A DNA stretch of 64,000 nt from Zancudomyces culisetae HAW-14-8. Taxonomy: Eukaryota > Fungi > Kickxellomycota. Of the stretch, positions 1-64,000 are shown piece by piece (position 1 is the first letter of the stretch; every line of letters starts with the position of its first letter). Under the pieces are notes generated by a model. That model made no database searches. It worked only from the letters and a program-made list of their open reading frames with translations, and was not told the origin of the DNA. Both the position numbers and the translations under genes were made by a program. The DNA lies in contig JBNJNM010000007.1 in the NCBI GenBank assembly GCA_052426225.1, forward strand, positions 558,001 through 622,000, given 5' to 3'.

Positions 1-352
1 CCACCAAAAAACTCAATTTTACTCCCCCTTCCCTCTACCTGCCCTTTCTAATCTCTAAATTATCACATACTTCATTGTGAACACTTCATAGTCATTCCCC
101 TCTTAATTAGTGTATCAATGTCTCTTTATATTCTTCCTTTTTATGCTTTTCAAAAAGATCATTTAAACAGTTGAAAATAAAAACTATAATAATATCGTTA
201 AAAATCCAAAACCCATATAAAACTGAAAATAAAGAAAAGCTATAAAAATATAAAATATAGTCTATTATCCACATCTTCCCACCCGCTTCATCACTTTTTC
301 TTTTTCTTTTTCTTTTTTTTTAAAAAAAAAAGGAAATAAAAGAGAAATTCAA

Positions 353-1945
353 CTATTTTCCTTTTGCCCTCATACTCTTCTGCTTTTGTGCCTGTTTATA
401 TCTTCTTTCCTCCTCTAACTCTCGCTGTTCCTCAATCATATCCTCCAATTTTGCAATCTTCAAACTACGATGTTCCTCTTGGTTCAGATAATCTATGCTC
501 GCCTCCATATCTGAACTATCACCATCATCATCATACCCCGCTATTCGCCGCCTCTTTGCCCCGCCATCATTATATCGTCTAGCATCATACCCCGTGATTT
601 TATACAATTCTTTTCTATAATCAAGATTTCCACCCCCACCCCCACTCCCTCTTCCTCCTCTACTATAACCACTTGCATCACTTTCGTCCTCATCGGATAC
701 TATAAACCCATCCATTGAATCATACTCATCCTCTTCTTCATATCTTGATCTTCGCTTCGGTTCATATGCTGGTCTCTTTGTGCTTCTTGCATTTGCAGAC
801 ATGCTTATAGATTTATTCGCCTTATATGACCTGCTCAAGCTACTTGATTCGTATCTCTCCCTACTGCTGCCTCTGCTTTCGGCTCTACTATCAATACCAA
901 CACCCTTACTACTACTTTTCCAACCATACTCACTTTTTGCTGTTCTATCGGGTGTTAGTGATCGTTTTGACCTTTCTTTTGGCCGCTCTTTTAGTTTTTG
1001 TTTAACTCCAAACCGGTCCAATTCCTGTACCACTTTTCTCTCCTTCTTTTCCTCGGAAATACTCAATGACTTGACTTTTGACGGATCCAACTTTTTTTCT
1101 GTTCTTTTAACTCCACCGTTATCCACCACTCTATTCGCCCTACTATTATCTCTCGAAAGCCCATTCCCTTCCCTGCCATCTCTACCATTATTTCCAGCGG
1201 AACTCCTTGATAAACTAGCATTCGCTCTACTCATTTGTAGCTCCTTATCCCTTTTCATTTTGCTCTTTGCACTCTCCATCATTCGAATCGGTATCCCACT
1301 TTTTCCTACAGTTTTAGCCCCCGCCACTCCTCCTCTAGCTTCCTCTCCAACTCGGCTCTTGATTCCCGAACCTAGACCCAATCTAGATCCAAGTCCTCCA
1401 CTACCACCCATTCTACTCATTCCACTACCAACACCCTCCTTACTCTTATCCTTATAAAGTGCTTGTCCCTTTGACGCTGCATTTTTCATCAACTCTTTAT
1501 ATGTCAAGTGTCGCTTCTTGCTATCGGACACATCTTTATCTTTGGTCGTTTCCACCATCCTTTTTGCTTCTCGTTGTATACCTGCTCTATTTTCTACACT
1601 CCCTTTCCTCTGTGTTTCATTGCTAGCACCATCACTTTTACTGCCATACTTGCTCCTTTCAAGGCTTTTTCCTATTGAAGCTTGGCTAGGTTTGCTATAC
1701 CCTCTCGACTCTAGTCCTTCTCGCTCCCTTTTCTCCCGTTGTTGTTGCTGTTGCTGCTGCTGTTGCTGTTGTGTCCTTTTTTGCAGTATTTCTTGTTTCT
1801 CCCTTTCTATCCTTCTATCCCGTTCCAATTGCGCCACGCTGTACAATCTCTCTCCTTTACGTACTCCACCACCAGCACCTCCTCCTCCCCCACCTGTTTC
1901 TCCCTTTACCATGCTCAACAACTTGTTGAAATCTAAATTTTGCAT
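353..1945 (-). CDS. SPT2: SPT2 chromatin protein (H3/H4 chaperone)
   Basis: 530-aa ORF with a low-complexity basic body. The C-terminus DYRKELYKITGYD...DDDGDSSDMEAS...EEHRSLKIAKLEDMIEEQRE matches the SPT2 domain. Confidence 0.85.
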   Translation of the reverse strand: MQNLDFNKLLSMVKGETGGGGGGAGGGVRKGERLYSVAQLERDRRIEREKQEILQKRTQQQQQQQQQQQREKREREGLESRGYSKPSQASIGKSLERSKYGSKSDGASNETQRKGSVENRAGIQREAKRMVETTKDKDVSDSKKRHLTYKELMKNAASKGQALYKDKSKEGVGSGMSRMGGSGGLGSRLGLGSGIKSRVGEEARGGVAGAKTVGKSGIPIRMMESAKSKMKRDKELQMSRANASLSRSSAGNNGRDGREGNGLSRDNSRANRVVDNGGVKRTEKKLDPSKVKSLSISEEKKERKVVQELDRFGVKQKLKERPKERSKRSLTPDRTAKSEYGWKSSSKGVGIDSRAESRGSSRERYESSSLSRSYKANKSISMSANARSTKRPAYEPKRRSRYEEEDEYDSMDGFIVSDEDESDASGYSRGGRGSGGGGGNLDYRKELYKITGYDARRYNDGGAKRRRIAGYDDDGDSSDMEASIDYLNQEEHRSLKIAKLEDMIEEQRELEEERRYKQAQKQKSMRAKGK

Positions 1946-2722
1946 TTTTTTTCTATTCTATTCTATTCTATTCTATTCTTCTTTTTTTCTTTTCCCTCTA
2001 GTTAATACAACCTTTTTTATTTATTACAATTGGATTTGTTAAACAAATGTACCAGTAAATCTTGGGTTTCTTTATTTATTTTTTTTTGAAGAATCTCTAA
2101 AGATTATATACCAAACCCTTCCATCCCACCTATTTATTACCACGGTTTATTCTATAAGTAGTTTTTTTTCTCGGCATATACCAAGACTAATAAGGAACTC
2201 TGGATATGACTTTTATTATTAGTTTACCCTCTCTTTCTAAATAAAAGTTTATTTTTTCTTGTAAACGTGAATAGCTACTATTTGAAGTTTTTTTTTTAAT
2301 TTTTTTTTTTTAGCAGTAAATAACCAAGATTTTTTTAATTTTTTTTAGCTAAATTTACCTAGAATTGTACTACCAACATCACCACATTTACACTAAAGCA
2401 TTTTTTTTCCCTTACCCTACTCTAATTTGAAAAAAAGAGATAATGAAGTGTGGAGGGGACACAAAATTGGGGGAACAGTGATAGTGAGTAGCATCAGTTT
2501 GATCATGATTTCATCATAGTTACATTGCGAATATTATACGTTTATAAAATAGTACATGACCATAAACTACCAAAAACGTTGTACTTGGTTTTCTTGAAAA
2601 GATACGTTTATAATTTATTAGTACAACGTTTAACATCTAACAGATTAATCAAACAAGTTATAGTATAGACTAATGGTCAAAAAAATAGAATAGTGTATAA
2701 ACAATGAGTGAGTAAAATTAAT

Positions 2723-4122
2723 TTACGAGAAGTAATCCAATCTAACAACAATAATGGAGATATTATCAGTGCTTAGGTTATCCATAGCAAAATTCAAAAG
2801 AGCAGAACTAGCCAACTCTGCACTCTCTGAGTTCCTGGCAATTTCAACGGCCTGTTCGTCAGTACAAACATCCCACAATCCATCACAAGCAAGAATCAAA
2901 ACATCATTTTCTTTGTCCAGTGTGGTAACTGTCACATACGGATTTCCAACAACAACCCTCTTCATTGTCGAGTCACCCAGTGCTCTGGTGACTGCCAAAA
3001 CACCATTCACTCGGTTATTAATCATGAATCCACCATTTTCTGTAATCCGCAATGACTCCTGAAAATCCTCTCCCTTGTGATCATATGTCATCCGAGCAGC
3101 ATCCTCATTTCGCCCTAACGTTGCCCGTGCATCTCCAACATTTGCTGTGTAGAGCTTATATTTCTTTTCCTGGTCTTCTATACCCATCTCTTCTAAAACA
3201 AAGGCTATAACTGCTGTACATCCTGATCTGGCCTTGCACTCTTGTTTGATTTTGGCATCTGCCTCCAAAAAACTATTGTTTATAATCTCTGGAATACTTT
3301 CGTCTTTCTGTCTTTTCATCAACCGCTCTTGTAATATCTATGTAAATTTTATCCTTTTTTCTTTACTCTCATACTGTATTAGGCGGTATCGTAATCACTA
3401 CAACCAATCTGTAGCGTTTAGGAACGTTTTCCAGTATTAAAATACAATTTGAATCTTACCGAATGAAAATTCAGTCCACACCACTCTGCTGCATCTTTTC
3501 CTGCGTGTCCATCAAAAATCCCGGAAAAAAACTGCCCTTCTTTCTCACAAAAGTTATAAACAAAACTGTGTGAATCCTATAAAAGTAAGTTGTACACATA
3601 TATATTTTTCTGTTGCTTCCTCACTTCTTCTCCTTCTCCTTCTCTTTCTCTTTCTCTTCTTCAAAAATCAGTATACTATCAGATTATTACCTCCATTGAT
3701 CTTCGATATCTTCTATTTCGCTCAGTAGCAACCCCTATACTCACAAATCTCGGTGCATTATCTTTCTCTGTTATATTCGTTGTATATGTCGATGGTGGAG
3801 AGGGTGATTTTACTAGCAAGATGTTGTTTAGTTTTTCCTCTGCAACTTTGTTCGCCCCTTTTGTATCAATTGGTGGCAGGAAATTCCCTCGATTTATTCC
3901 TGTTCGTTTCTGTGTAAAGTTAAAACCCTCATTTTCATTTTCTGCCAAAGTTACGACCCTGAAATCATCTTTTCCATCACTACGTCTTTCGGCAAGCCCT
4001 ATTTTGTCGAGTTCTTCTCCCAATGTCTTGATAGATCTACTGGAACTTGCTGCTTTTGCTTCTTCTGCTTCTGCAGGAAATATCTTGATCCCTTTTTCCT
4101 CTTTCGTGTTATTTTCGTCCAT
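2723..4122 (-). CDS. PTC1: PP2C/PPM phosphatase, Ptc1-like (3 exons)
   Basis: Spliced reading gives RRSME|DSHS...GIFDGHAG...LYTANVGDAR...VLAVTRALGD...LILACDGLWDV...STDNISIIVV. Two GT-AG introns join the 3679-4185 and 2723-3322 ORFs through a middle exon. Confidence 0.9.
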
Positions 4123-5663
4123 TAATATTTTCCTGTTGTAAATTTGTGCAAATTCGAAATCCAAATTGCTCAACTTTGAATACACTATTTTGATATGAAC
4201 TTTTCTATAGATAGCTTTGTGAATAACAATGTAGATAAGATAGTGGTGGAAAAAAATGGCTAGTTAGAGTGATCCCTGAATTTTACTTTGCTTTTTAATC
4301 AGTCTTTTTATGCCACTTTAATCAAAGAGCTTGTAAAAATAAAATTGAATAACTGAAAATTAGTTAAACAAAGCAAAATAAAATAAAATAAAAAAATTGG
4401 CTATACCAAAAACTAGTTACATTTTTTTTTGGTGTTTTTTTTTATATGGGTGGTTGGGGCTATTCTATGTACAAGTTAAGGTTTTTTTTTCCCCATCGCA
4501 AATTGTGTAATGGGAGAATTGTTTTGCTTGGACATTGTTCGTTTATGTAATTTAGGGTTATTACAAAGACGGAATAGAATTAAAAAAATCTTGGACAAAA
4601 TATCAACAATAACATAATGGAAATCCATACAAGCAAGTTCCCAATCCTTTTGTCCTTCAACTTTAATAAGCTTAAGTATTTTTTCATCTTACCTAGCTCC
4701 CCCTCCTTTCCTGCCAATTGGAATATACACTGAATCTTAACTTTTACCAATCTGTTACTTGGTGGTGATTTTCCCTGAAAAGAAAAAAGCCAATATCACA
4801 CTGATTATACTCTATGTTTTTGATGCTTTGTACAATAAAAGATAATTACAACCAAAAGTTAATGAGTTTACAATATTACTGATGTTGAATGTATATTGTG
4901 ATAATCAGTCTCAGGTTATTTCATATTTTTTTATACTTTAACGCTGTGTGTTCTTGAATGTTTAATTATATTAACTTGAATACCAATATTCTTCGATTTA
5001 CAAGCTAGTAAAACAGCTGGAATGGGATAAAATGCCTTTTTCAGCATACATATTGTAAAAAAAGTAACAATAAAAATGGCTATTATAACAAGATCAGGGA
5101 TAATTCCCACTGTTCTACACTTCTTTTTTCATCATCATAAAAATCTAGAAATGTTAGAACATGAGTCCCTCTCACTACAGCTTGAAACCCAATTGAAGTA
5201 CATTTATTGGTGCTGGCTTACTTTTTGCTCAAGAATAATAAAAGTAAATATGACCTCGTTGATAGCTTGTGATGAATAATATCTGGAAAGAGCAGACTTA
5301 TTGCAAGCTAAAATCTGTTACGCCAACTTGGTTGCTAACTGTTGATATGTTATTTTGTATATAACCCAATTTGTTTTACAAGTAGCCTTAAATATTGGAC
5401 GCATCTTGTGCAAATATTTTTGATGGAAAAATAAAGTAAACAAAGCTATCCAATAAATATGAGTACATTAATGATTTGAATTTGTTTGCATATACCAATT
5501 GTGGACAATCAAAATACTAATCAAATTTAAACATTGAAAAACAACAATCTAAAATTGTTATAAAATTATTGTACCAAATTTGACTTAAAGTATATACTAA
5601 TAAAACAAAAACCATCACATTTTTCATCTTTACTCAAAAAGGGTACTAGTTATAATATCAACA

Positions 5664-8600
5664 ATGACATTTAACATAGTAGAAAAGGTGGCAAATTACA
5701 TTCAAGAGCTTGACGATGCAGACAATGATGTGGAAACAGCAGGTCTCAGAACTGAAGAGTCCAGACAGCTGATCAATCAAATGATAAATGAATTGGCAGA
5801 AGACAGCAAGCGGATTACAAGGAAAGAGATATTTGGATTGATAAAAAGATTTATCAGAGATTTCAAAGATTTGGATGGTAGATTGATCAAAAGGATAATA
5901 GCCCTTGTTAATGTGGGTGTAGAGGGTGAGGTGAAAGTTATCGTCGAAAAGGAGAAAGAAATTGATAGAGAGTACGAAAGAGGAGAAAGAATAAATCGCT
6001 ACATATTTTTGATGTACTGCATAGTAGAGCAAATAATGGGAGGTAGCAGTGGTGGTGGGATTATTGCGGCTGCGGGTAAACCTACAGGTAAAAAGAAGAG
6101 GAAGGTCGGTGGCGAAAATGAAAATATTGCGCGACAAATAATGATGGAAATGGAAAAGTTTGCATATGAGATGGAGCGATTGATAAATCGAGACTTGAAA
6201 AATATTTATGAACGAAAGGCAGAGAGAGAGGGAATGGTGTACACGGTGGCCGGAATATGTATAAAAATGATAGAAAGCAAAGAGTATGAGAATAACGACA
6301 ATTTAATTAAACAGGCAATGAGAGTGATAATAATAAGTAGTCGTGACTACAACTATGTTTACACGTTGATAAATATATTGTGGCAGGATTTGATGCATAT
6401 GGAGCATATGAGTAAAATGGTAGTTGATTTGTTGGTAATGGCAAGTGATGAATATTCATACGAGCAGATAGGAGAAGAGATTCTGCGGACTATCGGAGGA
6501 ACAGAGTGGGGAAGCGAAAGAGATAAAAGTGCAGCAAAACAGATAGGCAAATTTATAGTAATGGTGAGCGAAAGAAAGGTGAAGTTGATCAATAAGTATA
6601 TGGGACAGTTGATAGTACAATTTGCCAGTGAGAACTACGTTGTTCGAAGCTCAATAATTGAAGTTATTGGAAATATAATTGTTCAATTTGGAGAGATGGA
6701 GCAGAGTGACAGTATCAAGAACCAAGTGATTGAATACTTTGATATTATTGAACAGAGATTTAAAGATGTAAATTACTATGTGCGAAGTAGAGTAATAGGA
6801 ATTTGCATAGAAATTAGCAAAGGAAAAGCAAAATACCCAAGACAACGGCCACGGTTGGTGGAGTTGATGATAGGACGACTTCAAGATAAGGCAAGTAGTG
6901 TGCGAAGACAAGCGATTAAAGGGTTATGCGTATTTGTACAAACACATCCATTCACTCTAGATGGAGGAAGACTAGATAAACATAAGATGGAAATGGAAAT
7001 AAAAAAAATAGAGGCGCAAATGGAAAAGGTGATGAGACGGGCTGCCGAGAATATACAAAAACAACAGGTTGAAACAATGGATATAGAAGATGTGATGAAG
7101 CAGCTCAAGATGCAGCAGATATACTACAGAGATGCTACGGATTTTGTCGAACAAATTGAAGGCGTTTTTCCGATTCTGGAGAAGCAGTTGTGGAGTATCA
7201 ATAAGCAGGAAGTTGTTGAAACAATGCGGTTTATAGTAACAATAACCAAATACGGAGTGGGGAACAGTGAGAGCTTGATAAAGAAGATGAGTCACTTGAT
7301 ATGGAAAACAACCACAAGTAATAAAAAGGTTGCGGCCGCGACAGCAGCAGCGGCAGCCGCAGCAGCAGCATCTGCAACAACTACATCGTCAACAACGGCA
7401 GCAGCAACTGCAGCAACGATTAACACAGAGGAGGCCAAAGTGCGACAGGAGCTTTTAGAGTCGTTTGTTGAGCTTTACCTGAAAGAAGTGGTACAGTTAA
7501 GCAGGGAACAAAACATTGAAAGAAAGTGTAAAAACCTATTGGAGATGGCAAAGAAAAGCAGCTTGTCGGACTTGGCGAGCTTGGAGCAGATATTAAGAAT
7601 ACTGTATACAGATAAGCACATAGAAAAACAGGTAGTAAAGAGAATAGTGCAAGTGTTTGGACAAAAGAACCAAAAGCGGGAGGATAGGATTTCAGCAATC
7701 ATAATATTGAGTATGTTGGCAAAAGAGGATAAAGAAATTGCAATTGATGAGATGGAGTTGCTTTTGAAGGTTGGTTTGAATACACAAGTGGAGAAAATAA
7801 ACTATTTGATTGCAAAATATACAATCAGCACTATAATGAATATAATTGATAACAACCAAGAAGAAAGCAAGAGGTTGGGGAATGATAATGCCATAATCGA
7901 AAATCTAAAGGAGGTAATTACCAAGCCAACTGTAGATAGAGGATGGTATCCAACAGCACAGTTAGCAATCGATGCAATATATTTGATGAGCAACCAGCCT
8001 CCCAAAGTCATTGAAAGCATTATCAAAGAAATGGCCAACCGAATTGACAAGGTCACAGCGTTTGAAACAAGCCAGTTGATTCATGTAGTTGGGCATGTAG
8101 CTATGAAACAAATTGAGTATTTGGAGGTGATAGAAAATGACATGAAAAAGAAAAAAGGCAACCAATACACTGATGAGGAAATTGCGGAAATGATAAGTCA
8201 AACTCGCGAGACAGAGCTTATCACCAAAACCGGAGGAATGTTGAGTAAGTTTTGCAAGCTGATTGAGCACATTTGTTATAATCAACATAAATATGGTGAT
8301 AAGGAGATATACACGATTGCAATACTGGCATTGTGTAAATATATGTGTGTTAGTTCCGAATACTGCGAAAAGAATATGCCACTATTATTTGATTTATTAA
8401 AGAGTGATAGTACAAGTAGTAGAAACAAGTGCAATATTGCAATAGCAATGGGAGATATTTCTGTGAATTACAGCTTGCTAATGGGTGAAAATGTGGGTGA
8501 GTTATACCAGGTGTTACAAAAGGATCCCGATGTCCAAGTACAACGAACATTGTTGATGGTTTTGACACATTTGATCCTGAATGGAATGATTAAAGTAAAA

Positions 8601-9440
8601 TCACATTTATCAATTATCGCCGAGTGTTTGGTGCATAAAGACAACCGGATTAAGTCCTTGGCACAAATATTCTTTACAGAATTTTCATATAGCAAACAAA
8701 ATTCTATCTACAACAACCTTCCCGACATTATATCTAATTTGATATTCTCATCATCGTCATCGTCATCAGAATTACCGCCACTCTCAGCATCTATATCCAT
8801 GGATGAAGATTATGCTCATGAAAATAGCAGAGATAATGAGAACAATGAAAATAATAACGGTAATGAAAGTGACATGGAAAGTGACAATGCCGATGTTGAA
8901 AATGACAATATGGATGACACTGAACATGGTCCTAAGAGTAAAACCAAAACAAAACCCAAAGATAGACCCGAAAGCACAGCCGAGGACATTGAAAGTAAAA
9001 AATTCAACGAAATTGTCAACTTTTTATTCAAATTTATTTCTCCCCAAAACCTACAGCCATTCGGCGATAACCCAGACGACTCCAACTCTGTTCTTTTCAG
9101 CAACTCCAGCAATATGGCAGGAAACAAACGGCAAATCGAAAACATCATTGACAAGCTGGTTTCTCGGTTCAGAAGGGTGAGCAATCTCAGCCAGGCCAGA
9201 AAACTGAGCCATTGTTTAATGCTGCTAAACTACAAGAGCGAAAAATCAATAGTAAAACTCGCCAGCAACATGCCGACATTTCAAATGTATTTAGGAGATC
9301 CGGTTGTTTTCAAGTGCTTTAAAGACATAATTTCAAAAACTAAAAACTCTTTAGGTAATAGTGAAGCCAACAATGGGCTGAAAACTTGCTTGTTGGATTT
9401 TGAATCCAAACTCATCGAAGCAAACAGCAAGCTTGCTTAA
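5664..9440 (+). CDS. YCS4: Condensin complex subunit 1 (Ycs4/Cnd1/CAP-D2), HEAT repeats
   Basis: 1258-aa intronless ORF. It has [27 protein letters not shown] and the Cnd1 domain [13 protein letters not shown]...[16 protein letters not shown]...[12 protein letters not shown]. Confidence 0.93.
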
Positions 9441-10735
9441 ACCTCCAGCAACAATCTGCTTGGATCTTGGACATAATCTCTGACCTTAACCAAGAAAGTT
9501 ACTGCTTCTCGGCCATCAATCAGTCTGTGGTCATAGCTGAGTGCCACATACATCATTGGTCGCACCTCTACTGTCTTGACTCCTCCCTTCTCAACAACCA
9601 CTGGTCGCTCCTTGATTGCGTGCATGCCCAAAATAGCTGACTGAGGCAGATTGATGATGGGTGTTCCCATCAAGCTTCCAAATACTCCTCCGTTGGAAAT
9701 GGTAAATGTTCCTCCGTTCAGATCCTCAAGTGTCAATTTATTGTCTCTTGCCTTGTCTCCCAAACGCTTGATCTCTTGCTCTATCTCCACAATGTTCATC
9801 TGTTCAACACCTCGAACAATTGGTGTTACCAAACCCTTTGGTGTTGCTACTGCTACACTAATGTCGCTATAATCATGATATTCAACCATTTGTCCGTCAT
9901 TTGAGATCCGTGCATTTACTGCTGGAACTTCTTTCAGGGCCTGGGCACAAGCCTTGGCAAAGGCTCCCATAAATCCAAGTTTGATTCCATGCTTCTCGAA
10001 CACAGCGTCCTTGTATTTGCTTCTCAACGCCATCAAATTGCTCATATCAATTTCGTTGAATGTTGTTAGAGTTGCCAATGTGTTTTGTGATTCTTTTAAT
10101 CTCTCACTGATGCGAAGTCTCATCCTTGACATCTTTTCTACTCGGGTTTGTCTACTGCCTGCTGGTGCCTTTTCTGTTACTGGTGCCTCTACCTTTGGCT
10201 GCGGTGTTGGCTTAGCTGCTGGTGCTGGTGCTGGTGCTGCTGGTTTAGCTTGCTCTACTGGTTTTGGTGCTGGAGTTGGAGTTGGGGCTGGAGTTGAAGC
10301 CTCCTTCACTGTTTCGACTGGCTTTTCTTGCACAGTTTCGCTACTGCTAGCGGCTGGTTCTGAAGTTGCTTCACCTTCTGTGTCAATTTCACACATATCC
10401 TGCCCAACAACAACGACATCATCTTGTTGGATCAATTGCTTGACCATAACTCCAGCAACGGTACTGTTTACTGGGATGTCTACTTTATCAGTTTCGATAC
10501 TTCCGACTTCCTCATCCAACTTGATTGCTTCTCCTACTTGTTTTTGCCATCCCTTGAAGGCTCCCTCTGTTATCGAGTCTGCCAAATGTGGAACCTTGAT
10601 TGTTACGATTTTGAAGGCATTTTGACTGGTACTAAACATTCTACTTGCGGTATTGTATCCTGGTCTTACGATACACCTGCTTCTGAGCAGTGAGCTCATT
10701 TGCTGGCTTCTTAGCAACATGGCTTTTGTTGACAT
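9437..10735 (-). CDS. KGD2: 2-oxoglutarate dehydrogenase E2 (dihydrolipoamide succinyltransferase), mitochondrial
   Basis: Mitochondrial presequence, lipoyl domain IETDKVD, Pro/Ala linker, and catalytic [18 protein letters not shown]. Confidence 0.97.
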
Positions 10736-13378
10736 TTTTCTAATCTTAATATTTCTTGCTTTTACTTTGCGTTAGCATACACAAGCCTTTATTTAAACCA
10801 AATTTTATACTTGATTTTTTTTTCCAATGTTTGTTTTTTTTTTGCTGTATTGCCTGTGTTGTTTTAATTTTTTGGGTTCAGAAATCCCTTTCCCAATTTT
10901 CTATGTTCCGTTTTTCTTTTGCTTTCTGGCCCTTTTCCGCAAATTCTCATTACAAATAGGTTTACTTATTTTTATTGGTCAGTTCTTTAGATTCTTTCTT
11001 CCAGCTAAACTTGGGATTTTTGACATTGAAATTATAATTGATGTTAAAACTACTCAAAAATATCTCATAGCCAATGAGCCGCGCCAAAAAAAAATTTTTT
11101 TTGCTTTACCACTAATACCCAACCGATAGATGTGTATCATCACACTGCACATTTTCTTGTATTTCTAATTTTATTTATTTCTTATCTCGAGAAGGGATAA
11201 AAACTCTGGTTAGTGACCATTAATAGGTAAAGAAACGTGGATTGTTTATTCATCCTCTTTTCGTTTTACACTAGAATATTGGTACCTTTTCTTTTATCTC
11301 CATTAATAAATATTTATTGCTTTACAAATCTTAAATGAAAATTAATTCCATATTCTATGCACATTCTTCGCTTTTAGCGGAAATTTATCTGATAATATGG
11401 CCGTATTCGCACTGACCCAACTCGCACTTTTCAGCTGTTACTGCATGTCTTCCGCAATATTCGCCACCTTATTTACTGGTATATTTCTACCTCTCCAATA
11501 CCTCTTTCTTGGTCACCGCACTTTAACTCTTTTTTTTTCTCATCTCACCTCGCACCTCTCCCACCTTCCATCGCAAACTTTCAGTATATCATATCTGTTA
11601 TCAATTTTTTTTTACATTTTTTCAAATCTGTGATTGTCAAATATTCACCTTGCTTCACTTTCTCACTCTAATTTTTTCTGATAAAAATTTTTTCTCACCC
11701 CTTGCCACTTAATACCCCTTCTTCACTTCTCCACTCCTACTTGATCATCATCTCCCACTCGCCTTCCATACACACTCACTACAAATCCAGATGTTTAACC
11801 AAGGTGACCAAGGTGACCAATGCGTTGTTTTCAAAAGGGGTCACAAATTACCGATAATGTTAAATATATTTGACAGACTTACATAAGCTTTAACATCTCA
11901 AACAAGGGCCAAAGTGCTGACAATTCCCACTTTATCATTTTTATTTGCTGGCCATTGAACTGTATCGATTTGGTTTCCCTTTCCTACATTATTTTTTTTA
12001 CTGAGTATACCAAAAAAAAAAAATTTATTCATATAATTATTTGGATCAATATAGCATATATCTAAACTAAATAAAATGTTCAAAATAAAAAGTAAACTTC
12101 GCTTGGTTCACTTTATCTGTGAGTACACATTTTTATTAATGTACTTATACATCCTAGCTAATCGTGTTTTATGTTATCTGTAAATTTTGTCATCTTTTAA
12201 TTATGAATTTTGATCGAAAGCAAATATAGTTAAATGTAAATACACTCCTCAATATCAGTTAGATAGTTGCAATTCTTGTACAAAACAACAGATACTGTGT
12301 TTTTTATGATACTCAAAAACATGTTAATAATATCAAACAACAGTGTACCCCACTTTTGTCACCACTCATCGAAAACAGTTTGGAAGAAATTAATATCTCC
12401 AATCAACATACACCTCCTCCTCCTCCCACTCCCCTAGTCTAGCCACTAGAATATACTATTGGGGCAGAATGACTGTTGTATTCGGCTTTTTACTTTCTTC
12501 TAGCCGTTGGCTTTGGTTTCATTTTATTTAGTTGGTCAAAAAAAGTGGAATTTCTTAGATACCAGTGCATAAAATCTTAAACCTTTTTCGATATGGACCC
12601 ATGTCCGATAATACTGATAACATAATCATACTTTTGTAGTTTTGGATGTTCTATTCATGGAAATAAAGGCTAAAAGTACAATACACCTATTATATATAAT
12701 ATATTTAACCCAATAATCCGATATGATAAATGTAGCCTGGAGGTACTACCATTTTCACCCAATCATTCTCTGCCTACTACATCCATATTTCATAAGACGG
12801 TCTTTATCCAAGAGTCATGTCTCAACCTCTTCCTATTTTAGTACATCAAGCACTATAGATAAAAGTAAATAAATAATTTGAACGTAATAATGTGTAATAT
12901 ATCTAAAGCTATTACATAACTGTTGCATACCGAGCTTATTCTACCAAAAGACAATACCAATAAACCCCTGATAATCAGTCTTTGCATAAATGATTTTTGT
13001 AAACGCTATTTTATCGACAAAACAAATCCCGTTTTATTTTAGGCTTGATCCATAAATAGAATTAGCTAAAAAAAAAGAACAAAACTGCTAAGTATATACT
13101 TAATATAACGTAAAGCAATATTTGCTGTAACCGTTGAAATATACACTCATTTTAGCCACATATACCTATACCGCTAAAAAAAAACACTAGTCTTGTAGAA
13201 ATATCATTAGACAGGATGTGGGTATATAAGGGGAGGGTTTAAGAACATTAAAAAAAAAGATGTGCATCTCCACCAACTTTTGATATACAGTTGTACTTTT
13301 ATTTGCATTTGGCAATAAAAAGATATTTATCAACACTTAGAGCAAAACGCATCTTTCAACTCAATCACACTATACAAA

Positions 13379-14290
13379 ATGATTGGAAAAGGAAAAAACC
13401 TACTAATAGTGGTGATACTAGCATTGACAGCAAATGGTGCTTTCAATAATGGTAGTCGAAAGACAGCTACAGTTACAACTACAGTAACTACAACCACAAC
13501 TAATAGTGTCACAAGTACAATAAGTATAACCAGAACCGTTGATGTTACACAAACAATCGATGTAACAAGGATGATAGATGTAATCAGGACTGTGGATGAA
13601 TCAAAGACAGTACCGAACCAGTCCACTGAAGCCGTAACATCCATTTCCACAAGCAAACTACCGCAAACAACATCAACTTCTATAAACACCTCTACAAGTA
13701 GCACTCAACCAAGTATACTTAGTACCCCTGATGCCGTTAGTACTAGCACTTCCAGAACCATAACAACCAGCACTAGCACTAGCACAAGAGCTAACACCAA
13801 CACCAACACCAACACCAACACTAACACCAACACCAACACCAACACCAACACTAACACCAATACCAATACCAGCACAACCGGTTTTGTTCAACCTTCCACT
13901 TCCCCACTATTGCCACCCAACGACAGCATCGTTTTTACTCAGCAGCTTCTAGTACTAGTAAACAACCTCCGCGCATCAAGAAAACTAAGCCCAGTATCCA
14001 TTGATAATGACTTAATAGCAGCATCATACGTACAAAGTGTATATCAAGACTCAATTAGCACCATGACACATAGTAATTCAGGATTCAGCAGCTTACTGGA
14101 TCGCATTGCAGCCTCAGGTGCGATTTGTTCCACAAGCGGGGAAAATGTTGCATGGGGTTTATCTGATCCTAAAGAGGTATTTGATGCTTGGGTTGGATCT
14201 CCTGGCCACTTGAACAATATGTTGGGAAACTATGCTACTATGGGCGCCTCAGTGGTAAACGAGTATGCAACCCAAATATTTTGTAGCTAA
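13379..14290 (+). CDS. Secreted Thr-rich CAP/SCP-domain protein
   Basis: Signal peptide, Thr/Ser stalk with (TN)n, and C-terminal LVNNLRA...MTHS...GENVAWG...DAWVGSPGHLNNML (CAP motifs). Confidence 0.85.
   Translation: MIGKGKNLLIVVILALTANGAFNNGSRKTATVTTTVTTTTTNSVTSTISITRTVDVTQTIDVTRMIDVIRTVDESKTVPNQSTEAVTSISTSKLPQTTSTSINTSTSSTQPSILSTPDAVSTSTSRTITTSTSTSTRANTNTNTNTNTNTNTNTNTNTNTNTNTSTTGFVQPSTSPLLPPNDSIVFTQQLLVLVNNLRASRKLSPVSIDNDLIAASYVQSVYQDSISTMTHSNSGFSSLLDRIAASGAICSTSGENVAWGLSDPKEVFDAWVGSPGHLNNMLGNYATMGASVVNEYATQIFCS
13791..13870 (+). repeat. (ACCAAC/ACTAAC)n hexamer repeat encoding (TN)n
   Basis: Tandem repeat visible inside the CAP gene. Confidence 0.9.
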
Positions 14291-14624
14291 AGTAGGGCAC
14301 AAATATAACACAATCAATGTGTCAAATGTCTTGTAGAATGCTTTTTTTTTTCGGTTGAGTACCAACTGTTAAATTTTGTATGGGTAAACGTAGCCTGATG
14401 TAATTTTTGGTGTTTGAAGCCTAATAGATAAATAAACAACACATATCACAATATTGTTTTTGATGCACTTGTTTTTGAGCACTTGTAAGTTTTGTAATTA
14501 AATTAATCGGACTGTAAAATTCATTAAAAAAAATTCTGGGCTCTACAAATAAACAATTGCAAATAAAAAACATAACTCATCAACACAATTACACTACAGG
14601 GCGGATAAAAGCACAAAAAAAAGA

Positions 14625-16466
14625 ATGAATTTCAATGGAAATGCAGCGGAAATAACCCCAGCGAGAATAGAGACGGCATTCAAAAACAGAAACATTTACG
14701 AGTTGGAAAAGATATTTACCTTTACATTTTTGCAAGACGATGCAGGATTAAATTCGGGCTTTAGCGCCGCAAGTTTACCAAATTACGATGATACAAGATG
14801 GAATCAGATTTCGGATTCGAATCTGGCAGATTTTGCCAAAGCGTACGTTGAAATGAGACAAACGTGTGTTGGAATGGATGAAATTGGTGTGTGGGAACAA
14901 TCAGTTCTTGTTTTAGAGTAAGTTAAATACATGTATGTATGGAAACAAGAAGGAGAAGTGGAAAGAGCGAGGTATAATTGGCTATATAGTGAGAAAAGAA
15001 GATAAATGGCTGGGAAGGAGGGCTGTGTTTCTTTAAGGGATCAAGTAATGTAATACGGAACTATAAAATAGCAAATTCATCCGGCTTTTTACCTATAACG
15101 ATGGACACTGGCTAACATCGCTACTGAAAAAAATGTGTCGATTTAGTTTTAATCTGTATTACAAGGTATGACGAATATTTCTAGTTAAAGCTTTATCCGC
15201 AAACTTAAACAGGAGGATTGAATTTTATGAACAATAATAATAAAACATTGAATAGATTAACGACGAGACAGAGAGGACTATGAAATCCTCAAAAATGGCA
15301 GAAAGCTTGCAGCGAGTAGTTAAAATACAAATATCGGATAGGTAAGGTTCAAAAAATAGCAAAAAAACAAATTATATAATGGCAAACCTTTGAGCTGTGA
15401 ACGATTGCAAGCTGGGAGTTCAAACGAATAAAATATGTAGTATAAAATAAAATAAGAAAAGATAGTTAACAAATATTCTTTTTTTGGATTTACTGAATGC
15501 CTGTAGAACACCTTTGCCTGATTCAAAGCGTATTGGAATATACTATATTGTGAACCTATTGCTACATTTATCCATTCAGGTAAGTACAGCTATACAAATA
15601 TACATATTTGTATAAAAGAAAAGAAAAAATAAAAATAAAAATAAAAACAAGTCTACTAATGTTTGATCAATAAATACTAGATGGGATCCATAGGGTCAGT
15701 TATGGGACTAGTAGTGAATATCAGAAAAACGGGGCCACCATTGAGTAAATACCCGATGGTTGATCAGATTGGCTTCAGATATTGGTTGGGGAGATATTAC
15801 ATGCTTAAACATGAGGTCAAGATGGCACAGGAGGAATTTACCGAGGCACTGAGATGTTGTTCGTACCTCAAATACAATAACCGAAATAATGGTATTAATA
15901 ATATTGGAGGAGGAGGGGACCTGGAAAGATTCAAGAAAAATATAGTTATTAGTAAAAACAACAAAAAGAGGATACTGGAGTATTTGGTATGCTGTAACTT
16001 GATACTAGGTAGAATGATGATACCACAAGAATTACTGCGAGAGTTTGGTGGCGACGGAAGGGTAAAACTGTTTTTAGATCTAAGCAATTCGTATAAACTG
16101 GGGAATTTGCAGCAATTTCAACGTATCCTGGCAGAGAATTCGAGATATTTTCGTAAACGAGATATGTATATGATATTATATGAGCGAACGGAAAACGGAA
16201 TATGTAGAAATGCAATACGAAGACTGTATAGATTGAAGCAGCAAATCAGACCACAAAACAATGTACTTTTATATCAAGAGCTTGCTGGTTTATTTAGCGT
16301 GATGAATGGGGGCGATCAGGGACAGGATGCGATGGATGAGGAAGATATTGAGTGCATTCTTGCCAATTTGATTGAACAGGGATATATAAAGGGGCATTTG
16401 CAACCTGGCCAGAAAGCAGTAGTACTGAGTAGAACCAATGCCTTTCCACCCATTTACAGAATTTAA
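14625..16466 (+). CDS. PCI-domain protein, CSN12/PCID2/Thp1 family (about 5 exons)
   Basis: Spliced exons give ...DR|TPLPDSKRIGIYYIVNLLL..., FRYWLGRYYM, LSNSYKLGNLQQF and EDIECILANLIEQGYIKGHL...VVLSRTNAFP, typical of PCID2/Csn12. Confidence 0.8.
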
Positions 16467-16705
16467 TTGTAGATTGTTTTTATATTATATATACATGTAT
16501 ATATTTACAAGCATCGATTTATTGATGTACTTGAAAATGAAATAAAAAGACAGAAAAAATGAAAAAAAGAAAAGTTTACTTGTACTTCTAAAACAGTAGA
16601 CAAGACATTACAGTCAAAAATTGAGACAGGAAATCTCCTTCTTCTACTTTATATAATACGCTGGAAATCATGGGAGGCGTGAGCGACTGAGATAGATAGG
16701 AAGAT

Positions 16706-17179
16706 TTAGGAACTGGACTCTTTGCAGAATTCGGTATTGAATCCTTCGCGATTTCTGGCAATTTCAATGGCCCAAAATTGAACTCTAACAACCAACATGG
16801 AATTCTCGGCAGAGTAGTCGTGGTGGCAGTTTGTTCGCAACAAGGATCCAAAGTTATAATCTTTAATAACCTCCAAGTCCTTTTTTTCTTCTTCGGCATT
16901 TGCAGGCTTTTCGTACTGCATGATAAATTCGCGCCATTTGGCCTTTGCTTCTGGTGATTTAAAGTCATTGTCCTCGTCCAAAATCTCAATGTTGAGGGTT
17001 GGGAACATGGAGCGGAAATGCTCGTAGATTTTTGAATCGATGCCGGTCAAATTGGTGAGTTTGGAAGGGTGGCGAGCAGACAGCACGGACATGTATGCTT
17101 CAGCATGGGTCAAAGCCTTGACAGCCCATTGCTGTTCGATTTCCTGTAGATTTTCAGTGTTTTCGGCAGTGATTGACAT
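16706..17179 (-). CDS. PBDC1: PBDC1/YPL225W family protein
   Basis: IEQQWAVKA...IYEHFRSMFP...KSPEAKAKWREF...DYNFGSLLR...RVQFWAIEIARNREGFN. Confidence 0.9.
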   Translation of the reverse strand: MSITAENTENLQEIEQQWAVKALTHAEAYMSVLSARHPSKLTNLTGIDSKIYEHFRSMFPTLNIEILDEDNDFKSPEAKAKWREFIMQYEKPANAEEEKKDLEVIKDYNFGSLLRTNCHHDYSAENSMLVVRVQFWAIEIARNREGFNTEFCKESSS

Positions 17180-17590
17180 TCTGAGTTTTGTTTTGTTTTG
17201 TTTGGGTTGGGTTGAGTTGAGTTTGGTTTGGTTTGGTTTGGTTTGGTTTTGAATACTGCTATTTTATGTTGCTGGTTTTTCAACTATTTCGGCAAAAATA
17301 TAGTAATTGAAGAAATCAGGCATTTGCTGGTAATAAAAAATTTTTTTTTACCTTTTATTCTATTTGCTGAATCCAAATCTAGCCACGAAAACAAAAAGCG
17401 CCTTGGTTGATAGAAGCAAAAAAAAAATAACAAGATGGTATGAGAGGGAATAGGATCAAGGTTTTTATTGGACTATGTGCGCGATAAAAAATAGTCACAA
17501 AATGAAAAAATATATAAAACAAATGAATATTAGGTGTAGTAATATTATACATACAAAAAAAAAAAGAGTACGGATCAAAATTAGTGTCGC

Positions 17591-20500
17591 TTAGTTAAAG
17601 GCATAAGTGGTAACAGCAGTCACAAACTGCTCAGAGAAATTCAAGCTCTTTCTGACAAACTCAAGCATCTCTGCCGGATGCGAAGAGCAAAGTTGCTCAA
17701 AGGATGACTTGTCGATACACCATAGCTCCACCGGTTCACCAACAGCGATTACGGTGTTTGGGTAGGGGCAGTTCATCAGGAGACTCAGTTCACCAAAGAG
17801 AGTTCCGGTGATAATTGAGGCGGTGAGTTTGGGGACATCGTTGATCAGCTCAAACATCTTGAGAACACCAGACTTGACCAGATACAAAGCAGCAGGCGAG
17901 TCGCCAATCTCCCAGAGAGTTTCGTGAGGCATAAGAGTCTTTGTTGTGAAATAAGGGCCCAGAAAACTGAGTTTCTGGTAGATTGGCTCGTCGTTGTATT
18001 GCTGGAGAGCTTGGGAAAGAAGTAGAATAGCGGGGTGTAGGTTCCTCGGATATTTCGATGAGGAAGATGCGAGACTACCAGATGGCGCAGTTCCAGGTGC
18101 AGTCAGAGATGAAGATGACTTTGAATCAATAGCAGGCGACGGAGAAGCTGAATGGTTATTAGAAAGAACCGATTTGGTGGCCTTTGTCAACATTTCTTGG
18201 CGGGGAGTTCCGCTGTAGCTTTGGCCTGAAAGAGAAGCAAATTTGGAAGGAGGAATGGATAGATTCTTGTTTGAGGGAGCATCAGATGAAATGGGCAGCG
18301 AAGCAAATACGGATGGATGTTGTTGTTCGGCGACAGCGAGTTCAGAATTTATTCCTAGTTTGTTGGAATATTCAGTGTAGTAATCTAACAAGTAATTTTC
18401 ACACCATTCCAGCGATTCGTTAAGGCCTTCGAAGGTGTGTAAATAGGTCGCAACTGAATCACGTGATGTATTTTTAGAGCCAGAAGAGACTGTAACCTGC
18501 ATAGAACGGGCACGGTTTAAGAGAACAGGGTTGGTTGGCAGAGTAATAGTATACTGCTGATTGGAGCCAGAATCAATCCACACATTACTACCCTTGAGTG
18601 CGCGATAAACTTCGGAATTTTGAGCAACACCGCATAATACAAAGTGGATTTGCTTGTTTTCCATGACACGTTTAAGACGAATGAAAGCTTCGGCAGCAGA
18701 GAAATCCATTCCAGTGACAAATGCAAAGTCTAAAACCAAAAAGCGGATTGGGTTTTGTTCCCAATTACGTTGCCTTAAAAGGGCGCGGATAGTTTCCTCA
18801 ACACCAGTGATAGTTCCGAAAAACATAAATCCTTGAAGACGAATGACATGGATCTGCTGGGCCACATGGTCAAGGAAAAGACGGTGTCTGTACAGCCGAC
18901 GCACCGTTGATCTTGCGTTTTTGCCGGTGTAGCTGCGCCATACAACATTACGACGCGAGTATAGCAGAATGAAAAAGACACAAGCCATGAAAATGCCGAG
19001 GAAGATACCCTCGTTGAAGCCAACGGTTGCCATAGTAACAACAATGGTAGAAATGGTAATGTATTCGATGGAGTTGACTTTACCAATGGTATCAATAAGA
19101 GCCTCTTTCATTAGTTCAAGGCCCAGATGGAAAATCAAAGCACCAGCGACCATTTTGGGAATAAAGCCAATGATCTGTGGCCCAGCAATCAGTACCAAAA
19201 ATGTTACAAATGCCAACATAAATCCAGCAACACGGCTATCACCACCGCTTCGATAAAACAATACACTGTTTGAGTAACACAGATAGTTTTGGAAACTTCC
19301 AACCAACCCCGAAGCAAGGTTGGAGACACCATGAGCAATCAGTTCGCGGTCGGTGTCGAGTTTGTCCATGTTGATGGATACAGCCAAAGCGGGTGCGTTG
19401 ATTGGAACGTGCAGAATTCCAAAGAAGGCCAAACCAAGCAGCGTTGGAACAGTTGCCATGACGGCCTCCCAGCTGACGAGATGGAACTTGAACAGTGTCA
19501 AGTAGTGCAGAATCTTTTCGCCTTTAGGAGAAGCAGGGTATACCCAGCCGGTCTCTCTCAGTGTTTCAAGATCAAGACCCAAATAAAAGGTTATCATATA
19601 AAAGAAAATAGGTACGAGGACAAAGTAGAGGGGCACAAATGTTGGATTTTTGAATCGCAAACTCAATACCCGCAACAAAATAGCCACAAGTAGAGTGGTT
19701 CCCCATAATACAACGACTTCGTATTCGAAGTATTTTGCCAGTGTTTCTCTGGTCCACTCGAACGGAATACGAGCCATCACCTCAAACCCAGTCTGCACCA
19801 AGAAATACCCTACTCCGCCAATACATCCTACCAAAATGTGTCTCGGGAAGAAATCCACAAGTTTTCCTACTTTAAACAATCCCATTAACAAGAACGCCAA
19901 CCCTGTCAATATCGTACCTAATGCATATGACACCATTGTCGTTGCCAGCACTGCATCCTGACTTGCTCCGCTGCCCATAACACTCATTATTGTGCTGCAA
20001 CATTGGTACAAAAACGGCAGAATTTCTACCATCATTAACCCGTTTCCCCCTCTAAACGAACTAAACCCACCTGAAAACACCAACTGGCACACAATTGTAC
20101 TCACAAAAAACATGGTCAACCCCGTCGGTCCCATGTGGCTGTATAGCGGGATCTGCAGCGGAAATGTTATTAAACCGTATGAAATTGCATCTAGCAGATT
20201 GAACAATAGACCAAGGAATACTGCAGGGATGTACTGCAATGGGTCCAGCATTATTCTCATCATCACTTTGCTCTTTCGCTTGAGCCGCTCCATTTCCTGT
20301 TCCTCACCCACCACCACCCTTCCTTTTCCCTGCCGCTCTCCTAAAACCTTACTATTTGCTGCATCATCCTGCGACCCCATATTATCGGTTGCACCATATC
20401 TTTCTCCATATCCACTTGCACCGGCTTCGTAGCCTGACATCTCTACGCGCACTGATGTTTCCCCCACAGTGCCGAGCAGGCTGCTTGTCTCGGTTGCTGC

Positions 20501-21145
20501 TTCCTCTTCACCGTCTTGGCTTATATAGTCGTAGTCTATTCCTCCTTGCTCGTGGATTTTCCGGCTTTCCACCAACTCATCATCTCCAATTTCCTGCTGG
20601 TCGTTTTTTTTCAGTGTATCTTTGAGCATACTTGCTATCATTCCGCTGGTGTTTCCCTTCTTGCTGCCCTTAAGTCTTTTATTTTCTCTAGCCCGACTCA
20701 CTCTCTCTTCATCAAAGTCTTCTATCTCTATACCGTCCTCTTCCTCCTCCTCGTCGGTTACTGGCTTTATATTTGTTGGGAATGGTGCCTGTTTTAAACC
20801 CAAATCACTTAGATACAGTGATTTTGATATTATCTCATCCGCTGTTTCGGTGTACTCTATAATATATATATATATATTTAATATTTCGTCATTGGTGATT
20901 TATCACTTTGCTATCTAGAAGCATGAAAATATCAACTCCTTCCAAAAAAAAGAAAAGAAAAGCAAAATAAAGCTGCCAAGTGCCAATTCATGCAGTGTGC
21001 ATTTACCTGGACCACTCTCTTCATTTTCGTCCGGTCTGCTACCCCTTCTGAATCCCCTTCCAACGGAACCCATGGCCCCTTCGCCCAAATCTGTTGAGTT
21101 TATTGACCGTCCCCAAACCGAATTATTTTGTCCTCTAGAAGACAT
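17591..21145 (-). CDS. SulP/SLC26 transporter with STAS and cNMP-binding-like domains (Vsb1/YGR125W-like)
   Basis: LLFNLLDAISYG, FFPRHILVGCIGGVG, STAS RLQGFMFFGT...FLVLDF...GMDFSAAEAF and C-terminal GTLFGELSL. The first exon (21145 to about 21007) is joined by one GT-AG intron. Confidence 0.88.
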
Positions 21146-23257
21146 ATTATCAAGTCTATTTTATCTCGTTTTTGTTGTTGTTCCTGCTAATGTCTATAGT
21201 ACTCGTTAAAAAGATACTTGTATATACAGGTTACCGTTTTCCCCTTAAACCTCTAAACAATAAAAGAAAAAAAAAAGTACATGTGCCACAAATACTGCAC
21301 TTTAAACACAACTATCAAGTTATTTTATGTTGTAATTGCCCTCCCTTTATAAACATTTGTATGTCTTTCCACTAGTTTATTGTGATTGAGGAACTTTATT
21401 TTTATTTTTTTTTAATCACGTTAATTTTACTGGCGGTAACAAGCATAAAAAAAATTTTTTTTCTGGTGTATATGTGTGTGTGCGTTAAATAGAGGATTTT
21501 TTTTTGATTCTTTTATTTATATTGACTAACATTTCATCAATAAACAACTCTGATTTGTTGGTTTTTATAATTTTTATTTTGCATTTAATTGTGAAACTTG
21601 AAGTTTTCCGAAAACAAAACTTTATCTATACAAAGATTGAATTAATACTTGAAATGGTTGGTCGGTAAAACAAGTCGAAAAAAAAAAAAAGTAAAGTAAA
21701 TCTATGTATTTTCGTTTTTTCAATAATTTCTTTTTTTTTATGGACACTGGGACTGATTTCCAGAGATTAATATTAAATAATTAGCTTTGTTGTCCCATTA
21801 GTAAATTGGCGCTAATTCTTGTGTATTTGCAAATGTACTCTATTTTGTCATCTATTCAGTATATTGTCTGTGTACACAGAATAATGATTGTTTGTAGTTT
21901 CTGTTGGATGATATTCTGAGATGGGCATGAGCTACACTAGTTTGTACTGGCTTGTACTGGCTTGTATATCCTTTGTATACCCTTTGTCCCGTGTGTTAAC
22001 AACAAGAAAGCATATCTGCAATGCAAAGAGAAACAAATCAAACTAAATAACAAAATCAACACACAAAAGGCGCTTTGGATGACTGCCTCAGGGTATATAT
22101 ATATATGTACATGATTTAATACTCTGCCACGTTACTCAAACGATGTGAACTAAAAGTAGTTTAAGAAATAGGCGCGACAAAGGTATATTTCCTTTTATTT
22201 TATTTTATTCAACTAATTGTAGTTGGAAAACTTAATATTCTAGATTCTAGTCCTTTTTCTGCCACTTTGCAAAGCAATCATATTTCCCTTTATGTTGATA
22301 TTGTAATACTATTGTTATTATTATTATTGTAGTCATTAAAATGGGGATGTAGATGAGAGATGTACTTGACTGTGGTTACGGAAGAAAAAAATTTTTGTTT
22401 TCACTTTTTAATGGTGATACTTAAAATATATTGTGTTTTGTAATGCATAAAAAAAATGAAAGAAAAAAGATGGATTTCCACCTCTTCCAAACCAAAGAGC
22501 ACCAAGTAATTTACTCTCCGTCAATGTTTCTGAAAAACCATCCCATTTAGCTGGAGGGTGAAGGACAGGGAGGAACAGGTGGAAGAGGTGCAAAGAAAGT
22601 TTGCAATTAGTTGGGTAATTGCTTGTTGCTCATTACGATTTGCATACTTCTCAAATTTTTTAATTTAATAGTTGGGAATTGTTAAACCGGAACTGAAAAA
22701 GTATAAATTGCCTCATAAACTGTGTTTCCTTTTTTTTCTTTTTTTTTTCTTTTGCTTTTTATTCAAGCATAATACAAATCCGCATGTTTTCATTTTGGTG
22801 TTCTATGCTGCTATATACAAAAGGCAATGCTAATTCAGTGTACCTGACAAATATTCGTTGCTTGATCTTTTTGCCGCTAGCTATTTATAACTTTTTTTAT
22901 TTTGTCTTTTTATTTATTTATTTTGCAATCTTTGAGTGCAAAGATGGTAATAATTAGCGTACATTACATACAGTCTGGTACAAACATGTAGTTGAGCCAA
23001 CCAAAAACTAGAACAAAAGTTTTAAACCGGTTGCACCCCTTCCTTACACTCTCCCCCTTCCAACACAGATCCACTAAAGTTGGCCTGTTTTGCACCTTCG
23101 AATATACAGCTACTTTTTGAATTCAGATAATCTAATGCCAAGAGCTAGATTGAAAATGTTGTAAATGATCGCTAGTTTATTCACCAGTGTGGCGTGTCAT
23201 TATTATATAACAACCAAGTATGTAGTAGAGAAAGCTGGATAAATAGTATGGTATTTT

Positions 23258-23851
23258 TTATAGTACAATAGACATGTGGTTAATTGCGCTTTGAACATCG
23301 TCGCTAACCGCTAGTGGCAGTGCACATGCTGGACAAGTTTGTGACATCAGTATCAGCCATCTATCTAGACAAGCTTTGTGGAATATGTGATTACATGGTA
23401 TTTGAGGCACTAGGTCGTCAAGATCTAGGGGGTTTAGACATAGCATACAATTCTGTGTGCCATCTTTGTCCCCACTATCACCAGGTTCATCATCATCGTT
23501 GTATCTACTGGATATTGCAGTACTATCTATGGGGATACTCTCATTATTCATGGCAGGAGCCGATGGATTTTGCTTTTTTAAACGCATAGTGGAAAAGCTA
23601 AGGTCCACATAGCTATCGATGGTACATCTAGAATTATCTGTGGATATATCCGTTTGCATGCAACTTTTTACTGTTGATTTAATTACACCATTTGAAACTC
23701 CGTATTTGGGTGGGATACTAGCTTCTATAATAGCTGTATCACCATAGATTTCTTTGATTCTCTCTTCAAAGAGCTCTTGAGCCTTAACTCTCTTGCTATG
23801 CACTATGCGCAATATCACAAAGTACACAACAACACCTAAAACGATTATCAT
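23258..23851 (-). CDS. Membrane-anchored RING-H2 E3 ligase
   Basis: N-terminal hydrophobic helix and C3H2C3 RING CMLC...PCNHIFHKACLDRWL...CPAC. An upstream exon is possible. Confidence 0.8.
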   Translation of the reverse strand: MIIVLGVVVYFVILRIVHSKRVKAQELFEERIKEIYGDTAIIEASIPPKYGVSNGVIKSTVKSCMQTDISTDNSRCTIDSYVDLSFSTMRLKKQNPSAPAMNNESIPIDSTAISSRYNDDDEPGDSGDKDGTQNCMLCLNPLDLDDLVPQIPCNHIFHKACLDRWLILMSQTCPACALPLAVSDDVQSAINHMSIVL

Positions 23852-26800
23852 AGTATATCGTATGTTTTATTTGTTTACTCTTTTGTTTTAAATAAAATTA
23901 GGATGATAAATCTAAATAACGCTCTTACAAATAATTATCACAAGTAATACCAAGCTAGTGAATACCAAAATTCTTTTCTCTGTATCTATTTTATTAAAGT
24001 TTTGTAATATTTATAATTGTGTGATTGTATTAATCATAAATGAAGATTAAGCTGTTATATCTTAATGACAATGAAAAGGGAGAAAATTGGTAAAAAATAT
24101 TTAAATCCAAAGAAAGAGTAGGAAAGAAAAAAAAAAGAGAAAAAAAAAGAGAATTTACTGTCAAAGAGATCTGATATATCAATTTTCTTCATTGTTGGTA
24201 GACGTGTAGTATGAGGGGTGGGTTTTTTCAATTCCATAACTTTGTGTTTTATTTATATTAGATATGGTTGATTGTTGAATCAAACATTACACATTGATAA
24301 CCAACCAAGCTTACTATTCTTTTTTTCTTTCTTTCTTTCTTTTCCTTTGTGTTTATATCTTACCTTTTATGTGTTGAAAAGTATTTAGTATGTAAAAAAA
24401 ATATTAATCTCTAAAAATAAATTAAAGTTTTTCTAATAGTGTAATAAAGAAATAGTGATAATAAAAAACAGACCAGGGTGTGGAGTATAGTAGTTGTGGG
24501 AGAAGAGGAGTTGAAGGGTATGGAGGGTATGGTGGAATTGTAAACATCTCGAGTGAGGGAATTGTGTATGGTATTTATATATAATAGAATTAATAATAAT
24601 AACAATAAAAATGGAACCTAATTAAAATGACCGACGATTTAAACAGTTTAAGGTAATATGAAATAAAAATAAAAGAAAACTGGGCTTAAAGATGGTATGT
24701 ACCAAGATTACAGGTTGGAGGATGAAATATACATGGAAAAGTGTGAAGCAAAGAAAAAAATAGATTAATGAAAGAAAAATCAAAAGAAAAAAAGGGAGTA
24801 AATAATTGGGGGGGGAGGAAGGAGGTTTCAAAGAGTAATACAGTACCCAGTATCTTTAAAGACTAGGATAAAAAAAAACAAGCGATAATAATAAAAAAAC
24901 CATGTCGATCAAAATCAATCGAGTTTTTTTTTTTGTTGTTATTTTATTTTATATTTTCTTGCTTTTATCCGATTCATCATAATTGTTGTGATTGTTACGT
25001 ATTAGTAATCAGGAAAAGTGATACAAGATAAAGAAATTGTGCACAAAAAAAAGGAAAAGGAGGAACAAATAAAGGAGAAACAAATAGGGGGTGAGGATGG
25101 GAATGAGGATAGGGATTGGAATGGGGATGAGGATGAGGATAGTGATAGAGATAGTGATACGGATAGGGGGGAAATATGGGATGATGAGATGGAGAGATGT
25201 CAAATATGGCAAAAGTGATGAGAAAAGGATGGCCTAGGGGAAAGGAAAAAAAATAACAAGGTGAGAACGTGATTATGAATTGTAGGAGTTTGTAACAAAT
25301 ACTAGAGGGGGGGAGAAAAATGTGCGTGTATGTGTGTGTGTGTGTGTATGTGAAAGAGGGCAAATAAGATAAGAATAGATGGATGTGATGTGATGGGCTT
25401 AAATATATCCCGGATTTCTTTTTTAATGTCCTCACCTCCCCCCTTTCCCTCCTCCTCCTCTAACCTTTCATCCGTTTAATTAATTAATTATTTATTTATA
25501 TTTTTTGCATATAAGTTTACATTTTTCCGCATTAATAATAGTGACTATTAAAACCAAATTGGGAAGTATACCAAAAAAATATATAAAAATTAAGATAAAA
25601 AAGGAAATAAAAAATCAGCTGTTGAGTTTTAAATATGTTTGTTGGAATGAAAAATACTCTGGTGAATAAAATGTATGTACAAATGTAATAAAATGACATT
25701 AAGCAAATATTGGGGGATTAAAGCAAAGACAGTAATGTAAAAAAAAAGATAAAAATATAAAGATAAAAAAAAGTTGTGAAATGGTAAAATATATCGGGTT
25801 TTTAATACAATAACTTGTCTTTCGTTCCAAATATTTCAGTACCCGCCTTCTTCCTCCACACATCCTCGCCCCTGCCCCTCGACCCATTGTTTTTTTTAAT
25901 GCTTTTGGTTTCTTTTTTTGTTTTTGTTGCCAACTTTGATCAGATGGATTAGTAATACAAATCATCTCTAAATATAAATAATAGATGTTTAGATATTATT
26001 CCTGTCCTTTTTTAAAAAAATACAAGAAATTGTGATTGTTATAGACTTGCATTTGCCACAAGATTGTAAATTTTTGTTACTATTATTCTTGGTTTGTTTG
26101 TTTGTTCGTTTGTTGATTGGTTGATTGTTGTATTTGTCTAGATATATAAACTGAAGTGTAGAAGAATATGGATACTTTTACCTCCTTTCTTTATCTTTTA
26201 TTTTATTTTATTTTATTTATTTTGATGCAGCAGTAACAGTGACAACAACAACAACAACAACAGTGACTATTAATAGTACAATGTCTGTGCATTTTCCGGA
26301 AACTATGTTATAAAGTAAAGAATACTTAAAAAAGTAATTAGACAGTCAACCCTCAACCCTCAACCCAGAATCTAAAAACCAAAAAAGCCAAAAAACCGAA
26401 AAACCAAAAAACCAAAAAATCAAAAGAAAATAAAAGAATAAAAAAAAAGATAATGGGTATTGATAAATGCAGATTGATTTTTTACTTTTTTACATATTTA
26501 TTTATATTTATATTTCATTTTACCAAGCCATAGGTGTATTCGTTTATAATATCTACAACATACACACATAAATATAACTACATGTTTGAAATAATTGTAA
26601 TCATAGAAAGATTGTTTTACAAGAGCTGTATGACATAAAGTTGTTAATATGGTGGCTTTGGTGTTAGTAGAGGTGAAGAAGGAGAATTGTGTGTTATGAA
26701 TATCGCATGTATCTGGGGGAGGAGATAACTTTAATATTTATTAGTTTTATTTTTTCTTTTTTTTGCATATATGTGTATAATTATACATATATATATGCAA

Positions 26801-27796
26801 AACTTTATTACACTCATCTACTACATTTATCTCACTTTATTCTATTCTATTCTGTTTTATATTTGGTTTTGGTTGAGTTAAAAAGGATGAAAAGAGTGAC
26901 AATAGTGTGCAAGTAAGAGTAGGATGAAAGTATGATATTTATATTACACTAATGACAATAAAAACAAAATAAAATAAAAGATTATACATAACCGAGTTTA
27001 ATTTAATACGTAAAAAAAAAGGAGGAGGAGGGGGATAGGGAAGGTGGGGATATAATATACTACAGTACAATTAGTTTAAATAAATAAAACATTTGATACA
27101 GTTAGAGAATTGATATAACAAGCTGACAAAGTGGTAAAAATGTTTGGCTTGAAAAAAAGAAAAAAAAAATAAAGGCATAAATTGATTGTTGATTATTAGT
27201 GAATTAACTGGAAAAAAATAATTTAAATGAAATAATAAAGTGAATTAGAGTTGAAAATATACTAGAGAAAAATAAAAAATTTTTTATATTATTTATTATA
27301 AAATAAATTTGAAAAATATCTAGGTATTGTATTGGGCAACAGTAATAATAATAGTAATAAAAAACAAAGCAATAATGTATAAATGCAAAGTGGTTAATAA
27401 TAGTGGATTGTAAAGAAAAAAATAAAATGACAAAAAAAAAAAACAATCAATAAAAAGAATGGGAGGGAAATGATTTTGGGTACGTAAGGAAGGAGGAGGG
27501 GGAGGAAGGGAGAAGGGGAAGGGGAAGGGGGGGGGAAAAGAAAGAAAATATAATTGCAATTACAAATGCTAAGCAAATACAAATGCAAATAAAATGAAAG
27601 GAAAATGAAAGCAAAAAGAAAAAAAAAATAGAAAACTAGTGCTGTAATTAAAAAAAAGTATTTGGTTTAATAAATAATTCCAAGAAATAAAGATAAAAAA
27701 GGAGACTAAAATATAGACAAGAGAAACAAAAGGTGTAAAATCAAGATAACAACAAGGAATTAAGTGTGATAAATTAAACGTATACAATAGAGCAAC

Positions 27797-30700
27797 ATGG
27801 AAGAAAACAATGAAACTAAAGCATTGTCAGTACTAGATGGTAAGTAAGAGGAGTAAAAAGAGAAAAGAAAAAAAGAAAGCAAGATGAAGAGATTAAATCA
27901 AGAGAAAAGAAAAGAAAAGTAATAAAAAGTAATAAAATAAAATGATATAGACAAAAAGTTTGCAGATGCAATTCTGACAGATTTGGGGATAGAGGTGGAA
28001 GAGTTTGGAGTGTTTCACTGGGAGATTGAAAATTGGTCAGAGCTTGAAGAAAAGGTGCGAAGCAAAAAGTATAAAATAGGAGGACACAACTGGTAAGTAA
28101 AGAAAAAAAGATAGAAAGAAAGAAAGAAGGAAAGAGAAATAACAAGAAAGAAATAAAACTGTAAAACTGTGAAAAAAAATAGGAATATATTGTTATATCC
28201 ACAAGGTAATCAGGTGAGGGATAGGGTGTCAATATATTTGGAATATAGTGATGCAGAGACAGCAGGTGAGGGGTGGCATGCGTGTGCACAATTTTTGTTA
28301 GCAATGTCGAATGTAGAGCGGGGAGATGTGTATTTTTCGAACAGTGCACACCACCGGTTTACGGGGGAGGAGTCGGACTGGGGGTTTACGAATTTTACAG
28401 AGAACCGGAGGTTGGTGACGGCGAATGAGGAAGGGGTGAGGATATTGTCGAGAGAGAGGGTGCGGGTGTCAGCGTTTGTACGAGTAGCAAAGGATGAGAC
28501 GGGGGTACTTTGGCATAATTTTGTGAATTGGGATTCGAAGAAGGAGACGGGGTATGTGGGGTTGAAGAACCAAGGGGCGACGTGTTATATGAATTCGTTA
28601 TTGCAGTCATTGTATTTTTTGACAGAGTTTCGAAAGGCGGTGTTTCAGATTCCAACGAAGGATGATGAGCCAAAGAAGTCGGTGGCATTAGCGTTGCAAC
28701 GAGTGTTTTACAATTTGCAGAGTAGCGAGACACCGGTGGGGACGACAGAGTTGACGAGTTCGTTTGGGTGGGACAGTATGCAGTCGTTTATGCAGCATGA
28801 TGTGCAAGAGTTCAACCGGGTATTGCAGGATAATTTGGAAACGAAGATGAAGGGGACACGGGCGGAGGGGGCGTTAGCGCGGTTGTTTGAGGGGAAGATG
28901 AACAGTTATATTCAGTGTATAGACGTGGATTACCAGTCGTCAAGAATAGAAAAGTACTATGACATATCGCTGAATGTGAAGGGGTGCAAGACGTTGCATG
29001 ATTCGTTTGTGGATTATTGCCAGGTGGAGGTGATGGATGGAGACAACAAGTATATGGCGGAGGGACACGGGTTGCAGGCGGCACGGAAGGGAGTGGTGTT
29101 TGAGACGTTTCCACCGGTGTTGCAGTTGCAGCTGAAGCGGTTTGAGTATGATTTTATGATGGACATAATGGTGAAGATTAACGACCGACACGAGTTTCCG
29201 ATGGAGATCGATTTGGCAGAGTTTCTGAGCAAGGATGCAGACCGAAGCGAGCCGTGGGTGTACCAGTTGCATGGAGTGTTGGTGCATAGCGGCGACCTCA
29301 ACAGCGGACATTACTTTGCGTTATTGCGACCAACGACGGAGAATCGGTGGTACAAGTTTGATGACGACCACGTGATTCCAGCATCAGAAAAAGAAGTATT
29401 GGAAGACAACTATGGCGGCGAGTATCCACGAACACGCAGGTCACAAGGACATGGACAAGGGCATGGACAAGGTCAGGGGCAAGGGCAAGGGCAGGGACAA
29501 GGACGAGGGCGAGTGCGGTTTACCAATGCGTACATGTTGGTATATCTGCGCAAGTCACGGGTGGAGGAGTTGCAAGCACCATTGCCGGCCGACACGATTC
29601 CAGAGCATTTGGTGCGGCTGGATGAGTTGGCGCGGGAGGCAGAGGAGCGACGACGTCGGGAGCGTAACGAGAGTCATTTGTATACGAATGTGATGGTGGT
29701 GACGGAGCAGCAGTTTAAGCAGAACGAAGGGTTTGATTTGGTGCGGTTCGAGGGGCCGACAGACAACCCGCCACTGACACTGACCAAGATGCGCAAGGAT
29801 ATGAAGCTGACAGATCTCAAACAACATATAGCTGATGCGATCCAGTCCAACGTTAAGGATTTGAGGTTCTGGACGTTTATGCGGCGCCACAATGGAACCA
29901 TTCGGATTGATTCGCCTCTAGTCGATACGCCAGCAGATTTCCAGCTCCGACAAATCCAATTGACTCGAGTATTGTCTTATCAACTTCCAGTTTTATATGT
30001 AGAAAATCTATCCAACTACGACACTACCACAACAGATCTGGATTATACTCGTCTAACTTGTACAAATAACATTATAATTCACATCAAATACTATGATCCT
30101 TTCCTTAAAAAACTCTCTGGCGTTGGAAACCTTTTCCTCAACGAATCCACCTGTTTCCGCCAAATCCTTCCCAACCTCTGCCACTTCCGCAACCTTCCCT
30201 TCCCCCAAGACTTTCTCCTTTACGAAGAAGTCTATCCTGGTTCCATTTCTCGTCTCTCTCTTGACTCTTCTTTAAAAGAAGCCCAGTTCCAATCTGGTGA
30301 TATTCTTACTTTCCAACTTCCTATTCCCAACAACGGCCCCAATAATCTCGATTTACCTACCATCCCCGACTACTATGATTATCTTTTCCATTGTGTCTCT
30401 GTCACCTTTTCTCCAATTCCTTCTTCCTCATCCTTATCCTCTCCTCCCTCTCCTCCTCCTCCTCATCCTTCTTCTTCTCTTGCTTCTAAATCTGTTACTC
30501 TCAATCTAAACTTAAACCTTCCTTACTCTTCCGTTGCTTCCCAGTTGGCCACTGCTCTCAACATTTCTGATCCTTCCAAACTTCGTATTTCTTCATCTCC
30601 TTCTTCTTCGCCTCCTCTCCGTATTCTTCCCTCAACTTCTCTTGCAGACCTGCTTCCTTATATCAACAAACAATCCCTTCCTTCCATTGCCGAACATTCT

Positions 30701-31594
30701 CTCTACTACGAACTTCTTGATCTCTCTCTCGATCAACTCGACAAGCTTCGTTCCTTCTCCATTACCTTTACTGCTTCTTCTCTTCGTTCCTCTCATTCCT
30801 TTGACATTCTTGTCGACAAATCTGCTTCATGCCAACTCTTGTTTGCTCTCTGTTATCCCAAAATCTCTGCTTTCCTCACCGACTCTTCTTCTTCTCTACC
30901 TAATCCTCTACCAATACGTTTCTATCTTGTTTCCAACTGTCAAATCTCTACTGTTCTCTCTGCATCTGACCTCATTTCCTCTATCCCCGAATTCCCTACT
31001 CCTTCCATCATTGCTGAACTTTTACCTTCTGTAACTGACTTGCCTCTCTCTTCCTCTCCCTCTCTTACTTCCTCTCTTTCTCCTCCTCCTTCTTCTCTTC
31101 CTACTATCTCTATCAACGTCTTTCATTTCCACAAAATTCTTTCTCATACTCACTCCATTCCTTTCCTACTTACTCTATTCCCAAATGAACCTTTCTTCCC
31201 TGATACTGCTCTACGTATCAAATCAAAACTTGGAATTACCTCTGACAAGGAATTCTCTAAAATCCTATTCTACTTTGTTCCTCACTCTGCTACCACAAAG
31301 GCTGAATCTCGTCCTTTACTTCCTCCTCCTACCTCCTCTTCTCCCCCTCCCCCTCCCCCTCCCCCCCCACTTCCTGCTCCTGCTCCTGCTCTCCCTTCTG
31401 ATAACCTTAATGATCTTCAAAAATGCCAAGGTAAAGATCCCGATCTAGATCTTTCCTCTGATCTTTCTCTTCCAAACCCCTTTTATCTCTACCATCTAAT
31501 TACTAATCAAAATGATTCTCTTGCTATTGAACACCCTGATCGTAAGGCTAACAAGTATATGACTGATTCTTCTGCCATCAAAATTTTGAATTAA
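27797..31594 (+). CDS. UBP15: Ubiquitin-specific protease Ubp15/USP7 (MATH + USP + UBL region; 3 exons)
   Basis: ATG at 27797 and two purine-rich GT-AG introns. MATH domain, Cys box GLKNQGATCYMNS, QHDVQEF and His box VLVHSG...GHY...WYKFDD. Confidence 0.93.
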
Positions 31595-31611
31595 TAACTC
31601 TATCTACCTCT

Positions 31612-31733
31612 TTTTCTCTTTCTCTCTTTCTCTCTTTCTCTCTTTCTCTCTTTCTCTCTTTCTCTCTTTCTCTCTTTCTCTCTTTCTCTCTTTCTCTCTT
31701 TCTCTCTTTCTCTCTCTTTCTCTCTCTTTCTCT
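31612..31733 (+). repeat. (TTTCTCTC)n pyrimidine microsatellite in the UBP15 3' flank
   Basis: Pure C/T octamer tandem array directly after the stop codon. Confidence 0.9.
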
Positions 31734-32462
31734 TTTTATTTTTATATTTTTGTAAAAGTCTTGCTATTTCATTTGAATATCATTATTATTTTATTACTAT
31801 TATTACTATTATTATTATTATTATACCCTACTCTTTATTTTTTTAAAGGAAAAAGAAAAAGAATAAAAAAATTTAACCTTCAAACCAATAACAATTAATC
31901 TATCTTTGAATAGATTAAATCAAATCAATATACTATTTTTATATTTACATTTTTTCTTTCAGATTCATTATATTGTTAGAATCCCCTCTTACCCTCTCGC
32001 CCTCTCGCCCTCTCGCCTTCTCCCTTCATATTGTTTATAAAATTATTAATACATAAATAAATGTTATAAATTGATTTGAAATGTTGGCAAATAAAATGAT
32101 CTTTTGCATTTATAATTTAAAACTAAGATTTTACATTTCAATCTCTCTTTTTTATTTTACTTTATTTTATTGTAGTATATTATAAAATATTATATATATA
32201 TTTTTTAAAAAAGTAAATAAATGAATATATATTAGTGTTGAATAATAAACCCTATTATACCCAAATTTGAAACGAAAAGTAAATATATTCATTTCTTTAT
32301 TAAAAGTAAATGTCAAAAAAAAAAATAGAGAAACTTTTAACGAGAAAAAGAAAAACAATTACCCTCTCCCCTCTCCCCTCTCCCCCCCTTATTGAAAATT
32401 AATCAACAACTAAAATTACAACTACGACTAAAACTACAACTACAACTAAAACTAAAAGAACG

Positions 32463-35400
32463 ATGGAGACGATGGAAACTACGACTAGTCATACAAATGC
32501 TTTATTCAACAGACTACCATATACAATCATATCAGAAATCTTTGTACTATCAAAAACCGCCCAATCAGCCACACTCAACAAGTCGATGTACCAAGCATCA
32601 CAGGATCCCTATACGATAGCAAAGTTTCTAGTCCACAGTGCTGGCGATATTTCCAAGCACAACTTTTGCAAGAACCTGTGCGACCTGTTTGCCAAGTACC
32701 CACAGACTTGCTACAATGAAAAAATCTGTGCTTATATCTTGATTATTGCTAACCGTGGCTACTTGTGGAGCTTGGAATTGGCTATTCGATGGGGTTGGAA
32801 ATCCCTCGTTAAAAACCTCTTGGAAATGTATATTATCCTCAACCGGAAATCTAACCAAATCTTGTATATTCATACCCCTATTCTCACCCTTAACAACAAT
32901 CTCAATAACAACAACAACAATAACAATCACAATAACGATGATAGTAAAAATAATGATTCTCGACTTTTTCTTTCCCTCGATTTAAATATTGCTTCCGAAA
33001 AAATCCTTGATCATCGTGGTCTCCAGGACAATTTTAAATTTCTTATTGATATCCCTCTTGGCAATGACATCTATGTTCGTCCCTTTATCTCCACTTATAT
33101 TATCCTATGCCTCTTGGATACGGGTATCTGTTGTTACCATGATAGTACTATTAGTAAAGGATTGGTACATCTTTGTAAAACCCCAGTTTATTTACCAAAA
33201 CAATTCACTCATAACTATCCCAATCCCAACCTCAATCCCAACCTCAATCCCAACCTCAATCCCAACCTCAATCCCAACCTCAATCCCAATCCCAATTCTA
33301 ATTCTAATTCTAATTTCAACAAAATCAACAAAACCAACAATAATAATGACGGTAATGATAATCCTAATAATGGTAGTAGTAGTAGTGGAAATAATGGGGT
33401 ATTATTGGCAAAAAGCAAATACTTGTCAGCCTTTTTAATTTCGATAATTGTAAATTTGTTTGATAACAACGAGTTTGATCGGCTTTTGCAGCTTTTTGAT
33501 ACAAATCTAGACATTCAACTATCCCTCCAACAAGCATCTAAACTTGGCTGTCACTTGTCTACTGAATTTTATGATTTTTCTGAATTTATCTCCAACTTTA
33601 ATTACAATTCCACTATTGATAATGAAGACGGTAAAGATAACGATAACGATAACGATAACAACAATGATAATAATAATGAAAATGATAAAGATGATAACAG
33701 AGATGTTGCTCAACCGAATTTCAGTTACAAATGTAAATGCAAATCAAAAAATAAAAAAACTACCAATAATACTGGTAATGATGAGACAGGGAAAAATTGT
33801 CTACAAACAATCAGAGTTGTAATCATCTACTTTGCCATCTACCACAAGAAAAACTATCTACTTAAATACCTCACCAGCCACAGGACCCAAGTTTTGGATT
33901 TCCAACTAATCTTTGAAATGGCAATGTCGCTGGATAATCCTTGGTGTGCAAAACATGTTGTTAAATATATCAAACCTACCAGAGCTAACATTTACCTAGT
34001 ACTTGAATTGGTTGGTCGTGAATATAGCCCACATCTCGTCAGTTTTATCATTAACCATTCTCAATCTCAATCTCAATCTCATTCTAATTCTAATTCTAAT
34101 TCTAATTCTCATACCCATTGTCATTCTCATTCCAAATCGCTGGATTACAATCTTGCCACCACCTTATTAAAAACCGCTTGTAACGCGAACGATTCCAAAT
34201 CCATCCAACTTATCCTTTCCAAATCCACAATTCAGAACCTAGATCCCTTTTTACAAATTGCCATTGCATCTAAAAGCTCAAACATTATTCGGTTATTTGC
34301 CAGTTTGGGTTGTAATATCTCTTGTTTCCGTTCCTCTATCTTTGATGTTGCTGTCTCTACAAAGGATATAAATCTTTTAAAACTTTTACTACTACCTGGT
34401 AACACTTTCTCGACCAATAGTAATAATATCAATAACAACAACAACAACAACAACAACAGTAATAATAACAACAATATTAATCAGCAATTATCTTGTCAAC
34501 TTGTCTTGGAAAATGCTATTCCTCAAATTTGTAAAAACAATACTGAACAAGTATTGAATACAATATTAGATACCTTTGTTAAAACCCAATCGACAACTTT
34601 TACCCTTGGCTCAGATGCAATTACAAATGAAAACGACTATTTACCTGTTATTGGCAACAACAACAACAACAACAACAACAATAATAATGATACAATTATT
34701 AATGATAGGTGTATTACAGATGTGAATTCAAGAAAAATTCTTATATTCATAATGAAATATGGATTGGAACTAAGTTTTAATTTCTACATGCTAATAAAAA
34801 AACAATTTGATGCAAATAATTATGATGAGATCAAAGAATTGCTAAGAAAAGATGTTCTCTTTTTATACTTTACCTCAAGGGATACAAAAGTAAGATGTAT
34901 AAAACTGATTTTGCAAATTACCCGAAGTATGATTAATGCCAGAATCAAATCAATGCCGTCACCCAGTACCGAGTTCATAGCTTGTGGTAAAAGGAAACTT
35001 GGTGATAATGAAACTAACATTGGTTACAGTTCCGATAAAAGAGCTAAAACAACAGAATATACCAACAACAACAGTAACAACAACAACAACAGCAGCAGCA
35101 GTTATAAGGGCACAAGAGAGTCTATAATTGAAAATAACTACAAACAAATCCATAATAAACCACGACCGATGCCAACTGATGAATATCTCGAACAGATAAC
35201 TACAAACCTAATAAACAGAGACTTTGGCTTTTTAAAACTACTAATTGAAAACGGTGCTGATATCAATGCACACAACAGCTTGATTCTGCGAACGGCATAC
35301 TTGTCAGGAAATATAGCTTGGATAGATTATTTCATCTCCAAGGGTGCAAAACTGGGAGTGGGCGAGTATAACGGAGTACATGAAGCATGTACATCAGATA

Positions 35401-36491
35401 AACTTGAGGTTCTACAACATTATTTTGCTCATGGCGGAGTGGTTGCTAATGAAGCCATACATAATGGTATTAACGCAGCTTGTAAAATGAATAACTTTGA
35501 GATGATCAAAATGTTGGTGGAGCATGGTGCGGATTTGAGCAATGTTGAAAAAAATGGAATCAAGGAGGCATTTTCCCGTAACAACCATGAGATAATTCGG
35601 CATTTGATACAAAACAATGCAAATTTCGACGGGCTAGAAAATACATTGCTGGAAATTGCCTGTTGGGAAAATGACATTGCATTGGTCAAGCTTGTACTTT
35701 CAAAGATTAAAAATATCAATCGACTCAATTACCTTTGTGTGTTTTGGGTCTGTGTAATCAACAATCCAGAAATATTCGATTTATTGTTATCTAGTGGCTT
35801 AAGGCTGGCTGTACATCCCAAAACCTTTAAAAACAACAAAATACTGTATGATTGTTTATACCAGGCCTGTCTCAATACCAGTCCCAAAATGTTGAAACGG
35901 CTAGTTACCAACATCAAGGGGTTATTCACCTGTGACGAATTTGACAAGACTGAAGAAGCGATTCTTAGAAAGGGAAACCTTGAGTTGGCAAAAGAATTCT
36001 TTGAAAACAGCGGTAATCTCGATATTGACTACAACCGTGGTATGCACATGGCATACAAAAATGGCGATCTAGAAATCATCAGAATGATAATTCTCCGAGA
36101 CTTTGGTGTCTATATCAAGGACCCTGTATTAATCACCGTGATCTGCCACAGTAACAATACCTGCCTACTAAAATATATGTTTAGAAAACATCAGTACATT
36201 GGAGCTAAAAAAAACCATGGAATAATGGAGGCGTACTACAACAAAAACGTAGAAATGATGAAACTGTTGATTTCATCTGGTGTTAATGTCGATATCTATG
36301 ACTGTTTGGCTCTAAAACTTGCTTTCAAACTTAACGATATTGACTTTGCAAAGTTCCTTCTTGCCTTTAACCCAGATTACCCAAATAACTTTCTCCGAAA
36401 ACTCAAAAAAATCGTTATTGGAAATTCTAGAAAAAAACCTGATGTGAATAACAAGCGATACTCCATAGCTAGATGTATCTTGTCCAGCTAA
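32463..36491 (+). CDS. Large intronless protein with an N-terminal F-box-like motif and C-terminal ankyrin repeats
   Basis: LFNRLPYTIISEIFVLS at the N-terminus. Repeated KLLIENGADIN, KMLVEHGADL, HLIQNNAN and KLLISSGVNVD. Poly-N insertions. Confidence 0.75.
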   Translation: METMETTTSHTNALFNRLPYTIISEIFVLSKTAQSATLNKSMYQASQDPYTIAKFLVHSAGDISKHNFCKNLCDLFAKYPQTCYNEKICAYILIIANRGYLWSLELAIRWGWKSLVKNLLEMYIILNRKSNQILYIHTPILTLNNNLNNNNNNNNHNNDDSKNNDSRLFLSLDLNIASEKILDHRGLQDNFKFLIDIPLGNDIYVRPFISTYIILCLLDTGICCYHDSTISKGLVHLCKTPVYLPKQFTHNYPNPNLNPNLNPNLNPNLNPNLNPNPNSNSNSNFNKINKTNNNNDGNDNPNNGSSSSGNNGVLLAKSKYLSAFLISIIVNLFDNNEFDRLLQLFDTNLDIQLSLQQASKLGCHLSTEFYDFSEFISNFNYNSTIDNEDGKDNDNDNDNNNDNNNENDKDDNRDVAQPNFSYKCKCKSKNKKTTNNTGNDETGKNCLQTIRVVIIYFAIYHKKNYLLKYLTSHRTQVLDFQLIFEMAMSLDNPWCAKHVVKYIKPTRANIYLVLELVGREYSPHLVSFIINHSQSQSQSHSNSNSNSNSHTHCHSHSKSLDYNLATTLLKTACNANDSKSIQLILSKSTIQNLDPFLQIAIASKSSNIIRLFASLGCNISCFRSSIFDVAVSTKDINLLKLLLLPGNTFSTNSNNINNNNNNNNNSNNNNNINQQLSCQLVLENAIPQICKNNTEQVLNTILDTFVKTQSTTFTLGSDAITNENDYLPVIGNNNNNNNNNNNDTIINDRCITDVNSRKILIFIMKYGLELSFNFYMLIKKQFDANNYDEIKELLRKDVLFLYFTSRDTKVRCIKLILQITRSMINARIKSMPSPSTEFIACGKRKLGDNETNIGYSSDKRAKTTEYTNNNSNNNNNSSSSYKGTRESIIENNYKQIHNKPRPMPTDEYLEQITTNLINRDFGFLKLLIENGADINAHNSLILRTAYLSGNIAWIDYFISKGAKLGVGEYNGVHEACTSDKLEVLQHYFAHGGVVANEAIHNGINAACKMNNFEMIKMLVEHGADLSNVEKNGIKEAFSRNNHEIIRHLIQNNANFDGLENTLLEIACWENDIALVKLVLSKIKNINRLNYLCVFWVCVINNPEIFDLLLSSGLRLAVHPKTFKNNKILYDCLYQACLNTSPKMLKRLVTNIKGLFTCDEFDKTEEAILRKGNLELAKEFFENSGNLDIDYNRGMHMAYKNGDLEIIRMIILRDFGVYIKDPVLITVICHSNNTCLLKYMFRKHQYIGAKKNHGIMEAYYNKNVEMMKLLISSGVNVDIYDCLALKLAFKLNDIDFAKFLLAFNPDYPNNFLRKLKKIVIGNSRKKPDVNNKRYSIARCILSS
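33225..33284 (+). repeat. (CCCAACCTCAAT)x5 encoding (PNLN)n
   Basis: Exact 12-mer tandem repeat. Confidence 0.9.
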
Positions 36492-36732
36492 ACTATCTCT
36501 ATCTGTTTATACATTTATTTTCTATTATTATTATCTTTTTGTTATAGAGTTGCATCTATCAAATAATTAGACAAATAAACATGTACAATAACAATCTACT
36601 TTTATCTCCCTAATCACATTTATATGTGTAACCTTGTTGGCTCTTTTTATAACTTCATTGCATTTATTGATCATCACCAACCCAAACCCCCCCCCCCCCA
36701 AAAAGAAAATAAGAAAAGAAAAAAAAACTACT

Positions 36733-37959
36733 TTATAAATCATCGTCATCCAGGCATAAATCAGTGCTCCCATTAGCTGTACACTGAGTATCTGTCTCTT
36801 CCTCATCATTTCTATTTTCATCCTCCTCAGCATCTTCATTATAATTGTCTCCAGGTTGATTCATATACCGTGCTGTACCAAACCTACAATGTTTGTGAAT
36901 TTTCCAGTTTTTCAAACTTTCACCAACATTCATCCTAGTGTTATCATTAGCAATAGACTCTAATGCTGAACCTGCTTTTTTTATATTTTCAAAATTACCG
37001 GTATTGCTCATATTCTCATTATCGGTAATACCGCTAGTATTCCTGAGTGTAGTTGTGACCTTTGAACTTGTGATACGAGTCGGTATTAGTCGGATAGCTG
37101 TTTTGCATTCTGTGTGTGTAGTATTATTTATTGAGGTTACACCAAGTGTCGATGTTTTACAGGGTTCTGTGATTGTCTCTGTCAATGTTTCTACCTCCTT
37201 TATCGTTTCAGTCTCAGTCTCAGTCTCAGTCTCAGTCTCAGTCTCAGTCTCAGTCTCAGTCTCAGTCTCAGTCTCAGTCTCAGTCTCAGTCTCAGTCTCA
37301 GTCTCTCGTATAGTTTCTGTCACTGTTTTGATGGTTTCATACTTGCTTGTTTCGAATTGTTGTTGGACAATTTCGTGATTTTCATCATTATTCACATCTA
37401 TACTGCCTGATGATGGTATAATCACCAGTGTTTTATCTACGACTCCTTCCAATACTGTTAACTTTTTTGAATCTTCTGGTATTACTTGAGTTTGTTTTTC
37501 TCTCTCATCTATAGGAAATATTCTGTCCAGAATCATTTTGTTTACGTCTTCAATTGGCATCGAAGCACCTCCATTGTTGTTATTGTTATTGGGCGGGTAA
37601 TAGTTGTTTATTATTATTACCATTCTATCATTACGTCCCGTGCTGCTGTTTGAATTTTCCGCTCTTTTTTTTCTCAGCACACTCTTATCAATATACTGGT
37701 TGTTAGTATATTCATCGTATGGGATGCCTTTGCATACATGTTGGCAGTAACATATGGAACCATGCCCACATTCAAGGTATAGTGATAGCGAAGATGGGTT
37801 TAAACTATCGATACGTTGGTTGTCTATATTATTACCTGCCTGTGTTATCGCAAGCACAGTGCTGGGTAGTATTGCCGCTGAAACCAGTAGAATCAACGCT
37901 ATTACCTGTTTCTTATTTGCTCGAGTTGTTATTTTTGGTTGTATCATAGCTTGCTGCAT
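36733..37959 (-). CDS. Putative secreted low-complexity protein with a Cys cluster and a (TE)n tract
   Basis: 408-aa ORF with signal-like VIALILLVSAAILPSTVLA, CGHGSICYCQHVC, a dibasic RKKR site and an acidic tail. Confidence 0.6.
   Translation of the reverse strand: MQQAMIQPKITTRANKKQVIALILLVSAAILPSTVLAITQAGNNIDNQRIDSLNPSSLSLYLECGHGSICYCQHVCKGIPYDEYTNNQYIDKSVLRKKRAENSNSSTGRNDRMVIIINNYYPPNNNNNNGGASMPIEDVNKMILDRIFPIDEREKQTQVIPEDSKKLTVLEGVVDKTLVIIPSSGSIDVNNDENHEIVQQQFETSKYETIKTVTETIRETETETETETETETETETETETETETETETETETIKEVETLTETITEPCKTSTLGVTSINNTTHTECKTAIRLIPTRITSSKVTTTLRNTSGITDNENMSNTGNFENIKKAGSALESIANDNTRMNVGESLKNWKIHKHCRFGTARYMNQPGDNYNEDAEEDENRNDEEETDTQCTANGSTDLCLDDDDL
37210..37305 (-). repeat. 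(GAGACT)x16 encoding (ET)n
   Basis: Perfect hexamer array. Confidence 0.95.
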
Positions 37960-38887
37960 ATGAATATGTTTATATACAAAGTACTGTGTTTTGTGGACCT
38001 ACAAATTAAACTATGTTACAGTTGTAGTATATACAACAACAGAGAATGATTCTTTGCTTTTAGTTTTTGTTTTTCTTTGCAAATATCATTTAATGTCATA
38101 GCATTTTTTTTAGCTGTATTGAAAAATACTGTTGTAAAGAAAAAAAATACAAGTTTATTTTAATATAATATATATAGAGGAAAAGGTTAGAATCACAGTA
38201 TTAGCAACGATTACAGGTTGAAATGGGATTTGAACTGGTTCTGGTTTCTTAAAGTAGACCAAATAAGCAACAAACCTGGTTTTTTTTTCTTACTAGAAGT
38301 TTATAAGGAGCTGAATACAGACTTTCGCAAAAAAAAAAGTATTGAAAAGTAAAAAAGAACACAGGCATAAGCATAAGCATAAGCATAATCATGAGCATGT
38401 GCAGTAATAGCTTATAGATGGAAATCCGCAATGTTTATGATTTTGTTTTTTGTTTTGTTAGAGTTTTTAACCCATACTTTCCTGGAAATAGATGCAGATA
38501 TAGTATTAAGAATAGTAGGATAATGGCTTTTAGCAAATGCGATATTTTTGTCAATTCTCACAATACACACTTTATATACCATCTCATTGTCGGGTAACTC
38601 GACAAAAAAAAAGAAAAGATAGCTAGAAGCGTGCATTGATAGATTGACAGTACAAGGTTTGCTCTACCATAATTGCTCATGACATCAAGTGCATTTACCT
38701 TATGCCCTTTAATGATTATTTCGAATAACATGGCATTTAGCAACTTTTATTTTTTCTTTCTTTAATGACTATGAAGAGGAAAGAGGAAGAGGAGAACATG
38801 GATATGTAGTCAAACACCAATTTCTTCACAAAATATTTATAGTGTGTTATTTACATAAACAAAGGTTTAGGCTAAAAGTAGTTCAAG

Positions 38888-39341
38888 ATGCCAGTACGTA
38901 AGCAAGATAAGAAAAAGGTTCGACAGATACCACCGCCACCGCCACCACCACCAAAACAGAAAAAAACAACAAAAACAACAGGTAGTAGTACAAATACAGC
39001 CATCGAAAAAGAAATGCTATCGACACGCTTGCCTAACATTCCCCATCGCACGAGTTAAAGATTATCTTCATACCAAAACTAAACAAAAATTTAGCATCCA
39101 AAGGACTACTGCAGTCTACCTATGTGCAGTCCTTGAATACTTAACCGCAGAACTTCTGGAAATTGCTGGACACTCAGCGCAGCAAAACAAGCTGAAGCGT
39201 ATCCGTCCCCGAGACATCCAAATAGCAGTTAAAAACGACGAAGAGTTTTCAAAACTACTGAATAATACAATTGTACCAGATGGCGGAGTGCTGCCGTGGA
39301 TACACGATTCTTTGTTGCCCGAAAACTCAAAACAGTGCTAG
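38888..39341 (+). CDS. Divergent histone H2A variant (start out of frame: frameshift or hidden intron)
   Basis: 39027-39341 reads ACLTFPIARVKDYL...AVYLCAVLEYLTAELLEIAG...KRIRPRDIQIAVKNDEEFSKLL...GGVLPWIH*. That frame has no ATG; the ATG at 38888 is in another frame. Confidence 0.8.
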
Positions 39342-40048
39342 GTTGATAAGCCGAAATATGTTTTCGGGTATTTTGTCGTTTCTTTTTTTCTTTTTAAATG
39401 GTCAGGAATGTGAGCAGGGTTTTCCATGGGTGTAATGGTGATTATTTCGAGTTTTATCATGTATTTATGAAATAAAAACTTGTATATTCTATTGTTTTCT
39501 TTTTTTTTTTACACGGTTAACTAAAAAGGGGTTTGTGGATAAACAGAATCATGTCAAAATCCTATTTATCTTGTCTACTGAGTATCGTAAGCTAGGATGC
39601 GCATTAATACAACTTTAAAGATGTGCTGTAGATAGTAGAAGAAAATCATACTAAAGTTTATGATGTGAGCATAGCTATCAAATAATATGTGGGTTTTATT
39701 CCTATTTCTTTTGAGCTGTGTGTATTGGGATTAATGAGTGGAAATCAAAATTAACGTAAAAGGTAAATCCACATGATTACTTTTTTGTTGTTTTTTTATT
39801 TGGTAGGTTTACGATTTTGTTTAGAAGAGTTGGGAAGGAAAATTTGACAGAAAAATAAATAAATACAGCAAAAGCAAATGGATTCTAAGGCGAGTTTCTG
39901 AAGAACAACAAATAAAAGACAGAGAGAGGAAAAAAAAAATTACGGATTAGCATTAATCCAAGATTTAATCCAAAGGAACCCGCACCGCATTCATGGCATA
40001 GCAACACACGATTGTATAGATAAAACAGAGATAATAAACGACGGAGAA

Positions 40049-41596
40049 ATGAAACGAAGAAATTATGGATATTATGGTGTGCAGGATACAACGGCAACAA
40101 AGTTTTACGAATCGATCTTGAGGAGCGAAAATTTATACCCAGAAAACATAGGTAGAGGTGGAAATAGCAATATAGGTATGGGTATGGGGGTGAGGGTGAA
40201 TATACGTGGAGGGGAGCGCGTGTGGTATGATGAAGGGTCAGCTGAACAAGAGAGCGACCAAAGCATGGAGGAGAGTCATGAAGAATACGTTTCTAGCGAT
40301 GGATCGCTAATCAAAAGCTATTATAAGACAAAGGTAAGTATTTTTACCGAGAAACTATGAATAGTACTAAATATCCGAAAATATAATATAGCAACGAGAA
40401 CAGGAAAAAATGCAGGAATATTTACGAACCAAAAGAAAATATACAGGGTACGAAGGATCTGAAAAGGAGCGAGATAACATAAAGAGGGGCGGATCAAGTA
40501 GTGGGGGTACGGATAGTAGTGGAAAAGCTGTTTATAGTGGTAAAGAGAGGAAGGGAGGTAGCAATGGGAGCCAGAGCGATCAAGAGAGGACACCTACAAA
40601 GAATCCAAAAAACACCATAATCAACAGTAATGGGCTCATGGATCGATTGTTAAAAGAGAAAGAAGCAACAGTAGAACCGGAGGATGCGATAAAAAGAGTC
40701 AAAAAGTGGTATCTGCAGCCAAGAGGGAATCCCAAAACCGTAAGGCATTTTTTATTATTGATAATGTGAAAGATGTACTTAACAGTATATTTAACAAATA
40801 GAAGGAGATTGGACTGCCTAGAATATGGATTATAGTACTTGGAACTGTTGAGAATAAAAAGGGAAAGCAGTACAGTTGGCATTCATCATATATAAAGGAT
40901 CGGAAAAGCCCAACCGAAATATTTAGTCATTCAGGAAGTGGGTATGTACTGGAAGGAGAAATGGATGTGATAGCAAATCTTAAGCAGGGGTTTAGTCTGC
41001 AATTCTGCGAGCATTTCAGAAATGGGTTTCCTGAAAATTGGAACACACTAATTCAAGCCGAAATTGACAGGATTTTTGAACATTTACAATCTATAAAAGC
41101 GAGTAGAGCACAAAATATACTTGGTAAAAAAGCAGAAACTGAATTAAACCCAATGGAAAACGAATCTCCACAAAATATTGTTCCTCACACTGTAAAAAAA
41201 CAAAAGCAACAACAGCAACAGCATCAATACCAACAGCACCAACAGCACCAACAGCACCAACAGCACCAACAGCACCAACAGCACCAACAGCAACAGCATA
41301 CTCCAAACTTGCGTACAAAGCGAAAAGCCAGAAAGAAAATAACCTATCCGCGAAAATACACCTCTTCGTCAAAGACCCCAATGTCTGTCAAATCTGTCAG
41401 AGCTCTAGAAAGTGTGACCAAACGACTGGGCAAATCTACTCTCGCCTCTTCCTCATCTCCTTCTCCCTCTATTCAAACTGTTACCCGCTACGGCCGCACT
41501 GTAAAATCACCTGGCGATTGGTGGAAATCCGCCTCAACCACCACATCATCACCCAGCCCTGCCAGAATTCTCCCTCGAGGGACGTCTCTTCCATAA
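40049..41596 (+). CDS. KNL2: KNL2/M18BP1-like protein (SANTA domain + CENPC-k motif; at least 3 exons)
   Basis: Spliced: KKWYL...IWIIVLG...WHSSYIKDR...SGSGYVLEGEMD...GFS...FRNGFPENW (SANTA), plus C-terminal TRYGRTVKSPGDWW. The true start may be upstream (ATG at 39878). Confidence 0.8.
41231..41284 (+). repeat. (CAACAGCAC)x6 encoding (QQH)n
   Basis: Exact 9-mer tandem repeat inside KNL2. Confidence 0.9.
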
Positions 41597-42195
41597 CTTT
41601 TCTCCTTTTTTCGACATTATTAACTGTCTTGTATTATATCATTGTTGATACTGTGTTTTTCTTTAAATGTATAATAACTCAATTTCTTTGTCTATTTTTT
41701 TCGAGACAAAATAGACATGTTTGAGTGTTTAACTTATCCCCAGTCCACTGCATTGGGTTTGCCATCAATGTGGTTTTTTTTCATACAAGTCAATCAAGGT
41801 TTGGAGGTAGGGGGAGAAAGAGTTTTTTTTTCTCCTCTGATTATGCTGTTATTTCATTTGATGATTGTAAATCGCCTCTTACAATTTTCTTTTTTTCGAC
41901 AGCTGATTAAATAAGCCCTAAACAAAAAAATAAATCGTGACATGGGTTATAGTAGAGAAAAACAATAATAAAACGAAAAGCGCGGTTAGTAAATTAGATT
42001 CACTTTTAATTGTCCCCACTTTCGGTTGTTATTTCGTATCTTTTTGACTTTACGGTTAGCAGAGCTACAAAAGCAACGTTAGTTTCCATTTGCATCGTGA
42101 GATGGTTAATGGTGTTTCGTTTATTTACGCGTCACACATACACACACGTTTATATATATATTTTTTTTTTTGGACTAAAAGAAATATAATCTATA

Positions 42196-43504
42196 ATGAA
42201 TGAACGGAAAAAAAGTAAACCCGAATTTAATGTACAGCGCATATATTTGGGCAAGTATTGGGTTTCGGTGTGGTACGAATCGGCATATCCGGATGAATAC
42301 AGGTCAGCAAAGCAATTGTATATTTGTGAAAAGTGCTTAGTATACATGAAAAGCAAATCCCTATTTTTACAGCACATTGTAAGTCCCTCGCTATCTCTCT
42401 CTTTCTTTTGGTTTTTGTTGTTTTGTTTTTTGTAGGTGGATTATACTAAAATTGAAACTGAAGCTGAAACTCATATCGAAAATAGAGACAATGTGACTGC
42501 AATTATCCAAGAGGAGAATTGGTATACCAAGATTCAACTTGTCAGGTTTACCAAGTCGACGGAAAAACAGAAAAGGTAACTTCATACTCAACATTTTTTT
42601 TTACTTCATTTCTTTTTTTTAAAAAAAAAAAAGTAAATAAGGATACACATATGTATAAGCTCTACTTTTTATATTTCAAGTGATGGTATCATGTTTAATT
42701 AAATGTGAACAAATAGCTGTACTGTCAAAACCTATGTCTGCTCTCTAAACTGTTTTTGAATCAAAAGACGCTGTTTTATGATATTTCCAACTTTTTGTTT
42801 TATACTCTGTTTCAGAAAACAGACAAGAACCAACACAGTCATAGTCACCACCAAACAAATAACACATTTGGCGTTTCAGACACCTCCCATAGTGGATATG
42901 CTCACCACCAGTATGGTAAAATGACCGAAGAATGCTTTGAATATACGTTTTTAGGATATTTTTCAAAGGTAAGCATTTTATTCCAACGCCATATTTAAAA
43001 GAATAATAGCAATCTTTATTGAATTCGATTATTGTTGAATAGGAAAAAGTTTCAATAGACGGAAACAATTTAGCATGTGTACTGGTATTCCCACAATTTC
43101 GTGGGCAACATTATGGAACACTGTTGATAGAATTGAGTTATGAAATCAGTAAAATAGAAGGGAAAGTAGGAGGACCTGAAAAACCTTTGTCAGTGCAAGG
43201 ATTTTATGCATACAAAATGTACTGGCGATCAGCTATTTTGTCTTATTTGCTAGAAAAACTAGACAGCGGGACAACCAGTGTTTTTGGAATTCAGGAAATG
43301 TCTGTAGATCTGGGAATTTCGATCCAAGATATATTATTTACATTGCAGGATATTGGATTGGTAAAGTATTGGTACCTGGGCAAGAACGTCATGTGCGTGA
43401 CAAGACAGGAAATAGTGGACATAATTCAAAAGCTGAAGTTCAAGTTTAAAAAAAGATTGGAGAATAGTGGAGTGGTTTATTGTAACATTAATAAAGTTAA
43501 CTGA
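42196..43504 (+). CDS. MYST-family histone acetyltransferase, Sas2-like (4 exons)
   Basis: WYESAYP...[10 protein letters not shown] (zinc finger), [42 protein letters not shown]...GTLLIELSY and GGPEKPLS. No chromodomain. Confidence 0.88.
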
Positions 43505-43932
43505 TTTAATTACATTTAAATGTACACAAATGTTGATACAAGCTGAAATAGTTCTGGAGGAGGGAGGTAGGTCAGTAAATATTGGGAATTACGTGGTGTT
43601 TTGACCCGTTGTATGCTCATTTTACTCTGGAAGGATACTCTCAAAAGTCTAGCAAAACCTGGACTGGATAGTAATACATTAAATGGTCTACAAAAACTAT
43701 AAGGTGTGTTCTATCTTTAATATATTGTTGCTCCTTAAAAATAATAGTAATAATAACAATAATAAAATATTATACAGTAAAAATGCGAATGCGCAAAAAC
43801 GAGAATATCATCTATCATCTATCGTCCAAAACAAACTCCAAATAATTTCTCTTCCTTCCCTCCACCTGCCCCTCACCACAATAAAGTCCAGTATATAAAA
43901 ACACAAAAACGTAAAAACATAAAAAACAACAT

Positions 43933-45239
43933 TTAGAGGCTCGGGAATCGCGAACGATACTTCATATACGCATCCCTCAAATGCTCAGGCCGAATAGGCC
44001 CCTCCTCTCCACGCTCCTTCTGGATGGATAATGCTATAATAAATTTGCACAATTTTTTTTTCTTAGTACCAAATACTTCATAACCTTAAAATATATAAAA
44101 TATTCTTATTACCCAACTCGATTATCTCTCCAGCAAACACCTTGCCAAGACCAGCAATTACAAATACAAGGGTCGAAGAAGCCTGTTGATTCAGTATCGT
44201 TGAGACAAGCCTTTTTATCGCCCCTTTGTTCAGCCCTGATCTTCTATATGCCTCGTAGCGCTGCTTCTGCTCTTCAGAAAACCCGTCAATTATTTGTCTA
44301 TTCAATGTGTTTAAAAAATTACTCACTGTACCTCTAGATACTATTTGAATACCCATAAAAATAAACGAAAATCATAACTCAATATTACCTGACTTCGTCT
44401 TTACTTTGTTTGTTGATGTTATATAAATCTTCAACTGGGAACAGCGACTTTGATTCGAACCCATCATTGTCAAAATCGCCCATCCCTTCATCGTCCATAG
44501 ATTCTTGATCTTCAGCCTGTTGATCCTCCTTTATATTTTCCTGTCCCCTTTCCCCATCAACCCTAGCCAGTTCTGCAATGTTTAAATCTGCTATCCCAAA
44601 TTGCCCTAATCCCTCTTCAGTTTGTTCTCTGTCAAAGTTAACCCTTTTTCTCCCCCTCTTTTTACCCGGCTTTCTTGAGATCGCAGCTGATTCCAAATTT
44701 CCATGCTTTGGCTTCCTTCCTCGCTTCCCAGTTCCGGGTTTTTTGACTATACTGGTTGAGATTTCGGGCACAGCGTTGTCGGTATATTTAATCCGTTTGT
44801 GTACAATATTCGAAGGTGTTATTCCTGTCAAAGTGATGGTCTTTGTGTTTTTAATGAATATCGATTTTGCTCCCCTCCCCCTCCCCCTTCCTCGTCCCCT
44901 GCCTCTACCCCTGCCTCCTCCTCTACTAATTCCTGCACCTCCGCTCATATCCCCCTCCCCACTTCCACCTATACCCCCGCTTCCAATCATTACACCGCCC
45001 CTTCCTCTCCCTCTCCCTCTTCCCCGCCCTCTACCCCTACCTCTACCCCGTCCCCTCCCTGATTGTTCCCCCATCGTTTCTACCCTTACAGCATTCGTAG
45101 TACTCGTAAAACCCTCCACACCAGGATGGCCCTGGACAGAGAATTGCGTCTTTCCGCTATTTTCTGCCCAAGACGCAGTCGATACCGGATTCCGTGCGCC
45201 CGTCGGGTTCATCTCTCCTGCTCCAGGATTGTTTGACAT
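43933..45239 (-). CDS. TAF11: TFIID subunit TAF11 with an RG-rich and AT-hook-like N-terminus (3 exons)
   Basis: FSEEQKQRYEAYRRSGLNKGAIKRLV...IAGLGKVFAGEIIELA...GPIRPEHLRDAY is the TAF11 histone fold. Confidence 0.9.
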
Positions 45240-45664
45240 TTGAAATCCCACTATTTGCACTTATATTTATATATTTGCTTTTCTAAATTGCGTTTATTAT
45301 TTTATTCTTTACCAAACCCTTTTTCAAAAAAAAATTATATTTCTATTTCGTGAAGCGAGATTTGGGCAAGTCAAAATAAAAGACAGGTTTCCAGGAATCC
45401 CCAAGCCTAAGATTGCTACTTTGAGAATTTTACCAGATCATTCTCTCTCCTATCACAAAAACAAAAAATTAAAATTGAAAATAGAAAAACAATACAAAGC
45501 TGAATCGATGGTCAAGGGGTAAAGGTTGGGATATTTTCAATTATTTATAAAGAACAAGCTAAAAGAATTCTAAACATAATGGTAGGGGGGGTGAGAAAAA
45601 AAAACGTTAAAGAAACACGTACAAACAGGTCCATAAACCTCTAACAGGGTCAATAATCACGCTC

Positions 45665-46145
45665 TTATTGAGGTTTGGCGTGATGTAGAAAATCTCGAAG
45701 GTTGTCCTGGGCATCCTTTAGTGTCTTTTCCAGATACTTTTTCTTCTTTTGTAGTGCCTCCAACATATCTTTGGAACTTTTAGAATCCGCTTCGAAATCG
45801 GAAATTATTTTTGATTTTGGTTCCTTATAAAACATTTTACCCAGAGAAACAAATGTATTTACATTTTCGGGCAGACTCTGTAGTTCAATCTTGGTTATTT
45901 CATCTTTTCTAGCACCGATTGCTAGCGATGTGATCTGAGAATTTATAAATGAAAGCTGTTGTTGGGTTTTTACTATTCGTTCTTGGATTTGTTCGTAAAC
46001 CTAAATGAACACAGCTCAAGTTGAAATTACTGCCAGCTTCAGTATAAACGGTACATTGCAAGTGCTAAAGAAAAAGATGCCGCAAAATTAGTGCAGAATA
46101 TGTATAAAAGGTCGTACTTACATGCTGTATATCAGTGGAGCTCAT
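45665..46145 (-). CDS. PFD1: Prefoldin subunit 1 (2 exons; not in the ORF track)
   Basis: MSSTDIQH|VYEQIQER...ELQSLPENVNTFVSLGKMF...LEALQKKKKYLEKTLKDAQDNLRDFL; intron 46001-46121. Confidence 0.85.
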
Positions 46146-46428
46146 TGTAATTTTCTGTTCTTTTGTAGATCTTCAAAGATTGTATTTTTTTTTCAACAAG
46201 AATAGCTTGGTTAGTTACAATTTTATTTATTGATATTTTCATTTTGTTATTCGTTTGTTTGGCTTTTAAAACTCCAAGAATTAAGCAAATATAAAAATTA
46301 CTGAAAAAAAAACCTAATAATGGCTAACCTGCCTCCTAAATATATATATTCTTTTTATTCAAACCAAATGCTATATAGAAATGGTGACAATAGAATCCAC
46401 TCTCTAGGTTTTGGCGTGATATTATCCT

Positions 46429-47028
46429 TTATTCAACATAAAGATCAAAGCAAGTAGAATACTCCTCGCCAACTGGATTTGAATCAAACCTCCACAACCA
46501 AACAAAGGAATATACTCTTTTTCGCTTGAAGTGTGCAGGAACAGTCCAATTTCCATAACAAACCGAGTTTGGATTTTTGGGATCAAAACAGTTTGAGTCT
46601 GTTGCAAACACCATTTCGCCTGCAATTCTTGCCTGTGCAACTTGGTTATAATTCGTTAACCCCCTGGATTCCTGATCAGAATACAGGATACGGATTGTAG
46701 TGGGATGTGTATTGTTGAGGTGTCCGTTTTGCTCCCATGTTTGATATATTGTTTCCCCTGGCTTAACACATCCCATTGGATATGTTGTAGAATACTGTAA
46801 CGGATTGGTTCCCTGGCGATTTTTTTCGCATATTGGGTATGAACTTGGTCGAGCCTGTATAAGATGTGTGTAGACTGTGTTAATGTCCCTATTCTCTCTA
46901 CCTGGATAGCCTCTTGAATATCCATCACACGTTTTTAAATCCATATTGAACTTTGCACAATCAATCCAGCTATGAGAGGCGACAAGTAGAGTGTTTAGTA
47001 ATATCGTTACCAAGCTAGCGAAAATCAT
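46429..47028 (-). CDS. Secreted His1 protein with LPMO-like motifs
   Basis: An 18-aa signal peptide ending VAS is followed by HSWIDC. Second His in WEQNGH; YSFVWLW and EEYSTCFD near the C-terminus. Confidence 0.7.
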   Translation of the reverse strand: MIFASLVTILLNTLLVASHSWIDCAKFNMDLKTCDGYSRGYPGRENRDINTVYTHLIQARPSSYPICEKNRQGTNPLQYSTTYPMGCVKPGETIYQTWEQNGHLNNTHPTTIRILYSDQESRGLTNYNQVAQARIAGEMVFATDSNCFDPKNPNSVCYGNWTVPAHFKRKRVYSFVWLWRFDSNPVGEEYSTCFDLYVE

Positions 47029-48605
47029 GTTTTTGCGTGATTGAGCAGGTGTATGAATTGATAGGAGTTGATATAACCTCAATATGACCGAATATCGCAG
47101 CTAATAGAGAATTTTTATCTTATTCTTTGTATTACTTTCAGCTATATGTTTGAATTCTTGGAAGTTTAAAGCTGTATTCTACTGTGAAGTCTCGAAAGAA
47201 CCTAGCTCTTGTTGGAATACTGCGTTCTTTATATTTCTTTTTGGAAAATGCAAACATCTCGTTTAAAATATCATTTTAGAGTAGAGCAATTACCTTTGAA
47301 AAGTGGTAAATCCAGTCAGTGTGTTTTTTTTCATCAGGTTTATCTGTGGTTCTATAAATAATGGACAATGAGAAATAGGACCTTTTCATGTAAATAAGCT
47401 CGCTGGTAAGATAGATTATTTAGAGCAGTTACAACCTCTGTGTAGTTTTGTAAATAAATATGAAAAATCATCTCGTCATCATTATTTTATCCTCTCACCC
47501 CCAGATCTCAAAAGTACACAAAGGTAGAAATTGAATTAAAAAATATTCATGATGAGCTGTATGGCAATGCAACAGGACTTTTTTTTTGTAGTTTTTGTTG
47601 ATTCTGAATATTGGTCATAAGAGTAATACCCATACCCCACTTTTCTAATAACAGAAAATAAGATAGACTACTACAATAACCATTTTTAGAAAAAATACAT
47701 TCGTAATTTAAGCACTATGCCGTGTAAAAAAAAAGACCCTTCTACACCCTTGATGCTAAGTAGATCAATGCATCTTTGATGTGGTACTACTCTCTATCTC
47801 TTTTTTAATGGTAAAAATCTCAAAATTTTTGAAAAGACAAGTTAAAAGAGCTTTTTCTTCCACCACTCAAAGGATGTAATATTTGATATTAGCGCTGAAT
47901 CAAAAGGTATGGCTGTGAGTGGAAGTATCAAACCTGGTTTTCTATGCACACACCTATTACTTATAGGGTGGAAAGTTTTGTATCAAAGACTTTGTATTCA
48001 ACTAATAAAAATTAAGTGCCATATTTACTTAGCTATATCATCAACTAGTTTTTATTCATAAAAATAAGAATACTGGGTCGGCCTTAATGATAATAGAACC
48101 TATGTGTGAATGTGAAGGGGGCAGGAGGCTGTGTGGAAAGAAGTGAGAAGGTGAGAAGGTGAGAAAATGGTTATGCTAGATTGCCAAATAAAAATCAGAG
48201 TGTCTCTTGCTCGCAAGGAACAAGCGAGGCTGCTTTTACCACTATTATCGTGATTTGCAGCAACCAAGGCTGACTATATGATAGGTCCGATTCTCAACAG
48301 TTGAATTGAATTTCAGGTTAATTAGCCATGAGAGTGGAGTTGAAAGGTCATTGTCGTGAAAGGCGGTTTTATGTTTGCAGAGGATGCTGAATAGTTGGAA
48401 TGGCAGCAGTTAACAAACAGAAAGTTAACAAAGATAGTGATATACAATATAAACAAGGCCTTGAAAGTTACTAAAGGTTACAATTTCAAAAAATAAGAAA
48501 AAAGTGTAAACAACTAAGAACCCACCTGGCAAAAAACTATATAGACACCCGCGTATTTGAAAAAAGCCAAAGATGGATTTTGTGAGTTGGCCCGGGAGCA
48601 CAAAA

Positions 48606-50763
48606 CTAACAACGCTTGTAGTAGCGATCTGCATACTCCTGGTCTATAGCATTAGAATGGGCACTTGCCTTGCTGAGATTGCGCAGAAATGATGCAAAGG
48701 AGTTTTCATTCCGAGCGCCATCATCAACAGAGTCTTTTTTGAAGTATGTCCGCTGAAAGTTCCTGAACTTGTTGTATTTATCAATCAAAATTTTTTGAGA
48801 CAATTCCGTATGAGGGGTAAAGCTGGCAAGTACCATCCAACATTTGTTGGTAGATGGCTCAGATGGGTCTAGAAGAACCGCAGAATCAACAGTCTCTCCA
48901 TTCACATTATTTTCCAAGCTAATGCTATAATATTCTATTTTTGATGTCGATGGTGCCTTGAACTCCTCATCAGATGAAAGAAGTTTAAAGCCATCCACTG
49001 TTGGTTGATCATCGAAATAATTCAATACCTCAACCCACACATCCATTGAAAGACCATCTTTTCTTGTCTCAACGGATACTTTAAACGATTTTTCAGGGTA
49101 TGTATCAGTAATATAATCAAAAAGTGTCCCCAAAAGGGCTAGATTGTGCCGAAAATATGCTTCGCCTGTAATGGTATTCCCGTATAGAATCCTATCCAGC
49201 TCTTGAACAGGTATATATTGAAATCCAAACATCCGCGCGGTGTTGTGATATGCTACAAATATTCCGTCCATGTTTCCTATTCTCGTTTGAAAACTGTATT
49301 TGAGAAATCCTGATCGCACCAAATCGTAAAATTCACGTTCAAAAGAGAAGTACAGTCCTTTTTCTTGAAGGATATGGTATCCAGATGCCTCCTATTTTAG
49401 ATTAACTTAATTTGTCAATGATCCTACAATACTGCAGCTTAAGAGAGGAAAGTAATTACGGATGTATCCTACCTTATAATTATCTACATCCATTCGCACA
49501 GAAACTACTGCTCTCGTTTTCAGATCAAAAGTCATATTTGGAAGGCGAGGATCCTGACAGTCAAGCTGTGATCGTAACAGGAATTTTCCGGCCTATATTT
49601 TTAATATATTTACATTTAAACCCATATTCACGTTTATGAGCTAATAAAAACCCGGATTGCACCATCATTTTTTTTCTGGTGACCCACTTACCGAACTATA
49701 CAAATAACTCTCCAACGTGTCTGGACTTTTAGTTGTTAGGAAGCTTTTTATAAGGCTTTCATATTCATCTCCATCTAGTACAAGCTGCTTTTCCATAGAT
49801 TTCCCCTATTTTATATGCAAATTCATTATGGATATTCTACCTTGCTAGGATTTTTCTAATTTAAGATCGTTTTCATAAATATCTACTTTTATCGTACCAA
49901 TTTGGCCAGAATATTGGAGTTCTTCTCCAAAAACTTATCGCTTTCAACCACATATACACCGTCATTGTTTATCAGTTTTATTGTACATGGAACTCTCGCA
50001 CCTCGGGTATACTTTGTTGGCTAGTAATATGTCACAATGCAATAAACATCAAAATTAATAATAGTCACAAAAATTATGCCTCAGGCCACGCAACCCAGCT
50101 ATTTATATATCCAGGAAACTGGCAGAGTATACTATCGCTTACCATATTTTTAAAGGCGCTAGACAAATCTGAAATATCGGGACTTTTGAATCTTGAAAGC
50201 AAAAAATGTATGTGCGACATTATTCCAGACATGGAGCTAGTAGACGAGACGTACTTTTTTCTTAACTCAACTGCGTGCTCGTGCATGGTCTATTTTTACA
50301 TCAAAATTTTACACTGTTTAATTTCTACAATCATTATTTGAATTAAAAAAGAGAAGAAAAAAAGGTTTAAGCTATTTAATACCATAGTTACCTTATCTTG
50401 TGATGGTGGTATAAATTTCGGTATTCGGTCATATGCAAAGTCTTCGGGTTGAGTAATTTCATGCAGGAACGGTGAAAATTTGTATTCTTTCGTTACAGGG
50501 TGCTGCAAATAATGATATCCAGGATCGAATAAAACTTTCTCCAAATCGTGTCTTAGGGATGGGACTTTGTCAAAGTCAGTGTCAAATACCGGGACTAACT
50601 TGTATTTGCTCGATGGTAGGGGTATAGCTTTACCAATTTTAAAGCTTATTCGTTTAATTTCCTTAGCTTTACTTATTCCATTTCTGTTTAATATCAATAC
50701 GTTTTTGAAGCTTCGTATTCTAGCAGTGCCATCTATGGCACCAGTTACTTTGCTGACCGACAT
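48606..50763 (-). CDS. PET127: Mitochondrial RNA 5' exonuclease Pet127 (about 6 exons)
   Basis: VPSLRHDLEKVLFDPG, KYVSSTSSMSG, GKSMEK, LLRSQLDC, FDLKTRA and SFEREFYDLVRSGFLKYSFQTRIGNMDGIFVAYHN. The 5' end is uncertain. Confidence 0.9.
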
Positions 50764-51270
50764 TATGCTCAATTTCTAGGGCCTACTGTACAATTTATAT
50801 TAGCTCAGCTCTGCTAATATAGCATTACTTTTATCAAATAATTTATGCAAGATAACATTTGCTGTTAAAGCAATACATCTTGGCCATAAAAAATTTTCAG
50901 CATTCATTGGTAATAGAGCTTGAAACCCACCAATTATATGGATCAGGCAAAACTCGATTAGGTTTAGGATGGCTTTGGGTTGGTGAAATTTTGATCCAAA
51001 GAAAAGAGGGGGGATATGTGTGCTGGGTTGAGGGAGGCCGAGTTTGTGCGAAATTTGGTTGTTTTTCAATGACAAGGTATATCTCGCTTAAGAGCACTAG
51101 GAAGATCAACATCATTGAAATTATTCATTATTTTTATTCAGAATGATGATTTAGATGTAATAAATGCTTTGATGCTAAACTTATGCTAATAAATTGCTAG
51201 ATATATAAATTAATAAACAGATAAACGTGTGCTTCGCCCAATTTACATAGGTGAGTTCCTACTAACATTA

Positions 51271-52022
51271 TTAAAAGCTCATAGCAGCAAAAAGCACCAT
51301 AGTTACCAACATAAACATTCCCAAGGACTGGGTGCTTCTTGTTATAGACCCTAAGCTTGTGTTGTTTTTGGGTGAGTTTCCTACAGAGCCAGGAGCAGCG
51401 TCTTGGCTATCATCTTTGGCATTTGACCCGCTTCCTGATCCCTGGTCTCTGTTTCCACTTCCGGAGTCGTTATTTCCCTGGGCTGGTTGATTTGCAGCGC
51501 CACCTTGGCTGCCTCCGCTTTGACTACCTCCACTCTGGTTGCCTGAGCTCTGTTGAACAGCTTGTCCACCGTGGTTCCCGTTAGTTGGAGATCCTCCCTG
51601 GAACTGTGGGCTGTAGGATGCATTTCCATCTTCGTCTGTTATTCTTATTGAGTATACTCGTGAATAGGGGAAATCGCTTGGAACAGCATATTTAAACTTT
51701 TTTTGTGCTGCCGAACATTGTTCACATAGTGTTGTTATATAGTTGAGGTTGTTTGAGTCTGCTCCTTCCATAAGATCAATTACAAGGTTTCCTGATAACG
51801 GGGCTCCCTGTAATGAGTTTCTAAAAATATATGTATTTAGAAAGTTAATACAAACAAGATGGTGTAGAAAATACAGTACAAGAGGATTACTTACGACCAA
51901 ACAATGTTGTATTCTCCTCCTGGGTTCCATTTGGTGGATTGGAGAGGCGAGTTAATTACCAATGCGGCAAAGGATGTTGTAAGGCTTGCCAAGATAGCTA
52001 CAGCTGATATTATACTTTTCAT
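51271..52022 (-). CDS. Kre9/KNH-like N-terminal domain, Ser/Gly-rich GPI-anchored protein (2 exons)
   Basis: Signal peptide, INSPLQSTKWNPGGEYNIVWS, YSIRI...SYSPQF, a low-complexity stalk and a hydrophobic C-terminal GPI signal. Confidence 0.75.
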
Positions 52023-53570
52023 CTTTACTATAACCCTTTGAATGTTCTTTGTTTTAAATGTAGTTTATGGAAGTTGGCTATTCACAGAATACACCTTGCT
52101 ATTAAAATGCTTTTATAATCTTTTCTTTATTTTTTATAAAACTTTTTTTTTAGGTAAGAGAGGACTAAAGACAATTTAATATACTAGCCCGATAATGCTT
52201 GACGTTTTTAATCTTATGTCCTGGTGGAGGATGAAAAGGTGCAAAATACATGACTATTGGCCCAACTTTTGCGTTGTAGTCGAAGGATGGCTTTTGATAA
52301 GATTTTCCATAGACCCTGTTACACCATTGCTTCATTTTCTGCTCGCTCCTTTGGCTGAGCTATGCTGTTCACCATAAATGCAGTATTAGTTAAATTTAAT
52401 AAGTAAAAAAAATATAAACCGGGATGTTCAATAAAAATAGAAACTCAAGTTGTAGGTTGCCATTTGCCTATAGTTTAAAACCGCAATAAACTGTGGAGAA
52501 TAGTGCTTTATTAAACGAGGTTCATAAACGAACCAAATTCAGGTCATCCTTAAATAACTTTATTTTATACGTTCTTTCGCGATATTGGAATCGGGGTAAC
52601 TATGATTCTTTGTCCAATACAATATCCATCTAAAATTGGTTTTATTATAATATACTCGAAAGGTCAATATCATGCTGTTGTATATATTTATTTTTCATTT
52701 TTCATTTTTCATCTTTCATTAATTACCCAGGAAAAAGGAGAAACACCATTAAGAAAAATACGCGAGTAGTTCATAATAGACTCGCACGCTCCTTTGGATG
52801 ATGCGTCCATTTATCTTACAATACCTGAATTTTTTTTGTTATATACACATTTATTTGTCAATTTAAAGTTGAAAAATTGTTACGCCAACATACTCTACTT
52901 GTTGTGTGGCATCTATCTATCGCCACGCTAGAGCGTATTTATTTGAAAAAATGAACGATATTTCAATCATTTTTCAGGGTTTGTGAGACATTTCGTTTTC
53001 ACTACTCATTTAAGTGTTAAGCGATTTTCGAATTTGGTCAAATGTCTGGTTTTTTAATCTCGCAAGCTCAAGCGTTCCTTTTGTATTAAACCAGTTTTAG
53101 ACTTGGAGAACGTGTATTAGGCTTATATTTAATCCCCAAACAAATAGCACTTTACCCTCCCCCCCCCCCCATTTTTTTCATATTCAAATATACACCCTTT
53201 CTAGTGGACGAGTAAACGTGAAATGATGTTCACTCCAAAAGTATGTATATTGGATATATACGAAAACGGGTTGAGATTTTTTCGGGTAACGTCAGCCGCC
53301 CCCTACAAGGAAGAATGAAGTATAATTCTAATTTTTTAAGCTGGGATTTGAATATAGTAGCTCGTTCGAATCCGTTCACCTTAAGTTACTTCATCCTCCT
53401 TCCAAAAAAATAGATTGTATTATTTATTTAAAATTAATATCTAAAGTTAGGATAAAAATATGTAATGAATATTTAGCTATAACGTTAATATTGACTTCCA
53501 AGTGGAAAGCCTGAAAAACTAAATATTCAACTGAGGAGGGGGGGGCGAGAGGCAGAATATTTTTGTTTAC

Positions 53571-54709
53571 TCAAGACATTAGGTGTGTAGTGGATGTCTC
53601 TGTCTCCTCTACTCTATTAACAGCTGTGTAGCTTTTGCAGTTTTTAAGACACAAATAAAGATATAAGAGCGAAATGAACATCCAATACGCAATATATCCC
53701 AGTACCGTTGCCATAGTAGCATTATTTGTTCATCCCAGGAACGATCTGAATACACTCCACCCCAACTGATTTGGGCTTTCGGGGCTACAGCAGTTGAGCA
53801 TCCTAAATTCAATTTACATGTGAGTGTGGTTCATTGATGTGTAATTCCTAAATAGCAAATCTTACCAGATACTTTTTGGAATATCAAAAATATAGGCTGC
53901 ATGTACATCCAAGTTTATTTTCTGACTCCATACATAATTCTCCAGAAATTTAATTGAGTTGGTAAACATTGCAGCCCCCAGAAACGAAATTAAAATGGTT
54001 GAAAATGCCAAAAAGTATAGCATGTTAAGTGACCTCCCAAAGTAGCAAATCGTCAACCCAAGAGACGCTCCTAAAACCACACCTGTAATTATAGACAATG
54101 GTATCTCTATAGGCTTTGCCGAAATAACTATTCCTGCACATAGCAATACTGCCTCAACTCCCTCTCGTATTATTGCTAAAAAAGACATTACAAAAAACGT
54201 GGATCTTATAAAAAACCATCTCTCCTCGTTTTTTGGCGCAGTAGTTTCCCCATTGTTTATCTTTACTGCAAGTTTTTCTGAGATTTTATACAAACTGAAA
54301 AAAGAATATCCAATTAAGATCAAAACCAATGAGGTGATCAGGGAAAGTATCCCCTCCCAAAGGTCTTCATGTGCACCCCACATATCGTTAGAAAACTTGA
54401 AATATAAAACCATCAGTACTGATTATATATGTAGTACACATGTATATACATGATTATCATCGCTATTACGCTTTTATTTATTTATTTTTTAGTAAAAAAA
54501 ACAAATAAAATACACTTACCAGTTCCCAGAAGAATTGAGGTAAATACACCGCTGGCTGCCCCGGCAAGGACCTGCTTTTTCAGTCTTTTCTTAATATTTA
54601 CATTCTGTTCGTTTAGCTTGTTTATAAATGCAAACATCATTGCAATTAGTAAAGCGGCTTCAGTAGCCTCTCTTGTAATTACAAAAAACACTTGAAGATT
54701 GAATATCAT
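53571..54709 (-). CDS. FTR1: High-affinity iron permease Ftr1 with an in-frame TGA (pseudogene or recoded; 3 exons)
   Basis: Two RExxE motifs (REATE, REGVE) and EDLWEG. The last exon reads WMLNCCSPE...GWSVFRSFLG*TNNAT...YIAYW, with TGA at 53730-53732. Confidence 0.85.
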
Positions 54710-56256
54710 TATTTCTATAGCTATGAGGCCTCAATTAGGCGATTAGAAAATACGTCTGTATATATTTATACCTCGAAAAGCACCTTTTTATAATAGCCCA
54801 TTTTCTTTGTTAGACAAAAAAATATGGTCTTGTGGTAAACTTGAAAACCTCGCAGTGTATATTACCACTTCCAACTGTCATATTAGATCTACAACATATA
54901 TCCCTGCTTTTCTTGCATGTTGCAGGCACGGGATTTATCAAGAAAAATAAACTTAAACAAGCTCGATACAGGTTTGCAGTAAATACGCTTTACATTTTTA
55001 CCTGCAGATGAATCTTTACTACCCAGTCATGAATATTCAGAAAATATGGGGCTGAAAATTACCCCCCCCCCCCTCCAAAGAAAAGCTTTGTGCTCATCAT
55101 TTTACAGATTGCTAGTATATGATTTACATCTTGGTCATCCTTATTATAACAGTCAACTTTTGAAGAGGGTTGGATTCCTGAATTACAATGTACATTGGAG
55201 TTTTAGTTTCACTAAGATGCCTCGTTTTTCTCACTATATTGGTTTATATTAGTAATTATCAATTTATACTTTATGGAGAAGTAGATAATACAAAAAAATT
55301 ATCATTCAATACTCACATCAAGGTTTGGATGTATTCTTAGTGTATTATTATAACTTTCTGATGCTCCAAGCTAAATTTCAAGGGTATTTCTGGTGAAATT
55401 TTAAAAACATTAGGTTTGTGTACTAAGCGACCAAATCACGTGTACATGCTAAAAGCTTCACTGTAAAAGCACTATAATTCAACGCAAAACGGGTTGGGAT
55501 TAAACAGCAAAACTATACAGCTGGATGGTGAACTCTATATAATCAGTAAAGTAAGTGTGGTGATATACTTGTTTTATTTTCACTGTCTTTTTGGGGTAAA
55601 GAGCAAAGCTAATAATAATGCTAAACTCGTTTTTCTGGATTTGTATGAAGAGCCAATTTCGGGTGTTAATCAAATAAAAACTATTCTGTCACCACATGCT
55701 ATTTTTTTTTAGCAGAGTCCAAGTTTCTTGTTTACAGGGTTTAATAACTTTTGAAACAGGTTGACTCACACCCAAAGAGGAGGGGAGAAAGCTTCTTTTT
55801 CTTGCATCACTCTCCTCCCTCCTCTCGAGTTGAGAATATTACACATCTTCCTGTTGTACCTACTTCAAAAAGGGCTATGAAACTTCGGCAGGTAGAGCTT
55901 GTTACTATTTAAAAGAAAAATAATGTAAGAACAGAATGTGTTATTTTTATCCAGGTATAGTCGTAAACCTAAATCTTAACTTGTACCTATGTATTCATGC
56001 TTTTTTGATTTTTTAAAAAGAAAAAAGAGAAGGTATCAGCTCCAAAATGACAAGCCTTTAAAGCTGTCCAGACGTGAATTACTATAAATCTGTTCTTTCC
56101 CTTCTAATGCCTATTATACATTCTCAATAAAAATTTTATTTCAATAAATACACGCTGGTGCGGTGAGATATGCAACGATAAAAAACATAAAAGTCACCAG
56201 CAGCTTTAAATTGCGCACATAGTGCTAAATACCAAAGATTTTTCATAACGACCAGA
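54710..56256. promoter_or_regulatory. Shared divergent FTR1-FET3 promoter region
   Basis: Head-to-head arrangement typical of fungal permease/ferroxidase pairs. No specific sites assigned. Confidence 0.55.
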
Positions 56257-58233
56257 ATGCTGAGTGGAATTCTAATAATCTTTTATTTTTATCTGAAGGT
56301 TTACATTGCAAAATACATTCACCATGACTGGGTGGTTGAATATATTATAGCTAATCCTGACGGATTGTGCGAAAGGGTGGTGATTGGGGTCAATGGGAAA
56401 TGGCCGATAGAAACACTGGAAGGTAATGTTGGAGACGTTATTACAGTTAATGCCATGAATAGACTCAACGTTCCTATTTCACTTCACGCGCATGGGATAC
56501 GGTTTGACAGCTATCAGTATAGCGACGGTGCATTTTCTGTAAACAATTGGTGAGGGTTCAATTTCTAGAGTGTTTACAAGTTAGTTCTATAAAAATTTAT
56601 GTATATCCTGAATGACCTGTAGTGGTGTCCCGCCAGGAATGAACTATACCTATACTATCCCGTTGTCAGAGTCGGGAACTTATTGGTTTCATTCGCATAT
56701 TGATGTAATGCACTTTTATTTATTTATCGCAAAATAAATATATCGACCCAAGTAGAACTGGAAAATAACTACACATCTGATATCTGTAAAAAATAGGGTC
56801 AGTACTCTGATGGGTTACGAACTCCACTTATTGTCCGGGCAGAAAATAATGAAAATTATGTGTATAGTGATGAGTTTGTACTTACTCTAGCAGGTAAACT
56901 AAATATAAAGAGGTCGTTTGTACTCTAACAACAGCAAACAACTAACAACCACTATTCTTGCATAAAAAAAATAGAGTGGTTTCATAAGCCTGTGTTTGAC
57001 ATTATTCCATCTCTAGTTAGTTCAAATAATCCTAGTGGATCCGAGCCTATTCCCGATTCTGGAATAATTAATGGTGGTGGAATAACCGAGTTCATAGTGA
57101 AGCCCAGTACTGTGTACCGAATTAGGTTAATAAATGCCTCCTCGGCTGCTGTTTTTCATGTAAAAGTGGATTATCACAAAATGAAAATGATTGAAGTTGA
57201 TGGTACTGAGATACAAATGGTTACTGCCGAAAGCATTGAAATATCCCCAGGTCAACGAGTTTCTTTCTTGATTACAACAAAAAATGATACCAACCATAAT
57301 TATTTGATTCACGCGGATATGGACCCGGATTATTTTGATTCCATCCCAGATTATTTACACTTAAATCTGACGGCAACACTAAAATATTCTGAACTGAGCA
57401 ACTCCAAAGATCCAGAACCGCACAAATGGAATTCCATACCTGATACAGATTTAAAGCCACTAGATAAAAAGCAATATAAGACACCAGACAAAATTATAAC
57501 GATTGTGAGCGATATCCAGGAAGCTGATGATGGAACTACACGAGGACTGATAAACGGAGTGACTTTTGTACCCCCAAAGGTCCCAACGCTACTATCAATG
57601 CTTTCAATGGGAGAGTTGGCGAAAAATCCTGAAGTTTATGGTCCTAAAACAAATGCGTTTGTCGTAGAATACAACAAAGGGATTCAAGTAATTATACAAA
57701 ACGCACATATGGATCCTCACCCATTCCATCTTCATGGACATAAGTTTGAAATTTTGGATGTAGGAGAAGGTGAGTACAAAACCAAGAATAAGATCTCAAC
57801 CAATACAACATATGATAATCTGATACGCAGAGATACAGTTAACGTGCCAGGCCAAGGATATGCGGTTATTCAGTTTACGTCAGATAATCCTGGAGCATGG
57901 CTTTTTCATTGCCACAACGTTTGGCATATGCTTTTTGGAATGAGAGCTGTTATAGTCGAGGCACCACTTGAGGCACAGAGAACCATCAGAAATATCACAG
58001 AAAGCGAAAATTCTTTGTGCTTAGCAGCAGGGTTTAAAACTACTGGTAATGGTGGTGGAGGAATAGGATTGGATTTATCCGGCGCACCAAATTCACCAAA
58101 TCTGATAAACTTTGGTATTCATTCAAAGGGAGTGGTAGCACTTGGGTTTTGCGTTCTATCTGCGCTATCAGGCACATATAGTGTCATAAGTTACATCAGG
58201 GCTTTGGTGAAATTGCAGCCGGAGGGCGCTTAA
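56257..58233 (+). CDS. FET3: Multicopper ferroxidase Fet3-like (4 exons)
   Basis: Cu motifs HAHG, WFHSH, HPFHLHG and HCHNVWH; EPIP; a C-terminal TM helix; transcribed divergently from FTR1. Confidence 0.9.
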
Positions 58234-59151
58234 CGAACTGGGGTATTTTTTGGTATTTATTTCTTACCTTTATTTTATAGTTCTATAGCAATTTTTTTTT
58301 CAGGTTTCTCAATTCAAAAAGAGTATACTTGAAATTCAAGCTACCAAGATGAAGTGATCAGTAAGGAAAAAATGCGTGACTTTTTGGAAGTACCAACGCA
58401 AAAATATTTTAGGGAAAATTGGGAGTGGAGGAGGAGGTAGATGGCACTATATGCGCTGGTGGCGTGTATTTTCCCTTTTGTTATTTTCGGTTATAGTGTA
58501 CTCAAGCTTACTATTTGACACAATTGGAAACTCGGGTTTGTGAAAAATAGCGATATTAAACTAAACAAATAAATTGCAGTTCAAGAAATTAATGGTTACA
58601 AGTATGGGGTGTACTACAAGAAGTGCAATATCTCAATGAAATAGTTGTAATGGAAAAGGTAGTATTGAATGTATTGATATGGGCTGATTAAATGAGATCA
58701 CATGGTGAGATTCGCAAATGCAATTAATGAACACAATTTGCAGAAGGCAGTTGTGTAACAATATTCCTGGGTAGGTGCGTCAGTTTTTTGATGAGTACAA
58801 GCTGAGGAGAACCAGGGCTAAATGGTGAATTAGTGGATCATCAGTTCATATTTTCAAATAAAGAAAAATTGAAAAATTGAAAAATTGAAAAAAAGGGAAG
58901 AGGGGAAAAAGGAAAAAAGAAAAAAAATCCTCTAAATTATAAGCCCTAACAATCAAAGTATATATTTTGCGTTGGGTTCAAATTCTGCATCTATTTTCCC
59001 CATACCTTTTCATGAAAGCAATTTTTCAGAGCAAAGAAAAGATAAATTAAAAGCTGAGGGAGTGGAAACTAAATTGGGCGAAATTCAACAAATGTTCGCC
59101 AATTTTGGAAAATTAAGATGCCTTCTCAAAGTGATTGCAGGATAAAAAGCA

Positions 59152-59529
59152 GCCAATAGATTTGTAGTAGAAGACCAGATGTTCACTCTTTTTAGGCGCA
59201 AGCAATCATTAGAATGAACCAGAACTATATGTTACACAATCATTAAAGCTGCGCAATTTTGATTGGTGTGAAAATGACGTCAATTCAGGAAATGAATGGG
59301 ACATTTGTACTACAAAGCCTATTGGCCAAATTGGCTGTTAATAATAGTTTAAGCAAAAAAGGCTACTGTTTTTTGAAACATGAGTAGTTACTTTCTGCTC
59401 ATTGGCTGAAAACAGCTGGCTTTCTTATTATGTTGAAAAAAACACATGAAAACGTTGTGGTTGGCCGTTCAATGCTTTTCGTCCATTCGCTAACCTCCCC
59501 AGTCAGGTGTGAATCTGGAGCTTGAGTCA
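59152..59529. promoter_or_regulatory. CCAAT-box cluster with TGACGTCA and TGAGTCA sites upstream of MAF1
   Basis: CCAAT/ATTGG near 59153, 59262, 59321, 59330 and 59401; TGACGTCA at 59275-59282; TGAGTCA at 59523-59529. Confidence 0.35.
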
Positions 59530-60080
59530 CATTACTAGCAAGAGATATAAAGTCCTCGGCACCAGAAAAATGAATTTAGAAACAGGAAACACAAGGAAAA
59601 AGTAGCATGATTCTATTTATATACCCAGTTGGGTAGGAAACAAGTTTCGCGCGTTTTAACCTAGCAAATTTGAATTCAAGATATATGTACTTTTTAAAGT
59701 ATAAACTACAAGATAACGCTTTAAGACCAAGGGTTACCTAGTAGCTTTATAATTCGAGTGTATAAATATCGTATTTTAGTACACTTTACCATACGCACGA
59801 ATATCAACTGTATGTATTTTATCTAACACCAACTAAACAGATCCTAAAAGAGTTATTATTTTGGAATATCCAACAAAAGCAAATATACAAGGAGGAAAAA
59901 ACCGGGTACAACGGATATAAGGGAGCGACAATTACACACTGTATTTAAGAAACAAACTGAACTGGATATTATATGGCAGAAAATCAAGCTCCACCATATA
60001 TAGCAATAACACCGAAACCACTGGAGACGCATAATACAACTAATAGATAACCAGATATCGATAAATAGAGATTAACAAGA

Positions 60081-61718
60081 ATGAAATTTTTACAAATATC
60101 ATCGCTCGATGCAATAAATGCATTGCTGTCGTTTGAGACAAATACAGGGCATTATGTCAACGGAAGAGTAGAAGTATATTCATGTACGGAAATATTTTAT
60201 AATTTAAAACACTACGGGGGTGGAAGAAATATGTATTTTATGATTTGAAGCCCAGATATACAAGCTGATACTTATTTTCAGGTGTTATGAATACTAATCA
60301 AAGGGGGTGGGACTATTGTTTGTGTATATATACGTGTTTTTTCGGCTTGATTTTTTTTTCTTGTGGGTGTTATTTAAAGAATATTGAAAGTGATCTGTTA
60401 TATCGCTCAAATCTGCATTAAAAAACAGTCTGGGCGAGAACATTTCAACCCGGGGTACTGTAATGCTAGAACTTAAAATAACATTTTTCCTTCCCAAGGA
60501 TACCAGTCGTGACGATGTATGTGGAAAACACCAGACATCAAATTAAATGAAAGAGAATAACTGTGTACATTTAGGCAAGGCTGCGGGCGTTGATAAAAAA
60601 CTATATAGATATTTAGAAAGTAAATATCTGGATGATGTATTCGAGTCAAAGAGTTTATCGCCCGAACAGAGTTCGCTCACGAACATTGTCTCTCCATTTG
60701 GGCCAATGACTGAGAGTGCACCGCGAAAAACACTCTACTATCTCATTGCAACATTGAACGCATCATTCCCAGATTATGATTTTAGGTAAAAAAAAGACAA
60801 AGCATAAGATACATACCCTATAATATTTCAATTTGGTTACTTAACCAACAGCAATTATCTATAGAACATTACTTGCCGACCAATTTTCCAGAAAGAACGA
60901 TATACAGGCACTATTAAACACAATAAATACCACGTTCTTCAATGTGGGATGTCCAGATTCTCTAAGTGATGGGCATTTATGGAACGAAATTGACAAAGCT
61001 ATCGAACTGAATGATTGTGTGGTATATTCATATACACCAGAAGCCGAATCTGACCCATACGGAGAAGTGTGTCCGGTGTAAGTCTACATATGATTACATT
61101 GTTTCTTTGGTGTTGTAATGTATAAGGTACTTCAAAAATATGTACACTCTCTATAGGTGGTCATTTAACTACTTCTTCTACAACAAAAAATTGAAAAGAA
61201 TATTATTCTTCACATGTTACTGTTCAAGGTAAACTTTATATACTCTTATTTTTATGTTTCCATTCAAATTTTTCGTTTTCAAGAATTTTAAAGGCACATA
61301 TGAATTGAGATCCAGGGCTGGTAAAGTGGAAAAAATAACTCTGGTGCTATTCCTAATGGGGGCAACTTGATCTACTACCTTCCAAACTTAAAAATGAAAT
61401 AAAATGAAAAATAGTGAGCCGCTACCGTTTGATGAGGTATCCTCCACGGCAAACGAGGAAGTCTATTCTGACATTATCGACTTCCAAGAGCCGGAAAAGC
61501 TGGGAGAGGCGAGTCGTGATAGTTGGTCAAGAAGGTACATACGCGCTTTACTTATTTATGTCAAATTATTTACTACTTTCAGATTTGGTAACGTTGCAAG
61601 AAGGAGTCAAAATTATTAAATTTTTAGTACTATTTCACATTTATCCAGCTTATTGGCGGCTACTAACTACGCTTATGACCATTATAGCGAAATATTTGTT
61701 GAAGAGATGGAAATATAG
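60081..61718 (+). CDS. MAF1: RNA polymerase III repressor Maf1 (about 6 exons)
   Basis: MKFL...GRVEVYSCKAAGVDKKLY, PFGP...RKTLYYLIATLNASFPDYDF, LWNEIDKAIEL...YSYTP...DPYG, WSFNYFFYNKKLKRILFF and an acidic tail ending EEMEI*. Confidence 0.92.
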
Positions 61719-61951
61719 AAGCGAACTTTATTTGGTTCTGACTCATCTATTTCACCCTACCTCCTAATACATTACTACCCCTTTTTTAACAAAAAAAAGA
61801 ATAAAAAACTCACACTATCTTCGCTCGTGTATATGCCCATACAATGGGAATATCATTAGCTCGCTTATGGGTTTGAGGTGGTGGTAGACTGATGGTGAGG
61901 GGAGATACAGCTTCAGAAACAAAGAGATGTTTCATAACAAACTCGCATTAT

Positions 61952-62050
61952 GACTTCTGATTTTTCCATCACTGGAGGGAATCAAACTCTGTATGAAATG
62001 TTTATATACTTCAACTCAGGGATTTGTCAGTTCGATCCTGGCAGAAGTCT
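61952..62050 (+). ncRNA. tRNA-like structured element (not a canonical tRNA)
   Basis: 7-bp acceptor-like stem GACTTCT/AGAAGTC stacked on a 5-bp T stem GTCAG/CTGGC with a TTCGATC loop. Two further hairpins fill the interior. Confidence 0.5.
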
Positions 62051-62452
62051 TTATTATTCTTATTCTTTTTATTATTAATACCACTAAAACCACACACTTT
62101 TTCTATTTTAATATTATCTGATGTTTTAGCCAAAATTTAACTGCTTTTTAATTTTCTAATAAATTGTTACCAAAATTCACACCAACACCACAATACCCCA
62201 CAAGGCTGTGGGGGGGGGGGGGGGTGCATGTTATCTAAAAACCAAAGTTATAATTTATCCATATATTCCAGCCCAATCTCATTTATAAAATTCTTGCCAT
62301 GGCTTTGCTGGTTAAACTCGATTCCGCAACTTTTAGTTAAAAAGGGAACTGTATTAACGTAATTATTAACCAACATCAACCCTCAATTCAAAATGAGTAA
62401 AACACTATGCTGTACTAGCTAATACGAGCATTAGTTGTGTTTAACCATATTA

Positions 62453-63908
62453 TCAACTCAGAAATGCTAGAGAGAAAGAGTTTCCAACTGATAGGTTTTC
62501 TGGCAAGAATCGGAGATGTGTATTTGCAGAACCAGGTGCTTCGATTAAAATAGGATTGTAATGGTGGTCTGTAGATCCATTTCCTAGTATACCACAAAAG
62601 TTATTCAGTCCCCATATGAACAATCTTCCAGCTTCTACAAATATTATAGAGATATATTCGTAATTATTAACGTAACTTAGTCAAAGTGTGGTTTCTTGAC
62701 AAGAGTTAACAAAATTAGGTCTCATTTATATTAGTAACAGAAAAATCACTCACCATCAATAGCACAGCTATAATCTGTTGAGGCTTTAACAGCAACGATA
62801 TTCCGAAGTCCTGGTATCCGTAAAGGAGTAGTGATGTGTGTTGTTTCTTCACCCAAACCCAGTGCACCACAACCACATACGTATACATGCCCGTCATCTA
62901 GTTTTTCAGAAAACATATTAAGAAGTGTGAGTTAGGTAATTGTCAGTGATTGGGTTCAAAAGGGGATGTGAGGATAGATTGTTTTGAAATGCTGTATATT
63001 ATATATGTACACTACAACAAATGCTTACCATTTACAACCAACGAGTGGGCTCCTCCTGCAGCCGCAGATATAATCTTGCCAAACTTAAACTTGACTTTCT
63101 CTGCAGTTAATATCTATATTTGGTATTCGAATGTATACACAGAATCTTTTTTAGATATCCAGTACTTTGGAAATAAAGGGGGATTTAAGGAAGCAGCATA
63201 TACCTTATCGCGCTCACTGCCTAGCATATTGTTTCCATATTCACCATTCCCCCAACAAAAAAGCTCACCCGAATTTGTCAATGCAAAGGTAAAATCTGTA
63301 GAGGTGGAAATAGCAGAAATGAAATGGTCTTCAAAGCCAAGAACCTTGTTCGGTGTTGTAACGTTTTTTGTACATCCCGATCCTGGCTGCCCATCAGCTC
63401 CCCATCCCATACTGAAAACCTTCCCTTGATCTAACAATCATCCTTTAATTAGTATGGTTTTGTCATTAAAGTAATAAATATGTCAGAATTATATGGATGT
63501 TAACCTGTCAATAACACCGAGTGATCCATTCCTGCCTGGATTTGGATTATTTTTCCGTGCGATTCATTAACCTCCAGGGGTATATTCGTGCTTTCTCTTA
63601 TATTCGAGTCCCTCGAGTTGACCTCTCCTTCACCCAATTGCCCATACACGTTGCTTCCGGCAACGTAGACTTTATTTCTTTCTTCTACTATCAGTAAAGC
63701 CACAATGTTAGTGGATAGCTTATAGATGTGATTCAATAATAATAATCACATATTTAAAGGTATAGGGATAAATTTATATAAACAAGGTGTGTTTACTCGC
63801 TTCTTGAACAAGCAATAGCGTGTGTTCTCTGCCACATTCTATCTGAAGCACCTTGCCTGGAATTTCCAAATTAACAACTGAGGGGTTGTTGTTCGTTTCT
63901 AGTGACAT
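62453..63908 (-). CDS. RCC1-repeat protein, RCC1L/WBSCR16-like (multi-exon, probably 5'-partial)
   Basis: CGREHTL, AGSNVYGQLG, AGMDHSVLL, SMGWGADGQ, LFCWGNGEYG, AAGGAHSL and LFIWGLN repeats. A candidate acceptor near 63900 suggests exons beyond the window. Confidence 0.8.
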
Positions 63909-64000
63909 ACAACAATCGTTAAAAACATTTTTCTTTATAAATATACAAGTGTTCGAAATAAAGCTACAAGCGAGCTGTTCAACTATCGCATCGCTTTTTC

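Follow-up and report, generated by a model that had tools for sequence, protein, structure and literature searches.

A tRNA-like element conserved behind MAF1 in Kickxellomycotina fungi and its probable link to the tRNA machinery

The cloverleaf-like modules mascRNA and MEN-beta lie at the 3′ ends of MALAT1 and NEAT1, two vertebrate lncRNAs, and are cut by RNase P and RNase Z, with the CCA-adding enzyme also acting on them. MALAT1/mascRNA illustrates that a Pol II transcript can be 3′-processed via a tRNA-like structure, and what the three enzymes recognize is the combined geometry of the acceptor stem, T arm and elbow. In yeasts, extra-TFIIIC (ETC) sites and relic tRNA genes consist of a conserved intergenic B-box without a functional tRNA, and these can influence neighboring Pol II genes. 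Regulation of MAF1, the repressor of Pol III, has to our knowledge been described almost entirely in terms of phosphorylation and localization of the protein. A putative tRNA-like ncRNA of plants, CPIR-1 (Akkuratov et al., 2014, Gene 548:81; RNAcentral URS0000C5172F), is described as being located in introns of plant MAF1 genes, where it lies about 10 nt away from a MAF1 motif that is conserved in 105 angiosperm species (PMC12218528). For fungi we found no paper on a MAF1-associated tRNA-like structure, nor on a tRNA-like element tied to MAF1 in any of the Kickxellomycotina, and no family in Rfam 15 matches any of the MAF1 loci considered here.

The element we describe (TLS) comprises 99 bases on the plus strand, the sense strand of MAF1, in a stretch of 64,000 nt from the genome of the gut fungus Zancudomyces culisetae HAW-14-8 (contig JBNJNM010000007.1, positions 558,001 to 622,000; hereafter the window). 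Its parts are listed in Table 1 together with its neighbors and its counterparts in other species. A first-pass annotation of the window had noted an acceptor pairing, a T arm, a discriminator T and two non-tRNA hairpins at 61952-62050, all of which are present both in the sequence and in the minimum free energy (MFE) structure given by RNAfold. In the TLS a canonical T arm (G53-C61, T54 T55 C56 R57 A58) is stacked on a 7-bp acceptor stem, and no CCA is encoded after the discriminator. RNAfold, which the annotation had proposed as a check, gave the four-way junction as the MFE (-27.5 kcal/mol, z -2.1 to -2.3), and the junction also forms when the entire 357-nt 3′ flank is folded. The interior of the TLS is 67 nt, that of a canonical tRNA about 41 nt, and in the RNAfold structure its third arm is a bulged hairpin of 42 nt closed by a 4-nt loop. 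Homology to Maf1 of Smittium mucronatum places the end of the last MAF1 exon at ...EEMEI-stop, with the stop a TAG at 61716-61718, so that the TLS starts 234 nt downstream on the sense strand, in good agreement with the earlier estimate of about 230 nt.

Table 1. Features of the MAF1 region of the window and counterparts of the TLS in related fungi. Plain numbers are positions in the window; L numbers denote the MAF1 loci of the relatives.
Feature	Location	Strand	Basis or remark
MAF1 gene	60081..61718	+	Pfam Maf1 matches on exons; tblastn with Coemansia, Smittium and Furculomyces Maf1 proteins
MAF1 exons	60081-60185, ~60575-60786, 60860-61078, 61158-61223, last ~61644-61718	+	Homology
TLS acceptor stem, 5′ strand GACTTCT	61952-61958	+	Same or wobble-compatible heptamer in five relatives
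TLS arm 2, D-like hairpin	61959-61983	+	Remodeled in Z. culisetae; T5 run at 61961-61965
TLS arm 3, expanded "anticodon" arm without 7-nt anticodon loop	61984-62025	+	Ends in conserved junction TTT (62023-62025)
TLS T arm, GTCAG-TTCGATC-CTGGC	62026-62042	+	B-box-like GTTCGATCC inside; nearly invariant in six species
TLS acceptor stem, 3′ strand AGAAGTC, with discriminator T	62043-62050	+	AGAAGTC perfectly complementary to GACTTCT
T-rich trailer	62051-62080	+	T5 at 62068-62072; Coemansia blastn alignment extends ~25 nt into it
RCC1-like gene, convergent	62415..63908	-	Pfam RCC1/WD40_RLD; neighbor, outside TLS
Coemansia sp. Benny D160-2 TLS	L043:5395-5473	MAF1 sense	136 nt past MAF1 stop
Coemansia reversa TLS	L050:4510-4595	MAF1 sense	158 nt past MAF1 stop
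Smittium culicis TLS	L046:4238-4352	MAF1 sense	166 nt past MAF1 stop
Smittium mucronatum TLS	L051:4202-4313	MAF1 sense	174 nt past MAF1 stop
Spiromyces aspiralis TLS	L052:4838-4936	MAF1 sense	381 nt past MAF1 stop

Could such an anatomy have arisen by chance? We simulated second-order Markov sequence of the window's composition over 36 million strand-positions and counted occurrences of a TTCRA T-loop on a 5-bp stem with an abutting perfect 7-bp stem closing 40-110 nt. This acceptor plus T-arm geometry is expected about 22 times per 27-Mb genome, and by our estimate about twice per genome if G53-C61 is additionally required. Because such geometries are expected by chance at these rates, the anatomy of the TLS alone is not significant, and its significance rests on its conservation in relatives.

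Nor does the TLS correspond to a tRNA gene of any usual kind. The first-pass annotation had called for a tRNA finder and Rfam to be run on it: ARAGORN, with and without introns, found no tRNA in the window and with lowered thresholds returned only nonsense calls, and Rfam gave no match to the TLS at its gathering score, nor at E≤10 on 600 nt. These negatives rule out an ordinary or intron-containing tRNA. A 5-bp anticodon stem with a 7-nt loop (U33, anticodon, R37) is absent from the window TLS, as are a good A-box and U8/A14, which bears out the earlier statement that it lacks an A-box, U8 and a 7-nt anticodon loop. A tRNA-Sec-like fold (long D stem, 4-nt loop) was considered and rejected by eye; RF01852 has no match at the TLS, and the true tRNA-Sec lies elsewhere in the genome. 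A tRNA-derived SINE or other dispersed repeat, which the annotation had named as an outcome that would count against its proposal, was likewise rejected because the TLS is single-copy in the Z. culisetae genome (27.1 Mb, 25 contigs): searches with a 121-nt sequence, with a 24-nt pattern at up to 3 mismatches and with an 18-nt T-arm pattern at up to 2 mismatches found only the TLS itself and real tRNA genes. A pattern scan for further copies in metagenomes produced three matches, all of them unrelated.

Two observations on the tRNA genes of Z. culisetae came out of these searches. At G000:C12:2376020-2376107 (L032:1501-1588) lies a true tRNA-Sec gene, which RF01852 scores at 57.9 bits, above its cut-off, and which has UCA as its anticodon and T7 as its terminator; its presence fits the reported use of selenocysteine in the Harpellales, and Selenoprofiles was run in the Z. 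culisetae genome paper (PMC12611240). Additionally, there are five tRNA-Ile(UAU) genes, each with a 23-nt intron (L063, L073, L074, L077 and L079, on contigs C8, C19, C21 and C23 of G000), which default ARAGORN misses and which are found only with -i. Their terminators are runs of T5-T6.

When the genome of Z. culisetae was searched with the TLS models, the only matches were the TLS and a real tRNA-Val(AAC) gene at G000:C6:1470318-1470391. Alignment of the tRNA-Val shows similarity in the acceptor stem (GATTTCT/AGAAATC in tRNA-Val versus GACTTCT/AGAAGTC), the D stem (GTGT..TCAC versus GTGA..TCAC) and the T arm (GCCGG-TTCGAGT-CCGGC versus GCCAG-TTCGATT-CTGGC). The tRNA-Val and the window TLS differ in that the latter has no 7-nt anticodon loop, A-box or U8/A14, has an internal T5 and a larger interior, and fails both Rfam and ARAGORN. 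The TLS is not a decoding tRNA. From its tRNA-Val-like features it looks derived from a tRNA-Val-like source and is best seen as an exapted tRNA gene. A clear match to a decayed ordinary tRNA was another outcome the annotation had named against its own proposal. Judged from the copies compared below, the TLS is not a tRNA in free decay: its anticodon arm was remodeled, while its acceptor, T arm and D-like arm were preserved.

The evidence that carries most weight comes from the relatives. We located their MAF1 loci with exon 2 as the query and then with an annotated full-length Maf1 of a relative (P0122), and obtained loci from eight other Kickxellomycotina, two of which (L044 and L045) are on contigs too short to inform. 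As the annotation had suggested, the MAF1 3′ flanks were then aligned, and they revealed homologous elements in five species with variation that preserves the structure. When flanks of 800 nt were compared all against all by blastn, TLS-bearing species of different genera had no significant match other than the TLS itself, with 82-92% identity over 23-60 nt and a best E of 1e-10 (Zancudomyces versus Coemansia); the full-length Maf1 proteins of these orders are only ~55-60% identical. Congeners have nothing else non-coding in common in their flanks by blastn, and nothing upstream of the TLS aligns between species. A covariance model, R1, built from the two Coemansia copies alone, found exactly one full-length match in each of four other loci. 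In the window this match is 61952-62050 (31.8 bits, E 2.5e-7), coordinates identical to those in the first-pass annotation; the E-values for Spiromyces, S. culicis and S. mucronatum are 3.9e-6, 0.006 and 0.008, respectively. We propose a Kickxellomycotina MAF1-3′ TLS family, consisting of full-length matches to a covariance model of other members that lie within 400 nt after the MAF1 stop in the sense orientation, and the window contains such a match with the Coemansia-only model.

With R1 there was no match in Furculomyces boomerangus, in Dimargaris verticillata or on either of the short contigs, and a covariance model built from all six sequences, run with filters off, found none in Furculomyces, Dimargaris, the short contigs or the control loci. 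The TLS is thus present in the Harpellales, the Kickxellales and Spiromyces, and absent from Dimargaris and from one genus of the Harpellales, Furculomyces. That Furculomyces has no TLS although it belongs to the Harpellales indicates that the element is dispensable there; the intergenic gap behind MAF1 in this species is only 175 nt. The best explanation of the distribution would be that the TLS has been kept after MAF1 since before the divergence of the Harpellales and Kickxellales. Its presence at the same place in five other fungi, from at least two orders, probably means that it functionally links the expression of MAF1 to the tRNA machinery.

Is it MAF1 or its neighbor to which the element belongs? 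Smittium, Furculomyces and Dimargaris likewise have the RCC1-like gene as the downstream neighbor of MAF1; Coemansia and Spiromyces do not. Since the latter two have a different downstream gene and the TLS is still found behind MAF1, it is to MAF1 that the TLS is tied. The convergent MAF1/RCC1-like pair itself is kept in the Harpellales and Dimargaris (L046, L047, L051 and L053), Coemansia (L043 and L050) has a THOC2-MAF1 arrangement instead, and Spiromyces (L052) has other neighbors.

Several other features of this part of the window deserve mention in their own right. Some 145 nt before the TLS, at 61779-61810, the MAF1 3′ flank has a tract that can form a U6/A8 hairpin, with AATAAA (at 61801) after it. 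This tract may be a poly(A) signal or an A/U-rich element, and it aligned with no relative in the blastn of flanks. Between MAF1 and the RCC1-like gene, ~160 nt beyond the TLS, is a run of 15 G residues (62210-62224), which may be an artefact of assembling a homopolymer or a tract prone to form G-quadruplexes. Farther away, the Fet3-like oxidase of the window (56992-58233) is only ~55% identical to its best relatives (L037-L041). Those loci, arranged FTR1-Fet3-HD_3-Arf, have different neighbors and MAF1 is absent from them, and for this reason the Fet3-like copy in the window is probably a lineage-specific paralogue or has been rearranged.

Comparison of the six copies distinguishes what has been held from what has been free to vary. 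Invariant or nearly so are the junction TTT, the T arm GYCAG-TTCGAKY-CTGGC, the A that follows it, the 3′ acceptor strand and the discriminator T, and the B-box-like GTTCGAKYC is invariant in all six species. The 3′ acceptor strand occurs as AGAAGTC, ATAAGTC, ATGAGTC, GGGAGTC or AGGAGTC and the 5′ strand as GACTTCT, GGCTTTT, GACTTTT, GGCTTCT or GGCACCT, the deviations being G·U wobbles and single mismatches, a U·U in each of the Smittium species and an A·A in Spiromyces. In a manual register of the six copies the acceptor stem has no clean double compensatory change, only wobble-compatible single changes. Beyond the discriminator, a pyrimidine-rich trailer is common to all six, with a T4-T6 run within ~20 nt.

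The two interior arms behave differently. The stems of arm 2 differ in sequence yet still pair: Coemansia has GTGA/TCAC, Smittium has TGAA/TTCA and the stem of Zancudomyces is longer. In most copies the loop of this arm contains GG, which a tRNA elbow requires. The length of arm 3 varies from 19 to 67 nt among the six copies, and in the Harpellales this arm is a hairpin of 42-67 nt. In Coemansia sp. it has a near-canonical 6-bp stem and the 7-nt loop AUCAAAC, the only 7-nt loop of the six, and this 79-nt copy is also the only one that ARAGORN calls, as tRNA-Leu(CAA); the Rfam tRNA model (RF00005) does not reach it even at E≤10. The arm 3 of C. reversa has no anticodon loop and forms a bulged hairpin whose loop is a T8 run. 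We also observed that Coemansia sp. (L043:5436-5443) and S. mucronatum (L051:4225-4232) have the 8-mer CAAACGAC in common, which in the former makes up the 3′ part of the anticodon loop together with stem and in the latter the 5′ strand of the long arm 3. Such a shift suggests that the arm 3 of the Harpellales was rebuilt when the former loop came to pair with the former variable loop (TTTG).

The four-way junction can form in all six copies and is the unconstrained MFE fold of four of them. Folded alone, each interior forms exactly two hairpins (Stouffer z -4.8, Fisher p 2e-5, values that include two congeneric pairs, which are not independent). Because MAFFT puts the 5′ acceptor strand in the wrong place when it aligns the six copies, we relied on a model-fitted alignment and on manual registers. 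The former leans towards the structure, and some of the "double changes" in its helix 1 are register effects; of the pair cells in this structure-fitted alignment, 92.7% contain standard pairs. Sliding the partners by 1-3 columns brings the share down to 31-52%, and none of 500 shuffles reaches 92.7%. The fold of the Spiromyces copy is not unusually stable (z +0.2). In every one of the six, the sense strand gives a better fold than the antisense strand, and the G·U pairs in the acceptor and T stems fit only the sense strand of MAF1, since on the opposite strand they would be A·C mismatches. These comparisons show that purifying selection maintains a tRNA-shaped module on the sense strand of MAF1, and that what it maintains is the acceptor/T-arm/elbow geometry and not the anticodon arm.

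What might this module do? The first-pass annotation had proposed a tRNA-like module tied to MAF1, with a role in 3′ processing or sensing or as a TFIIIC site. Its first part, an element that is conserved, tRNA-like and linked to MAF1, is well supported by the comparisons above, and the role is the part we can discuss only in conditional terms. Of the refuting outcomes that the annotation had listed, we encountered none. The choice between an RNA-level and a DNA-level role is one that we infer. We rate the chances as about even that the TLS is an RNA element in the 3′ region of the MAF1 transcript that is recognized by RNase P, RNase Z and the CCA-adding enzyme. Selection would then be holding the parts that tRNA maturation enzymes read, that is, an acceptor stacked on a T arm, a D-like elbow arm and a discriminator U with no encoded CCA, and the decoding part, the anticodon arm, would be free to expand. 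MAF1 Pol II transcripts would run through the TLS, RNase P would cut before 61952 and RNase Z after 62050, and the cleavage would either define the 3′ end of the mRNA or sever it and release a small RNA of ~99 nt, as in MALAT1/mascRNA. Because RNase P and RNase Z are shared with pre-tRNAs, the fate of the MAF1 mRNA could come to depend on, and report, the load on the tRNA pathway, providing a feedback input to the Pol III repressor.

That the transcript in question would be made by Pol II is argued by T runs within the element, which would stop Pol III: a T5 run lies at positions 4-14 in three Harpellales (Zancudomyces and both Smittium species) and a T8 run in arm 3 of C. reversa, and real tRNA genes of Z. 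culisetae terminate at T5-T7. A sign to the contrary is that the T-rich trailer, with its T4-T6 runs, looks like a retained Pol III terminator. The Spiromyces copy has no internal run of T4 or longer, so that Pol III transcription is conceivable there. No MALAT1-like triple-helix module is evident upstream of the TLS, and the U6/A8 hairpin with AATAAA is not adjacent to it.

A different role, at the level of DNA, strikes us as unlikely, though it explains several of the same observations. Under this alternative a relic tRNA gene would keep its B-box, and perhaps its terminator, as an ETC-type site for TFIIIC, TFIIIB or Pol III at the MAF1 3′ end, where it would act as a roadblock or terminator for Pol II, as an insulator, or as a sensor of Pol III occupancy that modulates MAF1 transcription. 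It would account for the fact that the most invariant block is the T arm with its B-box-like motif, for the terminator-like trailer kept in six of six species and for the tRNA-Val-like derivation; the internal T runs, which would lead to an abortive Pol III transcript, are as expected of an occupancy site without a product. However, a B-box of ~11 bp leaves unexplained why both acceptor strands and their pairing, the discriminator and the junction TTT have been kept, why two interior hairpins persist with different sequences, and why the G·U pairs suit the sense strand only, and there is no good A-box.

We think it still less probable that the TLS is an independent gene for a tRNA-like ncRNA, transcribed by Pol III from an internal promoter and linked to MAF1 through co-regulation or by chance synteny. 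The canonical T arm and B-box, a T-run soon after the 3′ end like those of real tRNA genes, the tRNA-Val-like ancestry, the ARAGORN call on the Coemansia sp. copy and the uninterrupted Spiromyces copy would all suit such a gene, but the internal T5 of the three Harpellales and T8 of C. reversa would not, T5 being a terminator of real tRNA genes here, and neither would the degenerate A-box, the failure of the Rfam tRNA model even on the Coemansia sp. copy, or the absence of an anticodon loop from its congener C. reversa. Finally, that the TLS is a neutral relic or chance structure without function is very improbable, because, although the geometry alone is expected several times per genome and Furculomyces and Dimargaris do without it, it is the sole conserved non-coding island in the flank, its identity between orders exceeds that of Maf1 itself, and the covariance model finds it at the expected place in four independent loci (E 2.5e-7 to 8e-3); judged by this recurrence, it is not a chance structure.

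Returning to the systems with which we began, the TLS resembles ETC sites in its conserved B-box, but whereas those keep only the B-box, the TLS keeps both acceptor strands, the junction and two further hairpins, and does so strand-specifically. mascRNA and MEN-beta resemble the TLS in retaining the acceptor and T arm but not a tRNA-like anticodon arm. The TLS has the features that mark mascRNA, being an acceptor/T-arm module that encodes no CCA and lies, in the sense orientation, in the 3′ region of a Pol II gene. The vertebrate modules have a lncRNA host and an upstream triple-helix stabilizer, whereas the host of the TLS is an mRNA, a stabilizer was not seen, and the processing is a predicted one. 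We class the TLS with two known kinds of element, the tRNA-like modules in Pol II genes and the MAF1-associated tRNA-like elements.

It is the second of these kinds that raises the most far-reaching possibility. As described in the source cited above, CPIR-1, like the TLS, is tRNA-like in structure, belongs in sense orientation to the transcription unit of MAF1 and is deeply conserved in its own kingdom, which hints at the same link between the Pol III repressor and a tRNA-shaped RNA. We liken the two by description and not by sequence: CPIR-1 is intronic and found in plants, and the TLS lies 136-381 nt after the MAF1 stop in Kickxellomycotina. As the TLS is in the 3′ flank rather than an intron and resembles a fungal tRNA-Val, an independent origin of the two seems likely, or at least plausible given what is described of CPIR-1. 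Could a tRNA-shaped decoy in the MAF1 transcript be a recurrent homeostatic sensor, cut by RNase P and RNase Z in competition with pre-tRNAs, that arose independently in fungi (in the 3′ region) and in plants (in an intron, as CPIR-1)? By analogy this is conceivable, and we regard it as doubtful; if it were true, the level of intact MAF1 mRNA, and hence Pol III repression, would track the saturation of tRNA maturation. The occurrence of the TLS beside MAF1 across distant fungal orders, taken together with an intronic counterpart as described for plants, points to an unrecognized route, at the level of RNA, by which the tRNA pathway feeds into expression of the protein that represses it.
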